IMG/VR virus record: IMGVR_UViG_3300028563_000011
Coordinates: 32,001-96,000 of that record
Reading direction: 5' to 3' (one strand)
Source of the DNA: a virus
DNA: 64,000 bases
Below, one piece after another: positions 1 through 64,000 of this stretch (position 1 is the stretch's first letter; each line of letters begins with the position of its first letter). The notes beneath the pieces are model-generated. The model had not been told where the DNA came from and did no database searches. It was given only the letters and a program-made list of their open reading frames with translations. Made by a program: the position numbers and the translations under genes.

Positions 1-1294
1 TCTGACTTTGCAAATCAGTTATTTCTTGTTCAAGCATTGGTAAGCTATTTAATGCAACCTGAAATTCTGGTAGATCAGATAAACTGATTACTTTTATTAC
101 TTCAATATCAGTAACAGGATCGGTGCCAAAGGTTTGAACAAAAGGACGTGCGTAGACTGCTCCTGTGGGTGCAGTTGTCACTAAATTTAGTGCGCTCCGG
201 GATATATCTTTGTACGATTCTGTACGTCCACTGGTGACAACAAGTTCATTAAGATCATTAAGGACTGTAGTATCATTAGGAGAGTTAAGCCTCGCTTTGG
301 TGTTGTCATACCAAGCTACCGCCAAACGAACAGTATCATTAGCTGGGTCACTACTATTTGTACGCCGACGTACAACGTATCGAACACGATAAGAATAAGT
401 GTCCTCTAATTCAAATAGAGAACGAGTAGCAACAATCCCAGACCCAGTAACTCGTATAACGTCCCCATCACTTGCCGTTATAACTGCGCTAAGAGGGGTT
501 AAGCTATCAGGCTCTCCTCCAGTAAGAACTGAGACAAATAAATCTGGAGTATCTCCAGGGCGGAAAGGAACACTAAAGGCTTGGACCCCAGAAAGGTCCC
601 CAGCACCAGCACCAATATTAGCCCTAGCTTGGGCTTGCTGTGGGACCGTTAGTGATTGTCCAGTATCAAATCGCACTGCCTTACTAGCAATTTCTCCACC
701 AACAAAAGCTGTGCTGGCTATTTTAGTACTACTGTTCCCAGAACTTTGTGTGGGAGTAGTAGGATTACCGGTTAAAGCAGGTGAATCAATCGGTGCTTTA
801 GCCCCAAGTTCAGTTTGAACATAAGCTGTTGTAGCGATTTGGGGGGTATTAGTTCCAGGTGTAGCTGTTGGAGCAGCAGGAGTACCAGTAAGAGTGGGGG
901 AAGCTATATTTGCTTTTGCGGATAAAGCATCAGCAGATAACCACTTCCAACCAGCAGGTGAGACCGACCAAGCATAAACGCCAGTGTTACTGACTGAACC
1001 TCCTACAACAGGATCGGTATGGGTACCCCCATCTCCATAGACTTCAGCCTTTTCTCCCAAAAAAGTTCCAGTAATAGCGCTAAGATGAACCCAAGTGTCT
1101 TGTACAATTGAGTTACCATTTGCTTGCTCAAGATTAGACAATCTTGTAGCTAAAGCGCCAGCACCACCCAATTGAGTTGCCAAGTCAGAAATAGTTTGTC
1201 TAACCGGACCTGTGTTTCCATTCACACCCAAAACATGGGTAGTAGAGGAAACAAGTGGGGAATTGGGGGCTTGGATGGTATCGTCGTCTGCCAT
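1..1294 (-). CDS. Tail fibre protein (runs off window start; not in ORF track)
   Basis: ATG at 1294; translation MADDDTIQAPNS... with two SP(T/A)LTG(T/N)PxxPT...(PQ/TK)IA(T/S)TA(Y/F)V fibre repeats and a QQAQARANIG motif. Confidence 0.8.
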   Translation of the reverse strand, partial: MADDDTIQAPNSPLVSSTTHVLGVNGNTGPVRQTISDLATQLGGAGALATRLSNLEQANGNSIVQDTWVHLSAITGTFLGEKAEVYGDGGTHTDPVVGGSVSNTGVYAWSVSPAGWKWLSADALSAKANIASPTLTGTPAAPTATPGTNTPQIATTAYVQTELGAKAPIDSPALTGNPTTPTQSSGNSSTKIASTAFVGGEIASKAVRFDTGQSLTVPQQAQARANIGAGAGDLSGVQAFSVPFRPGDTPDLFVSVLTGGEPDSLTPLSAVITASDGDVIRVTGSGIVATRSLFELEDTYSYRVRYVVRRRTNSSDPANDTVRLAVAWYDNTKARLNSPNDTTVLNDLNELVVTSGRTESYKDISRSALNLVTTAPTGAVYARPFVQTFGTDPVTDIEVIKVISLSDLPEFQVALNSLPMLEQEITDLQSQ

Positions 1295-1312
1295 GACTCA
1301 CCTTATCTTAAC

Positions 1313-2872
1313 TTAGAAGACTTCCCAAACCTCAATAGTAGAATTTATAAGAACACTTGATGTTCCATTAGGAGTGTTTTGAGCAAATTGTGGAACAATA
1401 GTTCCAGTAGTACTGACTCTAATAAATCCTTCAATCTCAGTAAATACAGTTGTAGCCCCAGCTTGACCAGCCCCAGTAGCACCTAAGGCAGTTTGTCTCT
1501 TTGTTACTACAAGAGAACTCGCTCCATTATTTATGGACTTAATGTTATAAGTGATAGATACGGGCGTAGCTGTACCCCCCATTGAATATTGATGACCACC
1601 TGTAGCATCGGCTGTTACGTGTAACACAACTCTAAATTTATAATTGACTCCAGAAGCAAGATTAACCTGAAGATCAGTAATCGACGCTAAAGTAGCATTC
1701 GTCTTATCGAATTGAGCAGTTAGATAGTGCAGTCCGTTAGTACCTAATATTCCTTTAGTTATATCACTTGTTTTAAGAACATTGCCAATATTCATAACAT
1801 TGGAGTTAGTAGCTCCGTAGACATCAACACTAGGACCAATTACTATGTTATTACTACCACTTGTTAGACTAGCAGCAGCGCCAGGGCCTATAATAGTATT
1901 ACTGTTTCCAGTAACCAAGAGAGCACCAGCAGCTTGCCCAATACCAATATTATTAGCACCAGTAGCATTAACAAATGCATTAACGCCTATAGCAACATTG
2001 TTGTCAGCTAGATCGGAATTTAGGGCGTTAGCCCCTATCGCAATGTTATAATTACCATGCTTATTTTGGTAAAGAGCAGTCGAACCAAACCCTACATTGT
2101 AGTTTCCATCTATATTCGCAGCTAAACAACGGTCCCCTATAGCAACATTTGATAGACCAGTAGTATTAGCTAATAAACAAGCCCCACCGATAGATATGTT
2201 AACATTTCCGCTTGTATTAACCGGTAATGCCGAAGTGCCAATAGCAACATTGCTAGTACCGGTATTAGCGCCAGCAATTGCACCGTTACCGATAGCGACG
2301 TTACCAGCACCAGTATTGGCTCCGGCAAGAGCCGAAACTCCAATCGCTATATTATTATCCCCTGTATTAGCATTACCAGCAGCCGAACCAATTGCAGTAT
2401 TAGATGCCCCAGTTGTCCCACTTGTTAAAGTATTGGCACCAACCGCTGTGTTGTTAGTACCAGCTATGTTACTTCGTAAGGCATTCGTACCAACTGCTGT
2501 ATTACTTACTCCCGTACTATCTCGAAGAGCAAGAGCCCCTACAGCAGTAACTTGAACAGCGGTAGTGACGGATTGCATGGCACGATTGCCAATTGCAACA
2601 TTGTTACCAGCCGTAGTATTAGCAGCCCCAGCATTATACCCAACAAATACGTTTGAACCTCCAGTTGTATTTGCTAGACCAGCATTAACCCCTACCGCAG
2701 TATTGAAAGCCCCTGTATTATTTGCAGTGAGGGTTGAATAACCTACAGCTGTATTATTATTACCTGTGGTAAGGGAGCGGAGAGCTCCATAACCAAATAA
2801 TGTATTAAAACTGGAGACAACTGCTCCTATAAATCGACGTAAACGTGGGCGACTACCGGGGTTCAAAAACAT
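1313..2872 (-). CDS. Tail fibre/spike with NTAVG/NVAIG beta-roll repeats
   Basis: About 20 14-aa N(T/V/I)A(V/I)GxxAL repeats; likely start MFLNPG at 2872 just after the upstream stop; lies in the fibre region. Confidence 0.7.
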   Translation of the reverse strand: MFLNPGSRPRLRRFIGAVVSSFNTLFGYGALRSLTTGNNNTAVGYSTLTANNTGAFNTAVGVNAGLANTTGGSNVFVGYNAGAANTTAGNNVAIGNRAMQSVTTAVQVTAVGALALRDSTGVSNTAVGTNALRSNIAGTNNTAVGANTLTSGTTGASNTAIGSAAGNANTGDNNIAIGVSALAGANTGAGNVAIGNGAIAGANTGTSNVAIGTSALPVNTSGNVNISIGGACLLANTTGLSNVAIGDRCLAANIDGNYNVGFGSTALYQNKHGNYNIAIGANALNSDLADNNVAIGVNAFVNATGANNIGIGQAAGALLVTGNSNTIIGPGAAASLTSGSNNIVIGPSVDVYGATNSNVMNIGNVLKTSDITKGILGTNGLHYLTAQFDKTNATLASITDLQVNLASGVNYKFRVVLHVTADATGGHQYSMGGTATPVSITYNIKSINNGASSLVVTKRQTALGATGAGQAGATTVFTEIEGFIRVSTTGTIVPQFAQNTPNGTSSVLINSTIEVWEVF

Positions 2873-2876
2873 GGGC

Positions 2877-3314
2877 TTAGAAATCCCCAACAACAGCTGC
2901 AAGGTTAATAAAGGAATTAGTGGTTAACGCAGTTGCAAAAGTTGCTTGTAGTATATCTCCACTTTGGAGGAAGAAATATGGGTTTCCATCACTATCAATA
3001 GGTAAACCAGGCCATAAAGTGGGGGTCATAAGGTTCTTGGCTGGGGTCCCGTTAGCCCAGCCATCATTCACAGCAGTTGTAAAAACAACACCACCATAAA
3101 TAATACCACTCCTATTTATCGCAAGAGTGACATTGTGTGTAAGAGAACCATCATTATTGTTTTCCCAAAGACCAATTATCTTAGAACCATTAGCCCCACC
3201 AGTGTACAAAGTTTTATACGTGCCTGGGGCATCTGGTGTTGATATTGTTCCCAAAAACTGAACCAAAGCAAGTTTAGGAACTTGAACCAATACTGGTGAG
3301 GAAGAAGTAGCCAT
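2877..3314 (-). CDS. Tail fibre-associated structural protein
   Basis: Coupled to the upstream gene; TLYTGGANGSKI...LQSGDILQA beta-rich virion-type sequence. Confidence 0.5.
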   Translation of the reverse strand: MATSSSPVLVQVPKLALVQFLGTISTPDAPGTYKTLYTGGANGSKIIGLWENNNDGSLTHNVTLAINRSGIIYGGVVFTTAVNDGWANGTPAKNLMTPTLWPGLPIDSDGNPYFFLQSGDILQATFATALTTNSFINLAAVVGDF

Positions 3315-3799
3315 TATATGCCTCCAAAGTGAGTGAAGTTATATAGATAATTCACAGAATCCCAAGGCTTTGTATGGTAGCCGTTAATTATGACCCACCC
3401 ATCAACCCCATTACTCTTAAATCCAAGGATACCATCAGCGATCTTTATACTGATCGTAGTGTATATTTTATTTATTACATCGCTACCAGCCCTTGTGATA
3501 GAAATTTTAATTCCACTTGTGCAATTCCCTGATTCATCCCCCACCCAAAGCACTACGCCAGCCTCAACACTATTAGCAGCGGGTAAAGTAACCGTTCTTG
3601 AAGCTGTTAAAGAGGTGTAAGAAATCCAGTATTCTGAACCAGCAGTTATAGTATGATCAGCATCAGCAACAGTTGTGCGAGTGGCAAGCAAAGCATAAAG
3701 TTCAATGAAATTGTCATTTGCTTTTATGAAAGCAGTGCGTAGTGGATCACCGGTACCATCGTTGGCGACCGTACCGACACTAATGCTTTCTCTAGCCAT
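3314..3799 (-). CDS. Tail fibre/baseplate connector protein
   Basis: N-terminal ISVGTVANDGTGDPLRTAFIKANDNFIELY motif (T4 gp9/gp10-like) and TVTLP module. Confidence 0.7.
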   Translation of the reverse strand: MARESISVGTVANDGTGDPLRTAFIKANDNFIELYALLATRTTVADADHTITAGSEYWISYTSLTASRTVTLPAANSVEAGVVLWVGDESGNCTSGIKISITRAGSDVINKIYTTISIKIADGILGFKSNGVDGWVIINGYHTKPWDSVNYLYNFTHFGGI

Positions 3800-6700
3800 T
3801 AAAACGAATCCGCCTTGAGTATTGCATTATCTGCACTGAACACTGTAGTATCAGCTGTAGGCCCAAAGTGAATATAGAATGTTTTCGTATCCGAGTAAAG
3901 GCTAGACGTGCCACCAAAGCTTGTGGCTAAAACTTTAACTTCTATGGTATCACCCAACGCAAAACCAGTCAAAGTAACTTCTCCTGCCCCCGCAGGACCT
4001 GTTACCGTTGAGAATGTTGGACCACCGACATGTCGATACGCAACAGTATACGTAAATGGCGGAACACCAAATCCCGCAGCTATGAAAACTTCTGCGCTTC
4101 CCAATGCAATTGTTGTATTTATAACCGTTATAGAAGGAATACCAGGGGCCACATCCGGTACTGACGTTATATCCCCAATCCGCCCATCCCAAGCTGGTGG
4201 AACTTCTGCATCCGTTAACGAATCAATTTGAGGGGCATGAGGTAATAATGTCAGTAAACCACTATGAGTATCATTCCGTTCAATTGACTTAACTATAACT
4301 TCTAAGGCTGGGGAGGAGATCGAGTAAAATGAAGCCAAATCTCCAACTTCAGGTAAAGTCCCAGAACTTGTTATAACTAAGAGTTTGGTAGTACCATCCA
4401 TAGGAGCAATAGTATGTTCTATGGTTGAATTATCTGAACTCCGGAACCTACATTTGTAGGTTCCGCTCGCTACCATTGTAACAAATTCATCGATCTCTAC
4501 TGTATTATCTGAAACGGAACGGACTCGTCCACCAATCTGACGCCTATCAATTACTGGGTGTGCTAAATACCCAGCATCCCCCCGGCTGATCGTAAGATGT
4601 TCAATATCCTGATTAACTGTCCAACTACGCCTTCGGTAGATTGCCTCGTACTGACGACGCCTTGCTTCAATCCAAACTTCTGCAGGGTCTGTTTTACCAG
4701 GGATATTCAAATCCTCAGTGATTGCTACATCACCAAGATCAACTCCTGGGAAAGGAACGGTACGCCTTGATGCTATATAGTTATAGGTTTTATCCAAAAA
4801 TGGAACAACGTAAGCATCAGGATAGAATATTGGGGGATCGGCCTCCTTCAACCCCCAAGAATTCCTTGTAGAGATGTTATCAAAAAACTCCGTACGGGGC
4901 CTATCAATTATGATAGTACGTTTATCCAACCTTGCAGGCAATGCCCGTCCTGCACCACAAATATCTGCAAGAGTATCCTCACGAGTGACTGCATCCGTAA
5001 TAAAGGCATTATAGGTCAAACCTTTAGTGTTACAAAAGGTATGCCAATCCTCAAAAGCAGCAAGATCAAGCTCCGAGTCTTGATCTGGAAATACGTTTTG
5101 GGGGCCTTGTAAGAGTAGCCTAGCAATAGAAGCTGGGTTGGATGTTGCTTGAGTTACCCAAGAACTCCCATTCCAATCTGGGCAAAGTCTTCTAGCGAAG
5201 ATATTGAAAGTATCAAGAGTACCATTCAATTGAGCACTAGCTTTTATCCGTAAGGCCACATAAGCCATAGGCTTTTCGTAATTGAACGGGTATTCCGGTC
5301 GAAACCCACGAGACGTAACCCAAGTACACTTAGCTGTTGCGCGATTATTCCCTGAAACTGCGTCACTATCTGAATAAATAGAGTATTTTGTTAGTTTTAT
5401 CTCGTATTGTCCCCTAGGAACATCCCATTCAATCATTCGCCAAAATGGCGTAAGAGTTCCAGCACTAATTGTAAGGACACCATCCCTAGTCATCCCTGCG
5501 CCAATAACATCCAACCAAGTAGAAGACCCAATAGCACGATACTGGGCTTGGATGTCAATACTTATAGGATGGGGTCCGCCATTACTATCATAAAGAATCA
5601 TCCCTCCTGGAAAGAAAATCTCAACTTGAATATGAGTTATATCCCTAGCTGAAGCTCGAATTTGGGGTTGTTCTGATCCAGGAACAAACTGTGGAGAAAG
5701 TACTCCAGTTAATTGTGGAGGAGGCAAGTCAATTGAGAGGGATTCCTCAATAACCTGTTGGTGGTATAAGGTAAGAGGATCATCTGTGTCATAACCTTCA
5801 CGGTACTCAATTTCGTAGTCCGTGAATTCTGTTAAATCAGTTAGCCCTATCCTAGGGGCGTAATTCGAAAGATCAAGCGGACCATATCCTAACAAGAAAG
5901 CTACACGAATATAACGGTCATCCCCAACCGTTTCACTATACGGAAATGCCGCGTAAGGGGGAGCAAAACGCAACTCCCCAAACACGTTAGGTACTGGCAT
6001 TTCCGGTGTAGCTGTATTCTGTAAACCATCAATAGCATAAATCTGCCCAGCCGATAACGTAACTGGGGGCCTAATTGGCACAAGAGCATTAACGATTGCT
6101 CCACCACCTAAAGCTAAGGCTCCAGTACCAACTGCACTCAAAAAGTTAACAGCATTTGCCGAAAATAGTCCTGTGGCTGTTAAGGCTGGAGCAAGTTCTA
6201 ATTGTCCTATAGCCAAAGCAGCAACAGTAACAGCAATCAACAAAGCCGACCGCAATAAGTCATTGGCCCCAGGTATAACCCGTATAAACAGTTTGTCCCA
6301 AGCTTTGGGTTTAATTCTTGACCATTGCTTTTGAGGTACTACAACATTATCGAACAAGACCCGAACACGATTATACTGGGCCTCAGCGAGGCCAGGGAGG
6401 GCCAAGGAGACCGCATCCGCGATCGTGGAGCCAAGGGGGACCGTTAGGGAGAAACGCTCTCCCAGGTCTAAACTCGGGAGAATTAGAGCCTTCCCAGCTT
6501 CGAGGGGAACAGGCTCCACAGCTATCTCAGGTACGTAAAACCTATGACGTAAAAAACGACCAATTAAAGGCTTCCATCGGCCTTCATTGTACCGCTCAAC
6601 TCTCGAAGTAATGTCATGAGCTACATGTATAAATTCACCCCGACGCCGTACTAAGCCAATATGGGACTCAACTCGTCCTAACTTAAATGTTACTAAGTCA

Positions 6701-6948
6701 AAAGGTCGAACCTCAGTCTCATCAATATTATGCCAAGGCCAATATTCTGATGAGTCTAAACTTGCCAATGTGGCTTGCCTAAGCTCCTCTTCGCAAGCTT
6801 CTCCATAAAATCCAGGAAGGTTGATGCCCAGCTGCTCTTGGTAGACAAGAGAGATCAACCCCCAACAAGAAACTCCAGAGCGTTGGGCTCCACCCTCAGT
6901 AAAGGATAAGCCAAGATAATCACTACTCCAGTGCCGAATATTATTCAT
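3799..6948 (-). CDS. Tail tip protein: fused NlpC/P60 (gpK-like), gpI-like and TipJ/host-specificity domains
   Basis: N-terminal GVSCWGLI...HIGL...FIH NlpC/P60 motifs; PNVFG and TSNPA TipJ motifs; C-terminal FN3-like domain. Confidence 0.85.
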   Translation of the reverse strand: MNNIRHWSSDYLGLSFTEGGAQRSGVSCWGLISLVYQEQLGINLPGFYGEACEEELRQATLASLDSSEYWPWHNIDETEVRPFDLVTFKLGRVESHIGLVRRRGEFIHVAHDITSRVERYNEGRWKPLIGRFLRHRFYVPEIAVEPVPLEAGKALILPSLDLGERFSLTVPLGSTIADAVSLALPGLAEAQYNRVRVLFDNVVVPQKQWSRIKPKAWDKLFIRVIPGANDLLRSALLIAVTVAALAIGQLELAPALTATGLFSANAVNFLSAVGTGALALGGGAIVNALVPIRPPVTLSAGQIYAIDGLQNTATPEMPVPNVFGELRFAPPYAAFPYSETVGDDRYIRVAFLLGYGPLDLSNYAPRIGLTDLTEFTDYEIEYREGYDTDDPLTLYHQQVIEESLSIDLPPPQLTGVLSPQFVPGSEQPQIRASARDITHIQVEIFFPGGMILYDSNGGPHPISIDIQAQYRAIGSSTWLDVIGAGMTRDGVLTISAGTLTPFWRMIEWDVPRGQYEIKLTKYSIYSDSDAVSGNNRATAKCTWVTSRGFRPEYPFNYEKPMAYVALRIKASAQLNGTLDTFNIFARRLCPDWNGSSWVTQATSNPASIARLLLQGPQNVFPDQDSELDLAAFEDWHTFCNTKGLTYNAFITDAVTREDTLADICGAGRALPARLDKRTIIIDRPRTEFFDNISTRNSWGLKEADPPIFYPDAYVVPFLDKTYNYIASRRTVPFPGVDLGDVAITEDLNIPGKTDPAEVWIEARRRQYEAIYRRRSWTVNQDIEHLTISRGDAGYLAHPVIDRRQIGGRVRSVSDNTVEIDEFVTMVASGTYKCRFRSSDNSTIEHTIAPMDGTTKLLVITSSGTLPEVGDLASFYSISSPALEVIVKSIERNDTHSGLLTLLPHAPQIDSLTDAEVPPAWDGRIGDITSVPDVAPGIPSITVINTTIALGSAEVFIAAGFGVPPFTYTVAYRHVGGPTFSTVTGPAGAGEVTLTGFALGDTIEVKVLATSFGGTSSLYSDTKTFYIHFGPTADTTVFSADNAILKADSF

Positions 6949-7466
6949 CGATGTAGCCCAGGAGCCTTGTTGCGAGTTTGTCGCTCTCCAACCAAAGGCT
7001 CTAGACGATCTGCAGAATACGTACGGTTACCATAGCGAGAAACAGAAAGAGTAACTGTAGCCATCTCATAGTTACGATCAACAATCACAAGGTTTGGGAT
7101 GCTTAAAAACTGAGTGTCAGGCTGAGACCGTAATGCTAAGGCAATTGTTACTGTTGCCAACAGTGTCAAATTACGAACCAAAGGTTCAACATTCTCTACG
7201 ATATTATCAATGATAATATCGGTGGATTGAGAAAGATCTTCCGATTCTGTGGGGATAACTACATTTTGTAGTGCGTAGTTATACGTCAAACCATTAGAAA
7301 CAATACCGTAAGTCAATGGATCTGTAGCTAATAACCCAGGATAGTTTGTATAAAGTATAGGAGAACTTAAACTGCTATCTGCTATGGTTACTAATACAAC
7401 TAAGACATCGTCAATCTCTTCTGCAGTAAGAGCTTCCTTGATAAGAGTAGGAAGATCTAATGCCAT
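6945..7466 (-). CDS. Minor tail protein (gpL/DUF1833-like)
   Basis: Position between distal tail and tip genes; IIIDNI motif; C-terminal APGL. Confidence 0.65.
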   Translation of the reverse strand: MALDLPTLIKEALTAEEIDDVLVVLVTIADSSLSSPILYTNYPGLLATDPLTYGIVSNGLTYNYALQNVVIPTESEDLSQSTDIIIDNIVENVEPLVRNLTLLATVTIALALRSQPDTQFLSIPNLVIVDRNYEMATVTLSVSRYGNRTYSADRLEPLVGERQTRNKAPGLHR

Positions 7467-7471
7467 AAGAG

Positions 7472-7903
7472 TTAAGCCAACCTTTCAATCTGAAACTGAT
7501 GATCAACTAAAAATCCACTTTTAGGAGTTTTAACAGGAGTAGTTCCCCCAAACCGTACCAACCACCAAGACCCAAATACAATTGGGGTACCGCTTTGATC
7601 GGTTATAGTGTTACCATCCTGATCAGTCAAGGTTAAACCATCATAGAATAAATCAGGTAACCAGAAAGGTAAGACTCCATATCCAATTTCTTCATTCCAA
7701 AATCGCTCAAATCTAGCGTATTGATCTATTGTCAATGGCTGAACTTGAACGGTAAAAGGAGTAACAGCTGCAGAATTCAATAACCTTACCTTACCAGGAC
7801 CTGTATCAGTTTGACTCCGAATACGACCTTCTGCTTGTGAGAGCGTAAAGTTATCAAGGGCTGCAAGCTGCGGTAAATCAGAAGGCCATGTCGGTATGGT
7901 CAT
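7472..7903 (-). CDS. Distal tail protein (gpM-like)
   Basis: WPSDLP, IRSQTDTGPGKVR and GVLPFW motifs; directly after the tape measure gene. Confidence 0.7.
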   Translation of the reverse strand: MTIPTWPSDLPQLAALDNFTLSQAEGRIRSQTDTGPGKVRLLNSAAVTPFTVQVQPLTIDQYARFERFWNEEIGYGVLPFWLPDLFYDGLTLTDQDGNTITDQSGTPIVFGSWWLVRFGGTTPVKTPKSGFLVDHQFQIERLA

Positions 7904-10900
7904 GAGCCACGTAACCTAGGTTTTTGCTTTTGTCCCTGACTAGACAATAAACTGCGACTAGCTGGGGTTCCAGGTAAGAGAGCCGAGTTAACCATTTCAT
8001 TAATCACAATTCTGGCTTGCCGACCGCCCTTGCCATCTGACTCTTGTTGCACAGAAACACTAGCACCAGAGTGATTGTTTTCTACTGTAATTTGAGGTTG
8101 AAGGTAAATAGGTTGATTACCCCCGCCACTACCCCCATTCCAACTGTGACGAGGGTCATTACGTGTGATAACTTCTTCGTCATCCATAGCAATAATGGGG
8201 CGTTCTTTACCAACAATGCCACCACTATGAAAACGCGGAGCGTTAGTAAATTCTGAAGCGTGAACATAACGGGTTGCAGGTATATTCCCTACAATTCCAC
8301 CTGTATGCCCTTGACCTAAAGCAACCCACTCATTGCCAGTTAGCGTACCAGCACCCCCAGAACCTTGACCCCCAGAAAACTGAGCCAATGGATTATACCC
8401 AGTACCAATACCAAACATCCCTAAAGAACTACCCAAGATTTGTTTTATCAGTTGTTTACTAGCCATATCTATTAAAGTGTTCTGTAGGTTCTTAAAGGCA
8501 TCAGTTAAAGCAGTAATACCTTTTGTACCATTTGCAAGTTCAGTAAAGAACGTCGAAGCAAACGTTCCAGCTTGATCTGTTACAGCCTTTAACTCCGCGT
8601 TCAAACGCGTAGTTTGAGCTAAAGTATCGTCCATAAACTTAGACCAATCTCCTCCGTGAAGAGATTTTTGTAAATCAGCAACCTGCTTATCCGTATCGCT
8701 TAAGAACATCGTCTCACGAGTATATTTAGCGTCATCAGCAGCTTGAGATTCTCTAGTCGCTTGCTTTAATTGAGCTTCCAAATCCTTTTGAGCTTGTAAT
8801 GCAGTAATATGAGACTCATCCGCCTTGATGCGATGGGCCGCAGCTTCAGTCTCGACTTGTTGACGTGCTTGCAGTTCACCACGAAGCTTATCCTGCTGTT
8901 CAATAGATTTACCAACAAGAGTCAATTCCAATTGAGAAGTCTGAATACTTTGAGAACCCGACAGTAACCTAGATCTTGCTGCTTCAGCCAAGGTAAAGCG
9001 TTCTTGTGCTGTAGCTAAAGTGCCAGCTTGTGTTGATAGCTGTTTATAAATATCTAATGTCTTTTGATCTATTGTAGCATTAGCTCCATGAAGTACCAAG
9101 TATTGTTGTTCAAGTTTGGTCATCTCCTGTAGAGCAGCTTGCTGACCCTTAGCCTCAGGAGAAAGCGCGCCAATACCTTTCATTGCGACGTTAAAGTTTT
9201 GAGTTTCTTCTCTTAATTTAATGGTTAAATCTAAAGATTCTTTCATACTCTGGTCGTACCGCATAAACTTAGCTGGTAAAGAATTTAATTGATTGACCCA
9301 ATCTTCCTTAAACAAGCCTTGCAACATGGTTATAACAGCGGATTCATTTGTACCAATATCGCCAAGCTGTAAAACTTCAGCCTGAGACTTTAACTTTTGA
9401 AGTTCAGTTGTAACTTTCAATAACTGCATTGTTGATGCGTATTCATTAGACAAAGCAGCAATCTCAGAAGGAGCTAACTTTAGCTTACCTTCCTTCACTG
9501 CTCTCAATAACTCGTCTTGAATACGCAACTGAGTCGTTGCCTGCGTGCTCCGGCTTATATTATCAATTTCTGACTGCATTTCCTTTGTTTGATCTTTAAT
9601 ATGTTGTACTAATGGTTGTAATTGGAGAGATTGTTCTCCATAAACTTGGTTTAATTCTGTAGCTTTACGAGTAACAGCATCCTCGTCTTGTAGTAAAACT
9701 TTAAGAGCAGCACTTGCCTCCGCATAAGATTGCGTAGCGTGCTGCATACTATCCGCTTGAGCCCCGGCTTGATTTGGCTCATTCGGAGAAACTGCTCCTA
9801 AAATATCTGCAATTGTAAGCTTACTTGTAGCTATTGCAGAAGTTGGGGTTGTGGGTTGTTGAAGGGCTGGAAACGCCCGAGCAGGGCTTAAGGCTCCACG
9901 CTTTAAGCGAGCAGCTGCCGCAGTAAAGGCATCATTTTCTCCAGTAACAGCTTGATACGGCCCAGTTGTTTGCTCTTGTCCTGGAGATGGAATATTATAC
10001 AAGCGATCAGCTTGAGTGATAGGAGCGCCCATCAAACCAAAACGAAGAGCACTTGCAGTTGTACTTATAGTATCATTTAAAGCTTTTAAATAGGTTGAAA
10101 GCTTACCGAACCAAACCCTTATATTACTTGGTTGTTCAAGCCAAGGTTTGTTTAGTTGCTCAGTCCAGTAATCTGCACTATCTTTTATACGCTTGTCAAT
10201 TGCATCAAATTGTAAGGCTATGCCTTTGGCATAGTACATAGTATATTGATCACTGGAAGAAGGTTTAGACTTATCAGATTTATCTAATAAGTTTTGAAGA
10301 ACAATCGCACCATAAGCCTGTACTTGTTTATAAATATCCGGAGGTAAAATCATCTTAGCAAGGTCTAAAGCCGCCAACCGTTGACCTGCAGCAATAGCTT
10401 GATCCATCAAAGTAACAACAGCCTTAAATTTATCCTCCAAAGTTTGGGCTGTACTTAAAGCTGTAACTCCAGTATTTCCCTGGAAATACCCCATATTACT
10501 TAATTGAATGATACGGTTTCCTAACGGATCTCCTCCTATCCTTTGGGTTGTTAATTCATCCACCTTATGAAGAGCATCAATAACTGAATCAAGACTTAGC
10601 TTTGTACTGTCTGCAGCTTTTTGCAGTCCAATAAAGAATGGTAGGTCCAATTGAGCTTTGCTTGCTGCATCAATTTCTTTAGATGCGTTTACGACAGCAG
10701 CTTTAGCTAAAGTCCAAGCACTGACTACAACAAGAGTAGCTGCCCCCAAAGCTGTTGTAGCACGGGCTACAGTAACGACCGTAGCTGCCATAGCAGCAGC
10801 TGAAGCAACCGCTTGAGGGGAAGCAAAAGAAGCCATAGCCCCAGTAGAAGCAACTCCTAATAAAGCCCAAGCTTTGGATGACGCTTCAACAGCAGGTTGT

Positions 10901-11133
10901 GATTCTTTAATGCTTGAGTTTACTCTTTGATAGGTTGCATCCATGTCAGTCAAAGCTTTTGTTAAGTCTTTGACTGCTTTTGTTGAATCTTCCGTGGAAC
11001 CTGTAAACCCACCAAGGTCTCTTACGCCACTTTGGCTAAAAGAATTCAAAGAGGACTTAGCTTGCGCTAAGTCCCGGTCAAGAGAATCAAGGCGGGCTCG
11101 CACATCAACCGAAACGGAGCCAGCTTGTATCAT
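7900..11133 (-). CDS. Tail tape measure protein
   Basis: 1077 aa, Ala/Gln-rich helical; C-terminal HTGG...PRFHSGG...E motif. Confidence 0.9.
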   Translation of the reverse strand: MIQAGSVSVDVRARLDSLDRDLAQAKSSLNSFSQSGVRDLGGFTGSTEDSTKAVKDLTKALTDMDATYQRVNSSIKESQPAVEASSKAWALLGVASTGAMASFASPQAVASAAAMAATVVTVARATTALGAATLVVVSAWTLAKAAVVNASKEIDAASKAQLDLPFFIGLQKAADSTKLSLDSVIDALHKVDELTTQRIGGDPLGNRIIQLSNMGYFQGNTGVTALSTAQTLEDKFKAVVTLMDQAIAAGQRLAALDLAKMILPPDIYKQVQAYGAIVLQNLLDKSDKSKPSSSDQYTMYYAKGIALQFDAIDKRIKDSADYWTEQLNKPWLEQPSNIRVWFGKLSTYLKALNDTISTTASALRFGLMGAPITQADRLYNIPSPGQEQTTGPYQAVTGENDAFTAAAARLKRGALSPARAFPALQQPTTPTSAIATSKLTIADILGAVSPNEPNQAGAQADSMQHATQSYAEASAALKVLLQDEDAVTRKATELNQVYGEQSLQLQPLVQHIKDQTKEMQSEIDNISRSTQATTQLRIQDELLRAVKEGKLKLAPSEIAALSNEYASTMQLLKVTTELQKLKSQAEVLQLGDIGTNESAVITMLQGLFKEDWVNQLNSLPAKFMRYDQSMKESLDLTIKLREETQNFNVAMKGIGALSPEAKGQQAALQEMTKLEQQYLVLHGANATIDQKTLDIYKQLSTQAGTLATAQERFTLAEAARSRLLSGSQSIQTSQLELTLVGKSIEQQDKLRGELQARQQVETEAAAHRIKADESHITALQAQKDLEAQLKQATRESQAADDAKYTRETMFLSDTDKQVADLQKSLHGGDWSKFMDDTLAQTTRLNAELKAVTDQAGTFASTFFTELANGTKGITALTDAFKNLQNTLIDMASKQLIKQILGSSLGMFGIGTGYNPLAQFSGGQGSGGAGTLTGNEWVALGQGHTGGIVGNIPATRYVHASEFTNAPRFHSGGIVGKERPIIAMDDEEVITRNDPRHSWNGGSGGGNQPIYLQPQITVENNHSGASVSVQQESDGKGGRQARIVINEMVNSALLPGTPASRSLLSSQGQKQKPRLRGS

Positions 11134-11411
11134 TGGACCTTTGCTCTTCTGGTCTTTGGTCTTTTACCTGAGAATAAAGTGTCAAAGACCTTTGTTGTCA
11201 AGATTAAAGGTTGACCCTTAGCATCTCGCGGTGGACCACTTGATTTGGGCTTACCATCACCAAAAATGGCGCGATACATATCTACGCGCCCTAGGTACCC
11301 AATCTCAATCGCATTCATATCGGAGTGAAGTGTTTGTTCTTCGGTCCACCCTAACCAACCAAGGGCTTTCCTTTCTAGCCAGCCACAATACTCCTCTATG
11401 GTCCACGCTAC
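11130..11411 (-). CDS. Tail assembly chaperone gpT-like segment (probably reached by -1 frameshift)
   Basis: Frame is open from the end of the upstream chaperone gene; ALGWLGWTEEQT motif. Confidence 0.6.
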   Translation of the reverse strand, partial: VAWTIEEYCGWLERKALGWLGWTEEQTLHSDMNAIEIGYLGRVDMYRAIFGDGKPKSSGPPRDAKGQPLILTTKVFDTLFSGKRPKTRRAKVQ

Positions 11412-11788
11412 GACTGAGGGTCCTCGGAAGAGTTCTCCTCACTCTTGTTAATTGGGCGACCACCATTTGCTAAAACATGGAGGTACTCAATACACCGAGC
11501 AAGAAGAGCTCCACTATCATCTGTCAAGCCTGACGACCAAACAAGCTCAGGGATATCTTTGTCTTTCAATAACCCTGGCCGACCTGATTGTGGGCCTAGT
11601 CCAAGAGTTATCACCCGCACAACGACGTCAAAATCCATCCTTGCTACAGCATCAATAGTCCCACGAATACCTCCGTTTAGTCGAGACAGCTGTTGCGCAG
11701 CATTAAGGGTTGGGCGTAGGACGTAATCTTGGCCGCCAAGAGTGATCTCCACATTCCCAATACCCAACCTACTCTTTTCATCGCTCAT
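11408..11788 (-). CDS. Tail assembly chaperone (gpG / GTA gp10-like)
   Basis: ITLGGQDYVLRPT motif; lies between tail tube and tape measure genes. Confidence 0.75.
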   Translation of the reverse strand: MSDEKSRLGIGNVEITLGGQDYVLRPTLNAAQQLSRLNGGIRGTIDAVARMDFDVVVRVITLGLGPQSGRPGLLKDKDIPELVWSSGLTDDSGALLARCIEYLHVLANGGRPINKSEENSSEDPQS

Positions 11789-11823
11789 TTTTGCTATTCC
11801 TTTAGTTGACCCTTTAGAGATTA

Positions 11824-12306
11824 TTAGGAGGCATACACCTTCACGACGTTGGAGTTTACCCCTAATGTTGCCGTAAGCTTCATGACGTTATTAGCCGTAT
11901 CAAGTTGCTCACGGGAATCCATCACAAGCGCAAGGAAGTACCGTAAGGAATTTGTTGTTCCTCCACTAGGCATATCATTGAACTCAACCTTGAAAGCATA
12001 GTTATACGGAGTTTCTTCCGCTGCTCTCAAAGCAATCTGACCTAGATCACTATAGTCAATGCCACATATGATAGCCATATCACCAGCATCTCGGTTACCC
12101 TTGAGCTTGTGAGTACGCTTGTCTTTGATGGCATCAAACTTGATGTTTGAAGATTGATCTCCAAACTGACCAAGGTTCTCTAACCAGTTAACTTCAACCC
12201 AAGATTGTCCAGAAAAGTCACCAGAGACAAAGTCTGAGTTCTTGGGGGAGATTACCCCACCAATGTATAGGCGTGCACCAGAGGTAGCGAAAATACCAGC
12301 AGTCAT
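11824..12306 (-). CDS. Major tail tube protein
   Basis: GARLYIG, LGQFGD, KLKGNRDAG and DLGQIAL motifs. Confidence 0.85.
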   Translation of the reverse strand: MTAGIFATSGARLYIGGVISPKNSDFVSGDFSGQSWVEVNWLENLGQFGDQSSNIKFDAIKDKRTHKLKGNRDAGDMAIICGIDYSDLGQIALRAAEETPYNYAFKVEFNDMPSGGTTNSLRYFLALVMDSREQLDTANNVMKLTATLGVNSNVVKVYAS

Positions 12307-12349
12307 GACACTTGTTCCTTTTCGTTTGCCTTCCGCCTACTGATCCAGC

Positions 12350-12790
12350 TTATACGCCCAACTTTGCTAACTGGATAGTTAGTGTTACGATCCGTCCTAC
12401 AACATTATCATCATCAACCGGGGCAACGATAGGACCAGTTGCCAGTATTAGTACAACGTTCCAACTTGGAATTGTTATACCCCCTCGTTGACGGTGAAAC
12501 AAGTCATGAACAAGATAAGATATAGTCTCAATATCTCGGTATTGTTGAGCCGTTGCATTATAACCATAAATTGAAATATCCCTAGTAAAAGTAGGCCGAC
12601 GATCGTTTACACCATCGGTCTCGCTTTGAGCAATATCTGGACTAACAAAAATAACGGGTCGAGGAGTATCAACTGGAGCCGGACGCCGAGAAAACACCGG
12701 AAAGGTATTCTCATAGTCCGGAAGCATAGCCGTTATGCTGCTATCTCCTAAAATAGCAGCAATCAATGGAGCAGCAAGGTCTGGACTCAT
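12350..12790 (-). CDS. Tail terminator (DUF3168-like)
   Basis: Size, position upstream of the tail tube gene and LFHRQ motif. Confidence 0.7.
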   Translation of the reverse strand: MSPDLAAPLIAAILGDSSITAMLPDYENTFPVFSRRPAPVDTPRPVIFVSPDIAQSETDGVNDRRPTFTRDISIYGYNATAQQYRDIETISYLVHDLFHRQRGGITIPSWNVVLILATGPIVAPVDDDNVVGRIVTLTIQLAKLGV

Positions 12791-13194
12791 GGACCAAACT
12801 CACGCCGTATTGCTGCAGCAATACGTTGCTCCATTTCAGGAGTTTTATTAGCAATTGCTGGCCGGAGATACGGCCTAGGCTCCATTTTTTCTGTACCGTA
12901 TTCAAGAAATAAACCATAATCTACAGTAACTGTTACGGTTCCAGTATAGGTATTAAAGTCATAAGAAGTTGAAATGTTATTAACTAATGTTCCAGTATCA
13001 GAAGCCGGGGGCTCTCCAGCCGCTGAAGCTCGATGGGTTACTCCACGGTGCCTATACGAGCGCCCATTTTTCTCAGTATTAAGTATTAAAGAAATAGCCT
13101 CAGCCCGAATGGCTTCAGTACCACGAATGACCTCAGGCATTACAGCCTTACGGATGCGGTCAGCTAAAGCTTTATCGTTAAAATCAACAGCCAT
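12787..13194 (-). CDS. HK97 gp10-like neck protein
   Basis: PASDTGTL...LEYGTEKMEPRPYLRPA. Confidence 0.85.
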   Translation of the reverse strand: MAVDFNDKALADRIRKAVMPEVIRGTEAIRAEAISLILNTEKNGRSYRHRGVTHRASAAGEPPASDTGTLVNNISTSYDFNTYTGTVTVTVDYGLFLEYGTEKMEPRPYLRPAIANKTPEMEQRIAAAIRREFGP

Positions 13195-13583
13195 TACGGT
13201 GGTAAATCCCCAATTTCGGTAGCTTGAACCGACATTGAAGCTCCAGCTGGGTCCACTTCTAGGACCTTACGGAACTGATGCCAACGGGGGGGAACCCCTA
13301 TATAAATGAAATCCCCCTGCTTTGGGATTGTCACCGGCTTAACTGAGCCTAAGAGAATCAGTATTCTGACATCTTGATCGGGAATACCAGTTTTGGCTAT
13401 ATACATAGCCGAAAAGTGTTCTCGAATACCTGTAAAGGTAAATGTCTGAGTTGTTCCAGGGACTGCATCCCCGTATGCATCTAAAGCGGAAGGAATTCGA
13501 CGACTAATGGTTCCAACTAGAAGCTTGCCCTGAAACTTCTGAGCTATTGTTGCCTTTAGAGAGCCTTCCAGAATAGAAGCCAT
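13194..13583 (-). CDS. Head closure / head-tail joining protein
   Basis: PKQGD and VDPAGA motifs; position. Confidence 0.65.
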   Translation of the reverse strand: MASILEGSLKATIAQKFQGKLLVGTISRRIPSALDAYGDAVPGTTQTFTFTGIREHFSAMYIAKTGIPDQDVRILILLGSVKPVTIPKQGDFIYIGVPPRWHQFRKVLEVDPAGASMSVQATEIGDLPP

Positions 13584-13648
13584 AGAGCCGTTTTATCCCT
13601 TAGGGTGAGCCTATCTAGCTGGTAGCTCTCAAAACTCCTCAGCGGGGC

Positions 13649-14002
13649 TTATTCGGACCTACGAGCAACACGAGTAACCTTAGTCCGTACCCGTTCAACC
13701 TTTGCCGGGGGTATATCTTCTACGGACTCCCCTTGAGGCTCTTCTTTGGGTTCTTGTCTTGATTCATCATCTTTTGATTCGAGTATCTCAGTATCCTCAA
13801 CTACAGTATCAAGTATTGGTTGAGGTTCTTCTTGCGCAAAGTCGATCATGTACTGATCGAAAAGCTGACGTAACCGTCTAGCTGTAACTTTTGTCTTGTC
13901 GAACGGTTGACCGCGAGGGATGATCTTGCCACCTAAAACCAAAGGCTTAAAGGCTACAAAGTCACGACCGCGGTCAAATTCATCTCGGGTCTTTATTACC
14001 AT
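13649..14002 (-). CDS. Hypothetical head-associated protein
   Basis: Good RBS; immediately after the capsid gene; RRLRQLFD motif. Confidence 0.5.
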   Translation of the reverse strand: MVIKTRDEFDRGRDFVAFKPLVLGGKIIPRGQPFDKTKVTARRLRQLFDQYMIDFAQEEPQPILDTVVEDTEILESKDDESRQEPKEEPQGESVEDIPPAKVERVRTKVTRVARRSE

Positions 14003-14029
14003 TGCTTACCCTCCGTTCAAGCTTTAACC

Positions 14030-15037
14030 TTAGAACGGATAGGCCGGAGACACCGCGTTCTTGAAGAAGATGCCAAGGTCCTGAGCAATAATCCGGATAT
14101 CCCAGGCCATACGAGACTGGAAGTAATCCGAATGCGCCCGGTTATCACGGCCACGTTCAATAACCCCACCAATTGCGTTTGTCACGCCAGGCATAAGCCC
14201 AGTCCAGGCAAACATAGCAATAGCGGTCGGGGAGTCCAAAGCCGGGTTGGGATCAATATACCCCAACCACATCGCGTTTTTATCCACGATATAGTTGAAG
14301 CTATCAGTTCCACCCTCAGCTGCGGAGTTGTAAATCGAACGTGCAACGAACACATTGTCAACTTCAAAGAGTGCAGCAAGGATATCCTCGTCGGCGATAC
14401 CGATCTGGGTATACTTGATACGATCAGCGATGTCAGCGTGCAGGCGTAAGATACGCTTGACGTTTGCGCCAAGAACAAGAGTATTCGGCATGAAGCCGGT
14501 CTTCTCGTTCATGACATCTTTGTAGTGGTCAATGGTCCCAAGCGGGTCCGATCCCACGTCGTTAAACTGGTGCATCTGGAGCGCGCCAGGGGCTGAAGCA
14601 ACACCAGCCACTTCCGTGGTCCACTTACCAGTCGCGAACATATTGGTCGCCCAGTAACGATCTTGCTTGATCATCATCTTCTGGGTGAGCAACGTAGTCG
14701 CATTCTCGTCAAGACGGATAGGATCATCGACGTTTGCACGCTGACGATCATCCACAATATGCTCCAAGGCGTACTCAACTGCCGAGTAGTTACCTTGGCT
14801 CAGCTTGTAACTAACTTGCTCAGGGCGACCGCCTAACGGACGAGGTTTAGCCTCATCACGCCAGAAGTAACCACGGTCGTAGACCACATACAAGTCAGTC
14901 TGCTTCAAGACTGGAATAACTGAAGCTGCTCGCTGAGCAACGAAACTCTTCCGATCCTGAACGTAGTTCACTGAGAAGTTTGTAAGGTACCTGTCTACGT
15001 GCAGTGTACCTTCAATGTTCTGGGCTTGGCCGGGCAT
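14030..15037 (-). CDS. Major capsid protein
   Basis: HVDRYLTNFSV, SDPL and PNTLVLG motifs of gpE-like capsids; higher GC3. Confidence 0.9.
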   Translation of the reverse strand: MPGQAQNIEGTLHVDRYLTNFSVNYVQDRKSFVAQRAASVIPVLKQTDLYVVYDRGYFWRDEAKPRPLGGRPEQVSYKLSQGNYSAVEYALEHIVDDRQRANVDDPIRLDENATTLLTQKMMIKQDRYWATNMFATGKWTTEVAGVASAPGALQMHQFNDVGSDPLGTIDHYKDVMNEKTGFMPNTLVLGANVKRILRLHADIADRIKYTQIGIADEDILAALFEVDNVFVARSIYNSAAEGGTDSFNYIVDKNAMWLGYIDPNPALDSPTAIAMFAWTGLMPGVTNAIGGVIERGRDNRAHSDYFQSRMAWDIRIIAQDLGIFFKNAVSPAYPF

Positions 15038-15078
15038 TTCAACTCACTCCTTCTTCTAAGCTTGTTTATGCGTTAAGT

Positions 15079-15432
15079 TTAGCGACCAAACGTAAACTCA
15101 ACGCGTTCACCAGAGGCAGCACTGTTGCGAGCAATGCCAAAAGCAACACCCCCAGCTAAGGTAATGGCTTTCCCTGAACCATCAGATTGCAACCGATCCC
15201 CAGCTGTCACCGCCGCACCGGCGATAGCCTTACCTTCTCCTAAAGTCTGAATGGTAACTGGTAGCGTGGTTGAACCGGGTTCAAAGATAACACCAGCAAC
15301 CGGGTCCCCATTGCCAGCTAAGGCAATAAGACCATCTGTACCTACCTTGGCAAGGTAGTGCATGTTATTAGAAAGGTCGGCACTCGCAAACGCGGCATAA
15401 GTACCGGCCCCAAACAACTTCATTGTAGCCAT
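15079..15432 (-). CDS. Head decoration/cement protein (DUF2190-like)
   Basis: AGAAVTAGDRLQSDGSGKAI...GIA motif; upstream of the capsid gene. Confidence 0.75.
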   Translation of the reverse strand: MATMKLFGAGTYAAFASADLSNNMHYLAKVGTDGLIALAGNGDPVAGVIFEPGSTTLPVTIQTLGEGKAIAGAAVTAGDRLQSDGSGKAITLAGGVAFGIARNSAASGERVEFTFGR

Positions 15433-15449
15433 AGTTCACTTCTCCTTTT

Positions 15450-15842
15450 TCACTTGAACAAGATCTCGATCTTGTCATTCAGAGCACCGTTACTTAACGC
15501 TATACCAAAAGCGTCACCAGTTGATAAGGGTATAGCGCGCCCTTCGCTATCCGACTGCAACCTACTACCCGCAGTAACTGAACCGCCAAGGATACACTTC
15601 TGTTTATCGGAGAACTCAACTGTTACTGGAAAATCCAGCGGACCAGCCCGGCTAATAATACCAAAAACCGGCTCTCCATAACCAGAAAGTACTATCCTTC
15701 CATCAACATCAATCTTGACTAGATAGTGCTTTTTCTCAGAGAGATCAACACCAGCCAAGGCAGCATAGCTAAAGGCAGTGACTTCATCCCTATCATAAAG
15801 GGAAATAAGTTCTTCACTTAAGAGTTGGGTAAGCGAAGCCAT
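15450..15842 (-). CDS. Second head decoration/cement paralogue
   Basis: GGSVTAGSRLQSDSEGRAI...FGIA, clearly homologous to 15079..15432. Confidence 0.7.
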   Translation of the reverse strand: MASLTQLLSEELISLYDRDEVTAFSYAALAGVDLSEKKHYLVKIDVDGRIVLSGYGEPVFGIISRAGPLDFPVTVEFSDKQKCILGGSVTAGSRLQSDSEGRAIPLSTGDAFGIALSNGALNDKIEILFK

Positions 15843-15864
15843 CTGCCTTTAACTCTTGTTTCCT

Positions 15865-16749
15865 TTAGTTGGCATTCCGATTTTGGTATGCCTCAAACTC
15901 ATCAGGGTAATCCGTACGTGCTTTGGTCATTGCCTCAGCACGCGAGATACCTTTGATTGACTTGTGGATGTCTTCCACCCGCTTTTCAAAAGCGTCAATC
16001 CCGGGCACGCCAGGCTTACGGCTCTTGCGGTTAAGATCATCAATACCAGACCCCTTACCGATTGTCTCAAAAGCACCCTTAGCCAGTTTCTCAGACTGGG
16101 TAAAGACAGCTTCGAAAGACTTGCGGACAGCCGGATCTAACCTGCCCATGGCCTTGAGCATAGCAGCCCGCTCTTCAACCGAACCAGGGACATGCTTGAA
16201 TTCATCGTCTGCACGCTTGCACAACTCAGCTTGCTCACGAGCATCACGTTCCTTAGCAATATCCTCATCAGCCTTCTTAAGGCGAGCATCCTGAGCCTTA
16301 AGAATAGCGAAATGGGCTTCACCAACCGCTGATTTCCGAATTTCTTGACCTTCGATCTTGAGAACTTCATCATCCTCAAGCCGCTTGTTCATTTCTTTCT
16401 TTCGGTCAGCTTCAGGCTTACCCATAAAAGTAGCAACATCATCAGCCGACTTACCGGCGCAATGATCCTTCTCGTCTTGGGTCATCTTAGCCAAGACTTT
16501 CAACTGCTCATTTTCCTCCAGAAGCTTTTCAATAAGCTTCTGGGTATCGTCCTCATCGTCGTCCGGTTCGCTATCGTCAGGCTCTTCGCCCTTAGCCTTC
16601 GCCTTCGCCTTCTTCAATGCAGCCTTAAGGACTTCCACACCTTGGTCCTCAAGCGGCTGATTGGCAGCTTCCACAGCCTTCTCAAGCTCAGTAGCAAGCT
16701 CTTCGACCTGCTCCTCAAGCTTGGAAATTTCGGTATCATTCGTAGCCAT
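15865..16749 (-). CDS. Capsid scaffolding protein
   Basis: Charged coiled coil upstream of the capsid genes; C-terminal SRAEAMTKARTDYPDEFEAY; many hydrophobic-x-K sites. Confidence 0.75.
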   Translation of the reverse strand: MATNDTEISKLEEQVEELATELEKAVEAANQPLEDQGVEVLKAALKKAKAKAKGEEPDDSEPDDDEDDTQKLIEKLLEENEQLKVLAKMTQDEKDHCAGKSADDVATFMGKPEADRKKEMNKRLEDDEVLKIEGQEIRKSAVGEAHFAILKAQDARLKKADEDIAKERDAREQAELCKRADDEFKHVPGSVEERAAMLKAMGRLDPAVRKSFEAVFTQSEKLAKGAFETIGKGSGIDDLNRKSRKPGVPGIDAFEKRVEDIHKSIKGISRAEAMTKARTDYPDEFEAYQNRNAN

Positions 16750-16819
16750 TGTTTCTTTCCTCTTCCTAAACGGTAGGTTAAAGGGATGGAGTGGCTGAGT
16801 GAGGACCTACCGCCCCACT

Positions 16820-19372
16820 TTACACTTTGAGTTCTTTTAATGTACCCCGCAAAGCTTGTAATCCTTGCATGACTTTGTCTTGTCCAGGAGCAGCTTTAGC
16901 GGCATCTGGAGGAACAGTAAAGCCCGAAGATCGCCCTACGGCAGAAAGTGGTACATGTTGTACTCCAGCTTTGCTCTGACGTTCACGAAGAGCAATAAGA
17001 GCTTCTGCCGCTTTTAAGACTTTCTGACGAGCAGCCTCACCAGAAATATCTTGAGTTTTTGCAACACGTTGAACTAAACCAGAAGCTTTGTCCTTAAGTT
17101 GACTACTTTCAGCGTATTTGATTATACCAGCCATAGCTTTAGGAGAAAGTTCTGGACCGGCATTGATTTTGTCTAAGACTGAGAAGACATGTGGAGAAGC
17201 AAACCAAGCCGCAGCAGCTAAAGCTAAAGTTGTTCCTGCTGCCAAAGCAGCTGCTCGACCAAAGCGTTTAATCCGCCCGATCTTTGCCGGTTCTTTAGCT
17301 ACTTCTGCTTTTGACGCGCCCGGACTTGAAGCAAAGCGCCCACCCTTACCATGATTTGGATTGAACTTATTTATACCTTCATTTGAGATTTTATCTAGAA
17401 TTTGGCTTACTAATGATAATCTATCCCTTACTGGATTGCCCTGAGTAATAGCTGGACGTTCCTTACCAATAGTATTAACTTGCTTTAATGAATACTTTTT
17501 ATTCACATCATCCACAATCCCTTTCAATATTTTAGCTGATTTTGCCTTTGATGCTCCAGTCTTTTTAGAAAACTCATTTACCATGTCAGTCATGGTAGAA
17601 GATATTTCTTCTTTAGACTTTGCACTAATGGCTTGCTTAAAAGCCCTCTTGAATTTACTTCTTAAGTATAAGGAGCGAATCTTCTTTGCAGCAATCGCTA
17701 CTCCTAATGCTGCAACTGCTGCCCCAACTGATGCTACGATTTGGGCTTGCTGTTGAACCTCTGGTCCGTACCTACCAGGTCCACTGGCCATATTTGGCAA
17801 CCCTAACCCAGAACTAAATCTACCCTTAGAATCATGATTTGGATTTCCAACAGTAGCTCCCATACGACTCAACGCAGAAGCAGCAGCTTGTTTCTCTCCT
17901 AAGGAGGTGTTAGGATGATGGTACAAATTTCTTGCTGCAGCAATACGTTCTTGTCTACCCTTGGTTAGTAGAATAGATTTTGTTAACTTATTTATATCTT
18001 CATTTTTTAATTCATCAAGAACTTGAATCAACATATCTACTTTATCTTTAAGCTGGGCTGGATCTACTGCTTTGTTTAGAGAAGCATTAGCTTCATGCTC
18101 CTTAATCGCTTTCATGTCTAAAGCAACAAGCCTAATACGTCCAATTGCCTCTCGAGAAGTTAACTTATCATTCCTAGCAATTTGTCGAGCTAGCACTTTT
18201 GCTCTAAACTTCATATTCTCTTTAGCAGCCGGACTCGATAAAATAGCTTTAAGTCCTTGTTTCATTGCTCGCATTGCACGAGCATTATGAAATTTTGCTC
18301 GTAACTTACGAGCCACATTATGTACAGAGGTTGCAACCAAGACTGCAACAGGAGCAGCTACAGCTGCGGCTGTTAATTTCTCTCCGGTAGACATTCTATT
18401 AAATTCAGCCTTAGCCCTAGCAGCCCCCCCGCTGGCTAAACCAGCTGCCGCAGAAGCAAAATGTCCTAAAGCATCATGGTAAGGATTCCCCCATTTTGTT
18501 AACTTATTTATAGGATCCATTGGCTTTTGCCAACGCGCAGGCTTGGTTGACTGCGGTTTTCTTTTCTCTGGACGCTCACGCGCTAGCTTTAGACTAGCCC
18601 AAGTAACATCAGGATGAGCCTTGGCTTTTGCATGATAAGCTTGAGCATCCGACCTACTAATAAATCGAGTTGTACGTACACGCTTGTCTCTCGTTAAAAC
18701 TGTAACCGAATGTGTGCCAGTCTTATCTCCTGAAGAAGCAACAAATTTACCTGTTTTAGGATCATGGTTAGGGTTACCAATCTTAGAAACGCTTATCTTA
18801 TTCTTATCTGTCAATGTCGTTGAAACAAACTTGGTCGCCCCCCTCATATGAGGCTCTTTGCTAGCCAATTCTTTAGCATGATCGTGATTTAGGGCAGTTA
18901 CCATCACTTGTCCTACAGGCTGCAGTCCGCCTAGGACATGCGGATGAGGAGCAAATCCCATCACGTAGTGTGATGTTCCTTGATGAGGCCCAGAACCAGG
19001 ACCGCCTTTCTTTAAAGATTGCATCCCCCTAAGAAATTTCTTGCCTCGCCTTCCCTTACCCCCCAAAGAAACTCGGCCACCTAAATACGTAGCAATATGA
19101 GTTGGACCCTCAATATTACCAGCGCCAGCACCTACACCACCATCCAAGTCCTTCTGAAACTTAAGCATGTTGTCTTTAAGTGTTTCAATTCTAGCTGCAA
19201 TTTTCTTTTTACGACCAACAAGAATATCATTCACCGAGTCTGAGTTAGAACCATCCTTCTCAATATCTGCTCGTTTCATAATCACCATCCGAGCATGTTC
19301 CTGGCAAGGGTTATCCACGGCCGAAATCTCTGTAATACGTAATTTGTGAAGGATGCGCTTCTTCTCAGTCAT
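16820..19372 (-). CDS. Basic multi-module head accessory polyprotein with 4 NPxHD-type tags
   Basis: N-terminal LRITEISAVDNPCQEHARMVIMKR (prohead-associated motif); NPNHDPKTGKF, NPYHDALGHF, NPNHDSKGRF and NPNHGKGGRF; hydrophobic helices. Confidence 0.7.
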   Translation of the reverse strand: MTEKKRILHKLRITEISAVDNPCQEHARMVIMKRADIEKDGSNSDSVNDILVGRKKKIAARIETLKDNMLKFQKDLDGGVGAGAGNIEGPTHIATYLGGRVSLGGKGRRGKKFLRGMQSLKKGGPGSGPHQGTSHYVMGFAPHPHVLGGLQPVGQVMVTALNHDHAKELASKEPHMRGATKFVSTTLTDKNKISVSKIGNPNHDPKTGKFVASSGDKTGTHSVTVLTRDKRVRTTRFISRSDAQAYHAKAKAHPDVTWASLKLARERPEKRKPQSTKPARWQKPMDPINKLTKWGNPYHDALGHFASAAAGLASGGAARAKAEFNRMSTGEKLTAAAVAAPVAVLVATSVHNVARKLRAKFHNARAMRAMKQGLKAILSSPAAKENMKFRAKVLARQIARNDKLTSREAIGRIRLVALDMKAIKEHEANASLNKAVDPAQLKDKVDMLIQVLDELKNEDINKLTKSILLTKGRQERIAAARNLYHHPNTSLGEKQAAASALSRMGATVGNPNHDSKGRFSSGLGLPNMASGPGRYGPEVQQQAQIVASVGAAVAALGVAIAAKKIRSLYLRSKFKRAFKQAISAKSKEEISSTMTDMVNEFSKKTGASKAKSAKILKGIVDDVNKKYSLKQVNTIGKERPAITQGNPVRDRLSLVSQILDKISNEGINKFNPNHGKGGRFASSPGASKAEVAKEPAKIGRIKRFGRAAALAAGTTLALAAAAWFASPHVFSVLDKINAGPELSPKAMAGIIKYAESSQLKDKASGLVQRVAKTQDISGEAARQKVLKAAEALIALRERQSKAGVQHVPLSAVGRSSGFTVPPDAAKAAPGQDKVMQGLQALRGTLKELKV

Positions 19373-19373
19373 T

Positions 19374-19898
19374 TTACGTCCTGCTTTTGTAAGCGTTAAG
19401 CGCAGACTTAAGTTGCTTCAAATGAAGCAAAATAAGGTCAGCTTTTGTCTTAGCAATCTCTTCTTCACGCTTTTCAATTAAGTGATCTACGATACTACCT
19501 AAAACTTGTATAGCAACAGGAATTTTTAACGAAAAGTTCTTGGCAAAGTAGTTAACTCCTTGTCTAATAGCTTGCTGAGTTACACTTTGCCCAGCCATTT
19601 CAACAACAGCCCTTAAAACACTATTGGTACTCCAAGCAGCAGCCGCTGTACTTGCTCCAACAATAGGTAAAGCGATAGAAGCAATTGTAGCAACTGTTAG
19701 TGCTTTATCTACCCACTTTAGAATTGGGTGGTCTTCTGGTAAGGTAGAACTTTCACTCCCTGAACCTGAAGTAAATTCACCAGTCTTAGGGTCATGATTA
19801 GGATTACCCTCTTTAGCTAAAAATTTGACATCTGACCGAAGTTTGTTCAACTTCTCATTCAAATAATCAATACGAGTACGATTTCTAATCGATAACAT
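19374..19898 (-). CDS. NPNHD-tagged head accessory protein
   Basis: LAK-EGNPNHDPKTGEF, hydrophobic segment and repeated helical module. Confidence 0.7.
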   Translation of the reverse strand: MLSIRNRTRIDYLNEKLNKLRSDVKFLAKEGNPNHDPKTGEFTSGSGSESSTLPEDHPILKWVDKALTVATIASIALPIVGASTAAAAWSTNSVLRAVVEMAGQSVTQQAIRQGVNYFAKNFSLKIPVAIQVLGSIVDHLIEKREEEIAKTKADLILLHLKQLKSALNAYKSRT

Positions 19899-19907
19899 TC
19901 AAAACCT

Positions 19908-20444
19908 TTAGACTCCCCAATCTTTTGCCTTCGATTGTAAGAATGTATTTAATTTGTCCATTTGATCTTTAGATAAATGCTTGGGAAGCTCATCCAAGAA
20001 CTTCTTACCATCAGCATCCGACTTGAAATTAAGTTTGGGTACTGCTTTAGTTAAAGCATTATATATTTTACCACCAGAATAAATCCCAACTCCTGCAGCT
20101 GTTAAGGCTGCACCTATTGGGTTAAGAACACCAGCAGACATTAACCAATATGCCACTGTACCCCCTAGCAAAGAACCACCCTTAACCGCTAATATAGCAG
20201 CAACAGTTTTTCTAAAAAGACCTGCTCCAGACCCCTTCTCTTCCTCAACCTTTGGTTTTTCCTTATCTTTTGAATCGGAAGAACTTCCGCCAGAACCTGA
20301 AGTAAATTCCCCAGTCTTAGGATCATGATTAGGGTTACCTTGATCTTCTTTAGCTAAAGATTCAATACCCATCTTGATCTTAAGAATACGATCACTGAGC
20401 TTAGAAACTCTTGAGCGGTCCCGCAAAGACAGCATCAACGTCAC
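19908..20444 (-). CDS. NPNHD-tagged protein with glycine-zipper-like hydrophobic hairpin
   Basis: LAK-EDQGNPNHDPKTGEF; GGSLLGG...AAGVGIYSGG. Confidence 0.7.
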   Translation of the reverse strand: MTLMLSLRDRSRVSKLSDRILKIKMGIESLAKEDQGNPNHDPKTGEFTSGSGGSSSDSKDKEKPKVEEEKGSGAGLFRKTVAAILAVKGGSLLGGTVAYWLMSAGVLNPIGAALTAAGVGIYSGGKIYNALTKAVPKLNFKSDADGKKFLDELPKHLSKDQMDKLNTFLQSKAKDWGV

Positions 20445-20489
20445 TCCTTACTTCTTGCCGTAGTACGCACCAAGAGCCATTTGTATACG

Positions 20490-21893
20490 TTAAGCCTTTG
20501 ATTTACCCTTAAATCTCTTATTGTCAGAATGGACAAAATCATGGATAAAGTCGGAAGCTTTAGCGTCTGCCCCCAAGGTCTTCAATAAAGTATCTATATC
20601 AAAATCAGAAACAGATTTATTCATTTCAATATCTTCAAAGTTTAATTTCTTTCCACCAATGCTAAATCCTTTATACACCCCATTCTCGTATTTAGACAAT
20701 AACTCAGGAGTAGAAGGCTTCATCGCAATCATCAACCCCGTTGTACGGGTATTGATACCCATAGCTTTAGCTATATCTGTCGTCAAGGGAAAAGCAAACA
20801 CGATAGAACCCTTACCATCCCCTACGTGCATTTCCTTTGCTAATCGGGAATTCTCCATAAAATCGGAAGAGGCTTCGAGCATAGATTGTTCTGGGATGTG
20901 TTCTGGAACACGTTCCCCTGAACTATCGCGATTGAGGTCGTAGTAGTCTTCCCCATCACGCTTGCATACAATGGCCCAGCCAAAGACAAGACCGAGGTTA
21001 GAGTCAACCTTGATAACATCAACATTTTGTCCTTCAGGGTTCTCTTCTAAATCCTCAAGATTATGAGTACCTTGACCCTCACACTTCGCACCTAAAGCAA
21101 CACACTGATCATGAATTGATTGTAACTGATCGTACTCTTGTTTTGTGTGCCTAGCACCAATCTTCTTCATTCCAGCATCGCCTACAATATCTTTGTAGCG
21201 ATCCATAGACAAACAATCTTCACCCTTGTTTTGAAGGTCAATAGCTCTCTCGGTTAATTCGTGTAATGATAAATCACCAGGTAATCCTTTTGGGGAGTCT
21301 TCCCGAGCGTACTCCAAAAGCCTAATAAATAATGGGACGTCAAGAGTAATAGAATGATCAGTCATATCTAACTTCTCAACAATTCCATCTGTTGCATTAG
21401 GAGTAATTTCTTCAAATGTTTCTGGTCCCAACTCAATTACTCCCTGATAAGGCTCAACCTCATCCAAATCTAAGCCTTTGGGGACCCCATTATAGGTCAA
21501 AGTAATATGAGGCTGAAATCCCGGCCAATCCCAAGAAGCCCCCTTATTACGAATGTCCTCATTACGGTAAGCCAAATCTGGGCTAGCAAACATCAAGACA
21601 ATAGCATCAGGACCTAAAGGCTCAACAACTCTAGGTCCTCCAGGCATGATAGTTAAAGTACCATCTACACGGAATGGGCTACCAGGATAAGTATTCTGGT
21701 TTGACCCCATTTTGATCCAATCAACCGGGGTCTTAGAATAAGCTATCGTAACGTGCATTTCTTCAGGGGGTACAACTTTGTCAAAGCCTTGGGACTTAGC
21801 CCAAGATATAATGTCTTGAGCATTCAAGACATTACGGTAAACATAAAGAGTACGAGGCTGAGCCTTCGTTATGTCTAACATAATCACTTCCAA
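20490..21893 (-). CDS. Fusion of Acb1-like 2H phosphoesterase (anti-CBASS) and XkdF-like prohead serine protease
   Basis: N-terminal HVTIAYS...PHITLTY 2H motifs (T4 gp57B/Acb1-like); C-terminal LVFGWA...EMH...YKGFSIGG protease motifs. Confidence 0.8.
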   Translation of the reverse strand: MEVIMLDITKAQPRTLYVYRNVLNAQDIISWAKSQGFDKVVPPEEMHVTIAYSKTPVDWIKMGSNQNTYPGSPFRVDGTLTIMPGGPRVVEPLGPDAIVLMFASPDLAYRNEDIRNKGASWDWPGFQPHITLTYNGVPKGLDLDEVEPYQGVIELGPETFEEITPNATDGIVEKLDMTDHSITLDVPLFIRLLEYAREDSPKGLPGDLSLHELTERAIDLQNKGEDCLSMDRYKDIVGDAGMKKIGARHTKQEYDQLQSIHDQCVALGAKCEGQGTHNLEDLEENPEGQNVDVIKVDSNLGLVFGWAIVCKRDGEDYYDLNRDSSGERVPEHIPEQSMLEASSDFMENSRLAKEMHVGDGKGSIVFAFPLTTDIAKAMGINTRTTGLMIAMKPSTPELLSKYENGVYKGFSIGGKKLNFEDIEMNKSVSDFDIDTLLKTLGADAKASDFIHDFVHSDNKRFKGKSKA

Positions 21894-22171
21894 CTATCAG
21901 GAAGCTGATCTTCAGCACCAAGGGCTTTTGCCCTTGCCTTGATATGAGCTTTCGTTTTACCGGGGTCCTTTGCGCGCCCTATTGCCTGAATTGCATTATG
22001 CAAGTCAGACACATTAGCAATCGGATAACCTCCCCCTCCCATAGCCTGACCTTTATCAGCCATCTTTTGTCGTTGCTTATCTGAAAATTCTCTTTTGTGT
22101 AAATTTGTCAGAAGTGGACGTAACTTCTCAATCCTATCACTAAGTTTACGTATTCGCTGGATAGGCAACAT
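21884..22171 (-). CDS. Small head-associated protein (DUF6582-like domain)
   Basis: GYPIANVSDLHNAIQAIGRA...HIKARAKALG...LPDSW; coiled-coil leader shared with neighbouring genes. Confidence 0.6.
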   Translation of the reverse strand: MLPIQRIRKLSDRIEKLRPLLTNLHKREFSDKQRQKMADKGQAMGGGGYPIANVSDLHNAIQAIGRAKDPGKTKAHIKARAKALGAEDQLPDSWK

Positions 22172-22181
22172 TTCTTTCTCC

Positions 22182-23156
22182 TTAGAAACCGTACGTAACC
22201 GTGCAACGACAGTTAATTCTCTCAGCGGCTGAAGCGGAAGGGTCGCCTGGGTACATTAACTGTTCTCCGGAAGGAGTTTCAAATGGTGTATCTATACCTT
22301 GAACCGTTTGACCATCCATATCTTGATGGGAATGTCGAGTACGATTACCGGGGGTTGCGTTCCAAGTCTTGGAAACATCGTCGCCACTCATTCCGGCAGA
22401 GTCTAAAACTTGTTGCATAGCTTCTTGTCTGGCCAAAGATAAAATGGATAAGGACTCGGTCCTAGCTATAGTCTCAGCCCTATAATTCAACATTTGCTCG
22501 CGATAACGATCAACCATTCGATCAATTTGATCAGAGGTTAAAGAGTTACCCGTGTCAATAACGCCTTGAACTGTACCATCAAAGCGACGATCTCGTAATT
22601 GACGAGTTAAAGCGTCAGCAGAGCCTTGTTCTAACAGAGTTCTATAATTATCAACAGCTGAAAGCTGATAGGGAGTTAATCCAATAGAGTCAACAAGCTG
22701 TCTTGCTGTTTGTCTTACACCTTGACCTTGACTTAGCCCATTAGCCAAGATCTGGCGAGTATTTGCAGTTTGGTCAGCTGTAAAATTCTGTATAAAATCC
22801 AAACGCGAAGATCTCATCAAAGCAGAAGCCCGTTCATTTGTAGAATCAAATGAAACAGTTGGTTCTGCCTTAGCTAAAGTGGGAGTAATATGAGCCTTTT
22901 CGCCTAATTTATCTCTCAAGTACGAAACTTCTTCATTAGCTATATCGATAAATAACTGAGGTAAGATATTCCCCAAGCGAGTTATAGCGTTTTCAATTAA
23001 CTGATTGACTCTCTCAAACTTACCTTGATCCAAAAGGTTGTGTATAGCGTTATGAGTTTGTGGAGACTGAGCCTCATCTACAAATGCTAAAATTGTACGT
23101 TTGAATTTATTAGTGGCCCAACTGTGTAAATTTATAGTCCTAACCTGATCCGACAT
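22182..23156 (-). CDS. MuF / SPP1 gp7-like minor head protein
   Basis: RAETIARTE, KTW...RTRHSH and YPGDP...INCRC. Confidence 0.9.
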   Translation of the reverse strand: MSDQVRTINLHSWATNKFKRTILAFVDEAQSPQTHNAIHNLLDQGKFERVNQLIENAITRLGNILPQLFIDIANEEVSYLRDKLGEKAHITPTLAKAEPTVSFDSTNERASALMRSSRLDFIQNFTADQTANTRQILANGLSQGQGVRQTARQLVDSIGLTPYQLSAVDNYRTLLEQGSADALTRQLRDRRFDGTVQGVIDTGNSLTSDQIDRMVDRYREQMLNYRAETIARTESLSILSLARQEAMQQVLDSAGMSGDDVSKTWNATPGNRTRHSHQDMDGQTVQGIDTPFETPSGEQLMYPGDPSASAAERINCRCTVTYGF

Positions 23157-23861
23157 TCAACCCCCAGCTTCTTTCGATAAATCTCCAAGCATTTTCTTTT
23201 CTTGCAAAGACTCAACATTCTTTTGTTGCTTTACACGATCTTTAAGAGCAGCGTCAAGTTCACTAATTTTAGCCCGAGTAACCGCTAAAGCATCGATAGC
23301 TTCTATAGTTGGCTCCTTACCCGCAGCCTTTTTTAGGTCTATGACTTCAAGCATCATAGCTAATTCACGGTTTGTTGCATCCAATTCAGCTTGCATAGCT
23401 GCTGTCATATTGGAATTAACTAATGTATGAATCACATCTAATTTATTTGTTGTAACTTTACCTTGAACTATTAAAGTGGTATTAGTAAGGATCGCTTGCT
23501 CAGCTAACCTAGCTTGTGCATCAAGCAAGTTCTTAGAAGATGTAGCGGCAACAGTTGCTACCTTTTTATTTTCTTCCAGTAATTTCTGGGCTGCAATAGC
23601 AGCTTGACGAGCTACTTCTTCTTGGTGTTCATAAAGAACTTTAGCGTCTTCTTTTTGAACGGCTGCAACAGCATCTAAACGCGCCCAATCTTCTTTGCGT
23701 TCGGCACTACGAATTGCTGCATCTTGAGCTTTCTCAGCAGCTTTAGCTTTGGCTAAAGATTTAGCCATAAGCCAAGGAGCGACAACACTTGTTAACATAA
23801 CAGGAACAGCAACAAGTAAAAGCGGGGCAACACTCTCAACTATTGTTGGATGATCCAACAT
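23157..23861 (-). CDS. Membrane-anchored coiled-coil protein
   Basis: N-terminal TM helix, then coiled coil with IHTLVNSNMT motif. Confidence 0.55.
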   Translation of the reverse strand: MLDHPTIVESVAPLLLVAVPVMLTSVVAPWLMAKSLAKAKAAEKAQDAAIRSAERKEDWARLDAVAAVQKEDAKVLYEHQEEVARQAAIAAQKLLEENKKVATVAATSSKNLLDAQARLAEQAILTNTTLIVQGKVTTNKLDVIHTLVNSNMTAAMQAELDATNRELAMMLEVIDLKKAAGKEPTIEAIDALAVTRAKISELDAALKDRVKQQKNVESLQEKKMLGDLSKEAGG

Positions 23862-23866
23862 TTAAC

Positions 23867-24016
23867 TTAAAATCGACCTAATAAGATTAAGATCAATACA
23901 ACAACTAAAACAAGACCTAAACCTCCACCGCCCCAAGCTGGTCCACCAGAGTAATAACCTCCCCCACCGAATACAACTAAGAGTACAATGATAAGTAAGA
24001 TTGTACCTATTGACAT
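23867..24016 (-). CDS. Small two-TM protein (DUF3309-like; not in ORF track)
   Basis: MSIGTILLIIVLLVVFGGGGYYSGGPAWGGGGLGLVLVVVLILILLGRF; TAATG coupling to the upstream gene. Confidence 0.7.
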   Translation of the reverse strand: MSIGTILLIIVLLVVFGGGGYYSGGPAWGGGGLGLVLVVVLILILLGRF

Positions 24017-24531
24017 TATACCCTCTCTAGGAGTTCTTTAGTCCAGCCTGACATGGAAGTAACCCTACCCTTCAATTCAGGGAGGTAGGTTTCCCAAGCT
24101 TTACGGTGGAGTATTGCCTCATCCCAAGAACCCGGTAAATCGAAATGGGCACGATTTGGATCTAAAGGCACCCCAGTTAGAACAACACTCTGGCACAATT
24201 TCAAACCAACAAGTGTTGCAATTAACCCGGAAGAGCCACCATTACAAGGGATACGTTGAACAGGAAATTTAGTCTTATGATGAATTGTAGCTCCACGAAA
24301 CACTGACGACCAAAACGATGTTACGTCTGGGTAGCCAGCTTTCTTACGAAGATCAATCCAATGTGGAAACAAATCAATATGATAAGACACCCAGTGATCA
24401 AAAGCATCTGGATAAGACACACCAGCACTATTAATGGCAATAATACAATCAAAACAATAAAGTCTTTTAGCTTCTGCAACCTCTTCCCAAACGCCACCTG
24501 CGCTGCCAATAACAAGGGCACAGTTAAGCAT
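24016..24531 (-). CDS. Rossmann-like protein of the glycosylation cluster
   Basis: ALVIGSA...IAIN...GGSSGL...VVLTGVPLD motifs (MptE/DUF115/GT-related). Confidence 0.5.
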   Translation of the reverse strand: MLNCALVIGSAGGVWEEVAEAKRLYCFDCIIAINSAGVSYPDAFDHWVSYHIDLFPHWIDLRKKAGYPDVTSFWSSVFRGATIHHKTKFPVQRIPCNGGSSGLIATLVGLKLCQSVVLTGVPLDPNRAHFDLPGSWDEAILHRKAWETYLPELKGRVTSMSGWTKELLERV

Positions 24532-24859
24532 CTTTCACTTTATCTTTAGCAGAAAACGCCATCAACGGCCACAACTGTCTAATAGCATCCTCGTAAGCAA
24601 ACTGCTGACCTAGAGCAAAATTATAGTTTTCCGAAGACATCGGAGCACTTTTACCAATAACAACAAACCCATTCTTCATAATCAACATACAAATTGAAAG
24701 TACCTCTAAAGAAGCTAGAGCCGTATTAGGAGCATACGGAATAATATCTTTACCATTGAGATCAAACTTATAAGCAATTTGATCTTCAATGTCCTTCAAA
24801 GCAATCCGCGGTGCCTTAGCAAACTTTGCGGATTGCTTATCCGTTTCGTAAATGCTCAC
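24524..24859 (-). CDS. N4 Gp49/Sf6 gp66 family protein (putative Acb4-like nucleotide sponge)
   Basis: APRI...ICMLIMKNGFVVIGKSAPMSSENYNFALG...A...AIRQLWPL family signature. Confidence 0.75.
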   Translation of the reverse strand: MSIYETDKQSAKFAKAPRIALKDIEDQIAYKFDLNGKDIIPYAPNTALASLEVLSICMLIMKNGFVVIGKSAPMSSENYNFALGQQFAYEDAIRQLWPLMAFSAKDKVKDA

Positions 24860-24860
24860 C

Positions 24861-25031
24861 TTAACCTCGAACAGGAGGGCCGTACACCTGCCAACCCAAG
24901 AGAAGGAAGAGTATAAAAACTAAAACAGCGTTACCTGCAAATACGTAAGCTCCCACCACTCCTACATAGGAAAGCACCCCGAAGACAAACCAAATAAGCA
25001 TTAAAACCCAAAACATTAAACCACGGGCCAT
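24861..25031 (-). CDS. Small two-TM membrane protein (not in ORF track)
   Basis: MARGLMFWVLMLIWFVFG...FILFLLLGWQVYGPPVRG; GGAGG RBS. Confidence 0.65.
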   Translation of the reverse strand: MARGLMFWVLMLIWFVFGVLSYVGVVGAYVFAGNAVLVFILFLLLGWQVYGPPVRG

Positions 25032-25043
25032 CACACCCTCCTA

Positions 25044-25310
25044 TTACTTATTGGGGAACGGTTTGCCATCAGAACTTACACCTGTTCCAGACTTGCCAAG
25101 TTCAGGTTGGATCTGCATACCCCCACCCTTGACTTCTGTCCCAGGTAAGTTGGGTTGGACCTGCATATGAACAACGTCAGGGCTTTCCGGGTGATCCGTA
25201 ACATGATCCCGAGGAACAGTGATTTCCGAACCATCACCTAAATGAATTGTACGTGTATGCTGATCTTCTTTAACCAGCATAACCTTTTGTCCCTTATAGT
25301 AAACAACCAT
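25044..25310 (-). CDS. Hypothetical protein
   Basis: AGGAG RBS; downstream of a putative promoter. Confidence 0.5.
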   Translation of the reverse strand: MVVYYKGQKVMLVKEDQHTRTIHLGDGSEITVPRDHVTDHPESPDVVHMQVQPNLPGTEVKGGGMQIQPELGKSGTGVSSDGKPFPNK

Positions 25311-25357
25311 GGGTTTCTCTCCTTTGAAGAGATGCTACCGCCCAACAATCAATTTGA

Positions 25358-25395
25358 TTTTGATTTGTATACTACGTTTCTCGACATTGGTAAAG
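25358..25395 (-). promoter_or_regulatory. Putative sigma70-like promoter
   Basis: Minus strand TTTACC-17 nt-TATACA in the intergenic gap, followed by GGCGGTAG at 25335-25342. Confidence 0.35.
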
Positions 25396-25405
25396 CACTA
25401 AATTA

Positions 25406-26248
25406 TTACGACAATTGTTTCCACAAAGTCCCATCAACAAGCTCTTTTTCATTCCATTGCTGATACGCTAAAGCATGTACCCACTGAGTACGATCTGGAT
25501 AAAGCGGAGACTCAATCTTGGAGAAATCAGTTTCTCCTACCAAAGCAGCTGCCGACATTGGGTCTACAAAGACAGGACAACCCATCATAACAGCTTCCAC
25601 TGCTGCTATAGACCCATGCGTCACAAGAGCATGAGCTTCTCTTAATTGATCATCCAACGGAACTCTTGATTCTTTATCTCGAACTATAATTTCTCTTGTT
25701 GTGTATTTCCTTAACTCAGTAACTGTACGGCTGACCCAATTACGATCTGCAAATACATCCCAGTAATCAAACCCTGTATCAGCTACTAGAATATGCTTAC
25801 CCCAATGCCAAGGCCAAGGATAAGCCTGACTAACTCCCACACTTGTATTTACCTCATGAAGTTTTAAGGCTTTCCATCGATCATCAGGAACCGCGTTAAT
25901 AACTTGCATCTGATAGTCATTTAACGTCCAACGATAGTACCCGCCTGGAACTCCCAATTCGTGTCCAGTAGGCATCCATGTTGCAAACACACGTCTTAGG
26001 TATCCTCTATCCCAAAATATAAAGTTACGACCACGTAACTTCCATTCTGCAAAGTTCTGACGAAACTGAGGCGAAACCCCAACGATAGGTATTACCTCAT
26101 CTGGAAGAGTTTTGATCTTCTCATAGTCATGACGAATGATACTACCACCGCAAGCTATTATCTTTTTACCAATATCTTCAAATAGATGGAGCTTAAACTT
26201 TCTTAGGTTTGGCGGGATAAACAGACAAACTTGCTTTGGATCGATCAT
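25406..26248 (-). CDS. GT-B-type glycosyltransferase-like protein
   Basis: DRGY and ALVTHGSIAAVEAVMMGCPVF (capsule-synthesis-like C-terminus). Confidence 0.6.
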   Translation of the reverse strand: MIDPKQVCLFIPPNLRKFKLHLFEDIGKKIIACGGSIIRHDYEKIKTLPDEVIPIVGVSPQFRQNFAEWKLRGRNFIFWDRGYLRRVFATWMPTGHELGVPGGYYRWTLNDYQMQVINAVPDDRWKALKLHEVNTSVGVSQAYPWPWHWGKHILVADTGFDYWDVFADRNWVSRTVTELRKYTTREIIVRDKESRVPLDDQLREAHALVTHGSIAAVEAVMMGCPVFVDPMSAAALVGETDFSKIESPLYPDRTQWVHALAYQQWNEKELVDGTLWKQLS

Positions 26249-26423
26249 ATTTTAACCACTCTTCTTTTATTCGCTCTGGATCCACTTTCCACAGAGTACA
26301 AAGATCTCCGTGAACCATCTCTACTCCCCATGGACGTAATCGATCTATCATAGCTCGAATATCTTGACCGCACAAGCCTGGACAAAGTCTCAACAAATCA
26401 TACATGGAATAGACTTTAGACAT
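26193..26423 (-). CDS. Hypothetical protein
   Basis: Overlapping, coupled ORF within the cluster. Confidence 0.4.
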   Translation of the reverse strand: MSKVYSMYDLLRLCPGLCGQDIRAMIDRLRPWGVEMVHGDLCTLWKVDPERIKEEWLKYDRSKASLSVYPAKPKKV

Positions 26424-27129
26424 TCAAAACTGCACCACCGTATTTCCATAAGGTACTCTTGGAGATTGGTTCCCAAACCAAATGCTGGTTAGAATTAAAC
26501 CAAGCAAATTTCTCCCCTACATAGAATTTCCGCTTCTCAAATATTCGCTTCTCACAACCAAATACCATAAAAGGATAATCAGTAAAGTACAATAAGTGCG
26601 AAGGACCACCTAATACAAAAAAGTTCATCGTAGCACCAGCGTATAACGCCATACGCTCGTGAAGATGAATAGGTTTTACTGAGTAATCTTCAATAACCAA
26701 AGCCCCAATATCAGCCGCAAATCCACGCCATAATTTCTCATCTGAATTACGCCAAGGCTCTTGCTTACTCTTACGTAAAGTCACCGTAAAATCAACCTGT
26801 TTTGGAGGAAGCACTGTCTTAAGTCTAGGAAAGTTATAATCTGGCTTGTAGTTCTCTAAGAACTTACTAAAACTTGCCGTTCCTTTAATTTGACCTTCTT
26901 CCCCATTCACACACTCCCGACAAGGTAACCCAGCAAGGGCGGGACCAGGGAATAGTATACTCTTTGCTCGCCGCCTTACATCTTGTAAGCCCCACTCAAA
27001 CATAAGCATGGGGCTAATAGTTTTAGTTTGCAGGATGATTTCGGTAGCCCCTTGAGCCTTTACATGAACTAACCAAGTAAAGAAATCAAAACAAGGTTGG
27101 GCTTCTCGTAAATCATATTTAGCCAACAT
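26416..27129 (-). CDS. Putative glycosyltransferase-related protein
   Basis: FDFFTWL, TVTLR...RNS and RMALYAGATMNFFVLGGP. Confidence 0.45.
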   Translation of the reverse strand: MLAKYDLREAQPCFDFFTWLVHVKAQGATEIILQTKTISPMLMFEWGLQDVRRRAKSILFPGPALAGLPCRECVNGEEGQIKGTASFSKFLENYKPDYNFPRLKTVLPPKQVDFTVTLRKSKQEPWRNSDEKLWRGFAADIGALVIEDYSVKPIHLHERMALYAGATMNFFVLGGPSHLLYFTDYPFMVFGCEKRIFEKRKFYVGEKFAWFNSNQHLVWEPISKSTLWKYGGAVLNV

Positions 27130-27130
27130 C

Positions 27131-27808
27131 TTATACCCAATTCTCCTTTACCCATTTCAAGTGAAGTAAATCCACAGGATTACGCTTACCTACAAAAGTC
27201 ACAATACGCGCATCCACTGGCAACTGATCATCTTTTGGCCATTCACGCTTACGATACACGTATATACCACTTTTGGGTCCAACAGGCCAACCTGGCGCTC
27301 CGGGTAATTTATGCCAAAGCCAACCTTGATCATCCGGCCACTCATAGCGCGGAATATACTCAACAGCCTCCAAAGAGAAATCATCCCAAACACCCGGGTG
27401 TTCCCCAACCCTTACCATAACCAAAGCCCCGTTATAGGGGCAAGGGTTAGATACATTGGCTCCTTGTAGGATAACAAAAGGCTCAGGTCTATCAAATAAA
27501 GGATCAAGAGGACCCGTTATCACAGAATCTAGATCAATACCAACAATTCTATCATCAAACTTATACTTCTTCTGCCATTCAGGTGAAAACATTTGTAGGC
27601 GTATAAAACACCCTTTACCCAACAAATAAAACGACTCCTCAGGAATAGTAAAGACATTATCTATCTCAGGGGATTTGAGAAAAGACTCATCAGTAAATAC
27701 TGAGAACTTATACGGCTGTGTAATGTGCTTCCTTAAGCTTCTTGCAAGAATATGGACGTACGCAGGAGAATATTTGACGCCCCAAAACCAAGTTATGATA
27801 TTAAGCAT
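27131..27808 (-). CDS. GT-A glycosyltransferase-like protein
   Basis: WGVKY...FTD, IDLDSVITG, DDQGWL and IVTFVG.RNP. Confidence 0.7.
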   Translation of the reverse strand: MLNIITWFWGVKYSPAYVHILARSLRKHITQPYKFSVFTDESFLKSPEIDNVFTIPEESFYLLGKGCFIRLQMFSPEWQKKYKFDDRIVGIDLDSVITGPLDPLFDRPEPFVILQGANVSNPCPYNGALVMVRVGEHPGVWDDFSLEAVEYIPRYEWPDDQGWLWHKLPGAPGWPVGPKSGIYVYRKREWPKDDQLPVDARIVTFVGKRNPVDLLHLKWVKENWV

Positions 27809-28340
27809 GAGGAGGATCCATCAAAGCAACCCATTCTTTAACACCAGTATTCCAAGTCCGCTTTACCTCAAACCCGTACTTAGCGAATTCCTGATGCCAC
27901 CACTCACCAGGGTTTACGATCAAATGACTATTACGCCCATCTGAAAGCCAACGTCGCTTTGTAAACTTACAGGAAATAACAACAAATAAAAGTTTCTTGG
28001 TAGCTACAACTAAATCCAACATCACATCGTGTAAACATTCGGGTTCAATATGCTCCATAACATCAAGACAAGTTACAAGATCTGCTGTATTTGTCAAACG
28101 ATCCTTACCCTCAACAGCTGGGTCATATTCAAGTACAGTAAAGGGCAACGGTGGGCGAATACGCTTTATTTCTTTTGCTAGTTCTCCTTTACCACAGCCA
28201 TAGTCAAAGACTGTAACACAACGCTCAATTAGAGCAATACCTGTAACAAGGTAAGCCCACTTACCCGAATTACAGGCGTACTCTTGATCCTCAGCGTGCA
28301 GACGACGCTGCTCTTCTAGGTATTTCTGAGTGATTAACAT
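27801..28340 (-). CDS. Class I SAM-dependent methyltransferase
   Basis: FDYGCGKG, YDPA and CLDVMEHIEP. Confidence 0.85.
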   Translation of the reverse strand: MLITQKYLEEQRRLHAEDQEYACNSGKWAYLVTGIALIERCVTVFDYGCGKGELAKEIKRIRPPLPFTVLEYDPAVEGKDRLTNTADLVTCLDVMEHIEPECLHDVMLDLVVATKKLLFVVISCKFTKRRWLSDGRNSHLIVNPGEWWHQEFAKYGFEVKRTWNTGVKEWVALMDPPHA

Positions 28341-29053
28341 AATCCCGCCAATTCTTGTTTAGACATTTTGTGAACTGCTCCCCAATGGGTATCTACCCAA
28401 TCCAGGTGACCTAACTTACGAGGGTCCCGCCGTCCTGGGAATACAACAAGCCTTGCGTTCTCGGGTAAATCATCTCCAGAAGGCCAGTGTTTTTTCTTAA
28501 AGCCGTACACCCCTTGTTCAGGACCCCACTCACAAGCATTAGGGAGCATATGATGTAACCAAGCTTGATCATCAAAGATTGAGTGCTTTGGTACTTTGTG
28601 TAAAGCCTCTAACGAAAACTCATCCCAGACATCTTGATAATCTCCCGCCTTAAACATCCAAAAGGAACCATTGTATGGGTTAGGGTTTGTTGAATTAATA
28701 CCTTGTAATATAGCAAACTCTTCATACATATCAAACAAAGGATCAAGTTGACCTGTAACAATTGAGTCAATATCTAAATTAACAACCTTCTCCCCCTTCT
28801 TTATGCTGTGAGCTTCCAACCATTTCCAATCAAAAAGCCTCATCCTAACAATACATCCAGGCTCTTGTAGTAATTGCGGGTCGGCTATATTCCAACGGTA
28901 GCACCCTGGGAGAAGAATGTTATTATTTTGAGCGTCAGTCACAACGTGAAAAATGAAAGGCTGTTTTATGTTACGGACTAAAGCCTTACGCAACTTCATC
29001 AAGAAGTAAGGCTTGTACTTGTTCCCCCAAAACCAAGAGACAATATGAATCAT
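28334..29053 (-). CDS. GT-A glycosyltransferase-like protein (paralogue of 27131..27808)
   Basis: WGNKY, LDIDSIVTG, DDQAWL and LVVFPGRRDP. Confidence 0.7.
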   Translation of the reverse strand: MIHIVSWFWGNKYKPYFLMKLRKALVRNIKQPFIFHVVTDAQNNNILLPGCYRWNIADPQLLQEPGCIVRMRLFDWKWLEAHSIKKGEKVVNLDIDSIVTGQLDPLFDMYEEFAILQGINSTNPNPYNGSFWMFKAGDYQDVWDEFSLEALHKVPKHSIFDDQAWLHHMLPNACEWGPEQGVYGFKKKHWPSGDDLPENARLVVFPGRRDPRKLGHLDWVDTHWGAVHKMSKQELAGLC

Positions 29054-29189
29054 TCTATATCTCTTCTATTTCTACCATTTAACCACTCAGTATTTTCCCA
29101 CCATTTCATCCACTCACTACGGGCTATACGGGAGGGACGATTAACTTTAACCCCATTTATCAAAACCCAATCTGGATAAATTTCGATGA

Positions 29190-29972
29190 TCATGTCAGTA
29201 ACCCCAAGGCACTACGATACACCTGGTCGATACTAATCGCCTTCATCGCTTCTATACAGTGGCTGCATCGGCTAAGGGAGCCGCAGGGCTCTGTCCCGCC
29301 CGTTAAGTTGACATTGGTAGGGTAGCCCAAGATTTTTGGATCAGTGAAGCCCCCAAAGAGAACAACCGCCTTTACACCCAACGCCGCTGCACCGTGTGCT
29401 AACCCACCTTCAGGACCTATATATAACTTAGCCTGAGAAAGAGCGACTAAAGCCTGACGGAAGTTCTTAGTTACAATTGGCTTCACCCCAGGGAACATGG
29501 TTGTATTGTAGTGATTGGTATCATACATAAATTGACAAACAGTAAACCCTGCCCGTAACAACATCTTGGCTACTTGTTGATAACGCTCGTAAGGCCATTG
29601 TTTGTTAGGATAGACCGGTTTTACCCGAGGCTCTATCAGTACATACCTCGGCTTTATTTTTCTTGCTAATTCACATTCGGCTTTATTAAAGAAAATCTGA
29701 CCCGGTATTGCTCTAAAATTGGGGTCGTAAACCCAGTTAGCTCCCTGAGTGCTCTTACTAAAATAAATACGGTTATGTTTATAGTGCGCTATCCATTCTA
29801 AGTCAGGAGCTCCTTCACTACCAGGAGGCGCTATATTAGGGTTATTCCTATAAATCAGTTCACCAGTTTGAGCCCACAAGATAGTACGTCCGTCACCAAA
29901 AGCAATACGCTTACCACGATCACGTGCGCCTCTGGCCAAGCCTGTACCCAAAATTTCGTCACCGTAACCCAT
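29190..29972 (-). CDS. GT9 (heptosyltransferase-like) glycosyltransferase
   Basis: MGYGDEI, NKQWP, EGGLAHGAAALG.KAVVLFG and C-terminal Cys cluster. Confidence 0.8.
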   Translation of the reverse strand: MGYGDEILGTGLARGARDRGKRIAFGDGRTILWAQTGELIYRNNPNIAPPGSEGAPDLEWIAHYKHNRIYFSKSTQGANWVYDPNFRAIPGQIFFNKAECELARKIKPRYVLIEPRVKPVYPNKQWPYERYQQVAKMLLRAGFTVCQFMYDTNHYNTTMFPGVKPIVTKNFRQALVALSQAKLYIGPEGGLAHGAAALGVKAVVLFGGFTDPKILGYPTNVNLTGGTEPCGSLSRCSHCIEAMKAISIDQVYRSALGLLT

Positions 29973-30158
29973 TTAGACAAAGTCTTTTTCATCAGCTACA
30001 AAAACTTTCACCTCAGTATTAAAAGTCTTGGTAGGGGTATTTTCTTCATCATCAAGCCCCCGAGCATACCACCACAAACTATTCTGTATCATAATTTTAA
30101 GATGTTCTGGTTTAAGTTCATAACTATCTGGTACTTGAATAGAGATTCTAAGGTTCAA
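29973..30158 (-). CDS. Hypothetical protein
   Basis: Fills the gap, coupled to neighbours. Confidence 0.35.
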   Translation of the reverse strand: MNLRISIQVPDSYELKPEHLKIMIQNSLWWYARGLDDEENTPTKTFNTEVKVFVADEKDFV

Positions 30159-30682
30159 GTCAACCTCCTAGGGTACATCAAAGCCACCCACTCATCCTTC
30201 TCAAATTTCCAGACGGCTTTAACACTAAATTGTCTGTCTACCCTAGCTCGCCACCACAACCCCGGTTTGACGATAAGATGTGCATTAGACCCATCGGAAA
30301 GTAACTTACCTGCTGGACGAGTTGAAATTACAGCAAAGAGCGCAACCTTAGTTAAGGAATGTAAATGCTCAAGTACATTATCTAGTAAATCAGGCTCAAT
30401 ATGTTCTAATACATCTGTACAAATAACTAAATCACAAGGCTCAGGAAGATTTGATTTTTCTTCTATGGCTGGGTCATATTCTTCAGCAGCAAGATAGTAC
30501 CAACTCAAAGCCTTAGCTAAAGCCCCAGCCCCACAGCCATAATCCAAAATTGATTGTGCCTTGAGATACCCCTTTAGATAAATGATAGGGGTGACCCAAC
30601 GATCACCCCGTTCACCGTACCCGCCTAGTAAGTGTAGGCGCTTTTGTTCTTCCAAATACTCGGAAGATATAAGATCAAGCAT
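30155..30682 (-). CDS. Class I SAM-dependent methyltransferase (paralogue of 27801..28340)
   Basis: LDYGCGAG, YDPA and CTDVLEHIEP. Confidence 0.85.
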   Translation of the reverse strand: MLDLISSEYLEEQKRLHLLGGYGERGDRWVTPIIYLKGYLKAQSILDYGCGAGALAKALSWYYLAAEEYDPAIEEKSNLPEPCDLVICTDVLEHIEPDLLDNVLEHLHSLTKVALFAVISTRPAGKLLSDGSNAHLIVKPGLWWRARVDRQFSVKAVWKFEKDEWVALMYPRRLT

Positions 30683-30700
30683 CCTGCTTTAACCTATAAT

Positions 30701-31051
30701 TCAATACTTCACCCATTCCTGGGGTAACTTACAGTTCCTGGTAGCACTAGCAAACATAGGAGCAATATCCTCGTCCTTGTAACCAGCTAACCCACAACCG
30801 ATTCTAGTAACATTAAACTCTAAATCTTCATGTATAGCCGCGTACAACAAGAAATCTGCAACGTAGCACTTTATAGCCGCTAAAGACAACGGACGTAGCG
30901 TGCTATCTTTTGTAGGGATTGCATAAGCATTACCTGTACGTCCTACCCAAGCACCATAAACAGCCCCATGATGTTGTCGAGCATGTAAAGCCGCTCCCGC
31001 CCCGTGCCTACCTTTAAGGTTTGAACCAAACACAAATATAGAATTACTCAA
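30701..31051 (-). CDS. A1S_2505-family (macro-like) phage protein
   Basis: IFVFGSNLKGRHGAGAA...YAIPTK...VTRIGCGLAG. Confidence 0.75.
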   Translation of the reverse strand: MSNSIFVFGSNLKGRHGAGAALHARQHHGAVYGAWVGRTGNAYAIPTKDSTLRPLSLAAIKCYVADFLLYAAIHEDLEFNVTRIGCGLAGYKDEDIAPMFASATRNCKLPQEWVKY

Positions 31052-31078
31052 TGTTTATAACCTCTATTTTAAGGTACT

Positions 31079-31555
31079 TCACTCAGTTTCATCTTTCTCA
31101 ATCCTTGCAGGTTGCGGACCGGATTCTTGATCCTGGTACTTACCTTTATAGGGCTGAATTGTGGGTTCATCTAATTGCTCGAATATTACTTGAGCAATTG
31201 GCGTACCCGCATCTAAGTAAATCCACTCTTTTGTTTCGTTGGATAACTCCAAGGTAAGAAAGCCTCTCCAAACAGGCTCACCAATTGTATTTTGTACAAA
31301 CAAACCCTTACGAGCCCAAGATGATTTATCATGAACACGCATTACTAAAAAGGATGGGATAAAGAACTGTTCTAAAGTCGCCCCTAATGTGTAAGAACGA
31401 GGAGCAAGATTAACCATAGCTCCTAAACGAATATCATAACCTGCTGAGGACAAACCGTAGCTCATCCCACTAGGATGTACCTTACGATCAGTAAAGGGTG
31501 AAATTAAACTGGACTCAAGACACAACTTACGTATTGACTGCGCGCTTAAGATCAT
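31079..31555 (-). CDS. dcd: dCTP deaminase
   Basis: SYGLSSAGYDIRL, KSSWARKGL, LTLELSN and YKGKYQDQ. Confidence 0.9.
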   Translation of the reverse strand: MILSAQSIRKLCLESSLISPFTDRKVHPSGMSYGLSSAGYDIRLGAMVNLAPRSYTLGATLEQFFIPSFLVMRVHDKSSWARKGLFVQNTIGEPVWRGFLTLELSNETKEWIYLDAGTPIAQVIFEQLDEPTIQPYKGKYQDQESGPQPARIEKDETE

Positions 31556-31872
31556 AGCCCTTCTCTACCTTCTTTGATCAAAGACAACAACTTCCAAGAA
31601 GCTATACCTAATATTTGCGACCTTAAAGCCAAACCTTCATTCCAATCTTCATCTACAAAGTAATGGATCTTAGAACCACAATCATCATTTAGATCATAAG
31701 GGCAAAAGATTTGTACAAGTACTCCTCGTCTAACTTTAGCAAAAATTAAGTACACCTTTTTAATCTTGATACAATACTCAGAAATATCCATTATCTTTAA
31801 TGGTTTAACGGAAGGTTCTTTAGGGTCTCCAGAATCATACAATCCCATATCATACGTAGTAATATCTATCAT
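31552..31872 (-). CDS. Hypothetical protein
   Basis: ATGA-coupled on both sides. Confidence 0.45.
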   Translation of the reverse strand: MIDITTYDMGLYDSGDPKEPSVKPLKIMDISEYCIKIKKVYLIFAKVRRGVLVQIFCPYDLNDDCGSKIHYFVDEDWNEGLALRSQILGIASWKLLSLIKEGREGL

Positions 31873-32675
31873 CGTCCCCTACCATAATCCCCAAACTCAA
31901 CTGGAACACGAAAGGTCTCAGGACCTTGACCCGCTGCATTGGCCTCTGCTAACATACGGTCAAACAATTCAGGTATTTCGGGCATAGGATGAAGTTCATC
32001 TCTACCATTGTACCAATGAGGCTTACCCTCCAACTTTAACCTAGCACGAGCATGTTTGTGATTTGGTTGTGTGGGGATATTAGTATAGTGTATAAGCTTT
32101 ACCTTCCCATCATATATAGTCGGACGATATTGAGCCTTATCATCATCCTTACCATCTAAACAATTCCACTCACCTTGAAACACCCCCGCATGTTTAGCTA
32201 TAGTACTACGCACAGGACGATAAGCCCCCTCCACTGTCTTTAAGTGTTCAATTGGAGGTAAGACTTTCTTCATACGCTCATTATCCATGAGCATAACACA
32301 TGAAGCCCCAATTTTAGACATAAGTAGGGCTTTACCATCTGGAATTGTTTGATTCCAGAGTTCTGCAACATCCGCAATAAAGATTTGATCACAATCACAA
32401 TAGATCGCCTTGCCTTGAAACTCACAAGCCGCTGGAATACCCCAACGAAGACTGGAAAAGGGTGTGGCTGCTCCTCGCATATTCCACCCCTTACGAGGAT
32501 TTGCTTGTGGGTCACTATACCAAAAGCTATTCGGGTCGCGAGAAAGCATCATCCAAATAATATCAACATCATCCTGAGGGTGGTGCTTACGCAAAGACCA
32601 GGCAAAAACCGCCTGGCATTCTAAATCTTCATTATTGGCTGGAGTACCGACGAACACCCGTATTCGTTCAGACAT
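31869..32675 (-). CDS. GT8-like glycosyltransferase
   Basis: IRVFVG, TPFSSLRW.IP, AIYCDCD, WNCLD and LIHYT. Confidence 0.8.
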   Translation of the reverse strand: MSERIRVFVGTPANNEDLECQAVFAWSLRKHHPQDDVDIIWMMLSRDPNSFWYSDPQANPRKGWNMRGAATPFSSLRWGIPAACEFQGKAIYCDCDQIFIADVAELWNQTIPDGKALLMSKIGASCVMLMDNERMKKVLPPIEHLKTVEGAYRPVRSTIAKHAGVFQGEWNCLDGKDDDKAQYRPTIYDGKVKLIHYTNIPTQPNHKHARARLKLEGKPHWYNGRDELHPMPEIPELFDRMLAEANAAGQGPETFRVPVEFGDYGRGR

Positions 32676-32699
32676 TCTTATTTTTCCTTTGGGGGATTT

Positions 32700-32775
32700 T
32701 GGTGCGCGCCGTCAGACTCGAACTGACACTGAAAGGATTTTAAGTCCCATCCCTCTGCCTTTGGGGTACGCGCGC
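32700..32775 (-). tRNA. tRNA-Leu(UAA), short variable arm
   Basis: Cloverleaf; anticodon loop CTTAAAA; GTTCGAGT T-loop; encoded CCA. Confidence 0.85.
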
Positions 32776-32806
32776 TGTTTTACCTTGAAAACCTTTTGTA
32801 GGGCAA

Positions 32807-32860
32807 TGCAGCCGACGGTAGCGGGGAGTCGGGGGGTTTGGAGGCCAACCGTCGGCTGCA
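32807..32860 (-). other. 13-bp perfect hairpin with C-rich loop
   Basis: TGCAGCCGACGGT / ACCGTCGGCTGCA inverted repeat just upstream of tRNA-Leu. Confidence 0.6.
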
Positions 32861-32931
32861 CGCTCTTCCTTGCCCTTTGGGAAACAGCGGAGGGCTGGTC
32901 CTACCCAGGCAAGAAACTCTTTACTACTACC

Positions 32932-33504
32932 TCATACTCCTCGACTAAATCCGTAATCTCCGGGGAATTTAGATTTCTCATGAACCCCAACCGCTTTATT
33001 ACTCGGGAAGTTCCCAGAACCAGCTAAGTACAAACCAACCAGTTCTTGAATAATGATTGGGAACCTAGGCCCCCCAGAACCCAAGAAGGTGGCATCAATA
33101 CCACGGAAGTTTGTGATAGACACAGAACCCGCGGTCAATGACCGTACACGTTCAGTTATTGACTGTTGATCTTGTACTGTAGACCCATTAAGCAAGGCCA
33201 AAGCCAACTCAATAGACCCAGCTACAATCCCGTCAGGAATTACCCCAGCAGAATCATCTAAACCTTCGATGCCCATTTCCTTACGTGGAAATTGATTATA
33301 TTGATTAGAATCAAACTTAACTCCCCGCCAAACTTGTCTATCTAGAATACGCGTAGCTGTAATTAATGAACGGTTTTTATCATCAGTGGTAGCAGATCGC
33401 CAAGAATCCCCCTGGAACGCAGCAGCCATATACTCATCTGCAGTTGCAACATCTGCGTACACAAGATAAGGCTGAGAACCTATGAAGATTGTTTCGATTG
33501 CCAT
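32932..33504 (-). CDS. Head-tail adaptor (DnaT-like-annotated family)
   Basis: YADVATADEY, LITATRILD...WRG...FPR and ELALALL. Confidence 0.75.
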   Translation of the reverse strand: MAIETIFIGSQPYLVYADVATADEYMAAAFQGDSWRSATTDDKNRSLITATRILDRQVWRGVKFDSNQYNQFPRKEMGIEGLDDSAGVIPDGIVAGSIELALALLNGSTVQDQQSITERVRSLTAGSVSITNFRGIDATFLGSGGPRFPIIIQELVGLYLAGSGNFPSNKAVGVHEKSKFPGDYGFSRGV

Positions 33505-33514
33505 AACTACACAC

Positions 33515-33754
33515 TCACTCTCTTAGCCTTAAGTTACAACCCAAAACCAATAGCGAAGAATAATTATAAGTCAATTCAGAGTATGGTTTACCTATATTTA
33601 CAATCCACAAATCTGGGAAAATATGTCCTTGTATCTCCCCCTTGAATTCCTGTCCTCTAATCTTAGCAAAGACTTTTTGACCTTCCTCGTAAGCTACACT
33701 CGAAGGGTCCTCAGTTCGGTCAGAGGCGCGTTTTTTAGGTTTGGCTCGGCTCAC
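33515..33754 (-). CDS. Hypothetical SH3/KOW-like protein
   Basis: GQKVFAKI...GEI beta pattern. Confidence 0.35.
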   Translation of the reverse strand: MSRAKPKKRASDRTEDPSSVAYEEGQKVFAKIRGQEFKGEIQGHIFPDLWIVNIGKPYSELTYNYSSLLVLGCNLRLRE

Positions 33755-34068
33755 CTGCCTGGTCCCCTAAATGACTCCTCAGCGAGCTCTCCTGGGAGAC
33801 TACGCCCCTAACCTGCTTGGCAAAGGCTTGTTGCCACTTGAGGTACTTTTCCGAATACAAAGGATCAGTCGGAAGTGTAACAGGAAAGTCGTGGTCTAGA
33901 TCCTGTTCTCTCATTATAAGACTTCCTTAGCTCGATCCCAAGCAAAGAGCAATTGGTCCCAAGAAGCAAAAGGACCAACTGCTTTGTTGGTTTTAGAGCG
34001 CACACTCTTATCAGGGTCTTCGCCCCAATACCAACCACTATCTTTTATATACCAAAAATAAAGCTCTT

Positions 34069-35940
34069 TCAAGGCTGTCCTCCTTCTGCAACAATCTTAG
34101 CTTTGCTACCGTTATTGTCTATAAGCACCCAATGCTTCAAGCTTGGTTTTAGAGTGTCAAAGGTTTGCTCGTTTGTACGTTGGTTAAAAGGTACCTCAGG
34201 AGGTACAAAATAACCAGTTGACATAAATCGAGACATAGCTCTACTTGTAGCGGTTTCAGGTGCTGCGTGAACGTAGTAACCTTTTACATCATACCCCGCA
34301 GCTTTATACGCAGCAACGCGCTCTTGCGCTTGCTGAGTTACAGCCATTGTAGCGTCATATATTATATTCAAACCAGCACTACGTGCAATACGCTCCGCCT
34401 GTGCTACTAAATCTCTCGCTTCTGGTAGATAGAGTTCTGCATTAGCGCCATTGTAGCCCGGCATAGATTCTCTAATTGTATCTGCTGATAAGTAGAAATA
34501 CTTTGATTTATCGATTCCTTCTAAGGCAGAAGTCTTACCTGAACCTGGGCGACCACCCGTCATAATCAATTCTGGGGCTTTACCAGGGTCTGGAGTTGCA
34601 GCTTGAATAATGTCTTTCCTAAACAAATGCTCCAATAAGTTCTTATGCAAAGCTTGACGTGCTGGAGTATACTGACCATCAGCAGTTGTATGCTGTTCTT
34701 TTGTTGAAGGGTTAGAAGCAATCAATTCCTTTGCTCGTGCTATTGCCGTTGTTGTATCGCCCGGTATTATTTTCAATACATCATCTAAAGTAAGTTCTGG
34801 CTTTAGATTTTGTCGTAATAAAGCTACAGCAGAACCTTTAGCCGAGTCTGATGTAGCAAAACGTCCTCGCTCATCGTGATGGGGATTGAATTTTTCTATA
34901 GCAGCTGTAGTGAACCTTCCCAATTTGTCGTGATACGGATTAGCCTTGTTGGTGATTTCTAAATCACCATGACCGTGAGGAATAGGCTTAACGTCAGCGT
35001 CTTTCGGCTGGTTGGTAAACGACTCCTTTTCTAATTGAGCTTCCTGACCACGACACCAAGCCGACCAAGCATCCCAATCAATATCATTGTCTTTAGCATA
35101 AGCCCGCTCAGTTGGCGTTCCAGCCTCGTTATGGGCCTTCAAGTAAAGTGTCTTCCGCTCTTCTTCGTTAGGCTCACGACCTTCTTTGTCCTTAAAATCT
35201 TGCAACAAAGCATCAATCTTGGTCTTCTCAGCGACCTCATGTTGTAAAAGCATATCAGATACAATAACTTCTTTATCTTTAATTGTAGTCTTTTCCGGTA
35301 AGTTCTTATTCTGATACATTGTCTTGCCATCTTGACTCATGCAAGACATCCAAGGCCCATCATGTTCTAAATCAACCTTAACTCCGCTTGTATTAACTTT
35401 CTCCATATCTGGAGCATAGAGATCAATTGCTTCTTTTAATTGAGTTAAGATCTCTAAGACAGGATCAAGATCCTTCTTTATCTCAGGCTGTTTGTTACGC
35501 AAAGACTTCAACGCTGCTACAGAACTCTTCAAGATTGTTTTGGTCTGTTCTTTTGGCACACCCATTGTCGTTGACAGATTATGTACAACATATGAAATGT
35601 ACTCATCAACATCAGGGCCATGAAGAGTATTCCAAGACCCATTCTTTGCGGCGTACCCTACGATGGAAGACAAAGCCAAGGCAACAAGGTCTTTTACCGA
35701 CTGTTTTGTCTTTGGATGTTTTGCTACAGAAATTAAGACTTGTCTAGCCGACTTACCATGAATAAATTCAGACGTAGCTTTGAAGCCTACTTGTAAAAAA
35801 TTTGAGAAACGCCCCTTAGCGTCATGGTAGGGGTTAGCTTTCTCTATTGGGTTGAAAGCTTTGCTCAAAGCCAAGACACAATACGTCTTACCGTTTGACC
35901 GGAAAGTATCACCAACTCGTAACTGCGCTAACGAATTCAT
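34069..35940 (-). CDS. Tagged polyprotein with C-terminal zeta-toxin-like P-loop kinase
   Basis: Three NP(Y/H)HDxxGRF tags; TGGRPGSGKTS, SADTIR, NIIYDAT and RAMSR zeta motifs. Confidence 0.8.
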   Translation of the reverse strand: MNSLAQLRVGDTFRSNGKTYCVLALSKAFNPIEKANPYHDAKGRFSNFLQVGFKATSEFIHGKSARQVLISVAKHPKTKQSVKDLVALALSSIVGYAAKNGSWNTLHGPDVDEYISYVVHNLSTTMGVPKEQTKTILKSSVAALKSLRNKQPEIKKDLDPVLEILTQLKEAIDLYAPDMEKVNTSGVKVDLEHDGPWMSCMSQDGKTMYQNKNLPEKTTIKDKEVIVSDMLLQHEVAEKTKIDALLQDFKDKEGREPNEEERKTLYLKAHNEAGTPTERAYAKDNDIDWDAWSAWCRGQEAQLEKESFTNQPKDADVKPIPHGHGDLEITNKANPYHDKLGRFTTAAIEKFNPHHDERGRFATSDSAKGSAVALLRQNLKPELTLDDVLKIIPGDTTTAIARAKELIASNPSTKEQHTTADGQYTPARQALHKNLLEHLFRKDIIQAATPDPGKAPELIMTGGRPGSGKTSALEGIDKSKYFYLSADTIRESMPGYNGANAELYLPEARDLVAQAERIARSAGLNIIYDATMAVTQQAQERVAAYKAAGYDVKGYYVHAAPETATSRAMSRFMSTGYFVPPEVPFNQRTNEQTFDTLKPSLKHWVLIDNNGSKAKIVAEGGQP

Positions 35941-38900
35941 TCGAGTATCTCTTGAGCGATGATCTCTAAACCTTCACCATCCTCAATAAAACGTGTGATC
36001 TTAGCTATTGTTTCTTGAGGTAAGGCTTGTTCATCATTTTCACGCTGATCCATATCGTCAAGCATTCCAATTAAGTAATCTAAAATAGCAACAACAGGAT
36101 CGGACGCATCGACTTGAACTTTCTCTATCTGACCCTTACGATAAGCCTTTAAGAGATTTAGGAAAACCTTGACCGTAGCTCGCGCTTGACCAATTGTGAT
36201 ATCTCTTTGCTGAGCCTCTCCCAATACCGTACGCTCAATTAGGGAATTGACTTGCCTTTGAATAGGAGCAGAGAAAGGCACACCTTGGTCTTTTGTTGCT
36301 TGGTTTAACAGATGAGAAGCAAGTTGTGCAACTCCCTCACGACCCAATACTGAAGCGTGATCTTTCAAGACTTCAGCTGAAGAACTTGTTCTAAACCATT
36401 TGGCAACCTCAAAGGCTCTATCCACAAGGCTCAATCCAGCTACAGCTGCTGTTACGCTTAGAGCATGCTTCAGTGTCAAAGAACGTGTGGCCGCCTTTTG
36501 GGCGTACTCTTGATCCATAGCCAACGTTGCGGCATGTCTAGACGCAGTGATAGGACGGCGGGCACCAGCAACATCTGTAAAGCGTCCTCTTCCGTCATGG
36601 TAGGGATTAGCTTTCTCAACAGAACCCTGCTTTTTAGGAATTAAAACCATAAATAAAGTCACAGAATCAGACAGCCCTTTTTCTATACGCTCATTGAAAA
36701 CTTTTGTTGTAGGCTCTTTAGCAATACCAACAATCCACTCTGGCTTAACTTCTCCTTTAAATTTGAAGTCTGAATTCTTCCCAGTAAAACCCTCAGTAAC
36801 ATCTGCACTAGCTCGCTTATCAAATTCCTCTTTTGGTATCTTTATTTCCAAAATTACAGGTTCTGACTTATTGATTTCAGCAGCTAAATCTGCAAACCCT
36901 GCTGCTTGTTCCCAGTCAAAAGACACGTAAACATAACCTTTAGTATCCCTTATTAGCTCCTGCTTCTCAGCCTTAGACATCCCTTTCATAATAAAACGAT
37001 CAGCACCTTTTCCTCCTTGAGGTTTTAATCCCTCTCGCATAATTTGACTTAGTGTCTTTTCATTAGTCCCATGAAAAACAGTAGTAGCCCATTTCCCAGA
37101 CTTATCCCGGGGTTCATCTGGGTTGAAGGCTTTAGATAAGTCTTCATCAGACCCCATATTGTCAAGGTCTTCTTGCAATGCCTGAAGTATTTCCAAGATT
37201 GGGTCAGTTTCATCAGCTTTCTTAATCTCAGACTCACGCAACTTTTGGAATACCTGTATAGCTAAATGCAAAGCTGCACGAGCATGTGCTAATGTAACAT
37301 AATCCAAAGCACCAGGCTTGGGCTGACCTTCAGGAGTACTCCTACTAAAGTGATGGACAGTAGAATAGATAAAATTCCTCACATCTTGATGTAAGCCTGG
37401 GTCTTGGCTACCTAACTTATGTTCAATTGCTGTACCAGCAATAAAAGTCAAGATATGCCCAATTGCTTCCTTTGCTATAAATAAAGATTCATTCTTAACT
37501 GTTTGTTTAACAGGTTCTGACGATAACCATTCTTTTGTACGTAATACCTTACCTTTCAACCCAGGAACATTTGCAAAGGCTGAAGGCTGAGGTGGGGTTT
37601 CCTGAGGGTGTTCATGTATTCCAGGAGAGCTTGACGCACTACCGAAACCAGCTGTAAACCGACCGTGACTATCTCTAGGTTTATACCCACGATTGGCTTT
37701 AGTGAATTCCTCGTCCCAACTCTCAACATCATCAAGGTCAAAGAACTTCTTGACGTTCTTTGGGTTTGTAACATTCTGATTCCCAGCTGAACCTTTACCC
37801 CCAGACTTTGCTGGAGGCTGAGAACCGTTAACTGAAGGTTGGGTTCCACCGTTACCACCAGGTTGACCTCCACCCCCGCCAGGTTGTCCCGGGGTTTGGC
37901 CAGCAAACTTAGCTCTAGCTGTTGCTTCAGCCATCTTTACTGGGTCTACTGGCTTGCCATCTGGACCAAACTTCATTCCAGCCTTAGCTTGTTGCTGCTG
38001 CTGATACATATCCATATCAGGCTCAGGCTGACGCTCAATACCCAACAAATCACGTACATCATCAATCGCTGGATCATCGGGACGTAAGACAGCACCAGCT
38101 GTAGCCATTTGCGCTAATGAAGCTGTAATCTCTTGAACAGTACGGAAAGCCAACTCAGAGTGCTTTAACTTAGGACGTAATTCATCTTTAATACCATTCA
38201 AGTCACAAAGAGGTTCAATAACATCCTTATTACAAGCATCAGTAATTTCATCCAGGGTACCATTAACAACAAGATAGAAATTCTGAGACTTGTCGGATGC
38301 TAGAGCTCTAGAACCACCACCTTTGTCTCCAAGCAATAAGTTCTCAACGCCAAGAATACGCGCCATTTCTAGAATAGTACGATCAATAGCTTGACCAATT
38401 TCAGCAAAGCCAACTGAACCACCTTGCAGGAGTTCCACACCAAACTGCATTGCACTTGAAACTGAAGGACCAGAATCAGTCTCAACAATGTACGGGGCTG
38501 AGTCCATAACGATTGAAGTATCGTTAGACTTGGATTGCATCTTAACGAAGTCTTCAACAGCTTGAGTAATTCCAGTAGCATCTTCTTTGGTTAATTGACC
38601 CGCTTGTACAGCTTTACGTATTGCAGTGTAAGGCACCCGTCCAATGGGGATACCACGTAAGTCACGTTCAAAGCCTCGACCTTCTAGCTCGAAATATTTC
38701 TTCAAGCGTTCCCAAGGCTCGATAAGATGACGATACAAACCAATTCCTTCTGGGGAATCAGTTAAAGTATCGTCTACCATGTACATAACTTTGGAGCGTG
38801 GGATATAAAGCAAAGCCCCACCTATAGGAGCACGTTGCCACACTCCAACCACAGAACCGTTATCGTCAAGTTCCCAACGCTCAATTGTATGCTGAGGCCG

Positions 38901-39407
38901 AGCTTCAATATCATCAAAGCCCACTTTGCCATCATCGCGTTTCTTAGCTGTCCATTCCTGGATACCAAAACCGTGGAAACGGTACATAGCAGAACGGCGT
39001 ACAATTCTACGCCAAGGTGTAGCTGTGTCTTGAATCACATCCTCAAATAATTCTGCAATTTGTTTGGCTGCAGGAGAATCATCTGCTGGCTCAACTTTCC
39101 ATTTAGCATAAGAGATCAAGTTCAACATGTAGCGCGTACCAGCAGCTACAATGGAAGTGTTAACCATAAGGTCAGTAAAGGTAATCCACTTTTGTGGGCC
39201 AACAAGCCGAGCATCGCGCTCACGTTGTAGAATTAAACCGCCATAAACGGCGGTTCCTGACACTCCTTGTTCGGAGAAGGGAGTAGCCTTAGGTAACGGC
39301 CCGGTTCTAAACAAATTAGTAATTCTAGAACCAAAACCAGCAAGACGTGCTCCATAAGGAACTTTAGCCACAGGCTCTCTCCTCTTTTTTAGAGCCAAAG
39401 TGGCCAT
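35937..39407 (-). CDS. Portal protein (Mu gp29/DUF935-like) with about 700-aa C-terminal cargo extension
   Basis: N-terminal ~460 aa portal (FHGFGIQEW, SPEGIGLYR, ERDLRGIP, GGSRAL); Q/G/P linker; 3 tags; ART-like domain. Confidence 0.85.
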   Translation of the reverse strand: MATLALKKRREPVAKVPYGARLAGFGSRITNLFRTGPLPKATPFSEQGVSGTAVYGGLILQRERDARLVGPQKWITFTDLMVNTSIVAAGTRYMLNLISYAKWKVEPADDSPAAKQIAELFEDVIQDTATPWRRIVRRSAMYRFHGFGIQEWTAKKRDDGKVGFDDIEARPQHTIERWELDDNGSVVGVWQRAPIGGALLYIPRSKVMYMVDDTLTDSPEGIGLYRHLIEPWERLKKYFELEGRGFERDLRGIPIGRVPYTAIRKAVQAGQLTKEDATGITQAVEDFVKMQSKSNDTSIVMDSAPYIVETDSGPSVSSAMQFGVELLQGGSVGFAEIGQAIDRTILEMARILGVENLLLGDKGGGSRALASDKSQNFYLVVNGTLDEITDACNKDVIEPLCDLNGIKDELRPKLKHSELAFRTVQEITASLAQMATAGAVLRPDDPAIDDVRDLLGIERQPEPDMDMYQQQQQAKAGMKFGPDGKPVDPVKMAEATARAKFAGQTPGQPGGGGGQPGGNGGTQPSVNGSQPPAKSGGKGSAGNQNVTNPKNVKKFFDLDDVESWDEEFTKANRGYKPRDSHGRFTAGFGSASSSPGIHEHPQETPPQPSAFANVPGLKGKVLRTKEWLSSEPVKQTVKNESLFIAKEAIGHILTFIAGTAIEHKLGSQDPGLHQDVRNFIYSTVHHFSRSTPEGQPKPGALDYVTLAHARAALHLAIQVFQKLRESEIKKADETDPILEILQALQEDLDNMGSDEDLSKAFNPDEPRDKSGKWATTVFHGTNEKTLSQIMREGLKPQGGKGADRFIMKGMSKAEKQELIRDTKGYVYVSFDWEQAAGFADLAAEINKSEPVILEIKIPKEEFDKRASADVTEGFTGKNSDFKFKGEVKPEWIVGIAKEPTTKVFNERIEKGLSDSVTLFMVLIPKKQGSVEKANPYHDGRGRFTDVAGARRPITASRHAATLAMDQEYAQKAATRSLTLKHALSVTAAVAGLSLVDRAFEVAKWFRTSSSAEVLKDHASVLGREGVAQLASHLLNQATKDQGVPFSAPIQRQVNSLIERTVLGEAQQRDITIGQARATVKVFLNLLKAYRKGQIEKVQVDASDPVVAILDYLIGMLDDMDQRENDEQALPQETIAKITRFIEDGEGLEIIAQEILE

Positions 39408-40170
39408 CCGGCCCCCTACGTGAGGCTAATAATTCCCGCATTGCTTGGGTCTTGTTATGTATATTTAAGTGGGCAACTAACTTTGCTTTATGCTCCAAAG
39501 ATTTAGGCTTGTTTTTAAGCTTGTTTGCGTATTTATTCCCAATATGTATATCAGTACATATTCGTTTGTAGTTATTTCTTTCTTCAACAGAAAGACTAGC
39601 TCTAAATCTTTTTAGCCCCATACTAATATTTGTCTTATGTTCTTCTGAAAGTTTACGTCCTTTTGTACGCGTATTCCCCACCAAGGAATCTGAAATTGCC
39701 TTACGCCAATTTACCAATTCTTCTTTAGTCTTATTAGACTTCGCTAATCTGAGTGCGGTCTTATGAGCATCACTCAACTTTCTACCTTTAGTATAACCCC
39801 CATTTTGTTGATTATATCTATTTCTCTCTGAGAATTTTTGTTTTGCTTCTTCAGAATGCTTAAACCCAGTAACAGATTTATCTCCACCATTCGTCAAATT
39901 ACAAAGAGTGCCTGTACCTAGATTTATTCTACCGTATTTCTTTACTAATTCCCGCTCTAGTGCCAAAGCTTGAGTCTCAGTTAGTAATGTCTTCACCATC
40001 CTTACTTCAATTGATAAACCCAAATTTTTTAGTTTGGCTACTATTCGCTTATGTAAATTACTTCTACCTCCAAAGTTGGAGGCCCGGCTACCCTTGCCTT
40101 TACCCACGTAAAAAACTTGTCCGGTATCTGGTCGAACATGCTCATACACATAAAAGTATAATGGTTCCAT
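39364..40170 (-). mobile_element. Free-standing GIY-YIG homing endonuclease with NUMOD3 repeats
   Basis: YVYEH...FYVGKG, NLTNGGD, and HSEEAK / GRKLSEEHK repeats; overlaps the portal start by 44 nt. Confidence 0.8.
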
Positions 40171-40297
40171 CTCCTTTTAATCCCCCCTTTCCCTAAAAGG
40201 CGTTGCTTTGGGCAACGGCCCAATGCGAAATAGGTTATAGATACGGGTTCCTAGAGCGTTTAAGGCGTTAGGCGTTGCCATTTCAAACTATACCTTT

Positions 40298-40682
40298 TTA
40301 GGTCTTAGCTCCAGGAGCGTAACAACGTATGTAAAGCTCACCAGTTCCGTCAGAGCCCCCCCACCAAACCGCAGGTAACCCCCATTTATTACTGGAATTT
40401 ATTATAGCTCCATCAGGAACAGGCACCCATTGTCCCTTTGTTTCTTCACTACGTATCCAATAATGACCATTCCGAATGTCTTCCTCAACAAAGCGCCCAT
40501 CAGCTACATCACAACACCGCTCACGACTACCAGGTATACGTTGGTCATGAAACCACTGATCCATTTCAGGGTCCCCAGAACTTACCCAGTGTCCCGGGCG
40601 GGAATGAACAACCAGACTCCCTAAAATAACCCCTAACCAAGCTATTACAGCGATGTAAGCAACAATACGTAAGATCTTCATT
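40298..40682 (-). CDS. Exported/membrane Cys-containing protein
   Basis: Likely start MKILRIV; signal/TM helix; CCDVAD and IRCY.PG. Confidence 0.5.
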
Positions 40683-40691
40683 GAGCATTCC

Positions 40692-40913
40692 TTATATTGA
40701 AGTACCACTTTTGATTTCTTTACACTCAAGCTTTGCGTCTTTGAACGTAACAGTTGATCCAAAGATTGTCTTTATCAATTTGTTCACATCGCTCTCTAAC
40801 TCTCGCTTCTGACTTTGACACATCTCTAAAGTATCATAGCCAGTCTTTGAAGACACCAAAGCATGAACTGAGTGTGGAGTAAGCATCATAAACTGCAAGA
40901 TTATAAACCACAT
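40692..40913 (-). CDS. Hypothetical small protein
   Basis: Hydrophobic N-terminus; YDTLEMC motif. Confidence 0.45.
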   Translation of the reverse strand: MWFIILQFMMLTPHSVHALVSSKTGYDTLEMCQSQKRELESDVNKLIKTIFGSTVTFKDAKLECKEIKSGTSI

Positions 40914-40914
40914 C

Positions 40915-41409
40915 TTAGGGTTGTCCTTGTTTGACTTTGTCTTTGGGGGCTCTTACCGTAAACTTGATGTCTGGCCGGTTTACACAAACCGGCCAAGCGT
41001 ATTGCAACATATTACAAGCAAAGCAAGCACTACTCCGATACGTTGCTAACCCAGGAGCAGTGCTGGGATGAAGAGTAAACACACGATTGAGTTGGTTAGG
41101 ATCACCTTTAGCAGATTCTCTCCCATACACTGAAGGAAAGTAATCATAACTCCAAATAGCACCAGTCTTATCCACAATTTCTCGTGTAACATTTCTCGGA
41201 GAAGAAGGATTACATACACGTATTGTTTGGATATCCCAAGAAATTTCAATCTCATCTCCTGGGTAAGGCTCTTCAGGAATAACCCTACCATCCTTCCTTA
41301 TGTAGGGCGGCTCCCGGTCAATTAACATGTAAACAAAAGGACCCATAAAAAGTATGGCGACAAGAGCGGGGATTAAATTACTTACAACGCGTTTCATAGA
41401 CTCTCTCAT
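40915..41409 (-). CDS. Membrane-anchored protein (possible lysis accessory)
   Basis: N-terminal TM then periplasmic domain with Cys residues; coupled to a holin-like gene. Confidence 0.45.
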   Translation of the reverse strand: MRESMKRVVSNLIPALVAILFMGPFVYMLIDREPPYIRKDGRVIPEEPYPGDEIEISWDIQTIRVCNPSSPRNVTREIVDKTGAIWSYDYFPSVYGRESAKGDPNQLNRVFTLHPSTAPGLATYRSSACFACNMLQYAWPVCVNRPDIKFTVRAPKDKVKQGQP

Positions 41410-41636
41410 TTTGCGAGACCCCTCACAACTTTTACAAGAAAGTCATAACTTGAAATAACTGCGACTGAAATCCCTCCAAGCCAAAGTACCCAACGCCTGA
41501 ACATAGCCCAAAACCAAGAAGCCTTATCGTCAGCGTCCAGTAACCTACGTACACGAGCAAGTTCTTCTGGAGCTAACGGTTCTCTGGAGTACGTTTTTAC
41601 GTAGAGGTCTTTACTTGCTTCGTCAGTCATGCCCAC
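41406..41636 (-). CDS. Holin-like single-TM protein
   Basis: 76 aa with C-terminal TM; M-G-M possible dual start. Confidence 0.35.
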   Translation of the reverse strand: MGMTDEASKDLYVKTYSREPLAPEELARVRRLLDADDKASWFWAMFRRWVLWLGGISVAVISSYDFLVKVVRGLAK

Positions 41637-41657
41637 ACCCCTTCAGTCTTTTGATAA

Positions 41658-43472
41658 TCACTTATCCGGGTGTTTAGAATCATACACCTCCCCGTCCTTG
41701 AAGACTTTAGGACCCATTCCAAGCATGAACGTAGGTTGGACTACCGGCCAGTAATTCATAACAATTGAATCTGCCAGGTTAGGTGATACCGTACCATCTG
41801 GTGATTTGTCAACTAAAAGTTTTAACCTAGAGTTCTTAGACGCAGTAGCTTGTGACAACTCTTTCTCAATCTTACGTAAAAGAGGTAGCTTAGAGTCAAG
41901 TGAGATTAACGTGTCTGGATCGTGTTTAACACCTTGTGTAACAACTTGATATGTACGAAGGAAACGGTTGCGCAATTCCCACCAAGCTTGTGCTTTTAGG
42001 TTGGCATAGAAATCTTTGTTCTTAGGTGAGTCTAGGTCACCTTCATTGACTCTTGCATTAGGGTATAACACAGATGAACCAGCATTCCATGCAATAAACT
42101 GTAATCCTTTTGGTATAATTAGCTTACCTTCACTATCTTTTTCTTCCATTAAGCGATTTGTCTCAGCTTTAACAGCGGCACCAACTCCAATACAATCGTA
42201 CTGAAGGGATAAGGCTCCTAAACCTAAGACAGCTGCTACAGCACGTCTAGCTGTTACGCCGGGGTCTCTAGCACCCCACTCTTCCGCAAAGCGTAGGACT
42301 ACCCCCTGGCGCTTAGATAGGGCATTACGGTCACCACCTTCATCAGCTACGTCTAAAGCTGCACCCCAGGGCCCACCTTCGTGCCAACCTTCAAGAGAAG
42401 TTACATTGGCATGTAAGTGAGCGTCAATTGACGCTTTCACCCACTCATTAGGTATAATGACACCAGCTAATGCTGCAGTATAGTTACGATCTACTTCTTG
42501 AGCTAAAAGATGTAGTGTACCTTTGTCTTCTGCGTTTCTTCTACGTTCAGCGTACCACTCTTCTGTTTTATCAGGGTGATCCCTCCAATCCATAACAAGA
42601 ACACGTGTTTTGCCTCTCGGTATTACAGCACCAGGGTACCAATCAATACCACCCTCACGAGTTCTATGGAATAAGTTACCAGGCCCATTAACAGAAGACA
42701 TATCAATTGGGACACGAGTAGTATCCCCTAAAGACGCTTCAATCAACTCTGGATGCTCGTAATGGCTACTCTCATCTTTCATGTAGAGAAGTGTGCGCCC
42801 ACCTCTACCAATATTATCCCCAATTTCTCCTTTTATAACTGATCCGTTTGAAGGGTTAATACAACGCATAAAGGTAAGATGATCACGCGGTTCTAATCCT
42901 TGAGGTAAAAACACTTCTGGTAAACCGCGAATCATCATCCTAATCTTTTCAAAGATTGAGTCGGGATCACCCAGCTTATCCACTTTTGGTTGGGTAGCTG
43001 AGCCCCAACCAATTTGAGAGCTAGGCCAAAATAACCAAAGCCAAACTGAGAAAGCAACTCCAATCCAAGTTGCTCCCATATCTCTCGACTTTTCAATTAA
43101 GCCCGGTTGCTCATCTTTCAAACAAGAAAGAAGGAACTGTAACATTTCTACTTGCTTAGGAAACATAATAAATGGAAATCGAGTAAGCTTACCTTCTTTA
43201 CCAACATTACGTGGCTCATATAAATCAACCCAATGATTAATCCACTCTAATGAGTGTTCCTTGTAGTAAGCTTTAGCTGATTCGATAAGTTCAGGTCTAA
43301 ACTCAAACTTATCCAACTGGTTTTTACGCCAAACTAAAACGCTGTCGTAATTAGGCGGCCAGTTTTCTCTTGAACAAGGCTGTGGTGGTTTAAGTTTAGT
43401 CGCACTTGCTCTTAACAGACGTTCAACACGTACTGTACGTAAAGCCTCAGATACGTCTATTAAGCCAGACAC
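41658..43472 (-). CDS. terL: Terminase large subunit
   Basis: EKSRDMGATW Walker A, KDES Walker B, LDVADEGGD nuclease motif and SPNLADS. Confidence 0.92.
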   Translation of the reverse strand: MSGLIDVSEALRTVRVERLLRASATKLKPPQPCSRENWPPNYDSVLVWRKNQLDKFEFRPELIESAKAYYKEHSLEWINHWVDLYEPRNVGKEGKLTRFPFIMFPKQVEMLQFLLSCLKDEQPGLIEKSRDMGATWIGVAFSVWLWLFWPSSQIGWGSATQPKVDKLGDPDSIFEKIRMMIRGLPEVFLPQGLEPRDHLTFMRCINPSNGSVIKGEIGDNIGRGGRTLLYMKDESSHYEHPELIEASLGDTTRVPIDMSSVNGPGNLFHRTREGGIDWYPGAVIPRGKTRVLVMDWRDHPDKTEEWYAERRRNAEDKGTLHLLAQEVDRNYTAALAGVIIPNEWVKASIDAHLHANVTSLEGWHEGGPWGAALDVADEGGDRNALSKRQGVVLRFAEEWGARDPGVTARRAVAAVLGLGALSLQYDCIGVGAAVKAETNRLMEEKDSEGKLIIPKGLQFIAWNAGSSVLYPNARVNEGDLDSPKNKDFYANLKAQAWWELRNRFLRTYQVVTQGVKHDPDTLISLDSKLPLLRKIEKELSQATASKNSRLKLLVDKSPDGTVSPNLADSIVMNYWPVVQPTFMLGMGPKVFKDGEVYDSKHPDK

Positions 43473-44029
43473 GAGTACCTACCTTTGATCAACTTAAGTT
43501 GTTTTTGTAGTCTTTTAATAGTGCTTGTACGTACTGTAGCTAATGAATCATAATACCCTACATCCCTTGGCTTACCGTAATGACGAGCACCACTAACCCG
43601 GTCTCCAGATATTGTCTCTGCTTTAGGGTAAAGACGTTTGAGTTGTCTAGCTATATCTCGAACACTACTAGAGCCAAGACCCAAAGGTTTATCAAAAGCT
43701 GATACTGCACTTTCATTTTCTGGACTAGACTCAATACTCAAATCCTTACCTACCCATTCTACGTACAAATGCTTAGGATCTGCAACATTCAAAACAACTG
43801 AACCAACCCTTTGGTTAAATACATCCCTAATATGATAATGATCGTATTGTTCTCCTGGCTGTACAATTTCTTTATGACTAAATACAAGGTAAGGTTTAGA
43901 ACCAGAAGAGGACCACTTCCCAGATTTATCTCTAGGCTCTTCCGGGTTGAAAGCTTTGTTCATTCCCTGCTGGACCTTTACCAGGTCCAGTTGAAGGTTC
44001 ATGATCTGTAGTTGTGTTTGAAGGCCCAC
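43460..44029 (-). CDS. Tagged protein with GNAT-like cargo domain
   Basis: MNK-AFNPEEPRDKSGKW, then LYVEWV...LGLG...RQLKRLYP...ISGDRVSGAR. Confidence 0.6.
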   Translation of the reverse strand: MGLQTQLQIMNLQLDLVKVQQGMNKAFNPEEPRDKSGKWSSSGSKPYLVFSHKEIVQPGEQYDHYHIRDVFNQRVGSVVLNVADPKHLYVEWVGKDLSIESSPENESAVSAFDKPLGLGSSSVRDIARQLKRLYPKAETISGDRVSGARHYGKPRDVGYYDSLATVRTSTIKRLQKQLKLIKGRYSCLA

Positions 44030-44070
44030 AGATAAGCGTCCTTAACTTTAGGGTTTAGAAAAACACTAAA

Positions 44071-44265
44071 GAGAATTTTATTCTTCGCAACCTTAAGCGA
44101 CGTGAAGAATTTTATTCTAGATCTTCCTAGGACGAAGAGAATAATTTTCTTTTACGGGGTAAAGCATATTTGTACTTTATTACAAAAGGATCAGCTTTTA
44201 GTGTTTTAACTTGTAAAGAGAATAATATTCTCTGGTCGCCTGGGCGAAGACGGAATAATATTCTC
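44071..44265. repeat. Five imperfect palindromes (G/A)GAATWWTWTTCT
   Basis: Copies near 44071, 44105, 44137, 44218 and 44251 in an AT-rich intergenic region. Confidence 0.75.
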
Positions 44266-44718
44266 TAAAGACACTTAATCAATAAATAATTCATTAATCA
44301 GTAATTTAGGCAACAAAGATTTCAGCAACACAAAGGATACCACTCACGCTTTTGTATTAATATACAAAAGGGAAACATATTCCAATCAAAACTACCATCC
44401 ACGAAAAGTATTCTACCAACTTTAATCTTTGATTCTCACTCATACGCTCTCAAATTCTTATAGAAGGCCAAGGGCGAGTTTTACAGGTCCGCCGCTAGGG
44501 GTGTGGAGGGCAACCCGTTTTAACTTTCCTACGACGATCCTTGAGCCTTACAGACTTAGTCCATCAAGGATGGAAGCTCGATGTCACCTAAAAAGTGCGG
44601 GCTTATCCTATGCCGGCCCCCGCTTGCACCAAGTTGCAACCAATATTCCAGATCACAACCAGACCTCCGCTCCACTTTGAGTTCCGGAACTCATTGGTAG
44701 GGGCCACCATCTCTAAAG

Positions 44719-44940
44719 TTACACCCAGAAAGCCCTAGGAGGGTCAACTAACGTACCATTAGCTTCAAGCACAGCAGCCCAAAAAGCCTTAGCCTCTGGG
44801 GTTTTAGATTTGCACTTTTGCATACGAGCGTGAGTAATACGATGATTTCTCGGCCAACTACGATCTTGCTTAAGGAATTCCTCAACGCTAAGAGTTGTAA
44901 TATCTACGTTCACTTGACTTCCTTTATGCTTTGCTGGCAT
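44719..44940 (-). CDS. Hypothetical protein
   Basis: ORF with FWAAVLEAN motif; start uncertain. Confidence 0.4.
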   Translation of the reverse strand: MPAKHKGSQVNVDITTLSVEEFLKQDRSWPRNHRITHARMQKCKSKTPEAKAFWAAVLEANGTLVDPPRAFWV

Positions 44941-45095
44941 AGGATTTCTGCTGCCTCCGCTAGAGTGTGGATGTCTACAAAGAATTGTCTTGCTATTTGT
45001 AGCATACTCCTACGAGCGTCTTCGTCAGGTTCCTTTTCTTCAACAAAAGAAGCCTCAATAATCAAAAAGGCAGCTTCGATTTCTCTAACACTCAT
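44910..45095 (-). CDS. Hypothetical protein
   Basis: Start re-called to MSVREIE (GGAG RBS), because the track start lies inside the tRNA. Confidence 0.5.
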   Translation of the reverse strand: MSVREIEAAFLIIEASFVEEKEPDEDARRSMLQIARQFFVDIHTLAEAAEILCQQSIKEVK

Positions 45096-45115
45096 TTTGA
45101 TGTTTCTCCATAGTG

Positions 45116-45192
45116 TGGTGCTGCTAGATAGATTCGAACTACCAACCGACTGCTTACAAGGCAGCTGCTCTACCAATTGGAGCTATAGCAGC
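45116..45192 (-). tRNA. tRNA-Thr(UGU)
   Basis: GCTGCTA acceptor, CTTGTAA anticodon loop, GTTCGAAT T-loop and encoded CCA. Confidence 0.92.
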
Positions 45193-45203
45193 AAAGAGTG
45201 TAA

Positions 45204-45301
45204 GACTGATAAAGCCTGCCTCGACAGCTTTTTGATCGAAGTGGCTAGATAAACTGTTTGACCGCGAGCGAGGACGGTCCAGGCCACTTACTTTATCAGT
45301 C
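45204..45301 (-). ncRNA. Structured RNA motif, copy 1 (unassigned; ribozyme-like candidate)
   Basis: Closing stem GACTGATAAAG/CTTTATCAGTC; inner AAGTGGC/GCCACTT; ACCG-TCCTCGCTCG-CGGT hairpin; covaries with copy 2. Confidence 0.65.
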
Positions 45302-45354
45302 CAACCTCACTTCATCCAAAGGCGTACACCTTACTGTGGATGAAGCGAAGGATA

Positions 45355-45795
45355 CTACTTCTCAAAGACTTTGGGTACGTGACCTTCACGTATCTTAGCC
45401 TTTATCTGTGATGCTAGACGCGTAGCAAGTTGCACATCATAATCTGGCCTACTCGCCCAGTACTGCATCTTATCACTTGCATGAGCAAGCTCAGTATGAG
45501 CACGTTTAGCCTTTGCAGGGTCTTCAGCTGTCTTTGCTAAGTGACTCAAGTATACATACGCTGCAAAGTGCTTAGCCCAATTTGCAGTTGGGTTAGGTTG
45601 CCTGCCTGACCAAGGGACTTTCTTACCACCCCCATACATCTGCTTATCAGAATAAACAATCCCCATACCAGGAGAAGAACTAAATCGACCAAATTTGTCA
45701 TGATAAGGATCAGCTTTAGCCAAACAACCAAACAATGCTACTGACTCTCGTAAAGAGTCAATTCTCTGGGCTAGGACTTGAGTTGTATTCACCAT
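45355..45795 (-). CDS. DPYHD-tagged protein of unknown function
   Basis: Coiled-coil leader, LAK-ADPYHDKFGRF, then helical cargo. Confidence 0.7.
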   Translation of the reverse strand: MVNTTQVLAQRIDSLRESVALFGCLAKADPYHDKFGRFSSSPGMGIVYSDKQMYGGGKKVPWSGRQPNPTANWAKHFAAYVYLSHLAKTAEDPAKAKRAHTELAHASDKMQYWASRPDYDVQLATRLASQIKAKIREGHVPKVFEK

Positions 45796-45810
45796 CCTTA
45801 GTCCTTTAGG

Positions 45811-45996
45811 GAGTTAGAGGAAGACTAACAGCTGGCCCCGACCAGTTATGCCAAGTGTCAAGCTATATTCTTCAGGCCTTTCGGTGTTCCCAGTATACGT
45901 ACCAAGATTGTACATAGTAACCGAGCCGGTTATCTCCCAAAGCCAACAGCGAGCGAGGACTGTCCAAGACACTTACTTTTAGTCTTCCCCTAACTC
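45811..45996 (-). ncRNA. Structured RNA motif, copy 2
   Basis: 18-bp closing stem overlapping the terS stop; AAGTGTC/GACACTT; ACAG-TCCTCGCTCG-CTGT. Confidence 0.65.
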
Positions 45997-46482
45997 TTCT
46001 ACATACGCCGCTGCATCAATATCAAGTTCATTAACATGTCCATTTGTATACCCACTAGACTCACCTGATGCAATCTTACCCAGTGCCTTCTCCATAGTCA
46101 ATAACTCAGTCTCTGACAAACCCTTCAAAGCCTCAGGAGGTAATGCTAGAACCTGCACTGTACCTTTAAGAGTAGTAGCTGTAAGCTTTGGTGTGAAACA
46201 ATTAAGCAATCTATCAGCAGCCCACTTCTTATCATCCCAAGAAACAGGATACTCCCATTTATTTCTACCACTACCACCAGTAGCCCTATTTGCTCTAAGC
46301 ACCATCAACATAAAATCCAGTGGCATAATACCACCATTTGCTATATGTGCCTCTGCTGCTTTTTCTCGTAATTGCACAGGCATTTTGTTCTTAGCACCCT
46401 GTGGCCTACCCTGTGTATGATTACCACCATTAAAATGACGATTATCAACAGTACCCTCTTTCGTGATACGTACACGCTTCAT
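45979..46482 (-). CDS. terS: Terminase small subunit
   Basis: GRPQGAKNK...MPLDFMLMV...AA...PKL motifs. Confidence 0.75.
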   Translation of the reverse strand: MKRVRITKEGTVDNRHFNGGNHTQGRPQGAKNKMPVQLREKAAEAHIANGGIMPLDFMLMVLRANRATGGSGRNKWEYPVSWDDKKWAADRLLNCFTPKLTATTLKGTVQVLALPPEALKGLSETELLTMEKALGKIASGESSGYTNGHVNELDIDAAAYVEELGED

Positions 46483-46651
46483 GACTTTTTGACCCTCTTT
46501 TTATCTGATCCCCTGATTTTATGAAATCAAGGAAATCAATTTATTAGGGTGTATATTACTTCAATTGATTAATCAAGTTGATTTTAATAATATAAAATCA
46601 TTAGTACTACAAAACAATAACACTAGCACCCATAGCAATATATTTGTGTAT

Positions 46652-47245
46652 TCACTTGTATTTACCTTCAAACTTTGCTCGCTCAAGCCACTTATCAACA
46701 AACTCAGCATCATATTTACGTTCTAATGTAAAAGCATCATCCAACCCCAACCAACAACGAAATCTTTCCCATAACGTCAACCAGTGTATTTTACCACTAC
46801 GCATATACAACAAAGGACCATCAATGTGATCCCAATTAATTTCTGGTACAGCATCTTTGTCAAACTGAACTGCAACACCAAATCCTATGTAAATAAAATT
46901 GGCTCTTATCATTGCGTCTCTTGCTTGGTCATTCATTATCTTATTTACTTCTTTGGTTACTTCACGAAACGTTGTTTCAAACATATCTGACTTACAAGGG
47001 TAATACCCACCTTTGATACCACGAATTATCCAATCTCCTGAAGTAGCCGTCATTTCCCCTTCTTTAGTCTGAACAACAAGAACAAAAGCATTCATTAGTG
47101 GCAAAAGTTGGGCAGAAGTATTACCCCCTGACCAAGCTTCTATCTCATCTGCTGATGTAATTGAGCCATCCCATTGGATTGCCTCAACTTCAACAGGTTT
47201 GTTTACAAATCTACGTGCTGCCATTTTGAACTTAACTTTCTTCAA
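46652..47245 (-). CDS. Conserved phage protein (KPVEVEAIQW / GDWIIRG family) with extra C-terminal domain
   Basis: TKEGEMTATSGDWIIRGIKGGYYPCKSDMFETTF. Confidence 0.65.
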   Translation of the reverse strand: MKKVKFKMAARRFVNKPVEVEAIQWDGSITSADEIEAWSGGNTSAQLLPLMNAFVLVVQTKEGEMTATSGDWIIRGIKGGYYPCKSDMFETTFREVTKEVNKIMNDQARDAMIRANFIYIGFGVAVQFDKDAVPEINWDHIDGPLLYMRSGKIHWLTLWERFRCWLGLDDAFTLERKYDAEFVDKWLERAKFEGKYK

Positions 47246-47510
47246 TAACTCTAATCAAGACTTTGACTATATCACGCATTAAGGCTAATTCCACACTTGT
47301 AATATTGAATTGTATCTGAAGTTCTTGATTCTTTTTTACATAAGACTCAACCTCTTCCATATACTTATTTCGTTGATCCTGCAATACTTTATTCGTTTTA
47401 TTCAAGTTATTAATACGTTGGTGAAGAGCATTATTCTCTTCTAACCACCTCTTACTCTCTTCCAACCACTTCTTTCTGTCATATGGATTTTTACGTAAAG
47501 TGGGCGGCAC
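47232..47510 (-). CDS. Hypothetical coiled-coil protein
   Basis: ORF in operon. Confidence 0.45.
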   Translation of the reverse strand: MPPTLRKNPYDRKKWLEESKRWLEENNALHQRINNLNKTNKVLQDQRNKYMEEVESYVKKNQELQIQFNITSVELALMRDIVKVLIRVIEES

Positions 47511-47555
47511 GTTCGGGTACTTGTTTCATTTTCGGTTGCAATTTTCTTTTCGTGT

Positions 47556-47837
47556 TCATTTTGTGAGGTCTACCTTTTCCAAACCAGCTTCCATCCAATA
47601 ACGATACAAAGCACGCTCAGCTAGGACAATATTGTCCTCTATATCTGCAAGAGGTAACACATACTCATTTAGTTCCACTGAATTTTCTTTGGGATCCCGT
47701 TTGGTATAAGATCCCCCCTTAAGATCGTGAAGTACTCTTACAAACGGAGTTATCTTCACTACTGTTCTTGTTGTGCCTTTTGGCCATTCGGGATGAGTTA
47801 CTATATCACCAGGCTTAAGAGAATGAGGATCCGCCAT
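47556..47837 (-). CDS. Hypothetical protein
   Basis: LKPGDIVTH SH3-like start. Confidence 0.45.
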   Translation of the reverse strand: MADPHSLKPGDIVTHPEWPKGTTRTVVKITPFVRVLHDLKGGSYTKRDPKENSVELNEYVLPLADIEDNIVLAERALYRYWMEAGLEKVDLTK

Positions 47838-47838
47838 T

Positions 47839-48387
47839 TTAACTTATTCCCTTGTTTTCTGTTTTATTCTTTAAGCGCCAAATAGCTCCCGCCAAAGCGC
47901 TATGAGAGACTCCGAGTAGACGTTCTATATCGTTTCTAGGCATTTTTAGCTTCAAACACTCTTCTAATTTATCATACTCCACTTGAGTCCAACGCATTTT
48001 AGAACCCCTCCAATACACAGCACGAGGGTCTTGAGCTTTGTGAGCATCTGCAATAATTTGTCTCACTACATGCAATTCAAGGCTAAGTCTATCACAAATT
48101 GCCTTTACTGGTACATCATTGGAATACAACTCTAAGCACATATCTGTGATTGTCTTTACCTTTTTCTTAGGTTTAACCGTTAAAATTGGTGGTGTTTTAA
48201 GTTCTTCTACCTTATTCTTTGGAGGGTTATACCCATTAGGGTAATACTCTTCAATCCTTGTGCCTTTAGGCAAGGCTGACTGCAAAGCATGCAGAGTTGG
48301 TTCTCTAACACCATCAACTTCCCAAAGTTTGGTATCTAGGTAAAATATAGGATGAACCGTATTAGCCACCTGAGGAATTATCCTCAT
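47839..48387 (-). CDS. Double-HTH regulator with GcrA-like C-terminal HTH
   Basis: MRWTQVEYDKL...DIERLLGVSHSALAGAIWRL resembles the GcrA N-terminal HTH; start probably MRIIPQ. Confidence 0.55.
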   Translation of the reverse strand: MRIIPQVANTVHPIFYLDTKLWEVDGVREPTLHALQSALPKGTRIEEYYPNGYNPPKNKVEELKTPPILTVKPKKKVKTITDMCLELYSNDVPVKAICDRLSLELHVVRQIIADAHKAQDPRAVYWRGSKMRWTQVEYDKLEECLKLKMPRNDIERLLGVSHSALAGAIWRLKNKTENKGIS

Positions 48388-48686
48388 TTCGGAACTATAA
48401 CAACACAACTTCCTTTTATTTCTTTGGATGAAAACTGTGCAGTACGTTCTTCAAACAAAATAAATCCTTTTTCTATCATTGCTTCTAATAAGCTATTAGC
48501 AATTGATCTCTTCTGATAAGAAATCATGAGCTCTTGATACAAGTTAGCTTGATTTAATACAGCCTCTGATATAAGCGCAGTGTTCATCAATAGTTGAATC
48601 CGCTCTTTTGGATAAACCTTGAATCCACGCTCTTCAAGTTCTTTCTTCAAAGACTCAGTTGAAGTTAAAGCTAGATTAGTCTTCAT
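48384..48686 (-). CDS. Hypothetical protein
   Basis: Coupled ORF. Confidence 0.45.
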   Translation of the reverse strand: MKTNLALTSTESLKKELEERGFKVYPKERIQLLMNTALISEAVLNQANLYQELMISYQKRSIANSLLEAMIEKGFILFEERTAQFSSKEIKGSCVVIVPK

Positions 48687-48688
48687 AT

Positions 48689-48985
48689 TTACATCCCTTT
48701 GTACTTACCAATCCTTACTTTGTGTAGAGTTTCTCTCACAATTGATCGCCAACACTTTTCAGCAGCTATGATGCTATCCCGTAAGTGAGCTTCTGCTCTT
48801 AATGCTCGATACCTCCAAGTTGCTCCTACTGAATCATAAATCTCAGCAGGCTTCAAGGAAGCAGCATTAACAACAGTTAATCCTCTTACTCTTAATTCTG
48901 ACATAATCCAAGGTGTGTCAAAAGGCCAATTAGACATGTCAGGCGCTTTAACTGTACGCCTAAACTTCTCATCTTCAGGTAACAT
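48689..48985 (-). CDS. Hypothetical protein
   Basis: Coupled ORF. Confidence 0.45.
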   Translation of the reverse strand: MLPEDEKFRRTVKAPDMSNWPFDTPWIMSELRVRGLTVVNAASLKPAEIYDSVGATWRYRALRAEAHLRDSIIAAEKCWRSIVRETLHKVRIGKYKGM

Positions 48986-48991
48986 TTAGCT

Positions 48992-51900
48992 TTATCCACA
49001 CTTGGAATCCCCACAATTAATACATACCCAACAACTCGATTGCTTAATTACGGTAAATCCTCCGCATTTAGTACATTTGGTTCCATGCAAATTGGTTGAA
49101 TCAGTTACTTGAAACTTTCCTTCAAGATTTTCTGGTAACTTAAAGACATCCTGTTCTGGAGGTATTAACTCAAGCCAACGGAAGTGTTCTTCAATCGTAA
49201 AGCCTACAGCAGCGACTAGAGAGTTAACATATTTTTGTTTATACCAAGTCCCCCCTCTTGCTGAACAAACTTGCTTCAACTCCTCAATGATGAAAGAAGA
49301 ATCCACTTCTCGCCTAAAGATTGCAGTTATGAGTAAAGATAAAGCTTTTATCCATTCCTCGTGTTCTGAGTTTTTAGAGTTAATGAAGATCTCAAAGGGA
49401 CGACGTTGGCCCTTTTGATCTATATAGTCATTGATGTTTATATACAATGCGTTATCAGACAAGGGCCATTTGATCCGATAACGTCTCCCATCCAAAACTT
49501 CCTGCATGGGGACTTTTTCAAGTGGAACTATAGGAGCCTCTTTCTTCTCGGAAAGAACCTCTCCACGCTCAGACCTGGGGTCTGGGCGGTACGTTGTACA
49601 ACCCTTCAACCCCAACTTGTAAGCCTTAGTGTAGACTTCCTTAAAATCCTCGAAAGACATCTCGGTAGGACAATTGATAGTTTTAGAGATTGCGGAGTCT
49701 ACAAATTCTTGAGCCGCAGCTTGCATCTCTAAATGCTGATCAACAGTAAGGTCTTTGGCAGTTACAAAGTATTCTGGTACCTCAATAGAACCAATAGGGG
49801 AGTGAGGGGAAGTCACTTCATGATACTGAAGATACCCATAATCGTAAACCTCATAAGTCTTCTTAGTCCCATCTGGACCTAAAACCTTACGCTCGTAATT
49901 GTGTAAGAAAACAGGCTCAATACCTGAAGACACATTCCCCGCTAACAAAGATATTGTACCTGTTGGCGCTATTGACATCAATAGCGCATTGCGAATACCA
50001 TACTTTTGGATATCTCCAATAATGTCTTTTGGTAAAGTTTGTACAAACTTACCTAGTGTGTACTTGATCCTATCAAATAACGGGAACGGCCCCCGCTCTT
50101 TTGCTAGTTCAATAGAAGCTCTATAAACAGCATAACACAACTCCTTTGTTATCTTCTTGGTTAATTGTATTGCAGTTGTAGAACCATAAGCAACACGAAG
50201 TTGCTGTAAAGCATTTGCTAATCCAGTATAACCAATACCAAGCCTACGCTTGTTTAACGCTTCTTCACGCTGAGCCTCTGTAGGGAAACGGGTTTCATCT
50301 AAAACATTATCTAAAAAGCGAACAAGGCTTGTTGCTGCAGTACGTAAAGCATCATAATCAAACCTAGGACTACTTGTAAATGGGTCCTTGACCATAACTG
50401 CTAAGTTAACATGTCCTAAATTACAGTCACCATTTGCCGGAAGCATTTGCTCCCCACAATTCGAGATTTTTATACCACTAAGTGCTTGATTTTCATACCT
50501 TTCTACAAAGTTAGAACTTGTTATCACTGCATAGTTATGAAACTCGTCTACCGTCAGGTTATAGACATCCCCATAGCCGCAAGGTTGTACTAAAACGACC
50601 TTATGATTAGACCCAGAACCGGCTCTAAATTCTCCTGTTCTTCGTGACAAAGCAACCTTTGCTGTATGTTCTGCAGAATGCTTCCGCCCTTTCATCTTCA
50701 AACTGTGTTTTCTACCAGTCTCTAATTTTTCCTCTAGAGAACGGTTAGCACTAGCTTGAGATGCTAAAACCATAGCACATTTACGTGAACAACACTTACG
50801 CTTTCCAGCCCCTGTCTCTAATGATTTAGCTCTTACTACAAACGCCTTGCCACAACCCTTACACACCTTTTCAAAGTTAAAGGCTAACTTTGACATAGAA
50901 ATGCTCAAAGTTTCTCTGTGCTCTTCGGTCCAACCTTCTTTCACTGATTGTTTCCACCCCTCAAAATAATCAGGGTCTTGATTACGCTCAATAGTTTTAT
51001 CCCCAATCTTACGCTTAGTTTCAACTGAATGTTGCTTACCCCACATTCCATTCGATTCACCAGAAATTGAGGCACTCATATTATTACGATAAACTTGCTT
51101 TTGTTCTTCAGTTAACCCCTGCCACCAAAAACGCATGGGATTATTATCGCCTAGCTTATGATCCCTATTATGATCTTCAGCCAATTTAACTTCAATGTTA
51201 TCCCAATCATTATTTTGATGATTACCGTCTACGTGATGGCAATGATATTGACCTCGCTTACGGCCCCAATCAAATTTACGACCGTACTTTGCTTCAGCAA
51301 TTAAGTGGTATTCAGGCGTCTTAACCCCTCCTCCAAAACGAGTAACACTAACATCACCCCACTTGGTTAAAATTTGATCGTGTCTAAATAGACTATCACC
51401 CTCTCTCAAATCCTTAGCCTCAACCTCTCCTCCATCCCGTAGCGGAAATTTATGATCAGGAGTAACCTTAAGACAACTACTATCATCTAATACTACCTTA
51501 ACAAGCTCTGCATTCTTCCGAGTCAACCTAGGATTACGCCCCCACCTAACAATAGTTTCGCCACTTTGGGGATCAACAGCAAACACAGGAATGTCTTTAC
51601 CCTCATCAGCTAATTGTTGAATTGTAACTGAACCCCGACCTGCTACTGCAATCAAAGTCTCTCCTACTACACAAGGATTACAGCAATGAATATGCTCACA
51701 ATAGTAAAGATTATTCCATGTATTTACTCTATCGATAAAAAGAATACCAGGCTCAGCATAAATATAAGTATTCTCAATAATGAGATTCCATAACTCTCTG
51801 GCCTTTAACCGCTTATAAACGTAATGTGTCTGACCATCACGCTCATAAACGTCAACATGATTATTATCCGCTCTTGGAACCGTAAAATACAAGTCCCAAT

Positions 51901-52525
51901 CTTTATCATTCTCAAGGGCTTCCATAAAAGCATCAGTAACAAGTACTGAGATATTAAAATTTGTCAACTTTCCTTTCTCACGCTTTGCTAATACAAAATC
52001 AACAACATCTGGGTGCCAAATAGCAAGTGTCCCCATCATAGCTCCACGACGATGTCCTGCAGACATAATCGTATTAGAACTATGATGCCACATATCCATA
52101 AAAGGAAGAACACCTGAGGATTGTGAACTTGTACGTTTTACAACGGCTCCATTAGGACGAATAGTGGAAAAATCCATACCAATTCCACCCCCCATCTGCA
52201 AAGTAATAGCTGCAACTTTTAGGCTATCCATAATACCCAAACCAAGGCGGTCTGGCTCGGTATCCATAGAATCTTGAATATCAGGGGAGACAAAACAATT
52301 AATTAGCGTAACACGTTTATCTGTTCCTGCTCCGGCATGTATACGCCCAGCAGGAATAATAGTACGAGCTCGCAAAGCTTCCAAAGCCTGAATCCTAGCA
52401 TTGGTATTGGGGTCTTTAGAATAAATACAATTAACAATACGCTGAAACGTATCCTCAATATTAGCCTCATCCCCATAGCGGTACTTCTCGCTCCAAGTAT
52501 CAAGGGTTATCTGCTGCTTAGCCAT
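48992..52525 (-). CDS. nrdJ: Class II (B12-dependent) ribonucleotide reductase, intein-containing
   Basis: PAGRI, NCFV, GGGIG, RRGAMM, NP[intein]CGEQ, IAPTGTIS, KGCTTYR and C-terminal Zn ribbon. Confidence 0.92.
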   Translation of the reverse strand: MAKQQITLDTWSEKYRYGDEANIEDTFQRIVNCIYSKDPNTNARIQALEALRARTIIPAGRIHAGAGTDKRVTLINCFVSPDIQDSMDTEPDRLGLGIMDSLKVAAITLQMGGGIGMDFSTIRPNGAVVKRTSSQSSGVLPFMDMWHHSSNTIMSAGHRRGAMMGTLAIWHPDVVDFVLAKREKGKLTNFNISVLVTDAFMEALENDKDWDLYFTVPRADNNHVDVYERDGQTHYVYKRLKARELWNLIIENTYIYAEPGILFIDRVNTWNNLYYCEHIHCCNPCVVGETLIAVAGRGSVTIQQLADEGKDIPVFAVDPQSGETIVRWGRNPRLTRKNAELVKVVLDDSSCLKVTPDHKFPLRDGGEVEAKDLREGDSLFRHDQILTKWGDVSVTRFGGGVKTPEYHLIAEAKYGRKFDWGRKRGQYHCHHVDGNHQNNDWDNIEVKLAEDHNRDHKLGDNNPMRFWWQGLTEEQKQVYRNNMSASISGESNGMWGKQHSVETKRKIGDKTIERNQDPDYFEGWKQSVKEGWTEEHRETLSISMSKLAFNFEKVCKGCGKAFVVRAKSLETGAGKRKCCSRKCAMVLASQASANRSLEEKLETGRKHSLKMKGRKHSAEHTAKVALSRRTGEFRAGSGSNHKVVLVQPCGYGDVYNLTVDEFHNYAVITSSNFVERYENQALSGIKISNCGEQMLPANGDCNLGHVNLAVMVKDPFTSSPRFDYDALRTAATSLVRFLDNVLDETRFPTEAQREEALNKRRLGIGYTGLANALQQLRVAYGSTTAIQLTKKITKELCYAVYRASIELAKERGPFPLFDRIKYTLGKFVQTLPKDIIGDIQKYGIRNALLMSIAPTGTISLLAGNVSSGIEPVFLHNYERKVLGPDGTKKTYEVYDYGYLQYHEVTSPHSPIGSIEVPEYFVTAKDLTVDQHLEMQAAAQEFVDSAISKTINCPTEMSFEDFKEVYTKAYKLGLKGCTTYRPDPRSERGEVLSEKKEAPIVPLEKVPMQEVLDGRRYRIKWPLSDNALYININDYIDQKGQRRPFEIFINSKNSEHEEWIKALSLLITAIFRREVDSSFIIEELKQVCSARGGTWYKQKYVNSLVAAVGFTIEEHFRWLELIPPEQDVFKLPENLEGKFQVTDSTNLHGTKCTKCGGFTVIKQSSCWVCINCGDSKCG
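50459..51673 (-). mobile_element. Intein (405 aa) with HNH/NUMOD3 homing endonuclease
   Basis: Begins CVVGET; block B VTPDHKF; HHVDGNHQNNDWDNI; block F DVYNLTVDEFHNY; ends ISN before the +1 Cys. Confidence 0.88.
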
Positions 52526-52635
52526 AGGACTTCTTCCCTCTAGGGTTGTTTGGAGGATACACTACCGCTAATTAGGTACAACGGGTTTTTCGTTATACCT
52601 AACAGATTGTGAACTGAAGCTGAAATCCTAATAGA

Positions 52636-53142
52636 TTAAGTAGCCTCAAGCTGATCGTCTGCAATGAGGACTTTAGTCTTCCGACCTAAAATATCTAGTA
52701 ATACTTGTTGGCGCTCTTTATCGGCTTGACCATAATAAATCCCTTGCCTATTAACAAAGGCTCCGTCAGTTATTCTGACACTTTGACCTGGGATAAACCT
52801 AGGCTTTGGTAATACTACCAAGCCTTGCTCATCCTCTTTGGATCGAAGTTGTTGGATAACATCATCAGGTAGTATTGCTGGTTTATCTCCATTCAATACT
52901 ACCCCTATAACTCCATAAGTATTCATCAAAAACTTCCATTGCTCATCCGTCTGGACAAACAAATAACTAGTAAATAAAGGCCGGGAAACTGCAAGGGTTC
53001 TCCCACCTTTCGTAACTATAGAACTAATGCTTGGAAGATAAGGTATACGACCTTGACGCGCTACATTTTCTGCAGCCCACTTCTCACGATTAGGCTTAGT
53101 CCGAACGACTAACCACTGAAGTGTTTGATTTCCGTCGCCCAT
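52636..53142 (-). CDS. NusG/RfaH-family transcription antiterminator
   Basis: WLVVRTKPNRE, PLFTSYLFV and KOW motif GQSVRITDGAF. Confidence 0.88.
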   Translation of the reverse strand: MGDGNQTLQWLVVRTKPNREKWAAENVARQGRIPYLPSISSIVTKGGRTLAVSRPLFTSYLFVQTDEQWKFLMNTYGVIGVVLNGDKPAILPDDVIQQLRSKEDEQGLVVLPKPRFIPGQSVRITDGAFVNRQGIYYGQADKERQQVLLDILGRKTKVLIADDQLEAT

Positions 53143-53199
53143 GCCCCCAGCTTACCCCCTAAAACCTTCCCGATAAAGCCTTTTATATGCTTCACAAGT

Positions 53200-54216
53200 C
53201 TAACCATACTTCTTACGCGTAGGCTTAAATCTTCCCTCCACTTCTTCCCAAGCGTTAATCACTGCCAAACTAACATCTCTTACCAATTTTCTATAGTCCT
53301 GAGTGCTTAAACCATCACTCTCTGCAATAAACCTATCCACCATAGCAGGTGTTAAGTCAATATCCCCAAGATGCTTAACCTCTTCTAGCCAATCCAAACT
53401 CGCTACAAGATCATCTACCCCATACCCAAAGCGAATAGCAAACTCACATTCCCCAAACGGAACAGTTACTTTGTTCTTTTTACAATTTGCCTTTATACGC
53501 ACACCAATTGCTCGCTTAACTCCACCAATTGTCTTAACAATACGCTTCAAGTGAGAAAGCCAAATAATATGGCTCGCATAAAAGTCCAGAGCCTTGCCTC
53601 CAGAACGAGTATGCTTTTCTCCAACCACAAACCCTATTTTGTCTCTAACTTGGGAAATAATGATAACTGCAATGTGAGCTTTCTTTAATTCTCCAGCAAT
53701 CTCACAAAACATTTCACTTAAAAGCTTTTGCTTATCTAACCGAAAAGATCCTTGATCCAAATCGCGGCCAACACCAGCACGAGCGCCAACAGCATCGAGG
53801 GAATCAATAATATACAAGCCAGGAACATCATTCTCAATAGAGAACTTAATACACTCCCGAATATCTTCATAGATATCTTCAATCGTTTGCCAAAGGGAAT
53901 CTTCCCCTTCCGGACCAAAGTCCACACGATCAATCGGGAGACCTAGAGACTGAGCATAAAAAGTATCGAAAGCCGCTTCAGATTCTCTGTACCATATCTT
54001 ACCAGTAGGGAAGAGATTTGCAAAGTTAGCAACGGCTTCAATCGCGAGCAAAGTTTTACCAACGGACTTATCTCCAACAATGTTAGCAACCCGACCAAGA
54101 CACCATCCTCCGCCTAAGACACAGTCTAAAACTGTACATCCTGTTGAAAAGAACCGTTTGTTATTCCTGCCGGGGAAGTAATCTCCCCCAGCAGATACCT
54201 GTACACGCTCAGCCAT
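53200..54216 (-). CDS. recA: RecA/UvsX recombinase
   Basis: GDKSVGKT, IIDSL, ISQVRDKIG and SGGKALDFYAS. Confidence 0.9.
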   Translation of the reverse strand: MAERVQVSAGGDYFPGRNNKRFFSTGCTVLDCVLGGGWCLGRVANIVGDKSVGKTLLAIEAVANFANLFPTGKIWYRESEAAFDTFYAQSLGLPIDRVDFGPEGEDSLWQTIEDIYEDIRECIKFSIENDVPGLYIIDSLDAVGARAGVGRDLDQGSFRLDKQKLLSEMFCEIAGELKKAHIAVIIISQVRDKIGFVVGEKHTRSGGKALDFYASHIIWLSHLKRIVKTIGGVKRAIGVRIKANCKKNKVTVPFGECEFAIRFGYGVDDLVASLDWLEEVKHLGDIDLTPAMVDRFIAESDGLSTQDYRKLVRDVSLAVINAWEEVEGRFKPTRKKYG

Positions 54217-54229
54217 TTGGTTTTAGCCT

Positions 54230-55360
54230 TTAAGACCGAGTACGGCTACGCAACCGCTCCAAACCACGACGGGCTTGGGTTTCCGGCGGAGCGTCTTTGT
54301 CTCCTACATCAGAGTCGGTAGGATCGTCCTCCACGACCGCACGTCGGGTGGAAGGCCGCTCCCTCGCGGCGGGCTCGTTTACCTCCCCAGCGGGCTCCTC
54401 TGAGGCCGTACGACGCACTCTAGAACCGCGCTCCCCTTCATCGAAGGGAGGGTCTTGTGTGGTCTCTACAGTTGCACGCCTCGATCCATTTGTACCACTA
54501 CGACGTGAGCCTTCTGTTTCGTCCAGATCAGCAGAACGACGTACAGGCGTACCCCTCCGAGACTCAGTTTCATCCACAACGTCATCAGTTGACTCGGAAC
54601 GCCTAGAATTACGCCGATTGCTTGTTTCGTTAGCCTCCTCACTCGTCTTAGACTTAGATTTGCCCATCAAAACCTTCTGGATGTAATCATAGTCGTAATA
54701 CTGCAATACATCAGGAAGGGGGTGGTCCATAATGTAGTCAACCCAACGGTCCTGAAGCTTTTCATTGTTGTGGATAGGAGAGGGATCCCTACTAACCTCA
54801 ACCCCAAGATAATTGGTATTTTCCTTGTTTGTCCCTTCACGATTAAAATTAATGTCGTAACCCTCTTCAGGATCATCCAACAAAATTGGAGTATTGGTCT
54901 TCTTGTCAATACTCCGTGCTACGATGTCTCGGAAAAGCTTACCACCAAAATTCCAAACCTGTGGTCCAGCTTTCTCGTCTCCCCGATCCAAAGCCCAAGC
55001 CAACCCTCGCCAAGCAGGACGCAACTGATCCTTCTCGTCCTCATCACGGGTCTCTGCCCGAGCTTCACAGCAAGGACAAGGTTTACCCAACATCTTTTCA
55101 AGACAAAGGTAAGCTGCACTATCAGAACCAATATTATAATGCAACCAAACCTGGATTTCCCAAGAATCCCCCCATCTCTCCATATCTTCCCAAGTCGGGG
55201 GGAGAATTCGGATTGATACCTCACCTTCCTTAACCTTTAATTGGGTGTATTCCGACTTGATATAACTATCGTAAGAACTTGAAGCCTGCTTCGCCCGCCG
55301 AGTAACCCCCTCAACAGAACGCTCAGCCCCTCTATATACAAAACCTTTACTCTTTGTCAT
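54230..55360 (-). CDS. gp32-like single-stranded DNA-binding protein
   Basis: IRILPP, H...C...CPCCE Zn site, DPEEGYD and charged disordered tail. Confidence 0.75.
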   Translation of the reverse strand: MTKSKGFVYRGAERSVEGVTRRAKQASSSYDSYIKSEYTQLKVKEGEVSIRILPPTWEDMERWGDSWEIQVWLHYNIGSDSAAYLCLEKMLGKPCPCCEARAETRDEDEKDQLRPAWRGLAWALDRGDEKAGPQVWNFGGKLFRDIVARSIDKKTNTPILLDDPEEGYDINFNREGTNKENTNYLGVEVSRDPSPIHNNEKLQDRWVDYIMDHPLPDVLQYYDYDYIQKVLMGKSKSKTSEEANETSNRRNSRRSESTDDVVDETESRRGTPVRRSADLDETEGSRRSGTNGSRRATVETTQDPPFDEGERGSRVRRTASEEPAGEVNEPAARERPSTRRAVVEDDPTDSDVGDKDAPPETQARRGLERLRSRTRS

Positions 55361-55495
55361 TTGACTCTCCTGTTAGTTTCATTACGGAACGCATGAACTC
55401 AAGCTTGGTGCGGAAGTAACCAATACTAGCAAAACGCGAGGAAACGTAAGCTAGTATCACAAAAAACAACCCTAGTATAATATAATCCCACCAAA

Positions 55496-56047
55496 TCATA
55501 ATTTTCCCTCTTCTCTAAGCCTTCGCTCTTCATCTTTACCGCGACGCTCTGCCCGCAACCGGCTGGCAGCGTTGTAATTATTCTCTGCTTGAGCATCCAT
55601 AAAGTTCCGGTGAACTTTATGGGATCCCTTTTCGATGGAAAGGTTTTGCATCTGAGCAATACGTGAAGCCCCTAATTCCCGTATAATCCAAGATCTCTCC
55701 TTAAAAGACTCCTTCAAAGCTAACCAACGGTCTGCTAACAACCGTTTATCAGCATACTCCCGTGTTGCATCCTGTATCACAGGCACTAGAGTTAGCTGAC
55801 GCTGAATCATTACCTCAGTTAGCTTTTGCTCAGACCTAATGGCTTCATCGCGTATATCTTTATCTACCTGCGCAGTAAGTTCTTCTAATCTCAATTTGGC
55901 AGCGTCTCGGTCTGCAATAGCTAAGGCTAGTTCATCTGCAGCTGAAAAGAACAATTGCGGGTGTTGCATAATACAACGGTCAAAATCGTCCTCATCAATG
56001 GCTAAACAACTCTTTAATTCTTCACGTTTGCTTGTACGAGCAATCAT
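55496..56047 (-). CDS. UvsY-like recombination mediator
   Basis: LAIDE...QHPQLF, KLTE helical pattern; adjacent to SSB and RecA. Confidence 0.55.
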   Translation of the reverse strand: MIARTSKREELKSCLAIDEDDFDRCIMQHPQLFFSAADELALAIADRDAAKLRLEELTAQVDKDIRDEAIRSEQKLTEVMIQRQLTLVPVIQDATREYADKRLLADRWLALKESFKERSWIIRELGASRIAQMQNLSIEKGSHKVHRNFMDAQAENNYNAASRLRAERRGKDEERRLREEGKL

Positions 56048-56295
56048 TATTTCTTCTCCTTTACAAACCTAGGAGCACCCTCCCTATTAATCCCCAAAAA
56101 AGAAGCTAAAGACCTTGTGTAAGCTTGCTTGGTATCCAAATTTAAGTAGACAACCCAAAATTCCAAGTCAACTTCATTAGGGGCATCAGCCCATAACGGT
56201 AAAGACACAATGTGATACCGTATTCCCCTACGAGTATTAACCCAAATTTCACCGACCTTCGGTAGCTCTACGATCATTGTTTCTTCCCCCCACAA
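56047..56295 (-). CDS. DUF1653-like protein
   Basis: VVY...YTRSLASF...RF. Confidence 0.55.
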   Translation of the reverse strand: MWGEETMIVELPKVGEIWVNTRRGIRYHIVSLPLWADAPNEVDLEFWVVYLNLDTKQAYTRSLASFLGINREGAPRFVKEKK

Positions 56296-56495
56296 TCCAC
56301 ACCTTCCCTACCACACTCACGTTCATACTCTTCTTTAGAAGAAAGACTCATTAAGTGACCAGCAGCTTTGCTAAAAACGCCACTCCGTTGATGAATCTCT
56401 TTATCACAAAATGCTGCAGAACTAACTCTTATGCGCTCAGTAACACTGCAAATGAATGCTCCACAAACAACAATCCAACAAACTAACGGTACCAT
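56274..56495 (-). CDS. Hypothetical membrane protein
   Basis: Hydrophobic N-terminus; start uncertain. Confidence 0.3.
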   Translation of the reverse strand: MVPLVCWIVVCGAFICSVTERIRVSSAAFCDKEIHQRSGVFSKAAGHLMSLSSKEEYERECGREGVDCGGKKQ

Positions 56496-56510
56496 ACCTA
56501 TACATACTCC

Positions 56511-57440
56511 TTACTGCTCGGTCAGTAATATCAACCGTCCGCAAGCTATCAACAACGGAGAGATATCTGTACTATTGTTAAAGGGGTCAGAAAAGGCACT
56601 CATAACCTCTAAAGCATGACCAGAAACCCCTTCATTGCTCGTTAGAGCTATTTTGGTACCATAAGCTACAATTATACGACGAACGGACTCAGCGTTGACT
56701 TCACTCATGCCAGAAAGGATACGTTGAACTTCCTTCCAATTTGTACCCTTAAACAAAGCCCGAGCTAACTCAATAGCAGCAGGAGAACCCTCTGCTGATT
56801 GCAGTAGTTCAGCGGCTTCTTTGGTTGTTGTAGCGGAAAAAGCAACAGCAATATTAGCCAGAAGCTGCCGAGCAGAACCTTGAGCTTCTTTAATGATTAG
56901 ATCACCAACATCCTCATTTGTACCAAAACCTTCTGCTTCTATGACTTTATCGTAGAGTTCTCCTAATACCTTATTAGGTATACTTTTTAAGTCATAACTC
57001 AAACAACGGGTCTTTACCGTTGCTGGAACCTTATTAGCCTCAGTTGTACAAAGAAACCAATAAGCGTATTCTGGGGGTTTCTCCAAAGACTTAAGAAGAG
57101 ATTGCCAAGCTGATTTCGATAACGCGTGACATTCATCAATAATAATTGCCCGAGTAGGACCGGACAAAGGTCGATACATCATATCAGTAGTGATGGAACG
57201 CATATCATCAATACCAGTAAAAGTCGCAGCATCAATCTCTTGCAGATCGGTAGGACTACAACCAACTTCATTGGCTACAATTCGAGCTAAGGTAGTCTTA
57301 CCAGTACCAGAAGGACCAGTAAAAAGGAACACTCTCCCCGCTTTACGCTTCAGCGCAGACTGAATAGACTTCACAACTGAGTCTTGTCCAACCACATCCT
57401 GGAACTTAGTTGGACGATACTTATTCAACAAATCGGTCAT
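56511..57440 (-). CDS. Clamp loader (DnaX gamma/tau-like)
   Basis: KYRP..FQDVVGQ, GPSGTGKTT, IIDECH and TRC. Confidence 0.88.
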   Translation of the reverse strand: MTDLLNKYRPTKFQDVVGQDSVVKSIQSALKRKAGRVFLFTGPSGTGKTTLARIVANEVGCSPTDLQEIDAATFTGIDDMRSITTDMMYRPLSGPTRAIIIDECHALSKSAWQSLLKSLEKPPEYAYWFLCTTEANKVPATVKTRCLSYDLKSIPNKVLGELYDKVIEAEGFGTNEDVGDLIIKEAQGSARQLLANIAVAFSATTTKEAAELLQSAEGSPAAIELARALFKGTNWKEVQRILSGMSEVNAESVRRIIVAYGTKIALTSNEGVSGHALEVMSAFSDPFNNSTDISPLLIACGRLILLTEQ

Positions 57441-57588
57441 TTTTCTCCCCTCTTAAGTTTTTCTAGGCGCTCTAATATGGTTAAAACCTTTCCAGATTCA
57501 ATCCACAGTAGTACAAGTACCAAAAGTATTAAGATGAGTAAGGTCTCAATTAAAGACATGATCTTAACACCAATCACCACTTACCGGG

Positions 57589-60156
57589 CTACCTACCTTT
57601 GAACCAAGAGTCAGAAGAGAACGTACCAAACTCAGTCATATCAGCCCAATTAGGGCCCTGTGAAAGCTCAACGGATATAGGAACATTGACAAAGTCAAAT
57701 GGAACATCCAACATAATATCCAAAATCTTTTCTGCCAATATGTCTACACGACTTTCATCAATCCGTACCCAAGTTAAGTCATCATGGACATTCAACTCAG
57801 GTTGAAGCTCAGGGTCTCCAGTTTCGGATAAGCGACACATAGCATCCATAACAATCTCAGCAGCGGTCCCCTGTATCGGGGAATTATAGACCATATTTAC
57901 GCTAAGTGGGCCATGTCTCCGTCGTCCGGTTAAGCACTCTACGTAACCATACTTATTGTAGAATTCTAATTGTTTCTGCTGCCAATTATAAACACCTTCG
58001 TATTCTTGCCAGAAAGCATCGTAGTGTGGCCTTAAAACATCCACAGGGATATTCAAATACCCCGAAGCTGATTCAATTTTTGCTCCAAAGAACAAGGGGA
58101 ACGTCCACTCATTCTTAATGTCTCCACGGAAGGTCTTCATAACCTTCTTGTCTTTAAGGAATTGCTCCCCTCCTATTCTCCTAGGGTAAGAGTAAGCAAT
58201 ACGCTCAGCCCAATCCATATGCACATCATAATTCTCCCAAAGAGCCTTACAAAATGCTCTATCCCTTGTAGCCATAGCTATAACACGAGCTTCAATCTGC
58301 CCAAAGTCAATAGCTAGGATCGTATTACCCTTTAAGGCTTTAACAATACGCCGGAGCTCCTTAAGCTCCTCAGCGCGCTTGGGCCAGTTTTGCCAATTAG
58401 GAGATTCAGCACTAAGTCTACCTGTTTCTGCAAAGATTGTATTAAATATGCCATGAGACAACCCATCAGGGTAGATAATCTCGCTACCCAACTTCATAGG
58501 TTCAATATAAGTTGACTTACACTTGGTATCCTTCCGTAAGCTAACAAGCAACTTAGCTAAGGGGTGGTTTATCTTTGCTAGAACTTCTTCATCACAAGAA
58601 TACTTTTCCTTCTTGGTAAATTTGTCAACAACAATACACTCATCACGTTTGAGCATATCGTAAAATACGTGAAGAGTATCAGGGTGTGAAGCTGGGTTGT
58701 AGTTCCTTCCAGTCTCTCTACGGAATTGTTGCACGACAGGAAGAGAAGCAATTTCTTCCTCAACCTTTTTAATTCTAGTCTCAAATTTCTGCCCAAGAAC
58801 ATTAACGGTTTCTTGGTCTATCGGAATACCCTTCATTTGGGTAAGCACAACTGTAGGCACTCTACGTAAAGACAACTCATAGACATTCATTAGGTTTTCG
58901 CGCTCTAATTCCTCCTCAAGCTGCTCCCAAAGCTTGGTATGATACTTAGAATCCAGAGCATTATAGCGTAAAACCCTATGAAGTTCTTGCTTGTCTAAAT
59001 TCTTTCTATCAACATTTGATATCTTCTTTAGGTTAAATCCAAAGTAACGCTGGACCAAAAACTCCAAAGCAAAACAACCTGGCTTACCCTTTCCTTTACG
59101 CTCATCTATAACCGACGCTGCACTTGCTGTATCCTCCCAAGGACTACAACGGAGGTACTCCTTACCAAAAAATACGCCTGTCCATTCCATCTCGAAAGAG
59201 AGATTATGGACAACCTTTACAGCTTTGGAGCGTAAAAACTGGCACCAATGATCAATAATTATTGCTTTTTGCTCAGAATTAAACTGAGCACTGCGGTGAT
59301 CGAATGGAAACGCAATACTTCTAATACCATCACTAACCGCAGCACTCAGTATCTTGGCCTTAGACTCATAAGGTCTAAGACAATTTGTTTCATAGTCTAG
59401 ACCAATAACCTTTTGAGTGGAAGCCCAACCCAACGCCTCAATTATTTTCTGAACCCCTTTGTCTCCACCTTCCAAGATTATCTCAACCCCTTCCAAGGCC
59501 TGCTCAGTGGTGTGACATTCTGGAACCGGTAACCCAACCTTAACCTCAGCAAAGGCTCGCTTCAAATCTAGAACAAAAATCCGCTCTTCTTCCGACCCAA
59601 CAACTTCCAGGGAAGAACTCTTCTTCCGACCTTGTCGTAGTAAATACGCTGGATGTGTAAAAGGGTAGTACCAACAAGTATGGTTCCCAACCCGAACAGG
59701 CATCTTACGCCCACGCCAAAGCGTTATGCCGGAAAGACCACTCACCCAATTTAGGGGGACATTACCAAAACCAAATATAGCTTCAGGCTTTGATAATTCA
59801 ATATCCCTTGTAACCGAGGGCCGACAACATTCGATCTCAACACGTTCCGGCGTACGATTTTTAGGAGGCCTACTTCTTACAGTATTGTTCCACCTTAGAT
59901 GCTTTTCCCAGTATTTAGGAACACGCGGCCGTAAAAGTTGTCCACTCTCACCTATAAATTGTATACCTTCGTCAATCTCGTCGGCACCAGGGGCTTCCCC
60001 CAACATATAAATTTTAGGGCGTAAAGAACCAGTAGGTTCCATACGCCCCGGTTGAACACGTAATGGACAAGCTTTACATTCCAACCTATGGAGTAGGCCA
60101 GCCTCCTGCTTGGAGGCTACATCTCCCGATCCTTCATCTGAAAATAGTAGCCCCAT
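57589..60156 (-). CDS. Family A DNA polymerase with N-terminal UDG-like domain (SPO1-type)
   Basis: GEAPG...HPAYLLR; DYET exonuclease; TGRLS, DFGQIEAR, NSPIQG and VHDD. Confidence 0.92.
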   Translation of the reverse strand: MGLLFSDEGSGDVASKQEAGLLHRLECKACPLRVQPGRMEPTGSLRPKIYMLGEAPGADEIDEGIQFIGESGQLLRPRVPKYWEKHLRWNNTVRSRPPKNRTPERVEIECCRPSVTRDIELSKPEAIFGFGNVPLNWVSGLSGITLWRGRKMPVRVGNHTCWYYPFTHPAYLLRQGRKKSSSLEVVGSEEERIFVLDLKRAFAEVKVGLPVPECHTTEQALEGVEIILEGGDKGVQKIIEALGWASTQKVIGLDYETNCLRPYESKAKILSAAVSDGIRSIAFPFDHRSAQFNSEQKAIIIDHWCQFLRSKAVKVVHNLSFEMEWTGVFFGKEYLRCSPWEDTASAASVIDERKGKGKPGCFALEFLVQRYFGFNLKKISNVDRKNLDKQELHRVLRYNALDSKYHTKLWEQLEEELERENLMNVYELSLRRVPTVVLTQMKGIPIDQETVNVLGQKFETRIKKVEEEIASLPVVQQFRRETGRNYNPASHPDTLHVFYDMLKRDECIVVDKFTKKEKYSCDEEVLAKINHPLAKLLVSLRKDTKCKSTYIEPMKLGSEIIYPDGLSHGIFNTIFAETGRLSAESPNWQNWPKRAEELKELRRIVKALKGNTILAIDFGQIEARVIAMATRDRAFCKALWENYDVHMDWAERIAYSYPRRIGGEQFLKDKKVMKTFRGDIKNEWTFPLFFGAKIESASGYLNIPVDVLRPHYDAFWQEYEGVYNWQQKQLEFYNKYGYVECLTGRRRHGPLSVNMVYNSPIQGTAAEIVMDAMCRLSETGDPELQPELNVHDDLTWVRIDESRVDILAEKILDIMLDVPFDFVNVPISVELSQGPNWADMTEFGTFSSDSWFKGR

Positions 60157-61196
60157 TACTCTTCATACGCGCCAAGGATATAGATCTCAGAACTCTTACC
60201 AGTCAAAATCAAAGCAGTTTTACCTATAGCAAAACTAGTAGAACACCTTGACAGTTTAGTCAGCTGCTTCAACCCCAAAGCAATCTGTTCTGTTCCCCCT
60301 TCTTTTGCTAATACCAACTTTTCGTTCAAAGAACCTTGAGCCAATTTACCAGTAACACTTAATTCCTTCTTGTTTACAGAAAGCTTAACATAATTCTCTT
60401 TAGGCCCAGCCAAAATATTAGCGCGGGATAAAGCCTCCCCAAGAAGTTCTGGAATATCAACAAAGTTGTCTGTATCAGAAGCGTGCGTGTCCAAGACATT
60501 GGGCAATTCGACAACATTCTCATTATCTAATAAGGTTGAACAAACCTGAATATCTCCTAAATTAGCTACAATCATGTCTTCAGTAAAGACAACTTCATGA
60601 CCTTCCTTTCCCAAGGAAATAAGTTGAGCAACAAATTTATGAGGCAATATCATCTTGTGAAGTTCAGGAGCAAACTTACCATCCACTTCAACCGAGGCCA
60701 AAGCCTTGGAGTCAGTAGAATACAACCCTATAAAGTCTCGACTAGGGAACAACACTACACCGTAGTGTTCCGAACGCTTGGGTTGCTCAGCCTCCAATAC
60801 ACTAACAATCTTCAACCCCTCTATAAACTCTTTCGACAGATTAAACGAGAAAGACCCAGCTTTCTGGTCTGTAAATCCCCAAGGATTACTTGACTCAGCC
60901 ATAATAGGGATAGAAGTCTTAGAGCGCCCCATTTGAACAACAAGTTCACCCTTAACTACATCCAAAAAGATCTCTTTAAGTGTTGAACTATTAACCAAAG
61001 AAAGTAAGGTACTACCTAAAACCCCACCCTTAATATCTCCTTCAAAGGGTAACCTAATCCCTAAGCCACCATCATAAGCGTAAAGATATTTACCATCAAA
61101 CCAAAAGTGTTTAAGCTCAGGTATAGCCCCACCAGAAGAGAGAGCTGGCTTTAAGCTCTTGAGAGTTTCAGAGAAAGTACTGCGATCTACGTTCAT
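60156..61196 (-). CDS. Sliding clamp (beta-clamp-like)
   Basis: Size, (A/S)(Y/T)D motifs and position beside the polymerase and loader. Confidence 0.65.
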   Translation of the reverse strand: MNVDRSTFSETLKSLKPALSSGGAIPELKHFWFDGKYLYAYDGGLGIRLPFEGDIKGGVLGSTLLSLVNSSTLKEIFLDVVKGELVVQMGRSKTSIPIMAESSNPWGFTDQKAGSFSFNLSKEFIEGLKIVSVLEAEQPKRSEHYGVVLFPSRDFIGLYSTDSKALASVEVDGKFAPELHKMILPHKFVAQLISLGKEGHEVVFTEDMIVANLGDIQVCSTLLDNENVVELPNVLDTHASDTDNFVDIPELLGEALSRANILAGPKENYVKLSVNKKELSVTGKLAQGSLNEKLVLAKEGGTEQIALGLKQLTKLSRCSTSFAIGKTALILTGKSSEIYILGAYEE

Positions 61197-61504
61197 TTGA
61201 ATCCTGTTTCTTCTGGAGTACCCATAGGTAATCCTTTACGCACATTCATAACCATACGTGCTAATTGCCTTCTACTAATACTTAATGCTCCTAACTTTAT
61301 AGCTTCCTTTCTCTTTGACTTTGTTATGTCATAATGATCCCCCTGATACCACTTACGTAAAACGCCAATACTATCCGCCATACTATGGAGTTCTTCCTCA
61401 GTATCAGCAATCATATGACACATAATATATGTCCGACCAGGAACATGTTTAAGCTTGAACTCGGCCTCCATATCGTCCACGTATACTGTCATAACGCGGT
61501 ACAA
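61193..61504 (-). CDS. DUF4031 family protein
   Basis: VYVDD...MCHMIADTEEELH..A..IG...WYQGDHYDI. Confidence 0.8.
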   Translation of the reverse strand: MYRVMTVYVDDMEAEFKLKHVPGRTYIMCHMIADTEEELHSMADSIGVLRKWYQGDHYDITKSKRKEAIKLGALSISRRQLARMVMNVRKGLPMGTPEETGFK

Positions 61505-61995
61505 TTAGCACGGTCAGTATGATGGTTTTCTTCAGTCAGAGGAACCGGCTTTGCTTCTACAGCCTGTTCAAGCTTTGCTTTTTCAAACATATCCTTTAGG
61601 ATATCCTCCGCCTTAATAAGATCTTCTTCACTAGACCACTTAGCAAGATAAAGAATTACTCTTGCTTCTTCATTTGGTAAGTCATTCGCTAATACAAACT
61701 TAGAAACTTCATGATAGATCCATTGTTGACTAAACCGGGCCGAACCTCGGAACGCAACCACTTCATACATAACAGAATGAAGCTTTTGCACAGCGTGCAA
61801 GGCTTTCTCTAAATCCTGAATACCTTCAATACCTTCCTTTTGACGCCAACGCACAAGGTACTTTGAAGCATAGCCTTCGAGATAAGACATTCCAACTCGA
61901 ACAGCAAAGTCCCAATGCTGGTAAGAAGAATTATAGTGGTTTCCACCAATTTGGTAGTTATTCGGATCAGTCACTTCATTCTCCTTTCCATCCAC
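61489..61995 (-). CDS. DUF3310-like (putative nucleotide kinase) protein
   Basis: QIGGNHY...G.ASKY..R...K.G...DLEKA. Confidence 0.7.
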   Translation of the reverse strand: MDGKENEVTDPNNYQIGGNHYNSSYQHWDFAVRVGMSYLEGYASKYLVRWRQKEGIEGIQDLEKALHAVQKLHSVMYEVVAFRGSARFSQQWIYHEVSKFVLANDLPNEEARVILYLAKWSSEEDLIKAEDILKDMFEKAKLEQAVEAKPVPLTEENHHTDRANCTAL

Positions 61996-63053
61996 TCAAC
62001 AACTGCTAATTTCCAATCTGGAGCTATCTTTGAAGCTTTAATACCCTCTAAAGCCTTAAGGCGGTCCCCTGAACGCCACAACTCATACCCTTCAAACAAA
62101 GGCGAAGCCGTATTCGTAAACCAACTATTATAGTAAGTTATAGGAGGTTCCAACTTATACACCCGTAACACTCGGCCCCCTCTAGTACCCATAAAGCACA
62201 TAAGATCTCTGTCAAACTTATCGGGAACTGTAACTATTGGAGTTACTCCCTCATCATAGTAGTTATTGAAGTTATACCCCAAAGTTGTCTTAAATTCCCT
62301 GACCACCCCCTTCACCTTATGCAAGATGTGCTCATAAATGTGGTAATTATTAGAAACTTGGTAATAGTAGCCAATTCCAACACCAATTCTAGCGGCCATG
62401 TATTCTTGCAATACCGAAAAATGTACTGCATTTGCGCCGTATGCTCCCCAAACAATATCATTTGAACGACAACACACTGTTATATCTAACTTAGATTGAG
62501 TATACCCCCCAATAAAATTGGCCACCTCCTCTTCAGTATCTCTAATCCTAAAATAAATATGTGTGTTACACGGTAAGTCCTTTTTCTTTGCCCCAAGATC
62601 AGCTACTGGATCCCACATTGTAAGAACCGCTTGACGACTCTTCGGATCTGCTCGCAACAACTCCACAATAGTATTAAGCTGGTCTGGAAGACAAGGATGA
62701 CCGCCGGCATCAAGATCAAAATGATTCCTCCAACGAAAACCATAAGCTCCATGCTGTATCCCCCCCTCTTCAGCAAAACGTGAAGAAAAATCCTTCACAA
62801 AGTAATCTAACCAACGAGCATCATTACTCCCACTTAACATCCATAAACTCTCCATCAAATGAAAGAATGGATTAGCATCTCGAATTGGGGAAAGTAATAC
62901 CCTCTCCTGAGAGTTGTGATAAACCGTTGTAACCGGGCAAGGAGAGACCAATACCCTTCCTACTCTAGAATCCTCATAATGACCCTCAGTCAATAGGTAT
63001 TCAATCCCCATCGGCAAGGCTTCACGAACGTTCCGTACATGTATAACTCTCAT
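61971..63053 (-). CDS. Thymidylate synthase homologue, probable dUMP hydroxymethylase
   Basis: RDANPFFHLMESLWMLSG, SRQAVL.MWD, DLPCN, RSNDIVWGAYGANAVHFS and NYHIY. Confidence 0.85.
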   Translation of the reverse strand: MRVIHVRNVREALPMGIEYLLTEGHYEDSRVGRVLVSPCPVTTVYHNSQERVLLSPIRDANPFFHLMESLWMLSGSNDARWLDYFVKDFSSRFAEEGGIQHGAYGFRWRNHFDLDAGGHPCLPDQLNTIVELLRADPKSRQAVLTMWDPVADLGAKKKDLPCNTHIYFRIRDTEEEVANFIGGYTQSKLDITVCCRSNDIVWGAYGANAVHFSVLQEYMAARIGVGIGYYYQVSNNYHIYEHILHKVKGVVREFKTTLGYNFNNYYDEGVTPIVTVPDKFDRDLMCFMGTRGGRVLRVYKLEPPITYYNSWFTNTASPLFEGYELWRSGDRLKALEGIKASKIAPDWKLAVVEWMERRMK

Positions 63054-63337
63054 TGAAACAAATCCTCTTTATAACTTGAGATACCACCTTGTTCAGTACA
63101 ACGTACCCCTAACCTAAAAGGAAGGAGATCAAAACGCCAGTACTCCTTATGGCCACACTGACTACAATGACAAATCTCTACATTTTCATACTGAGAAAGA
63201 ACCCAAATATCAGGTTGGTCTTTCTGATAAGCCCATAACTTACAGTTGGGACATTTTGGGGAGACTCCAGACAAATCTCGGATTTTGCCTTCCACATACT
63301 TCTTTACCCATCGCCAAAATTTAACATTCAAAAACAT
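63050..63337 (-). CDS. Zn-ribbon hypothetical protein
   Basis: CPNC...CSQC. Confidence 0.5.
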   Translation of the reverse strand: MFLNVKFWRWVKKYVEGKIRDLSGVSPKCPNCKLWAYQKDQPDIWVLSQYENVEICHCSQCGHKEYWRFDLLPFRLGVRCTEQGGISSYKEDLFQ

Positions 63338-63873
63338 GGATTCCCTCTCACTTTAGCCATATACTTAATAACATTATCAGCGTCTTCCACCATCCTATTC
63401 ATAGTAGAAAGCATGTTCTGTATTGAATCCTCAACATCATGAATAATTGGTAACGCATACTTATTCCCCATATTCAGTTCAACCCTACCACATTCCCAAA
63501 GATCTAACAAATCACACAACTTAACCCTTACTTTATACAACCGCCAACTAGGATCATTCTCAAAATTAGAGACATCTCCTCCCATTGCTTCTATACTTTG
63601 CTTCTCGATACGGTCATGTTCCTCCTTAAACACAGGATTCTTACTCTTTACCGGGTAAGGAGCATCCCCAGAAACTATTTCCCCACAATCATGCCAAAGA
63701 ATGTAATTACTTACTTCCGGAGGCATCATACCCCATATTTGGGTATAAATCCTCATGACCTGGAATACATGTTCTCCAACCGTTTGCCGGTGATGAACTG
63801 GCCAAGTATGGTAACGCAAAACCTGGCCTGCAAACCTAGCTGTCGTAAGAAAAGCTTGGCGAGTTAATCTCAT
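63328..63873 (-). CDS. HD-domain 5'-deoxynucleotidase (YfbR-like)
   Basis: RYH...TVGEH, HDCGE..GD and KLCD. Confidence 0.8.
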   Translation of the reverse strand: MRLTRQAFLTTARFAGQVLRYHTWPVHHRQTVGEHVFQVMRIYTQIWGMMPPEVSNYILWHDCGEIVSGDAPYPVKSKNPVFKEEHDRIEKQSIEAMGGDVSNFENDPSWRLYKVRVKLCDLLDLWECGRVELNMGNKYALPIIHDVEDSIQNMLSTMNRMVEDADNVIKYMAKVRGNPCF

Positions 63874-63883
63874 TAAACACCTT

Positions 63884-64000
63884 TTAGTAAGCTGTTTCTG
63901 GTCTGTATTTAGACCGAGGACGACCCTCCCCGTTCTTTACCCTTAGGTATTTGTCAGCCTCACAAAGACAATTTTGAAGATCCATCAAAGTAATATCCTC
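63884..64000 (-). CDS. C-terminus of aGPT-PPlase1-like DNA hypermodification enzyme (partial)
   Basis: EDITLMDLQNCLCEADKYLRVKNGEGRPRSKYRPETAY*; the LCExDKYxR...GEGRPR motif. Confidence 0.7.
   Translation of the reverse strand, partial: EDITLMDLQNCLCEADKYLRVKNGEGRPRSKYRPETAY

Follow-up and report, generated by a model that had tools for sequence, protein, structure and literature searches.

A Mu-type phage portal protein with an ADP-ribosyltransferase-fold domain in its C-terminal tail

The question raised by this locus is whether a phage portal gene also encodes, in a long C-terminal extension, an enzyme that could be carried in the phage head and delivered into the host. The window, i.e. 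the whole stretch of DNA that was analyzed, comprises 64,000 nucleotides (positions 32,001 to 96,000 of the virus record IMGVR_UViG_3300028563_000011). On its minus strand, positions 35937–39407 form a single uninterrupted ORF that encodes 1156 amino acids (aa). The portal region spans residues ~42–485: Portal_Mu (PF06074) from Pfam matches aa 98–456 (E 8e-17, 62 bits compared to a cut-off of 23.9), a PHROG portal family matches aa 59–498 (E 8e-55), and solved portal structures match aa 42–481 with E values down to 1.6e-17. In the complete 110,591-bp record of this uncultured phage, no portal other than this ORF was matched, and neither an SPP1-type nor an HK97-type portal was found elsewhere. 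The ORF is surrounded by terminase, adaptor, MuF, protease, scaffold, and major head genes. A nucleotide search with the portal gene against GenBank phages gave no match.

The C-terminal tail comprises about 690 residues, with a frame that is open throughout and domain homology in that frame; positions 35937–38000 correspond to residues 470–1156 plus the stop codon. The tail begins with a linker of low complexity (20 G, 11 Q, 11 K, 10 A, and 10 P among the 107 residues of aa 469–575), and the portals of unfused relatives likewise end in disordered tails of 30–90 aa. After the linker, three modules follow, each of them opened by the same short tag. An initial annotation had described this protein as a portal with a long tail that bears an ADP-ribosyltransferase (ART), arranged as portal, Q/G/P linker, and three tagged modules, and this description is borne out by the single ORF with its portal matches, by the composition, and by the tag positions. 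The features of the protein and of two further genes are as follows:

38004–39407, minus strand: portal core, Mu-type (aa 1–468; Portal_Mu, PHROG portal family, solved portals)
37713–38003, minus strand: low-complexity G/Q/P/K/A linker (aa 469–565; composition count)
37647–37712, minus strand: junction 1, hydrophobic-x-Lys (FTK) followed by tag 1, a PRD..GRF variant (aa 566–587)
37146–37646, minus strand: helical module 1 (aa 588–754), a paralog of module 3 and of the N-terminal module of the next gene
37080–37145, minus strand: junction 2, LSK followed by tag 2 (aa 755–776)
36720–37079, minus strand: ART-fold domain (aa 777–896; HMM, AF2, Foldseek, VIA-align, hhalign)
36627–36719, minus strand: spacer 3' of the ART domain, with a predicted helix and an untagged IEK site (aa 897–927)
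36573–36626, minus strand: junction 3, VEK followed by tag 3 (aa 928–945)
35940–36572, minus strand: helical module 3, the C-terminus of the protein (aa 946–1156), a paralog of module 1
34069–35940, minus strand: next gene (623 aa), with three tags, a module-1-like helical domain, and a C-terminal zeta-toxin-type kinase
20490–21893, minus strand: candidate processing enzyme, Acb1 (2H) plus a weakly matching XkdF-like prohead serine protease domain (Pfam)

In BLASTP, module 1 matched module 3 with an E value of 2e-8 and the 623-aa protein with 1e-6. The AF2 model of module 1, which was generated from a four-sequence alignment, was all-helical with a pLDDT of 63, a quality too low for a structure search. 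No Pfam or PHROG match was obtained for module 1, and a word-based search for homologs of module 3 returned the query itself alone. The start of the 623-aa gene overlaps the portal stop by 4 nt, and its product is part of the same cargo set as the portal tail.

As judged from sequence comparison with relatives, the tail is a cargo gene that has been joined to the portal. We found 131 related portals of 635–2023 aa that have cargo in their tails, and the cargo domains include Zeta_toxin, Acb1, ADPrib_exo_Tox, ART-PolyVal, and ParB. Seven of the 131 carry the same ART-like domain as the 1156-aa portal, and further fusions of this domain involve MuF and a second portal family. Fused portals occur in 14 of 81 IMG/VR relatives. 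In the closest relative, L004, which has a portal with 69% identity, the portal comprises 539 aa and the cargo is separate, encoded by a gene with an ATGA overlap (translationally coupled) for a 1065-aa protein with five tags and the same ART-like domain. L007 also shows the split form, with a 2774-aa gene that has 11 tags. The separate cargo genes of relatives begin with a leader of ~30 aa, of which the fused protein retains no remnant; its junction is clean and consists of one hydrophobic-x-Lys site and a tag.

The predicted structure of the middle module identifies it as a genuine ART fold. Every string that the initial annotation had quoted from this module is present at 36690–37090, and the ART/Tpt1-like fold suspected there was confirmed when structure prediction and Foldseek were run. 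The AF2 model has a pLDDT of 84, and all Foldseek matches at E ≤ 1e-3 were ARTs, with Tpt1/KptA, pertussis S1, TreX, Scabin, DarT, cholera toxin, and Arr at the top; matches in a viral structure library included DarT, KptA, PARP, and Arr. In a VIA-align comparison with 48,161 chains, the best 50 listed were ARTs (50/50). The best match was the NAD lobe of KptA (9ld3_A; Z 11.1, rmsd 2.9 over 88 aa, 26% identity), and TreX and Arr were found with Z 9.0 and Z 8.5 (the latter over 115 aa), respectively. At the sequence level, the HMM of the domain family matched aa 775–896 of the portal protein with an E value of 7e-39, the family profile matched solved Tpt1 with 6.6e-5, and hhalign aligned the family with E. 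coli KptA at a probability of 88%.

The ART-domain copy of the portal protein is under every Pfam threshold, whereas homologs of the domain pass the thresholds of PARP or PTS_2-RNA. PTS_2-RNA covered profile positions 98–124 of 177 only, with 12.7–16.9 bits compared to a cut-off of 26. PF03496 gave no match on the 1156-aa protein, ART-PolyVal (PF18760) gave none at E ≤ 1, the Arr-ms model gave none in the phage genome, and neither PF12120 nor PF18760 matched the domain significantly in sequence. Weak neighbors in a protein atlas were the Arr-ms and Tox-ART-HYD1 clusters. We also considered filing the domain under ART-PolyVal and rejected this, as a bona fide region of that family (P0230, aa 579–714) aligned at the tag and the first-strand YHGT only in hhalign and hmmsearch; among 29 relatives, PF18760 matched one, with an E value of 0.14.

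A phmmer search against 1.84 billion representatives yielded 281 matches at E ≤ 1e-3 (best 3e-40), these family members being clusters at 50% identity; the module is thus clearly no chance similarity. Among GenBank phage proteins, there was one weak match, from Salmonella phage GE_vB_B1 (27% identity). The family is common in metagenomic polyvalent proteins, nearly absent from cultured phages, and without a Pfam name. In 168 family copies, H779 (37071–37073) is His in 167, the column of Y827 (36927–36929) holds Tyr in 101 and Phe in 60, and D869 (36801–36803) is a conserved acid in 159. The catalytic Asp had initially been placed in the NSDF motif (D880; 36768–36770), and this assignment has to be revised, as that column holds Ala in 62 copies, Gly in 26, Ser in 24, and Asp in 12, and the invariant acid is D869, which lies 11 residues upstream and before a loop. 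The D880 column is the start of predicted strand 5, and at the position that is topologically equivalent to the catalytic Glu of H-Y-E ARTs, the family shows no conservation. The family further has a helical insert of ~22 residues with a conserved GxGADxW motif. The portal-protein copy deviates from the consensus at three positions: two semi-conserved arginines are replaced by T (aa 822) and K (aa 882), and the Glu that follows the invariant Asp is replaced by V (aa 870). The domain could therefore be weakly active or act on something else.

In H-Y-D ARTs, a His is found in strand 1, a Tyr in strand 2, and an Asp replaces the catalytic Glu (PMC5512222). With Arr, Tox-ART-HYD1/2, and ART-PolyVal, which belong to this group, the domain shares the small, single-domain build, the His, the Tyr, and putatively also the Asp (D869). 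Arr is a strong structural match. The pattern of T4 Alt/VIP2 (ADPrib_exo_Tox), namely Arg, Ser-Thr-Ser, and Glu-x-Glu, is absent; His is in strand 1 and Tyr in strand 2.

How could such a domain function at the end of a portal protein? In portal structures, the C-terminal end is directed toward the capsid interior. As the C-terminus is thus inside the capsid and the portal has 12 subunits, 12 copies of the tail, each consisting of a helical module, the ART-fold enzyme, and a second helical module, would be enclosed in the head. During head maturation, the prohead protease with the XkdF-like domain (ORF 20490–21893) would cut the hydrophobic-x-Lys sites upstream of each tag, and at infection, the released modules would exit along with the DNA. 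At the onset of infection, the ART-fold domain would then consume NAD+ in the ADP-ribosylation of a host target, like T4 Alt; the acceptor of the ART-fold domain could be a protein, a nucleic acid, or another phosphate or hydroxyl group, as in the case of KptA/Tpt1 and Arr. We assign a probability of roughly 60% to this account as a whole, i.e. to a natural fusion of a portal with polyvalent cargo that is packaged into the head, cleaved, ejected, and active with NAD+ at the start of infection; its packaging stoichiometry, cleavage, ejection, catalysis, and target are what we infer. The protease assignment is weak, as Peptidase_S78_2 scored 17.4 bits (E 0.0045), which is under the 24-bit cut-off; Acb1 was found in the same ORF with an E value of 1e-35.

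The account has precedents. Portal-fused ARTs, inferred to be packaged in the head, have already been published (Iyer et al. 2017, PMC5512222; 2022, PMC9503650), ARTs are the commonest protein-modifying enzymes of polyvalent proteins, and delivery with the DNA has been predicted (PMC5512222, PMC9503650). The initial reading of the tail as an Alt-like packaged effector agrees with these published inferences and with our comparative data. As in the described portal- and MuF-fused effectors, a head structural domain is combined with several unrelated effector domains, the gene adjoins terminase and portal genes, and the cargo is swapped among relatives; a virion structural domain plus at least two unrelated modules, encoded in the head and packaging region, places the protein in this polyvalent/portal-fused class. 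[quoted passage not shown] T4 Alt, a late-made NAD-using enzyme, is packed into the head and processed by the prohead protease; once injected, it acts before phage genes are expressed (PMC5512222). The proposed mode of action of the portal tail is the same, whereas Alt belongs to the R-S-E clade and is a free protein, and the domain studied here is of an H/aromatic/D type with a Tpt1-like NAD lobe and linked to the portal.

The alternative that survives best, which we nevertheless consider unlikely, is that the domain is an NAD+ enzyme directed against nucleic acids or small molecules, similar to Tpt1/KptA, DarT, or Arr, and not an Alt-like protein modifier; it might, for example, repair or cap RNA that was cut by host nucleases, or block host nucleic acids. 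The KptA/Tpt1 NAD lobe is indeed the best neighbor in structure and sequence, followed by Arr and DarT, and among sequence profiles, Tpt1/KptA alone matched significantly. The alignment covers the initial HGT..I..GL.P, the strand with Arg-x-x-x-Val-(His/Tyr), and the PVxL strand, and hhalign places H779 at the KptA HGT and Y827 at the KptA V-H. Moreover, the family shares polypeptides with 2H/Acb1 phosphoesterases (P0006, P0018, P0168), and 2H and KptA cooperate in RNA repair (PMC9503650). However, domains of polyvalent proteins are usually unrelated in function (PMC5512222), and TreX, pertussis toxin S1, and cholera toxin are also among the structural matches. The N-terminal RNA-binding lobe with the catalytic Arg-His-Arg of Tpt1 is absent, with a tag and a helical module upstream instead, and the H-H-h pattern is broken, as the second His of KptA is Tyr or Phe (Y827) in the family. 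The GxGADxW insert and the invariant Asp are in turn features that Tpt1 lacks.

We regard it as more improbable still that the tail remains covalently bound to the portal and serves a structural or packaging function, as an internal plug, a DNA-organizing core, or a spacer, with the ART-fold domain being a catalytically dead relic. Two of the three modules are helical without an enzymatic signature, and the missing arginines and the missing Glu beside the invariant Asp would fit a loss of activity, but the portal-protein copy has kept all of the invariant columns (H, G, T, G, P, and D) as well as the aromatic residue, and the model of the ART domain is confident. The closest relatives encode the same modules in genes of their own, so that the link to the portal can be dispensed with, and the tails of sister portals hold genuine enzymes, namely Acb1, zeta kinase, and R-S-E ARTs. 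An artifact of assembly or sequencing, in which an indel error within the low-complexity linker fused two adjacent genes, is very improbable, since, despite the metagenome assembly, the repetitive linker, and the split genes of L004 and L007, the other assemblies contain 131 independent fused portals, the fusion recurs in the IMG/VR relatives, and the junction lacks any leader remnant and leads into a 690-aa open frame with in-frame domain homology.

Phages are known to hang injectable enzymes on head proteins, and the portal tail with its ART fold is a clear further example, which extends the existing picture of packaged effectors and does not change it. Apart from T4 Alt and the N4 virion RNA polymerase, very few head-carried enzymes have, to our knowledge, been studied. 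As such enzymes act before phage gene expression, they are likely first-strike weapons against host defenses. The locus offers a compact, confidently folded representative of an abundant ART-like family, with precise predictions for cut sites and catalytic residues, and together with L004 it forms a natural fused/split pair that bears on the need for covalent attachment in loading.

With regard to the candidate cut sites, for which the initial annotation had named LSK and IEK, a hydrophobic-x-Lys sequence is found directly upstream of 8 of the 10 tags in the phage genome and, in all fetched proteins, upstream of 44% of 281 tags compared to a background of 15%. A tag lies within 45 aa upstream in just 31% of the copies of the ART-like domain, and the rule of tag plus cut site is therefore lineage-specific. 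As L004 is the only unfused relative with a portal ending at a hydrophobic-x-Lys site, the unfused portals give this cut site no general support. The T4 prohead protease cuts after Glu, in contrast to the suspected Lys-type site of the portal tail. Mu gpH may undergo C-terminal trimming, which we do not use as evidence; a literature search for C-terminal processing of Mu-type portals gave no usable precedent. The tag had no match in Pfam, PHROGs, or the searchable literature, and as the spelling of motifs varies between papers, the literature result is weak evidence of novelty. We can only tentatively propose, as a joint reading, that hydrophobic-x-Lys plus the NPxHD/PRD..GRF tag might constitute a portable "load and release" code that has not been described before, and that the ART module might represent an unnamed His/aromatic/Asp clade with a Tpt1-like NAD lobe, the GxGADxW insert, and a new acceptor specificity, present in ~12 copies per virion. 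If there were such a code, effector modules could be relocated freely within this phage lineage, between the tail of a portal, MuF, the protease polyprotein, and genes of their own. In the phage genome, tagged proteins are encoded in the head and packaging gene region only, and the IEK site after the ART domain has no tag behind it, the tag-linked site there being VEK.

The source of the DNA is a complete IMG/VR virus record of 110,591 bp, of which the window covers bases 32001-96000; in the window, the minus-strand ORF 35937..39407 runs for 1156 codons without interruption. The first ~485 residues of this ORF form a Mu-type portal, with matches to Pfam Portal_Mu (62 bits vs. a cut-off of 23.9), to the PHROG portal family (E 8e-55), and, in aa 42-481, to solved portal structures (up to E 1.6e-17). 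As it is the sole portal in the whole genome, the 1156-aa fusion must act as the working portal. Among cultured phages, the portal core is related to those of Rhizobium RHph_Y60-like and Roseobacter RDJL phages (~50% identity).

After aa 468, 100 residues of linker sequence with a high content of G, Q, K, A, and P lead into three modules, each with a short tag at its start that has the form [KG][AF]NPxHDxxGRF or the variant PRD..G[KR][FW] (within aa 566-587, 755-776, and 928-945). The portal matches, the open ORF, and the three tags confirm the long tagged tail seen in the initial annotation, and composition and tag positions agree with its architecture of portal, linker, and three tagged modules. 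Modules 1 (aa 588-754) and 3 (aa 946-1156) are both helical and are paralogues of each other (BLASTP E 2e-8), and a third copy lies at the start of the gene 34069..35940 (E 1e-6). Neither module had a match in Pfam or PHROG, and a word-based homologue search with module 3 found nothing. In its AF2 model, module 1 consisted of helices throughout, but the model was poor (pLDDT 63).

The middle module (aa ~777-896) is, as judged from its predicted structure, a real ADP-ribosyltransferase (ART) fold, as had been proposed. A 161-aa query (window:36663-37145:-), searched against 1.84 billion representatives, matched 281 clusters at E<=1e-3; the matched proteins are 108 to 4059 aa long and include stand-alone forms of ~130-170 aa. 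The AF2 model, built from 29 of the matched sequences, had a pLDDT of 84, and Foldseek against the PDB retrieved Tpt1/KptA, pertussis toxin S1, the Rhs toxins TreX/TreTu, Scabin, DarT, cholera toxin, and Arr. In an independent all-against-all structural alignment with 48,161 chains, the best 50 listed were ARTs only; KptA (9ld3_A) aligned with Z 11.1 (rmsd 2.9, 88 aa, 26% identity), TreX with Z 9.0, and Arr with Z 8.5. The family profile also matched solved Tpt1 chains (E 6.6e-5) and aligned with E. coli KptA at 88% probability. Weak Pfam matches among the 29 members were to PTS_2-RNA (11/29) and PARP (10/29), the thresholds of which were passed by some homologues, and the window's own copy passed no Pfam threshold.

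Conservation in 168 aligned copies of the domain was as follows.

H779: His in 167/168
G780, T781: nearly invariant
G793: invariant, 168/168
Y827: Tyr in 101, Phe in 60
D869: Asp in 159/168
aa 870: Glu in 105/168

In the alignment with KptA, Y827 is placed on the second His of Tpt1, the Arg of KptA is matched by an Arg conserved in the family, and a ~22-residue insert with GxGADxW is absent from KptA. The initial annotation had assigned catalysis to the Asp of NSDF (D880), which opens the predicted fifth strand, the topological position of the Glu in H-Y-E ARTs. D880 cannot be the catalytic residue of the family, because its column is mostly Ala (62), Gly (26), or Ser (24), with Asp in only 12 copies. 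The earlier interpretation is thus supported in part, being right in fold and architecture but wrong in the catalytic residue. The His/aromatic/Asp pattern recalls ART-PolyVal, Tox-ART-HYD2, and Arr, and a similar His/aromatic/Asp-like pattern was described for the first two by Iyer et al. (PMC5512222); sequence comparisons with these three groups did not show membership.

The window's copy departs from the consensus at aa 822 (Arg to Thr), aa 870 (Glu to Val), and aa 882 (Arg to Lys). Several polyvalent metagenomic proteins (P0004-P0008) contain the domain twice, once in a form that is canonical in the R/S/Y/D/E/R columns and once in a divergent form, and these proteins could pair an active copy with a specialised or inactive one. 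Because of the three departures and its resemblance to the divergent copies, enzymatic activity of the window's copy is plausible, not assured.

A search seeded with the portal core yielded 131 homologous portals of 635-2023 aa, with Zeta_toxin, Acb1, ADPrib_exo_Tox, ART-PolyVal, ParB, and other domains in their tails and the ART-like domain itself in seven of them. Tails of >150 aa were present in 14 of 81 IMG/VR relatives. In L004 and L007, the two closest IMG/VR relatives that also match the tail, portal and cargo genes are separate. L004 (69% identity) encodes a portal of 539 aa; the next gene, joined to it by an ATGA overlap, encodes a separate protein in which this ART-like domain is accompanied by a second ART-like region (HGS-type) and by a metallopeptidase-like end with an HExxH motif. 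L007 has an unfused 542-aa portal in front of its cargo gene.

L004:8575-11772 (+): cargo gene, 1065 aa, five tags
L007:8511-16835 (+): cargo gene, 2774 aa, 11 tags, two copies of the ART-like domain

The domain is fused to MuF in P0004 and P0015, and in P0020 (953 aa) it occupies aa 787-906 and is fused to a portal of another family, Phage_portal_3 (E 2e-100), which indicates that portal-ART fusions arose independently. As fused and separate forms both occur, fusion to a head protein is recurrent but optional. This is consistent with cargo that the head takes up and that would not have to remain on the portal; the portal tail would then be a cargo gene joined only incidentally to the portal. 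Portals are dodecamers with C-termini that face the capsid interior, and therefore the fusion would deliver 12 tails into each head.

The genes around the portal ORF are a head and packaging region.

14030..15037: major head protein
16820-19372 (-): 850-aa ORF with two tags, between protease and scaffold genes
20490..21893 (-): Acb1 (2H, anti-CBASS) domain (E 1e-35) fused to a weakly matching, sub-threshold XkdF-like prohead protease
22182..23156: MuF
32932..33504: head-tail adaptor
34069..35940 (-): 623-aa gene after the portal, translationally coupled (4-nt overlap with the portal stop)
39364-40170 (-): homing-endonuclease-like ORF, 268 aa (PHROG 314, NUMOD3), between terminase region and portal
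41658..43472: large terminase
43460-44029 (-): tag-bearing 189-aa ORF, its end overlapping the terminase start
45355-45795 (-): tag-bearing 146-aa ORF
Within the region: two scaffold-like genes

The homing-endonuclease-like ORF shares its last 44 nt with the start of the portal ORF. Family searches with the tag-bearing ORFs 43460-44029, 45355-45795, and 16820-19372 gave no match. In the 623-aa product, a kinase of the zeta-toxin type forms the C-terminal part, and the other elements are three tags, the module-1-like helical domain, and an unassigned stretch in the middle (aa ~180-330). Relatives carry the zeta domain on the portal tail. Likewise, Acb1 is on the portal tail in sister phages, whereas here it is on the protease ORF.

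A whole-genome motif scan found ten tags, all in five proteins of this region. A hydrophobic-x-Lys triplet, which looks like a protease site, precedes eight of them and 125 of the 281 unique tags in all fetched proteins, vs. 15% at random positions; in the portal clade, this Lys is usually followed by Tyr, Phe, or Ala. The candidate prohead protease would be the obvious enzyme for such sites. The rule is not universal, and a tag lies <=45 aa upstream in only 31% of the ART-like domain copies. Of the cuts proposed earlier at LSK and IEK, the IEK site is not tag-linked.

The working principle matches that of the packaged effectors fused to portal or MuF that Iyer et al. described, and the system is assigned to this group. 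Membership tests rejected Tpt1, Alt/VIP2, and ART-PolyVal for the ART-like domain, which is a new, unnamed family; the copy in this protein stays below the Pfam thresholds, and cultured phages hardly contain the family at all. The tag likewise appears to be new, with no family model found in Pfam or PHROG and no paper in a literature search.

A distant second ART-like paralogue is encoded ~15 kb before the window start by a 283-aa ORF (G000:C1:16313-17161 (+), positions on the complete record; family HMM E 4e-7, Pfam PTS_2-RNA 13 bits). It is located in the early arm on the strand opposite to the portal, and the phage may employ the ART-like fold in two ways, in a free-standing early gene and in the cargo of the head.

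Follow-up and report, generated by a model that had tools for sequence, protein, structure and literature searches.

The window analysed here, a stretch of 64,000 nt from a phage record of 110.6 kb in IMG/VR (IMGVR_UViG_3300028563_000011), carries on its minus strand two copies of a structured RNA motif, a compact form at positions 45204–45301 (copy 1) and a divergent form at positions 45811–45996 (copy 2). Sequence comparison indicates that the two stretches are true copies of one RNA family and that their likeness is more than chance, because about 42 distinct homologues with strong covariation were recovered elsewhere, from IMG/VR and JGI metagenome contigs. On this evidence, it is almost certain that the family and its fold are real. 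The family is without relation to any known family. As to function, we tentatively favour a cis-acting role in transcript processing or boundary marking, a reading that we regard as possible rather than probable.

Homologues were collected by pattern scans of IMG/VR and of the JGI metagenomes, followed by searches with covariance model R1. The loose patterns used on viral sequences returned mostly chance matches, from which the true members were sorted by eye and with model R1. One poorly selective pattern run against bacterial genome contigs gave 50 loci (L009–L058), all of them chance matches in GC-rich coding DNA. A sequence-only reading of the window had suggested that a covariance model built from the two copies be searched against phage sequences; the search with model R1 returned homologues with covariation, and both the compensatory changes and the loop–loop pairing seen between the two copies were borne out across the ~42 homologues.

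The motif is about 85 nt in size. A closing stem (stem A) opens into a three-way junction, with a long arm on one side, made of stem B (7 bp), two further pairs and hairpin P3, and a 3-bp hairpin (H) on the other; the junction strands are 0, 6 and 0 nt. The fold is locked by five Watson-Crick pairs that join the P3 loop (U-CCNCG-YUYG) to the H loop (N-CGNGG). Stem A is 5–8 bp long in nearly all members and ranges from 5 to 21 bp across the family, lengths of 12 and 21 positions being found only in the window copies, and an 80-nt insert in the linker is tolerated. About 20 nucleotides are near-invariant, including C-U-G and C-U-A flanking the P3 branch, residues of the loops, and C...A-A-G in the junction between stem B and hairpin H, an invariance that is in part a product of how the members were found, since the search patterns demanded the conserved core.

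Paired positions hold a valid pair in 99.3% of 911 cells, compared with 35–42% when the partners are slid by 1–3 columns. Changes on both sides of the helix (double compensatory changes) were seen at 15 of 25 pairs, and the observed covariation score was reached by none of 500 shuffles. The loop–loop pseudoknot covaries even though it was left out of the model, and it is never unpaired. Its middle pair is UA in 21 sequences, CG in 14 and AU in one, with A-U in three further members, giving the variants CCUCG:CGAGG, CCCCG:CGGGG and CCACG:CGUGG, the last of these in the three added members. At A4 columns 8:105, 24 of 36 sequences have a U.G pair, and there are ~48 G.U cells overall that would become A.C mismatches on the opposite strand. 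These frequent wobbles assign the RNA to the sense strand, in agreement with the earlier remark that the wobbles of the window copies work only on the transcribed (minus) strand.

Copy 1, which was delimited by sequence reading, a minimum free energy (MFE) fold and model R1 (80 bits, E 8e-14), consists of stem A (45290–45301 with 45204–45215), stem B (45283–45289 with 45239–45245), a bulged C (45282) and the next U-G (45281–45280), and hairpin P3 (45275–45279 with 45260–45264) with loop L3 at 45265–45274. The variable linker (45249–45259, 11 nt), the CUA (45246–45248), junction J (45228–45238) and hairpin H (45225–45227 with 45216–45218; loop 45219–45224) complete the motif, and the pseudoknot pairs CCUCG at 45269–45273 in L3 with CGAGG at 45219–45223 in the H loop. 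Copy 2, delimited by sequence reading, pairwise alignment and folding, has the same parts on the same strand: stem A (45976–45996 with 45811–45831, then a U.G between 45975 and 45832), stem B (45968–45974 with 45853–45859), P3 (45960–45964 with 45945–45949; L3 45950–45959), junction J (45845–45852) and hairpin H (45842–45844 with 45833–45835; loop 45836–45841). Its linker is replaced by a structured insert of ~80 nt (45863–45944), and its pseudoknot pairs CCUCG at 45954–45958 with CGGGG at 45836–45840, including one U.G pair. Copy 2 also deviates at near-invariant sites, with CUU (45860–45862) instead of CUA ahead of the 3′ strand of stem B and with GGCAUAAC in the junction where the family has C-G-N-A-A-G. 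Because of the ~80-nt insert, it scores only 14.5 bits with the family model.

Reading the sequence confirmed both copies in the places and on the strand first assigned to them, and most of the pairings first described held as well. Stem B, which reads AAGUGGC/GCCACUU in the first copy but AAGUGUC/GACACUU in the second, is compensatory between them, and so is the next hairpin, which has 5 bp ((G)ACCG/CGGU(C) and (G)ACAG/CUGU(U)). The loop that had been called invariant, UCCUCGCUCG, is identical in copies 1 and 2, and the loops of the 3′ hairpin, UCGAGG and UCGGGG, are both complementary to CCUCG, with a U-A pair in one copy becoming U.G in the other. The closing stems were correctly recognised, but their lengths had been given as 11 and 18 bp, the latter with a G-U, and are in fact 12 and 21 positions, the longer stem including one A.G and one G.U. 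The 12-mer GTCCTCGCTCGC is present exactly twice in the whole record, and in the window only at 45264–45275 and 45949–45960, both on the minus strand. MFE folds recover the architecture in the two copies (z −3.85 and −3.53). Antisense folds of both copies score similarly to the sense folds, so that the strand assignment rests on the wobbles and not on folding energy.

A tRNA-Thr gene with anticodon UGU (45116–45192, minus strand; ARAGORN; Rfam tRNA model, 63.8 bits) lies downstream of copy 1 across a gap of 11 nt, as had been noted from the sequence. Between the copies, an ORF of 146 aa (45355–45795, minus strand, from the ORF list) begins 16 nt past copy 2; it has no PHROG, Pfam or PDB sequence match. 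It shares a short peptide with other ORFs of the same phage (tblastn), which is the tag behind its earlier description as a tagged gene. The upstream ORF of 167 aa (45979–46482, minus strand, from the ORF list) does overlap copy 2, its last codons and TAA stop lying inside the closing stem; its earlier label of terS is putative, its PHROG matches being all of unknown function and Pfam and PDB giving no match. A search of IMG/VR with this ORF found no relatives of the phage. The terminase large subunit gene (41658–43472, minus strand; PHROG 2 and 5989, E 8e-14 and 4e-13) is located 1.7 kb downstream on the same strand and is context, not part of the RNA. A strong 9-bp hairpin (45310–45345, minus strand) separates the stop codon of the 146-aa ORF from copy 1, and the 60 nt upstream of copy 1 have a fold z of −4.7. 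This hairpin is outside the family core, because comparable hairpins precede only ~5 of 37 members; the mean z over the 37 loci is −0.5. A scan for promoters and terminators around the copies gave no excess over shuffled sequence.

The motif had been described as unassigned, and comparison with Rfam (cmscan) gave no family match. At E ≤ 10, none of the 4227 families of Rfam 15 matches either copy or any of six further members: the scan of 44900–46300 at this threshold returned noise only, and that of the six other members returned tRNAs only. At gathering thresholds, the window yielded two tRNAs only, and 144 kb of neighbouring sequence yielded nothing, including no ribozyme. Neither ARAGORN nor the Rfam tRNA model called the motif itself; only the genuine adjacent tRNAs were called. 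A compact member found no match by blastn in 50,697 deposited phage genomes, and a 4-kb query from the window matched only tRNA-Thr genes there. The motif was not found in the literature within reach of our search. A catalogue drawn from IMG/VR (Fremin et al., 2023; PMC10690425) lists 8495 candidate structured RNAs of DNA viruses, 14 of which have a putative large terminase downstream. These candidates come from the same data source and are the same kind of object as our motif; the main text of that study describes no motif of this fold (PMC10690425), and the motif may sit unnamed among the ~8500 candidates.

Across the family, the motif occupies tight intergenic gaps in sense orientation, and the nearest annotated gene was co-directional in all 16 loci checked. 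The upstream stop codon is 0–60 nt from the motif and sometimes overlaps stem A, while the downstream start codon is commonly 16–24 nt past the motif, and its Shine-Dalgarno site is not part of the fold. Of the 16 loci with enough context, ~7 have the motif just upstream of the terminase cluster. It is upstream of terL with 1–4 small genes between in the window and in loci L002, L005, L127, L137, L272 and L119; at other loci it directly follows a DNA methylase, recombinase, portal or capsid gene. When the flanking ORFs were compared all versus all by BLAST, no protein family emerged that could be a conserved neighbour. Since there is no conserved neighbour protein family, the closing stem is variable and a linker insert is tolerated, the motif is, as far as these comparisons indicate, an autonomous module tied to no single gene.

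All five other phage records that were searched whole have a single copy. Locus L298 is a two-copy case, in which the motif and a gene have been duplicated in tandem. Three of the ~42 members touch a tRNA, which is upstream of the motif in two of the three: in L317, stem A begins 1 nt after an encoded tRNA-Arg-CCA, and in L298 a tRNA(CUA) is 18 nt upstream. The remaining ~39 members have no adjoining tRNA. The sequence-only reading had proposed that the element excises the enclosed mRNA or matures the 5′ leader of the tRNA. Since most phages have one copy and no adjacent tRNA, neither is supported as its general role; the two-copy L298 is a tandem duplication, and the tRNA, where there is one, is mostly on the upstream side.

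The cis-acting reading that we tentatively favour would have the RNA act as a boundary or processing module on a polycistronic phage transcript. The RNA would fold immediately on transcription, and the transcript would then be cut in or beside the conserved core, through the RNA's own activity or by a fold-specific RNase. The pseudoknotted fold would remain ahead of the following gene's Shine-Dalgarno site, or beside a tRNA, where the retained compact structure could shield and insulate the adjoining RNA. The arrangement in the window could have arisen by internal duplication, leaving one copy on either side of the 146-aa gene, with copy 1 abutting tRNA-Thr. The spacing to stop and start codons, together with the links to tRNA ends in L317, L298 and the window, speaks for such a module. 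Other observations weigh against processing: the single copy of most phages suits a unique regulatory site no less well than a general intercistronic processing signal, tRNA adjacency is confined to 3 of ~42 members, upstream hairpins that might protect an upstream product occur in only ~5 of 37 loci, and the closing stems of 12–21 bp in the window would hold cleavage products together. The motif resembles the RNase III sites of T7 and exoribonuclease-resistant pseudoknots in lying in sense orientation between the cistrons of long phage transcripts and in its fold, which is compact and stable and immediately precedes the following ribosome-binding site. RNase III needs a duplex of at least 20 bp (about two turns), and a T7-type RNase III hairpin was rejected since stem A, at 5–8 bp in nearly all members, is too short. 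T7 RNase III sites also stand at many gene junctions, whereas the motif is present once per genome.

If the transcript is processed at the motif, self-cleavage and cleavage directed by an RNase appear about equally likely, and it is doubtful that the motif represents a novel class among the small self-cleaving ribozymes, though it makes a concrete candidate. In a ribozyme of this kind, the HDV-like active-site loop (U-CCNCG-Y), together with an invariant cytosine, would be put to use again in another topology, a fully nested three-way junction locked by a 5-bp kissing interaction, with which soil and other environmental phages might cut long transcripts at module boundaries and beside tRNAs. 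The loop of the motif begins with U-C-C-U-C-G-C, which we take to be identical to the HDV L3 loop. Also shared with HDV-like ribozymes are a short GC-rich hairpin that bears the L3-type loop, two loop cytosines that pair with guanines elsewhere (compare P1.1), and an invariant C just before the 3′ strand of the helix leading to the hairpin, in the context C-U-A in the motif and C-N-A-A in HDV J4/2. Invariant cytosines stand both ahead of the 3′ strand of stem B (in CUA) and at the start of junction J. As with theta ribozymes, the motif is phage-borne and in sense orientation, and L317 begins 1 nt past the CCA of a tRNA.

The topology is nevertheless not that of canonical HDV, as had been recognised at the outset. 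The HDV ribozyme is a nested double pseudoknot, whereas stems A, B, P3 and H of the motif are all nested, with no crossing of P1 and P2. HDV P1.1 comprises 2 bp to the strand after P1; the loop of the motif, which fits U-C-C-N-C-G-Y, pairs instead over 5 bp with the loop of a distant hairpin. Several mappings onto P1/P2/P3/P1.1/P4 were tried, all of which need a P1 strand after P3 that is absent; the linker of 10–12 nt after P3 is unconserved and has no complement in the 40-nt flanks beyond shuffled controls. Neither the window region nor the six other members matched the HDV-family models of Rfam at E ≤ 10, and hammerhead, twister, twister-sister, pistol, hatchet and hairpin ribozymes were likewise rejected for want of a match among the 4227 Rfam families at that threshold. 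The resemblance to HDV is confined to the L3-like loop sequence. As the distal end of stem A lies at a variable distance from the core, cleavage precisely at the 5′ edge in the style of HDV or hatchet is sterically unlikely. Theta ribozymes are tRNA-adjacent in 58% of cases (PMC10879173), compared with 3 of ~42 for the motif. Membership of the theta subgroup with cleavage ≤5 nt from a tRNA 3′ end was rejected, the geometry being found in L317 only; the tRNA of L298 is 18 nt away and that of the window is downstream.

A site to which a protein or RNA polymerase binds, controlling late-gene expression by put- or nut-like antitermination or as a translational operator, would account for several of the same observations, and we consider it somewhat doubtful. 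Such a site might be placed once per genome at the junction between early or replication genes and terminase or head genes. The single copy in five of five other records and the position just upstream of the terminase cluster in ~7 of 16 loci would fit, as would the other loci that follow methylase, recombinase, integrase or replication genes, the sense orientation, the many invariant nucleotides in loops and junction, and the independence from any single downstream gene family. Against this placement, the motif of L059, L148 and L162 follows portal or capsid genes within the head module. The comparison of flanking ORFs gave no co-occurring candidate for a binding protein, and no recognisable terminator follows the window copies. 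The put RNAs of HK022 also differ, being two simple stem-loops without a pseudoknot.

The compact, pseudoknot-locked fold with conserved exposed residues, both ends of which are in the closing stem as in stable processed RNAs, could also belong to a stable small RNA that, once excised, works in trans and might for instance capture a host protein or a defence factor as a decoy or sponge. It would be analogous to the small stable RNAs found beside phage tRNA genes, and tRNA genes adjoin three members. This is unlikely, given that the scan at the window copies revealed no promoter or terminator of its own, and that the motif is in every case squeezed in between ORFs of one direction, immediately ahead of the next Shine-Dalgarno site.

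A ligand-sensing riboswitch aptamer controlling the downstream gene appears quite unlikely. Its size, its pseudoknot and the invariance of ~20 nucleotides that are unpaired or in the junction recall the conservation of aptamers, and the motif usually forms part of the 5′ leader of the following ORF. An expression platform is missing, however, as the Shine-Dalgarno site and start codon are outside the fold and no terminator comes after it; copy 1 precedes a tRNA and not an ORF, the downstream genes are mutually unrelated, and no Rfam riboswitch model matches. Like purine riboswitch aptamers and hammerheads with loop I/II contacts, the motif has a junction held by distal loop–loop pairs, but it lacks the purine-pocket residues of the former and the CUGANGA/GAAA core of the latter. 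Compared with such three-way-junction RNAs, one of its kissing loops is on a hairpin nested in an arm, behind an 11-nt hinge.

The closing helix, the three-way junction and the two covarying complementary loops are features shared with the pRNA of phi29 (RF00044), and the motif, too, is often near packaging genes, with many members in the packaging or head module. The covariation is equally compatible with pairing within or between molecules, such that the loops of different molecules might form a ring with the terminase or portal. A packaging RNA of this kind is nonetheless very unlikely. The Rfam pRNA model gives no match and there is no sequence similarity, phi29 pRNA is a separate early transcript whereas the motif is embedded in mRNA, and several members are in replication or methylase modules. 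One arm, hairpin H, is just 3 bp long, and the lengths of the arms permit the loops to fold back on each other within one molecule. The phages carrying the motif encode ordinary large terminases (terL), and we know of no packaging system with such a terminase that needs an RNA.

A DNA-level repeat, such as a recombination or packaging site, or chance similarity, which the proximity to terminase genes and the two copies flanking a gene in the window might suggest, is effectively refuted by the covariation pattern: compensatory changes keep the pairing and not the sequence, the G.U wobbles are valid on one strand only, the long-range loop–loop covariation has no rationale in DNA, and homologues occur in dozens of unrelated contigs.

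Every helix of the motif, including the long-range pseudoknot, is thus backed by compensatory changes across ~42 distinct sequences. Its conservation, gene-independent intergenic placement and HDV-like loop make it a concrete candidate for a new ribozyme or an RNA-processing signal. Should the motif be regulatory, it would reveal a novel RNA-based control step at the early-to-late boundary in many uncultured phages, and it might also find use as an insulator part in synthetic operons. Should it prove catalytic, the few known classes of natural self-cleaving ribozymes would gain another, in which an HDV-like loop has been re-used by convergence or permutation.

Two copies of a structured RNA motif were read on the minus strand of the window, copy 1 at 45204–45301 and copy 2 at 45811–45996. 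Both have the same 5′ to 3′ order of blocks: a closing stem (stem A), a U, the 7-nt strand AAGUG(G/U)C, (C/U)UGG, a 5-bp hairpin, a linker, C-U-(A/U), a strand complementary to AAGUG(G/U)C, a junction rich in purines, a 3-bp hairpin, and the closing strand. The 10-nt loop of the 5-bp hairpin is UCCUCGCUCG in both copies, whereas the loop of the 3-bp hairpin is UCGAGG in copy 1 and UCGGGG in copy 2. The linker is 11 nt long in copy 1, and a self-paired insert of ~80 nt takes its place in copy 2. The 12-mer GTCCTCGCTCGC is found only at these two copies in the window and in the complete 110.6-kb phage record. All the pairings listed in the sequence-only reading are present, and the minimum-free-energy folds contain the same helices (z −3.85 for copy 1 and −3.53 for copy 2). 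The closing stems are also alike, which points to a lineage-specific duplication; no relatives of the window phage were found with which to date it. Copy 2 may be a duplicate that is decaying or has changed in function. At 45845–45862 (minus strand) it departs from near-invariant positions of the family, with CUU for CUA and the junction GGCAUAAC for C-G-N-A-A-G.

Stem A of copy 2 spans the final codons and stop of an ORF at 45979–46482 (putative terS), and a tRNA-Thr(UGU) starts 11 nt downstream of copy 1. Between the copies lies a 146-aa ORF (45355–45795, minus strand). A strong 9-bp hairpin lacking a U-tract (45310–45345, minus strand; z −4.7) separates its stop codon from copy 1, and hairpins of this kind lie ahead of the motif in L005, L314, L321, and L311 (L-numbers denote loci in IMG/VR or JGI metagenome contigs that carry the motif). 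The ‘tag’ ascribed to the enclosed gene is a short peptide, ..DP..(H/R)DK.G(R/K)(F/W)SSS.., shared by several ORFs of the window phage. It occupies residues ~22–43 of the 146-aa ORF and residues 7–42 of a 189-aa ORF upstream of terL (43460–44029, minus strand), with other sites at 36564–36710, 37080–37187, 35755–35856, 34849–34947, 17318–17374, and 17765–17905. The peptide may serve to target proteins to the capsid or as a processing signal.

The motif family has no counterpart in Rfam 15 or in the literature searched. A cmscan of the window against 4227 Rfam 15 families at gathering thresholds matched two tRNAs only, and relaxing to E ≤ 10 over 44900–46300 returned only noise. No known RNA family matched the motif in six other members, no known RNAs were found near other members in 144 kb of neighbouring sequence, and blastn of a compact member against 50,697 deposited phage genomes gave no match. 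The motif may already be listed, without a name, among the IMG/VR candidates of Fremin et al. (2023). Members were collected by exact-pattern scans of IMG/VR and JGI metagenome contigs and sorted with a covariance model (R1) built on 13 compact members (alignment A3). R1 gave 47 + 11 matches, ~42 of them distinct sequences. The patterns required the conserved core, and diversity, copy number, host range, and presence in prophages are therefore seen through that filter. G+C content spans 0.47–0.79 across the members, with the window copies (0.50) towards the AT-rich end. The closest relatives of the window copies, L296, L306, and L324, have the longer junction in common with them.

All helices of the motif are supported by covariation, computed on a 37-sequence alignment (A4): 3/5 pairs in stem A, 5/7 in stem B, 4/5 in P3 (the 5-bp hairpin), and 2/3 in H (the 3-bp hairpin). 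Standard pairs fill 99.3% of 911 cells, as against 35–42% once partners are slid by 1–3 columns. Changes on both sides occur in 15 of the 25 pairs, 132 double-change cells were observed where 31 were expected, and none of 500 shuffles reached the covariation score; a 13-sequence set gave the same picture. The pairing between the P3 and H loops was deliberately kept out of R1, so that the alignment of its columns owes nothing to it. The P3-loop pentamer and the H-loop strand facing it are nevertheless CCUCG:CGAGG in 21 sequences, CCCCG:CGGGG in 14, and CCACG:CGUGG in one (and in three further members), and are unpaired in none; copy 2 is a U·G intermediate. The kissing loop suspected from the two window copies is therefore real. 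At the inner end of stem A, the pair in A4 columns 8:105 is U·G in 24 of 36 sequences. Were the RNA read from the other strand, this and the other G·U cells (~48 in all) would be A·C mismatches. The given strand is therefore the one that is read, and it is also that of the nearest annotated genes at all 16 loci checked.

Stem A comprises 5–8 bp in most members (12 positions in copy 1 and 21 in copy 2) and is followed immediately by stem B (7 bp). Past stem B come a bulged pyrimidine and an invariant U-G that pairs with the U-A of an invariant C-U-A on the opposite strand, above which P3 stacks. The P3 loop consists of U, the pseudoknot pentamer CCNCG, and Y-U-Y-G. An unconserved linker of 10–12 nt, the insert site in copy 2, joins the P3 3′ strand to C-U-A. 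The junction 3′ of stem B has an invariant C, mostly a G, at least one variable base, and an invariant A-A-G (often C-GNAA-G). H follows, with one loop base and CGNGG in its loop, and joins the 3′ strand of stem A directly. That the strand is continuous through the pseudoknot, H, and stem A suggests a single coaxial stack of P3, pseudoknot, H, and stem A; stem B would lie alongside and the linker would serve as a hinge.

The flanking proteins have no family in common. The upstream stop codon lies 0–60 nt before the motif, at times inside stem A, and the downstream start codon is commonly 16–24 nt past it; the fold does not include the ribosome-binding site. In the window, L002, L005, L127, L137, L272, and L119, terL lies downstream of the motif, with one to a few small genes between. 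The motif directly follows a DNA methylase (L308), a UvsX-like recombinase (L173), portal-type genes (L059, L148), or a protease-capsid gene (L162); in L006 and L299, replication genes are nearby. All five other phage records scanned whole carry one copy each; two copies occur in the window, L298, and L173. In metagenome contig L298, the repeat (60–900, minus strand) is a tandem duplication that takes in the motif and the beginning of the gene after it (protein start MIITKKLVRR). Between the copies, 18 nt upstream of the second, lies a tRNA with a CUA anticodon and encoded CCA; it is amber-suppressor-like and was labelled Pyl by ARAGORN. The second copy in L173 (9996–10081, minus strand) is divergent (44 bits; pseudoknot CCACG:CGUGG). 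It falls within the N-terminal, His-rich region of a protein predicted to be secreted; either the start of this ORF was called wrongly or the RNA forms part of a coding sequence. A homologue of this protein in L148 ends 4 nt upstream of that locus’s motif. Contact with a tRNA is limited to L317, L298, and the window. Excision of the enclosed mRNA and maturation of the tRNA 5′ leader, both proposed from the window alone, would thus be peculiar to the arrangement in the window phage rather than properties of the family.

The P3 loop opens with the seven bases of the HDV L3 loop, and the helix leading into P3 has an invariant C ahead of its 3′ strand, as in HDV; these are the only likenesses. An HDV-like ribozyme requires the P1 3′ strand right after P3, and P2 closing across P1. 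In contrast, all stems of the motif are nested and P3 is followed by the unconserved linker, whose complement was not found in the flanks beyond shuffled expectation (mean run 5.6 and 5.1 observed versus 5.3 and 5.0 shuffled). None of the HDV-family Rfam models scores the motif. In 58% of their occurrences, theta ribozymes place the 5′ cleavage site at the 3′ end of a tRNA (PMC10879173). The motif adjoins a tRNA 3′ end in this way only in L317 (2022–2183, plus strand), where a tRNA-Arg(UCU) with encoded CCA is separated from stem A by a single A. On these grounds, membership of the HDV/theta family was rejected.

The preferred, though tentative, reading is that the motif is a boundary or processing module. 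The fold would form co-transcriptionally, the RNA would be cleaved within the conserved core or next to it, by its own catalysis or by an RNase recognising the fold, and the compact structure would stay 5′ of the following message or adjacent to a tRNA. Against this, the long closing stems of the window copies would keep cleavage products together, and the upstream hairpin is not general across members. A single copy per genome suits a unique regulatory site equally well, and the main rival, to which we give a modest chance, is a control site at the early/late junction to which a protein or a polymerase would bind. A stable trans-acting RNA is improbable, and a riboswitch is quite unlikely, given that there is no expression platform and that copy 1 precedes a tRNA. 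Covariation would be the same for pairing within one molecule as between molecules, as in a pRNA-like oligomerising packaging RNA, which we consider very remote. Tight intergenic placement on the sense strand, independence of gene family, a variable closing stem, tolerance of a large insert, and ~20 invariant unpaired nucleotides together argue that the motif is most likely a self-contained cis-acting element of the transcript, and not a leader tuned to one gene.
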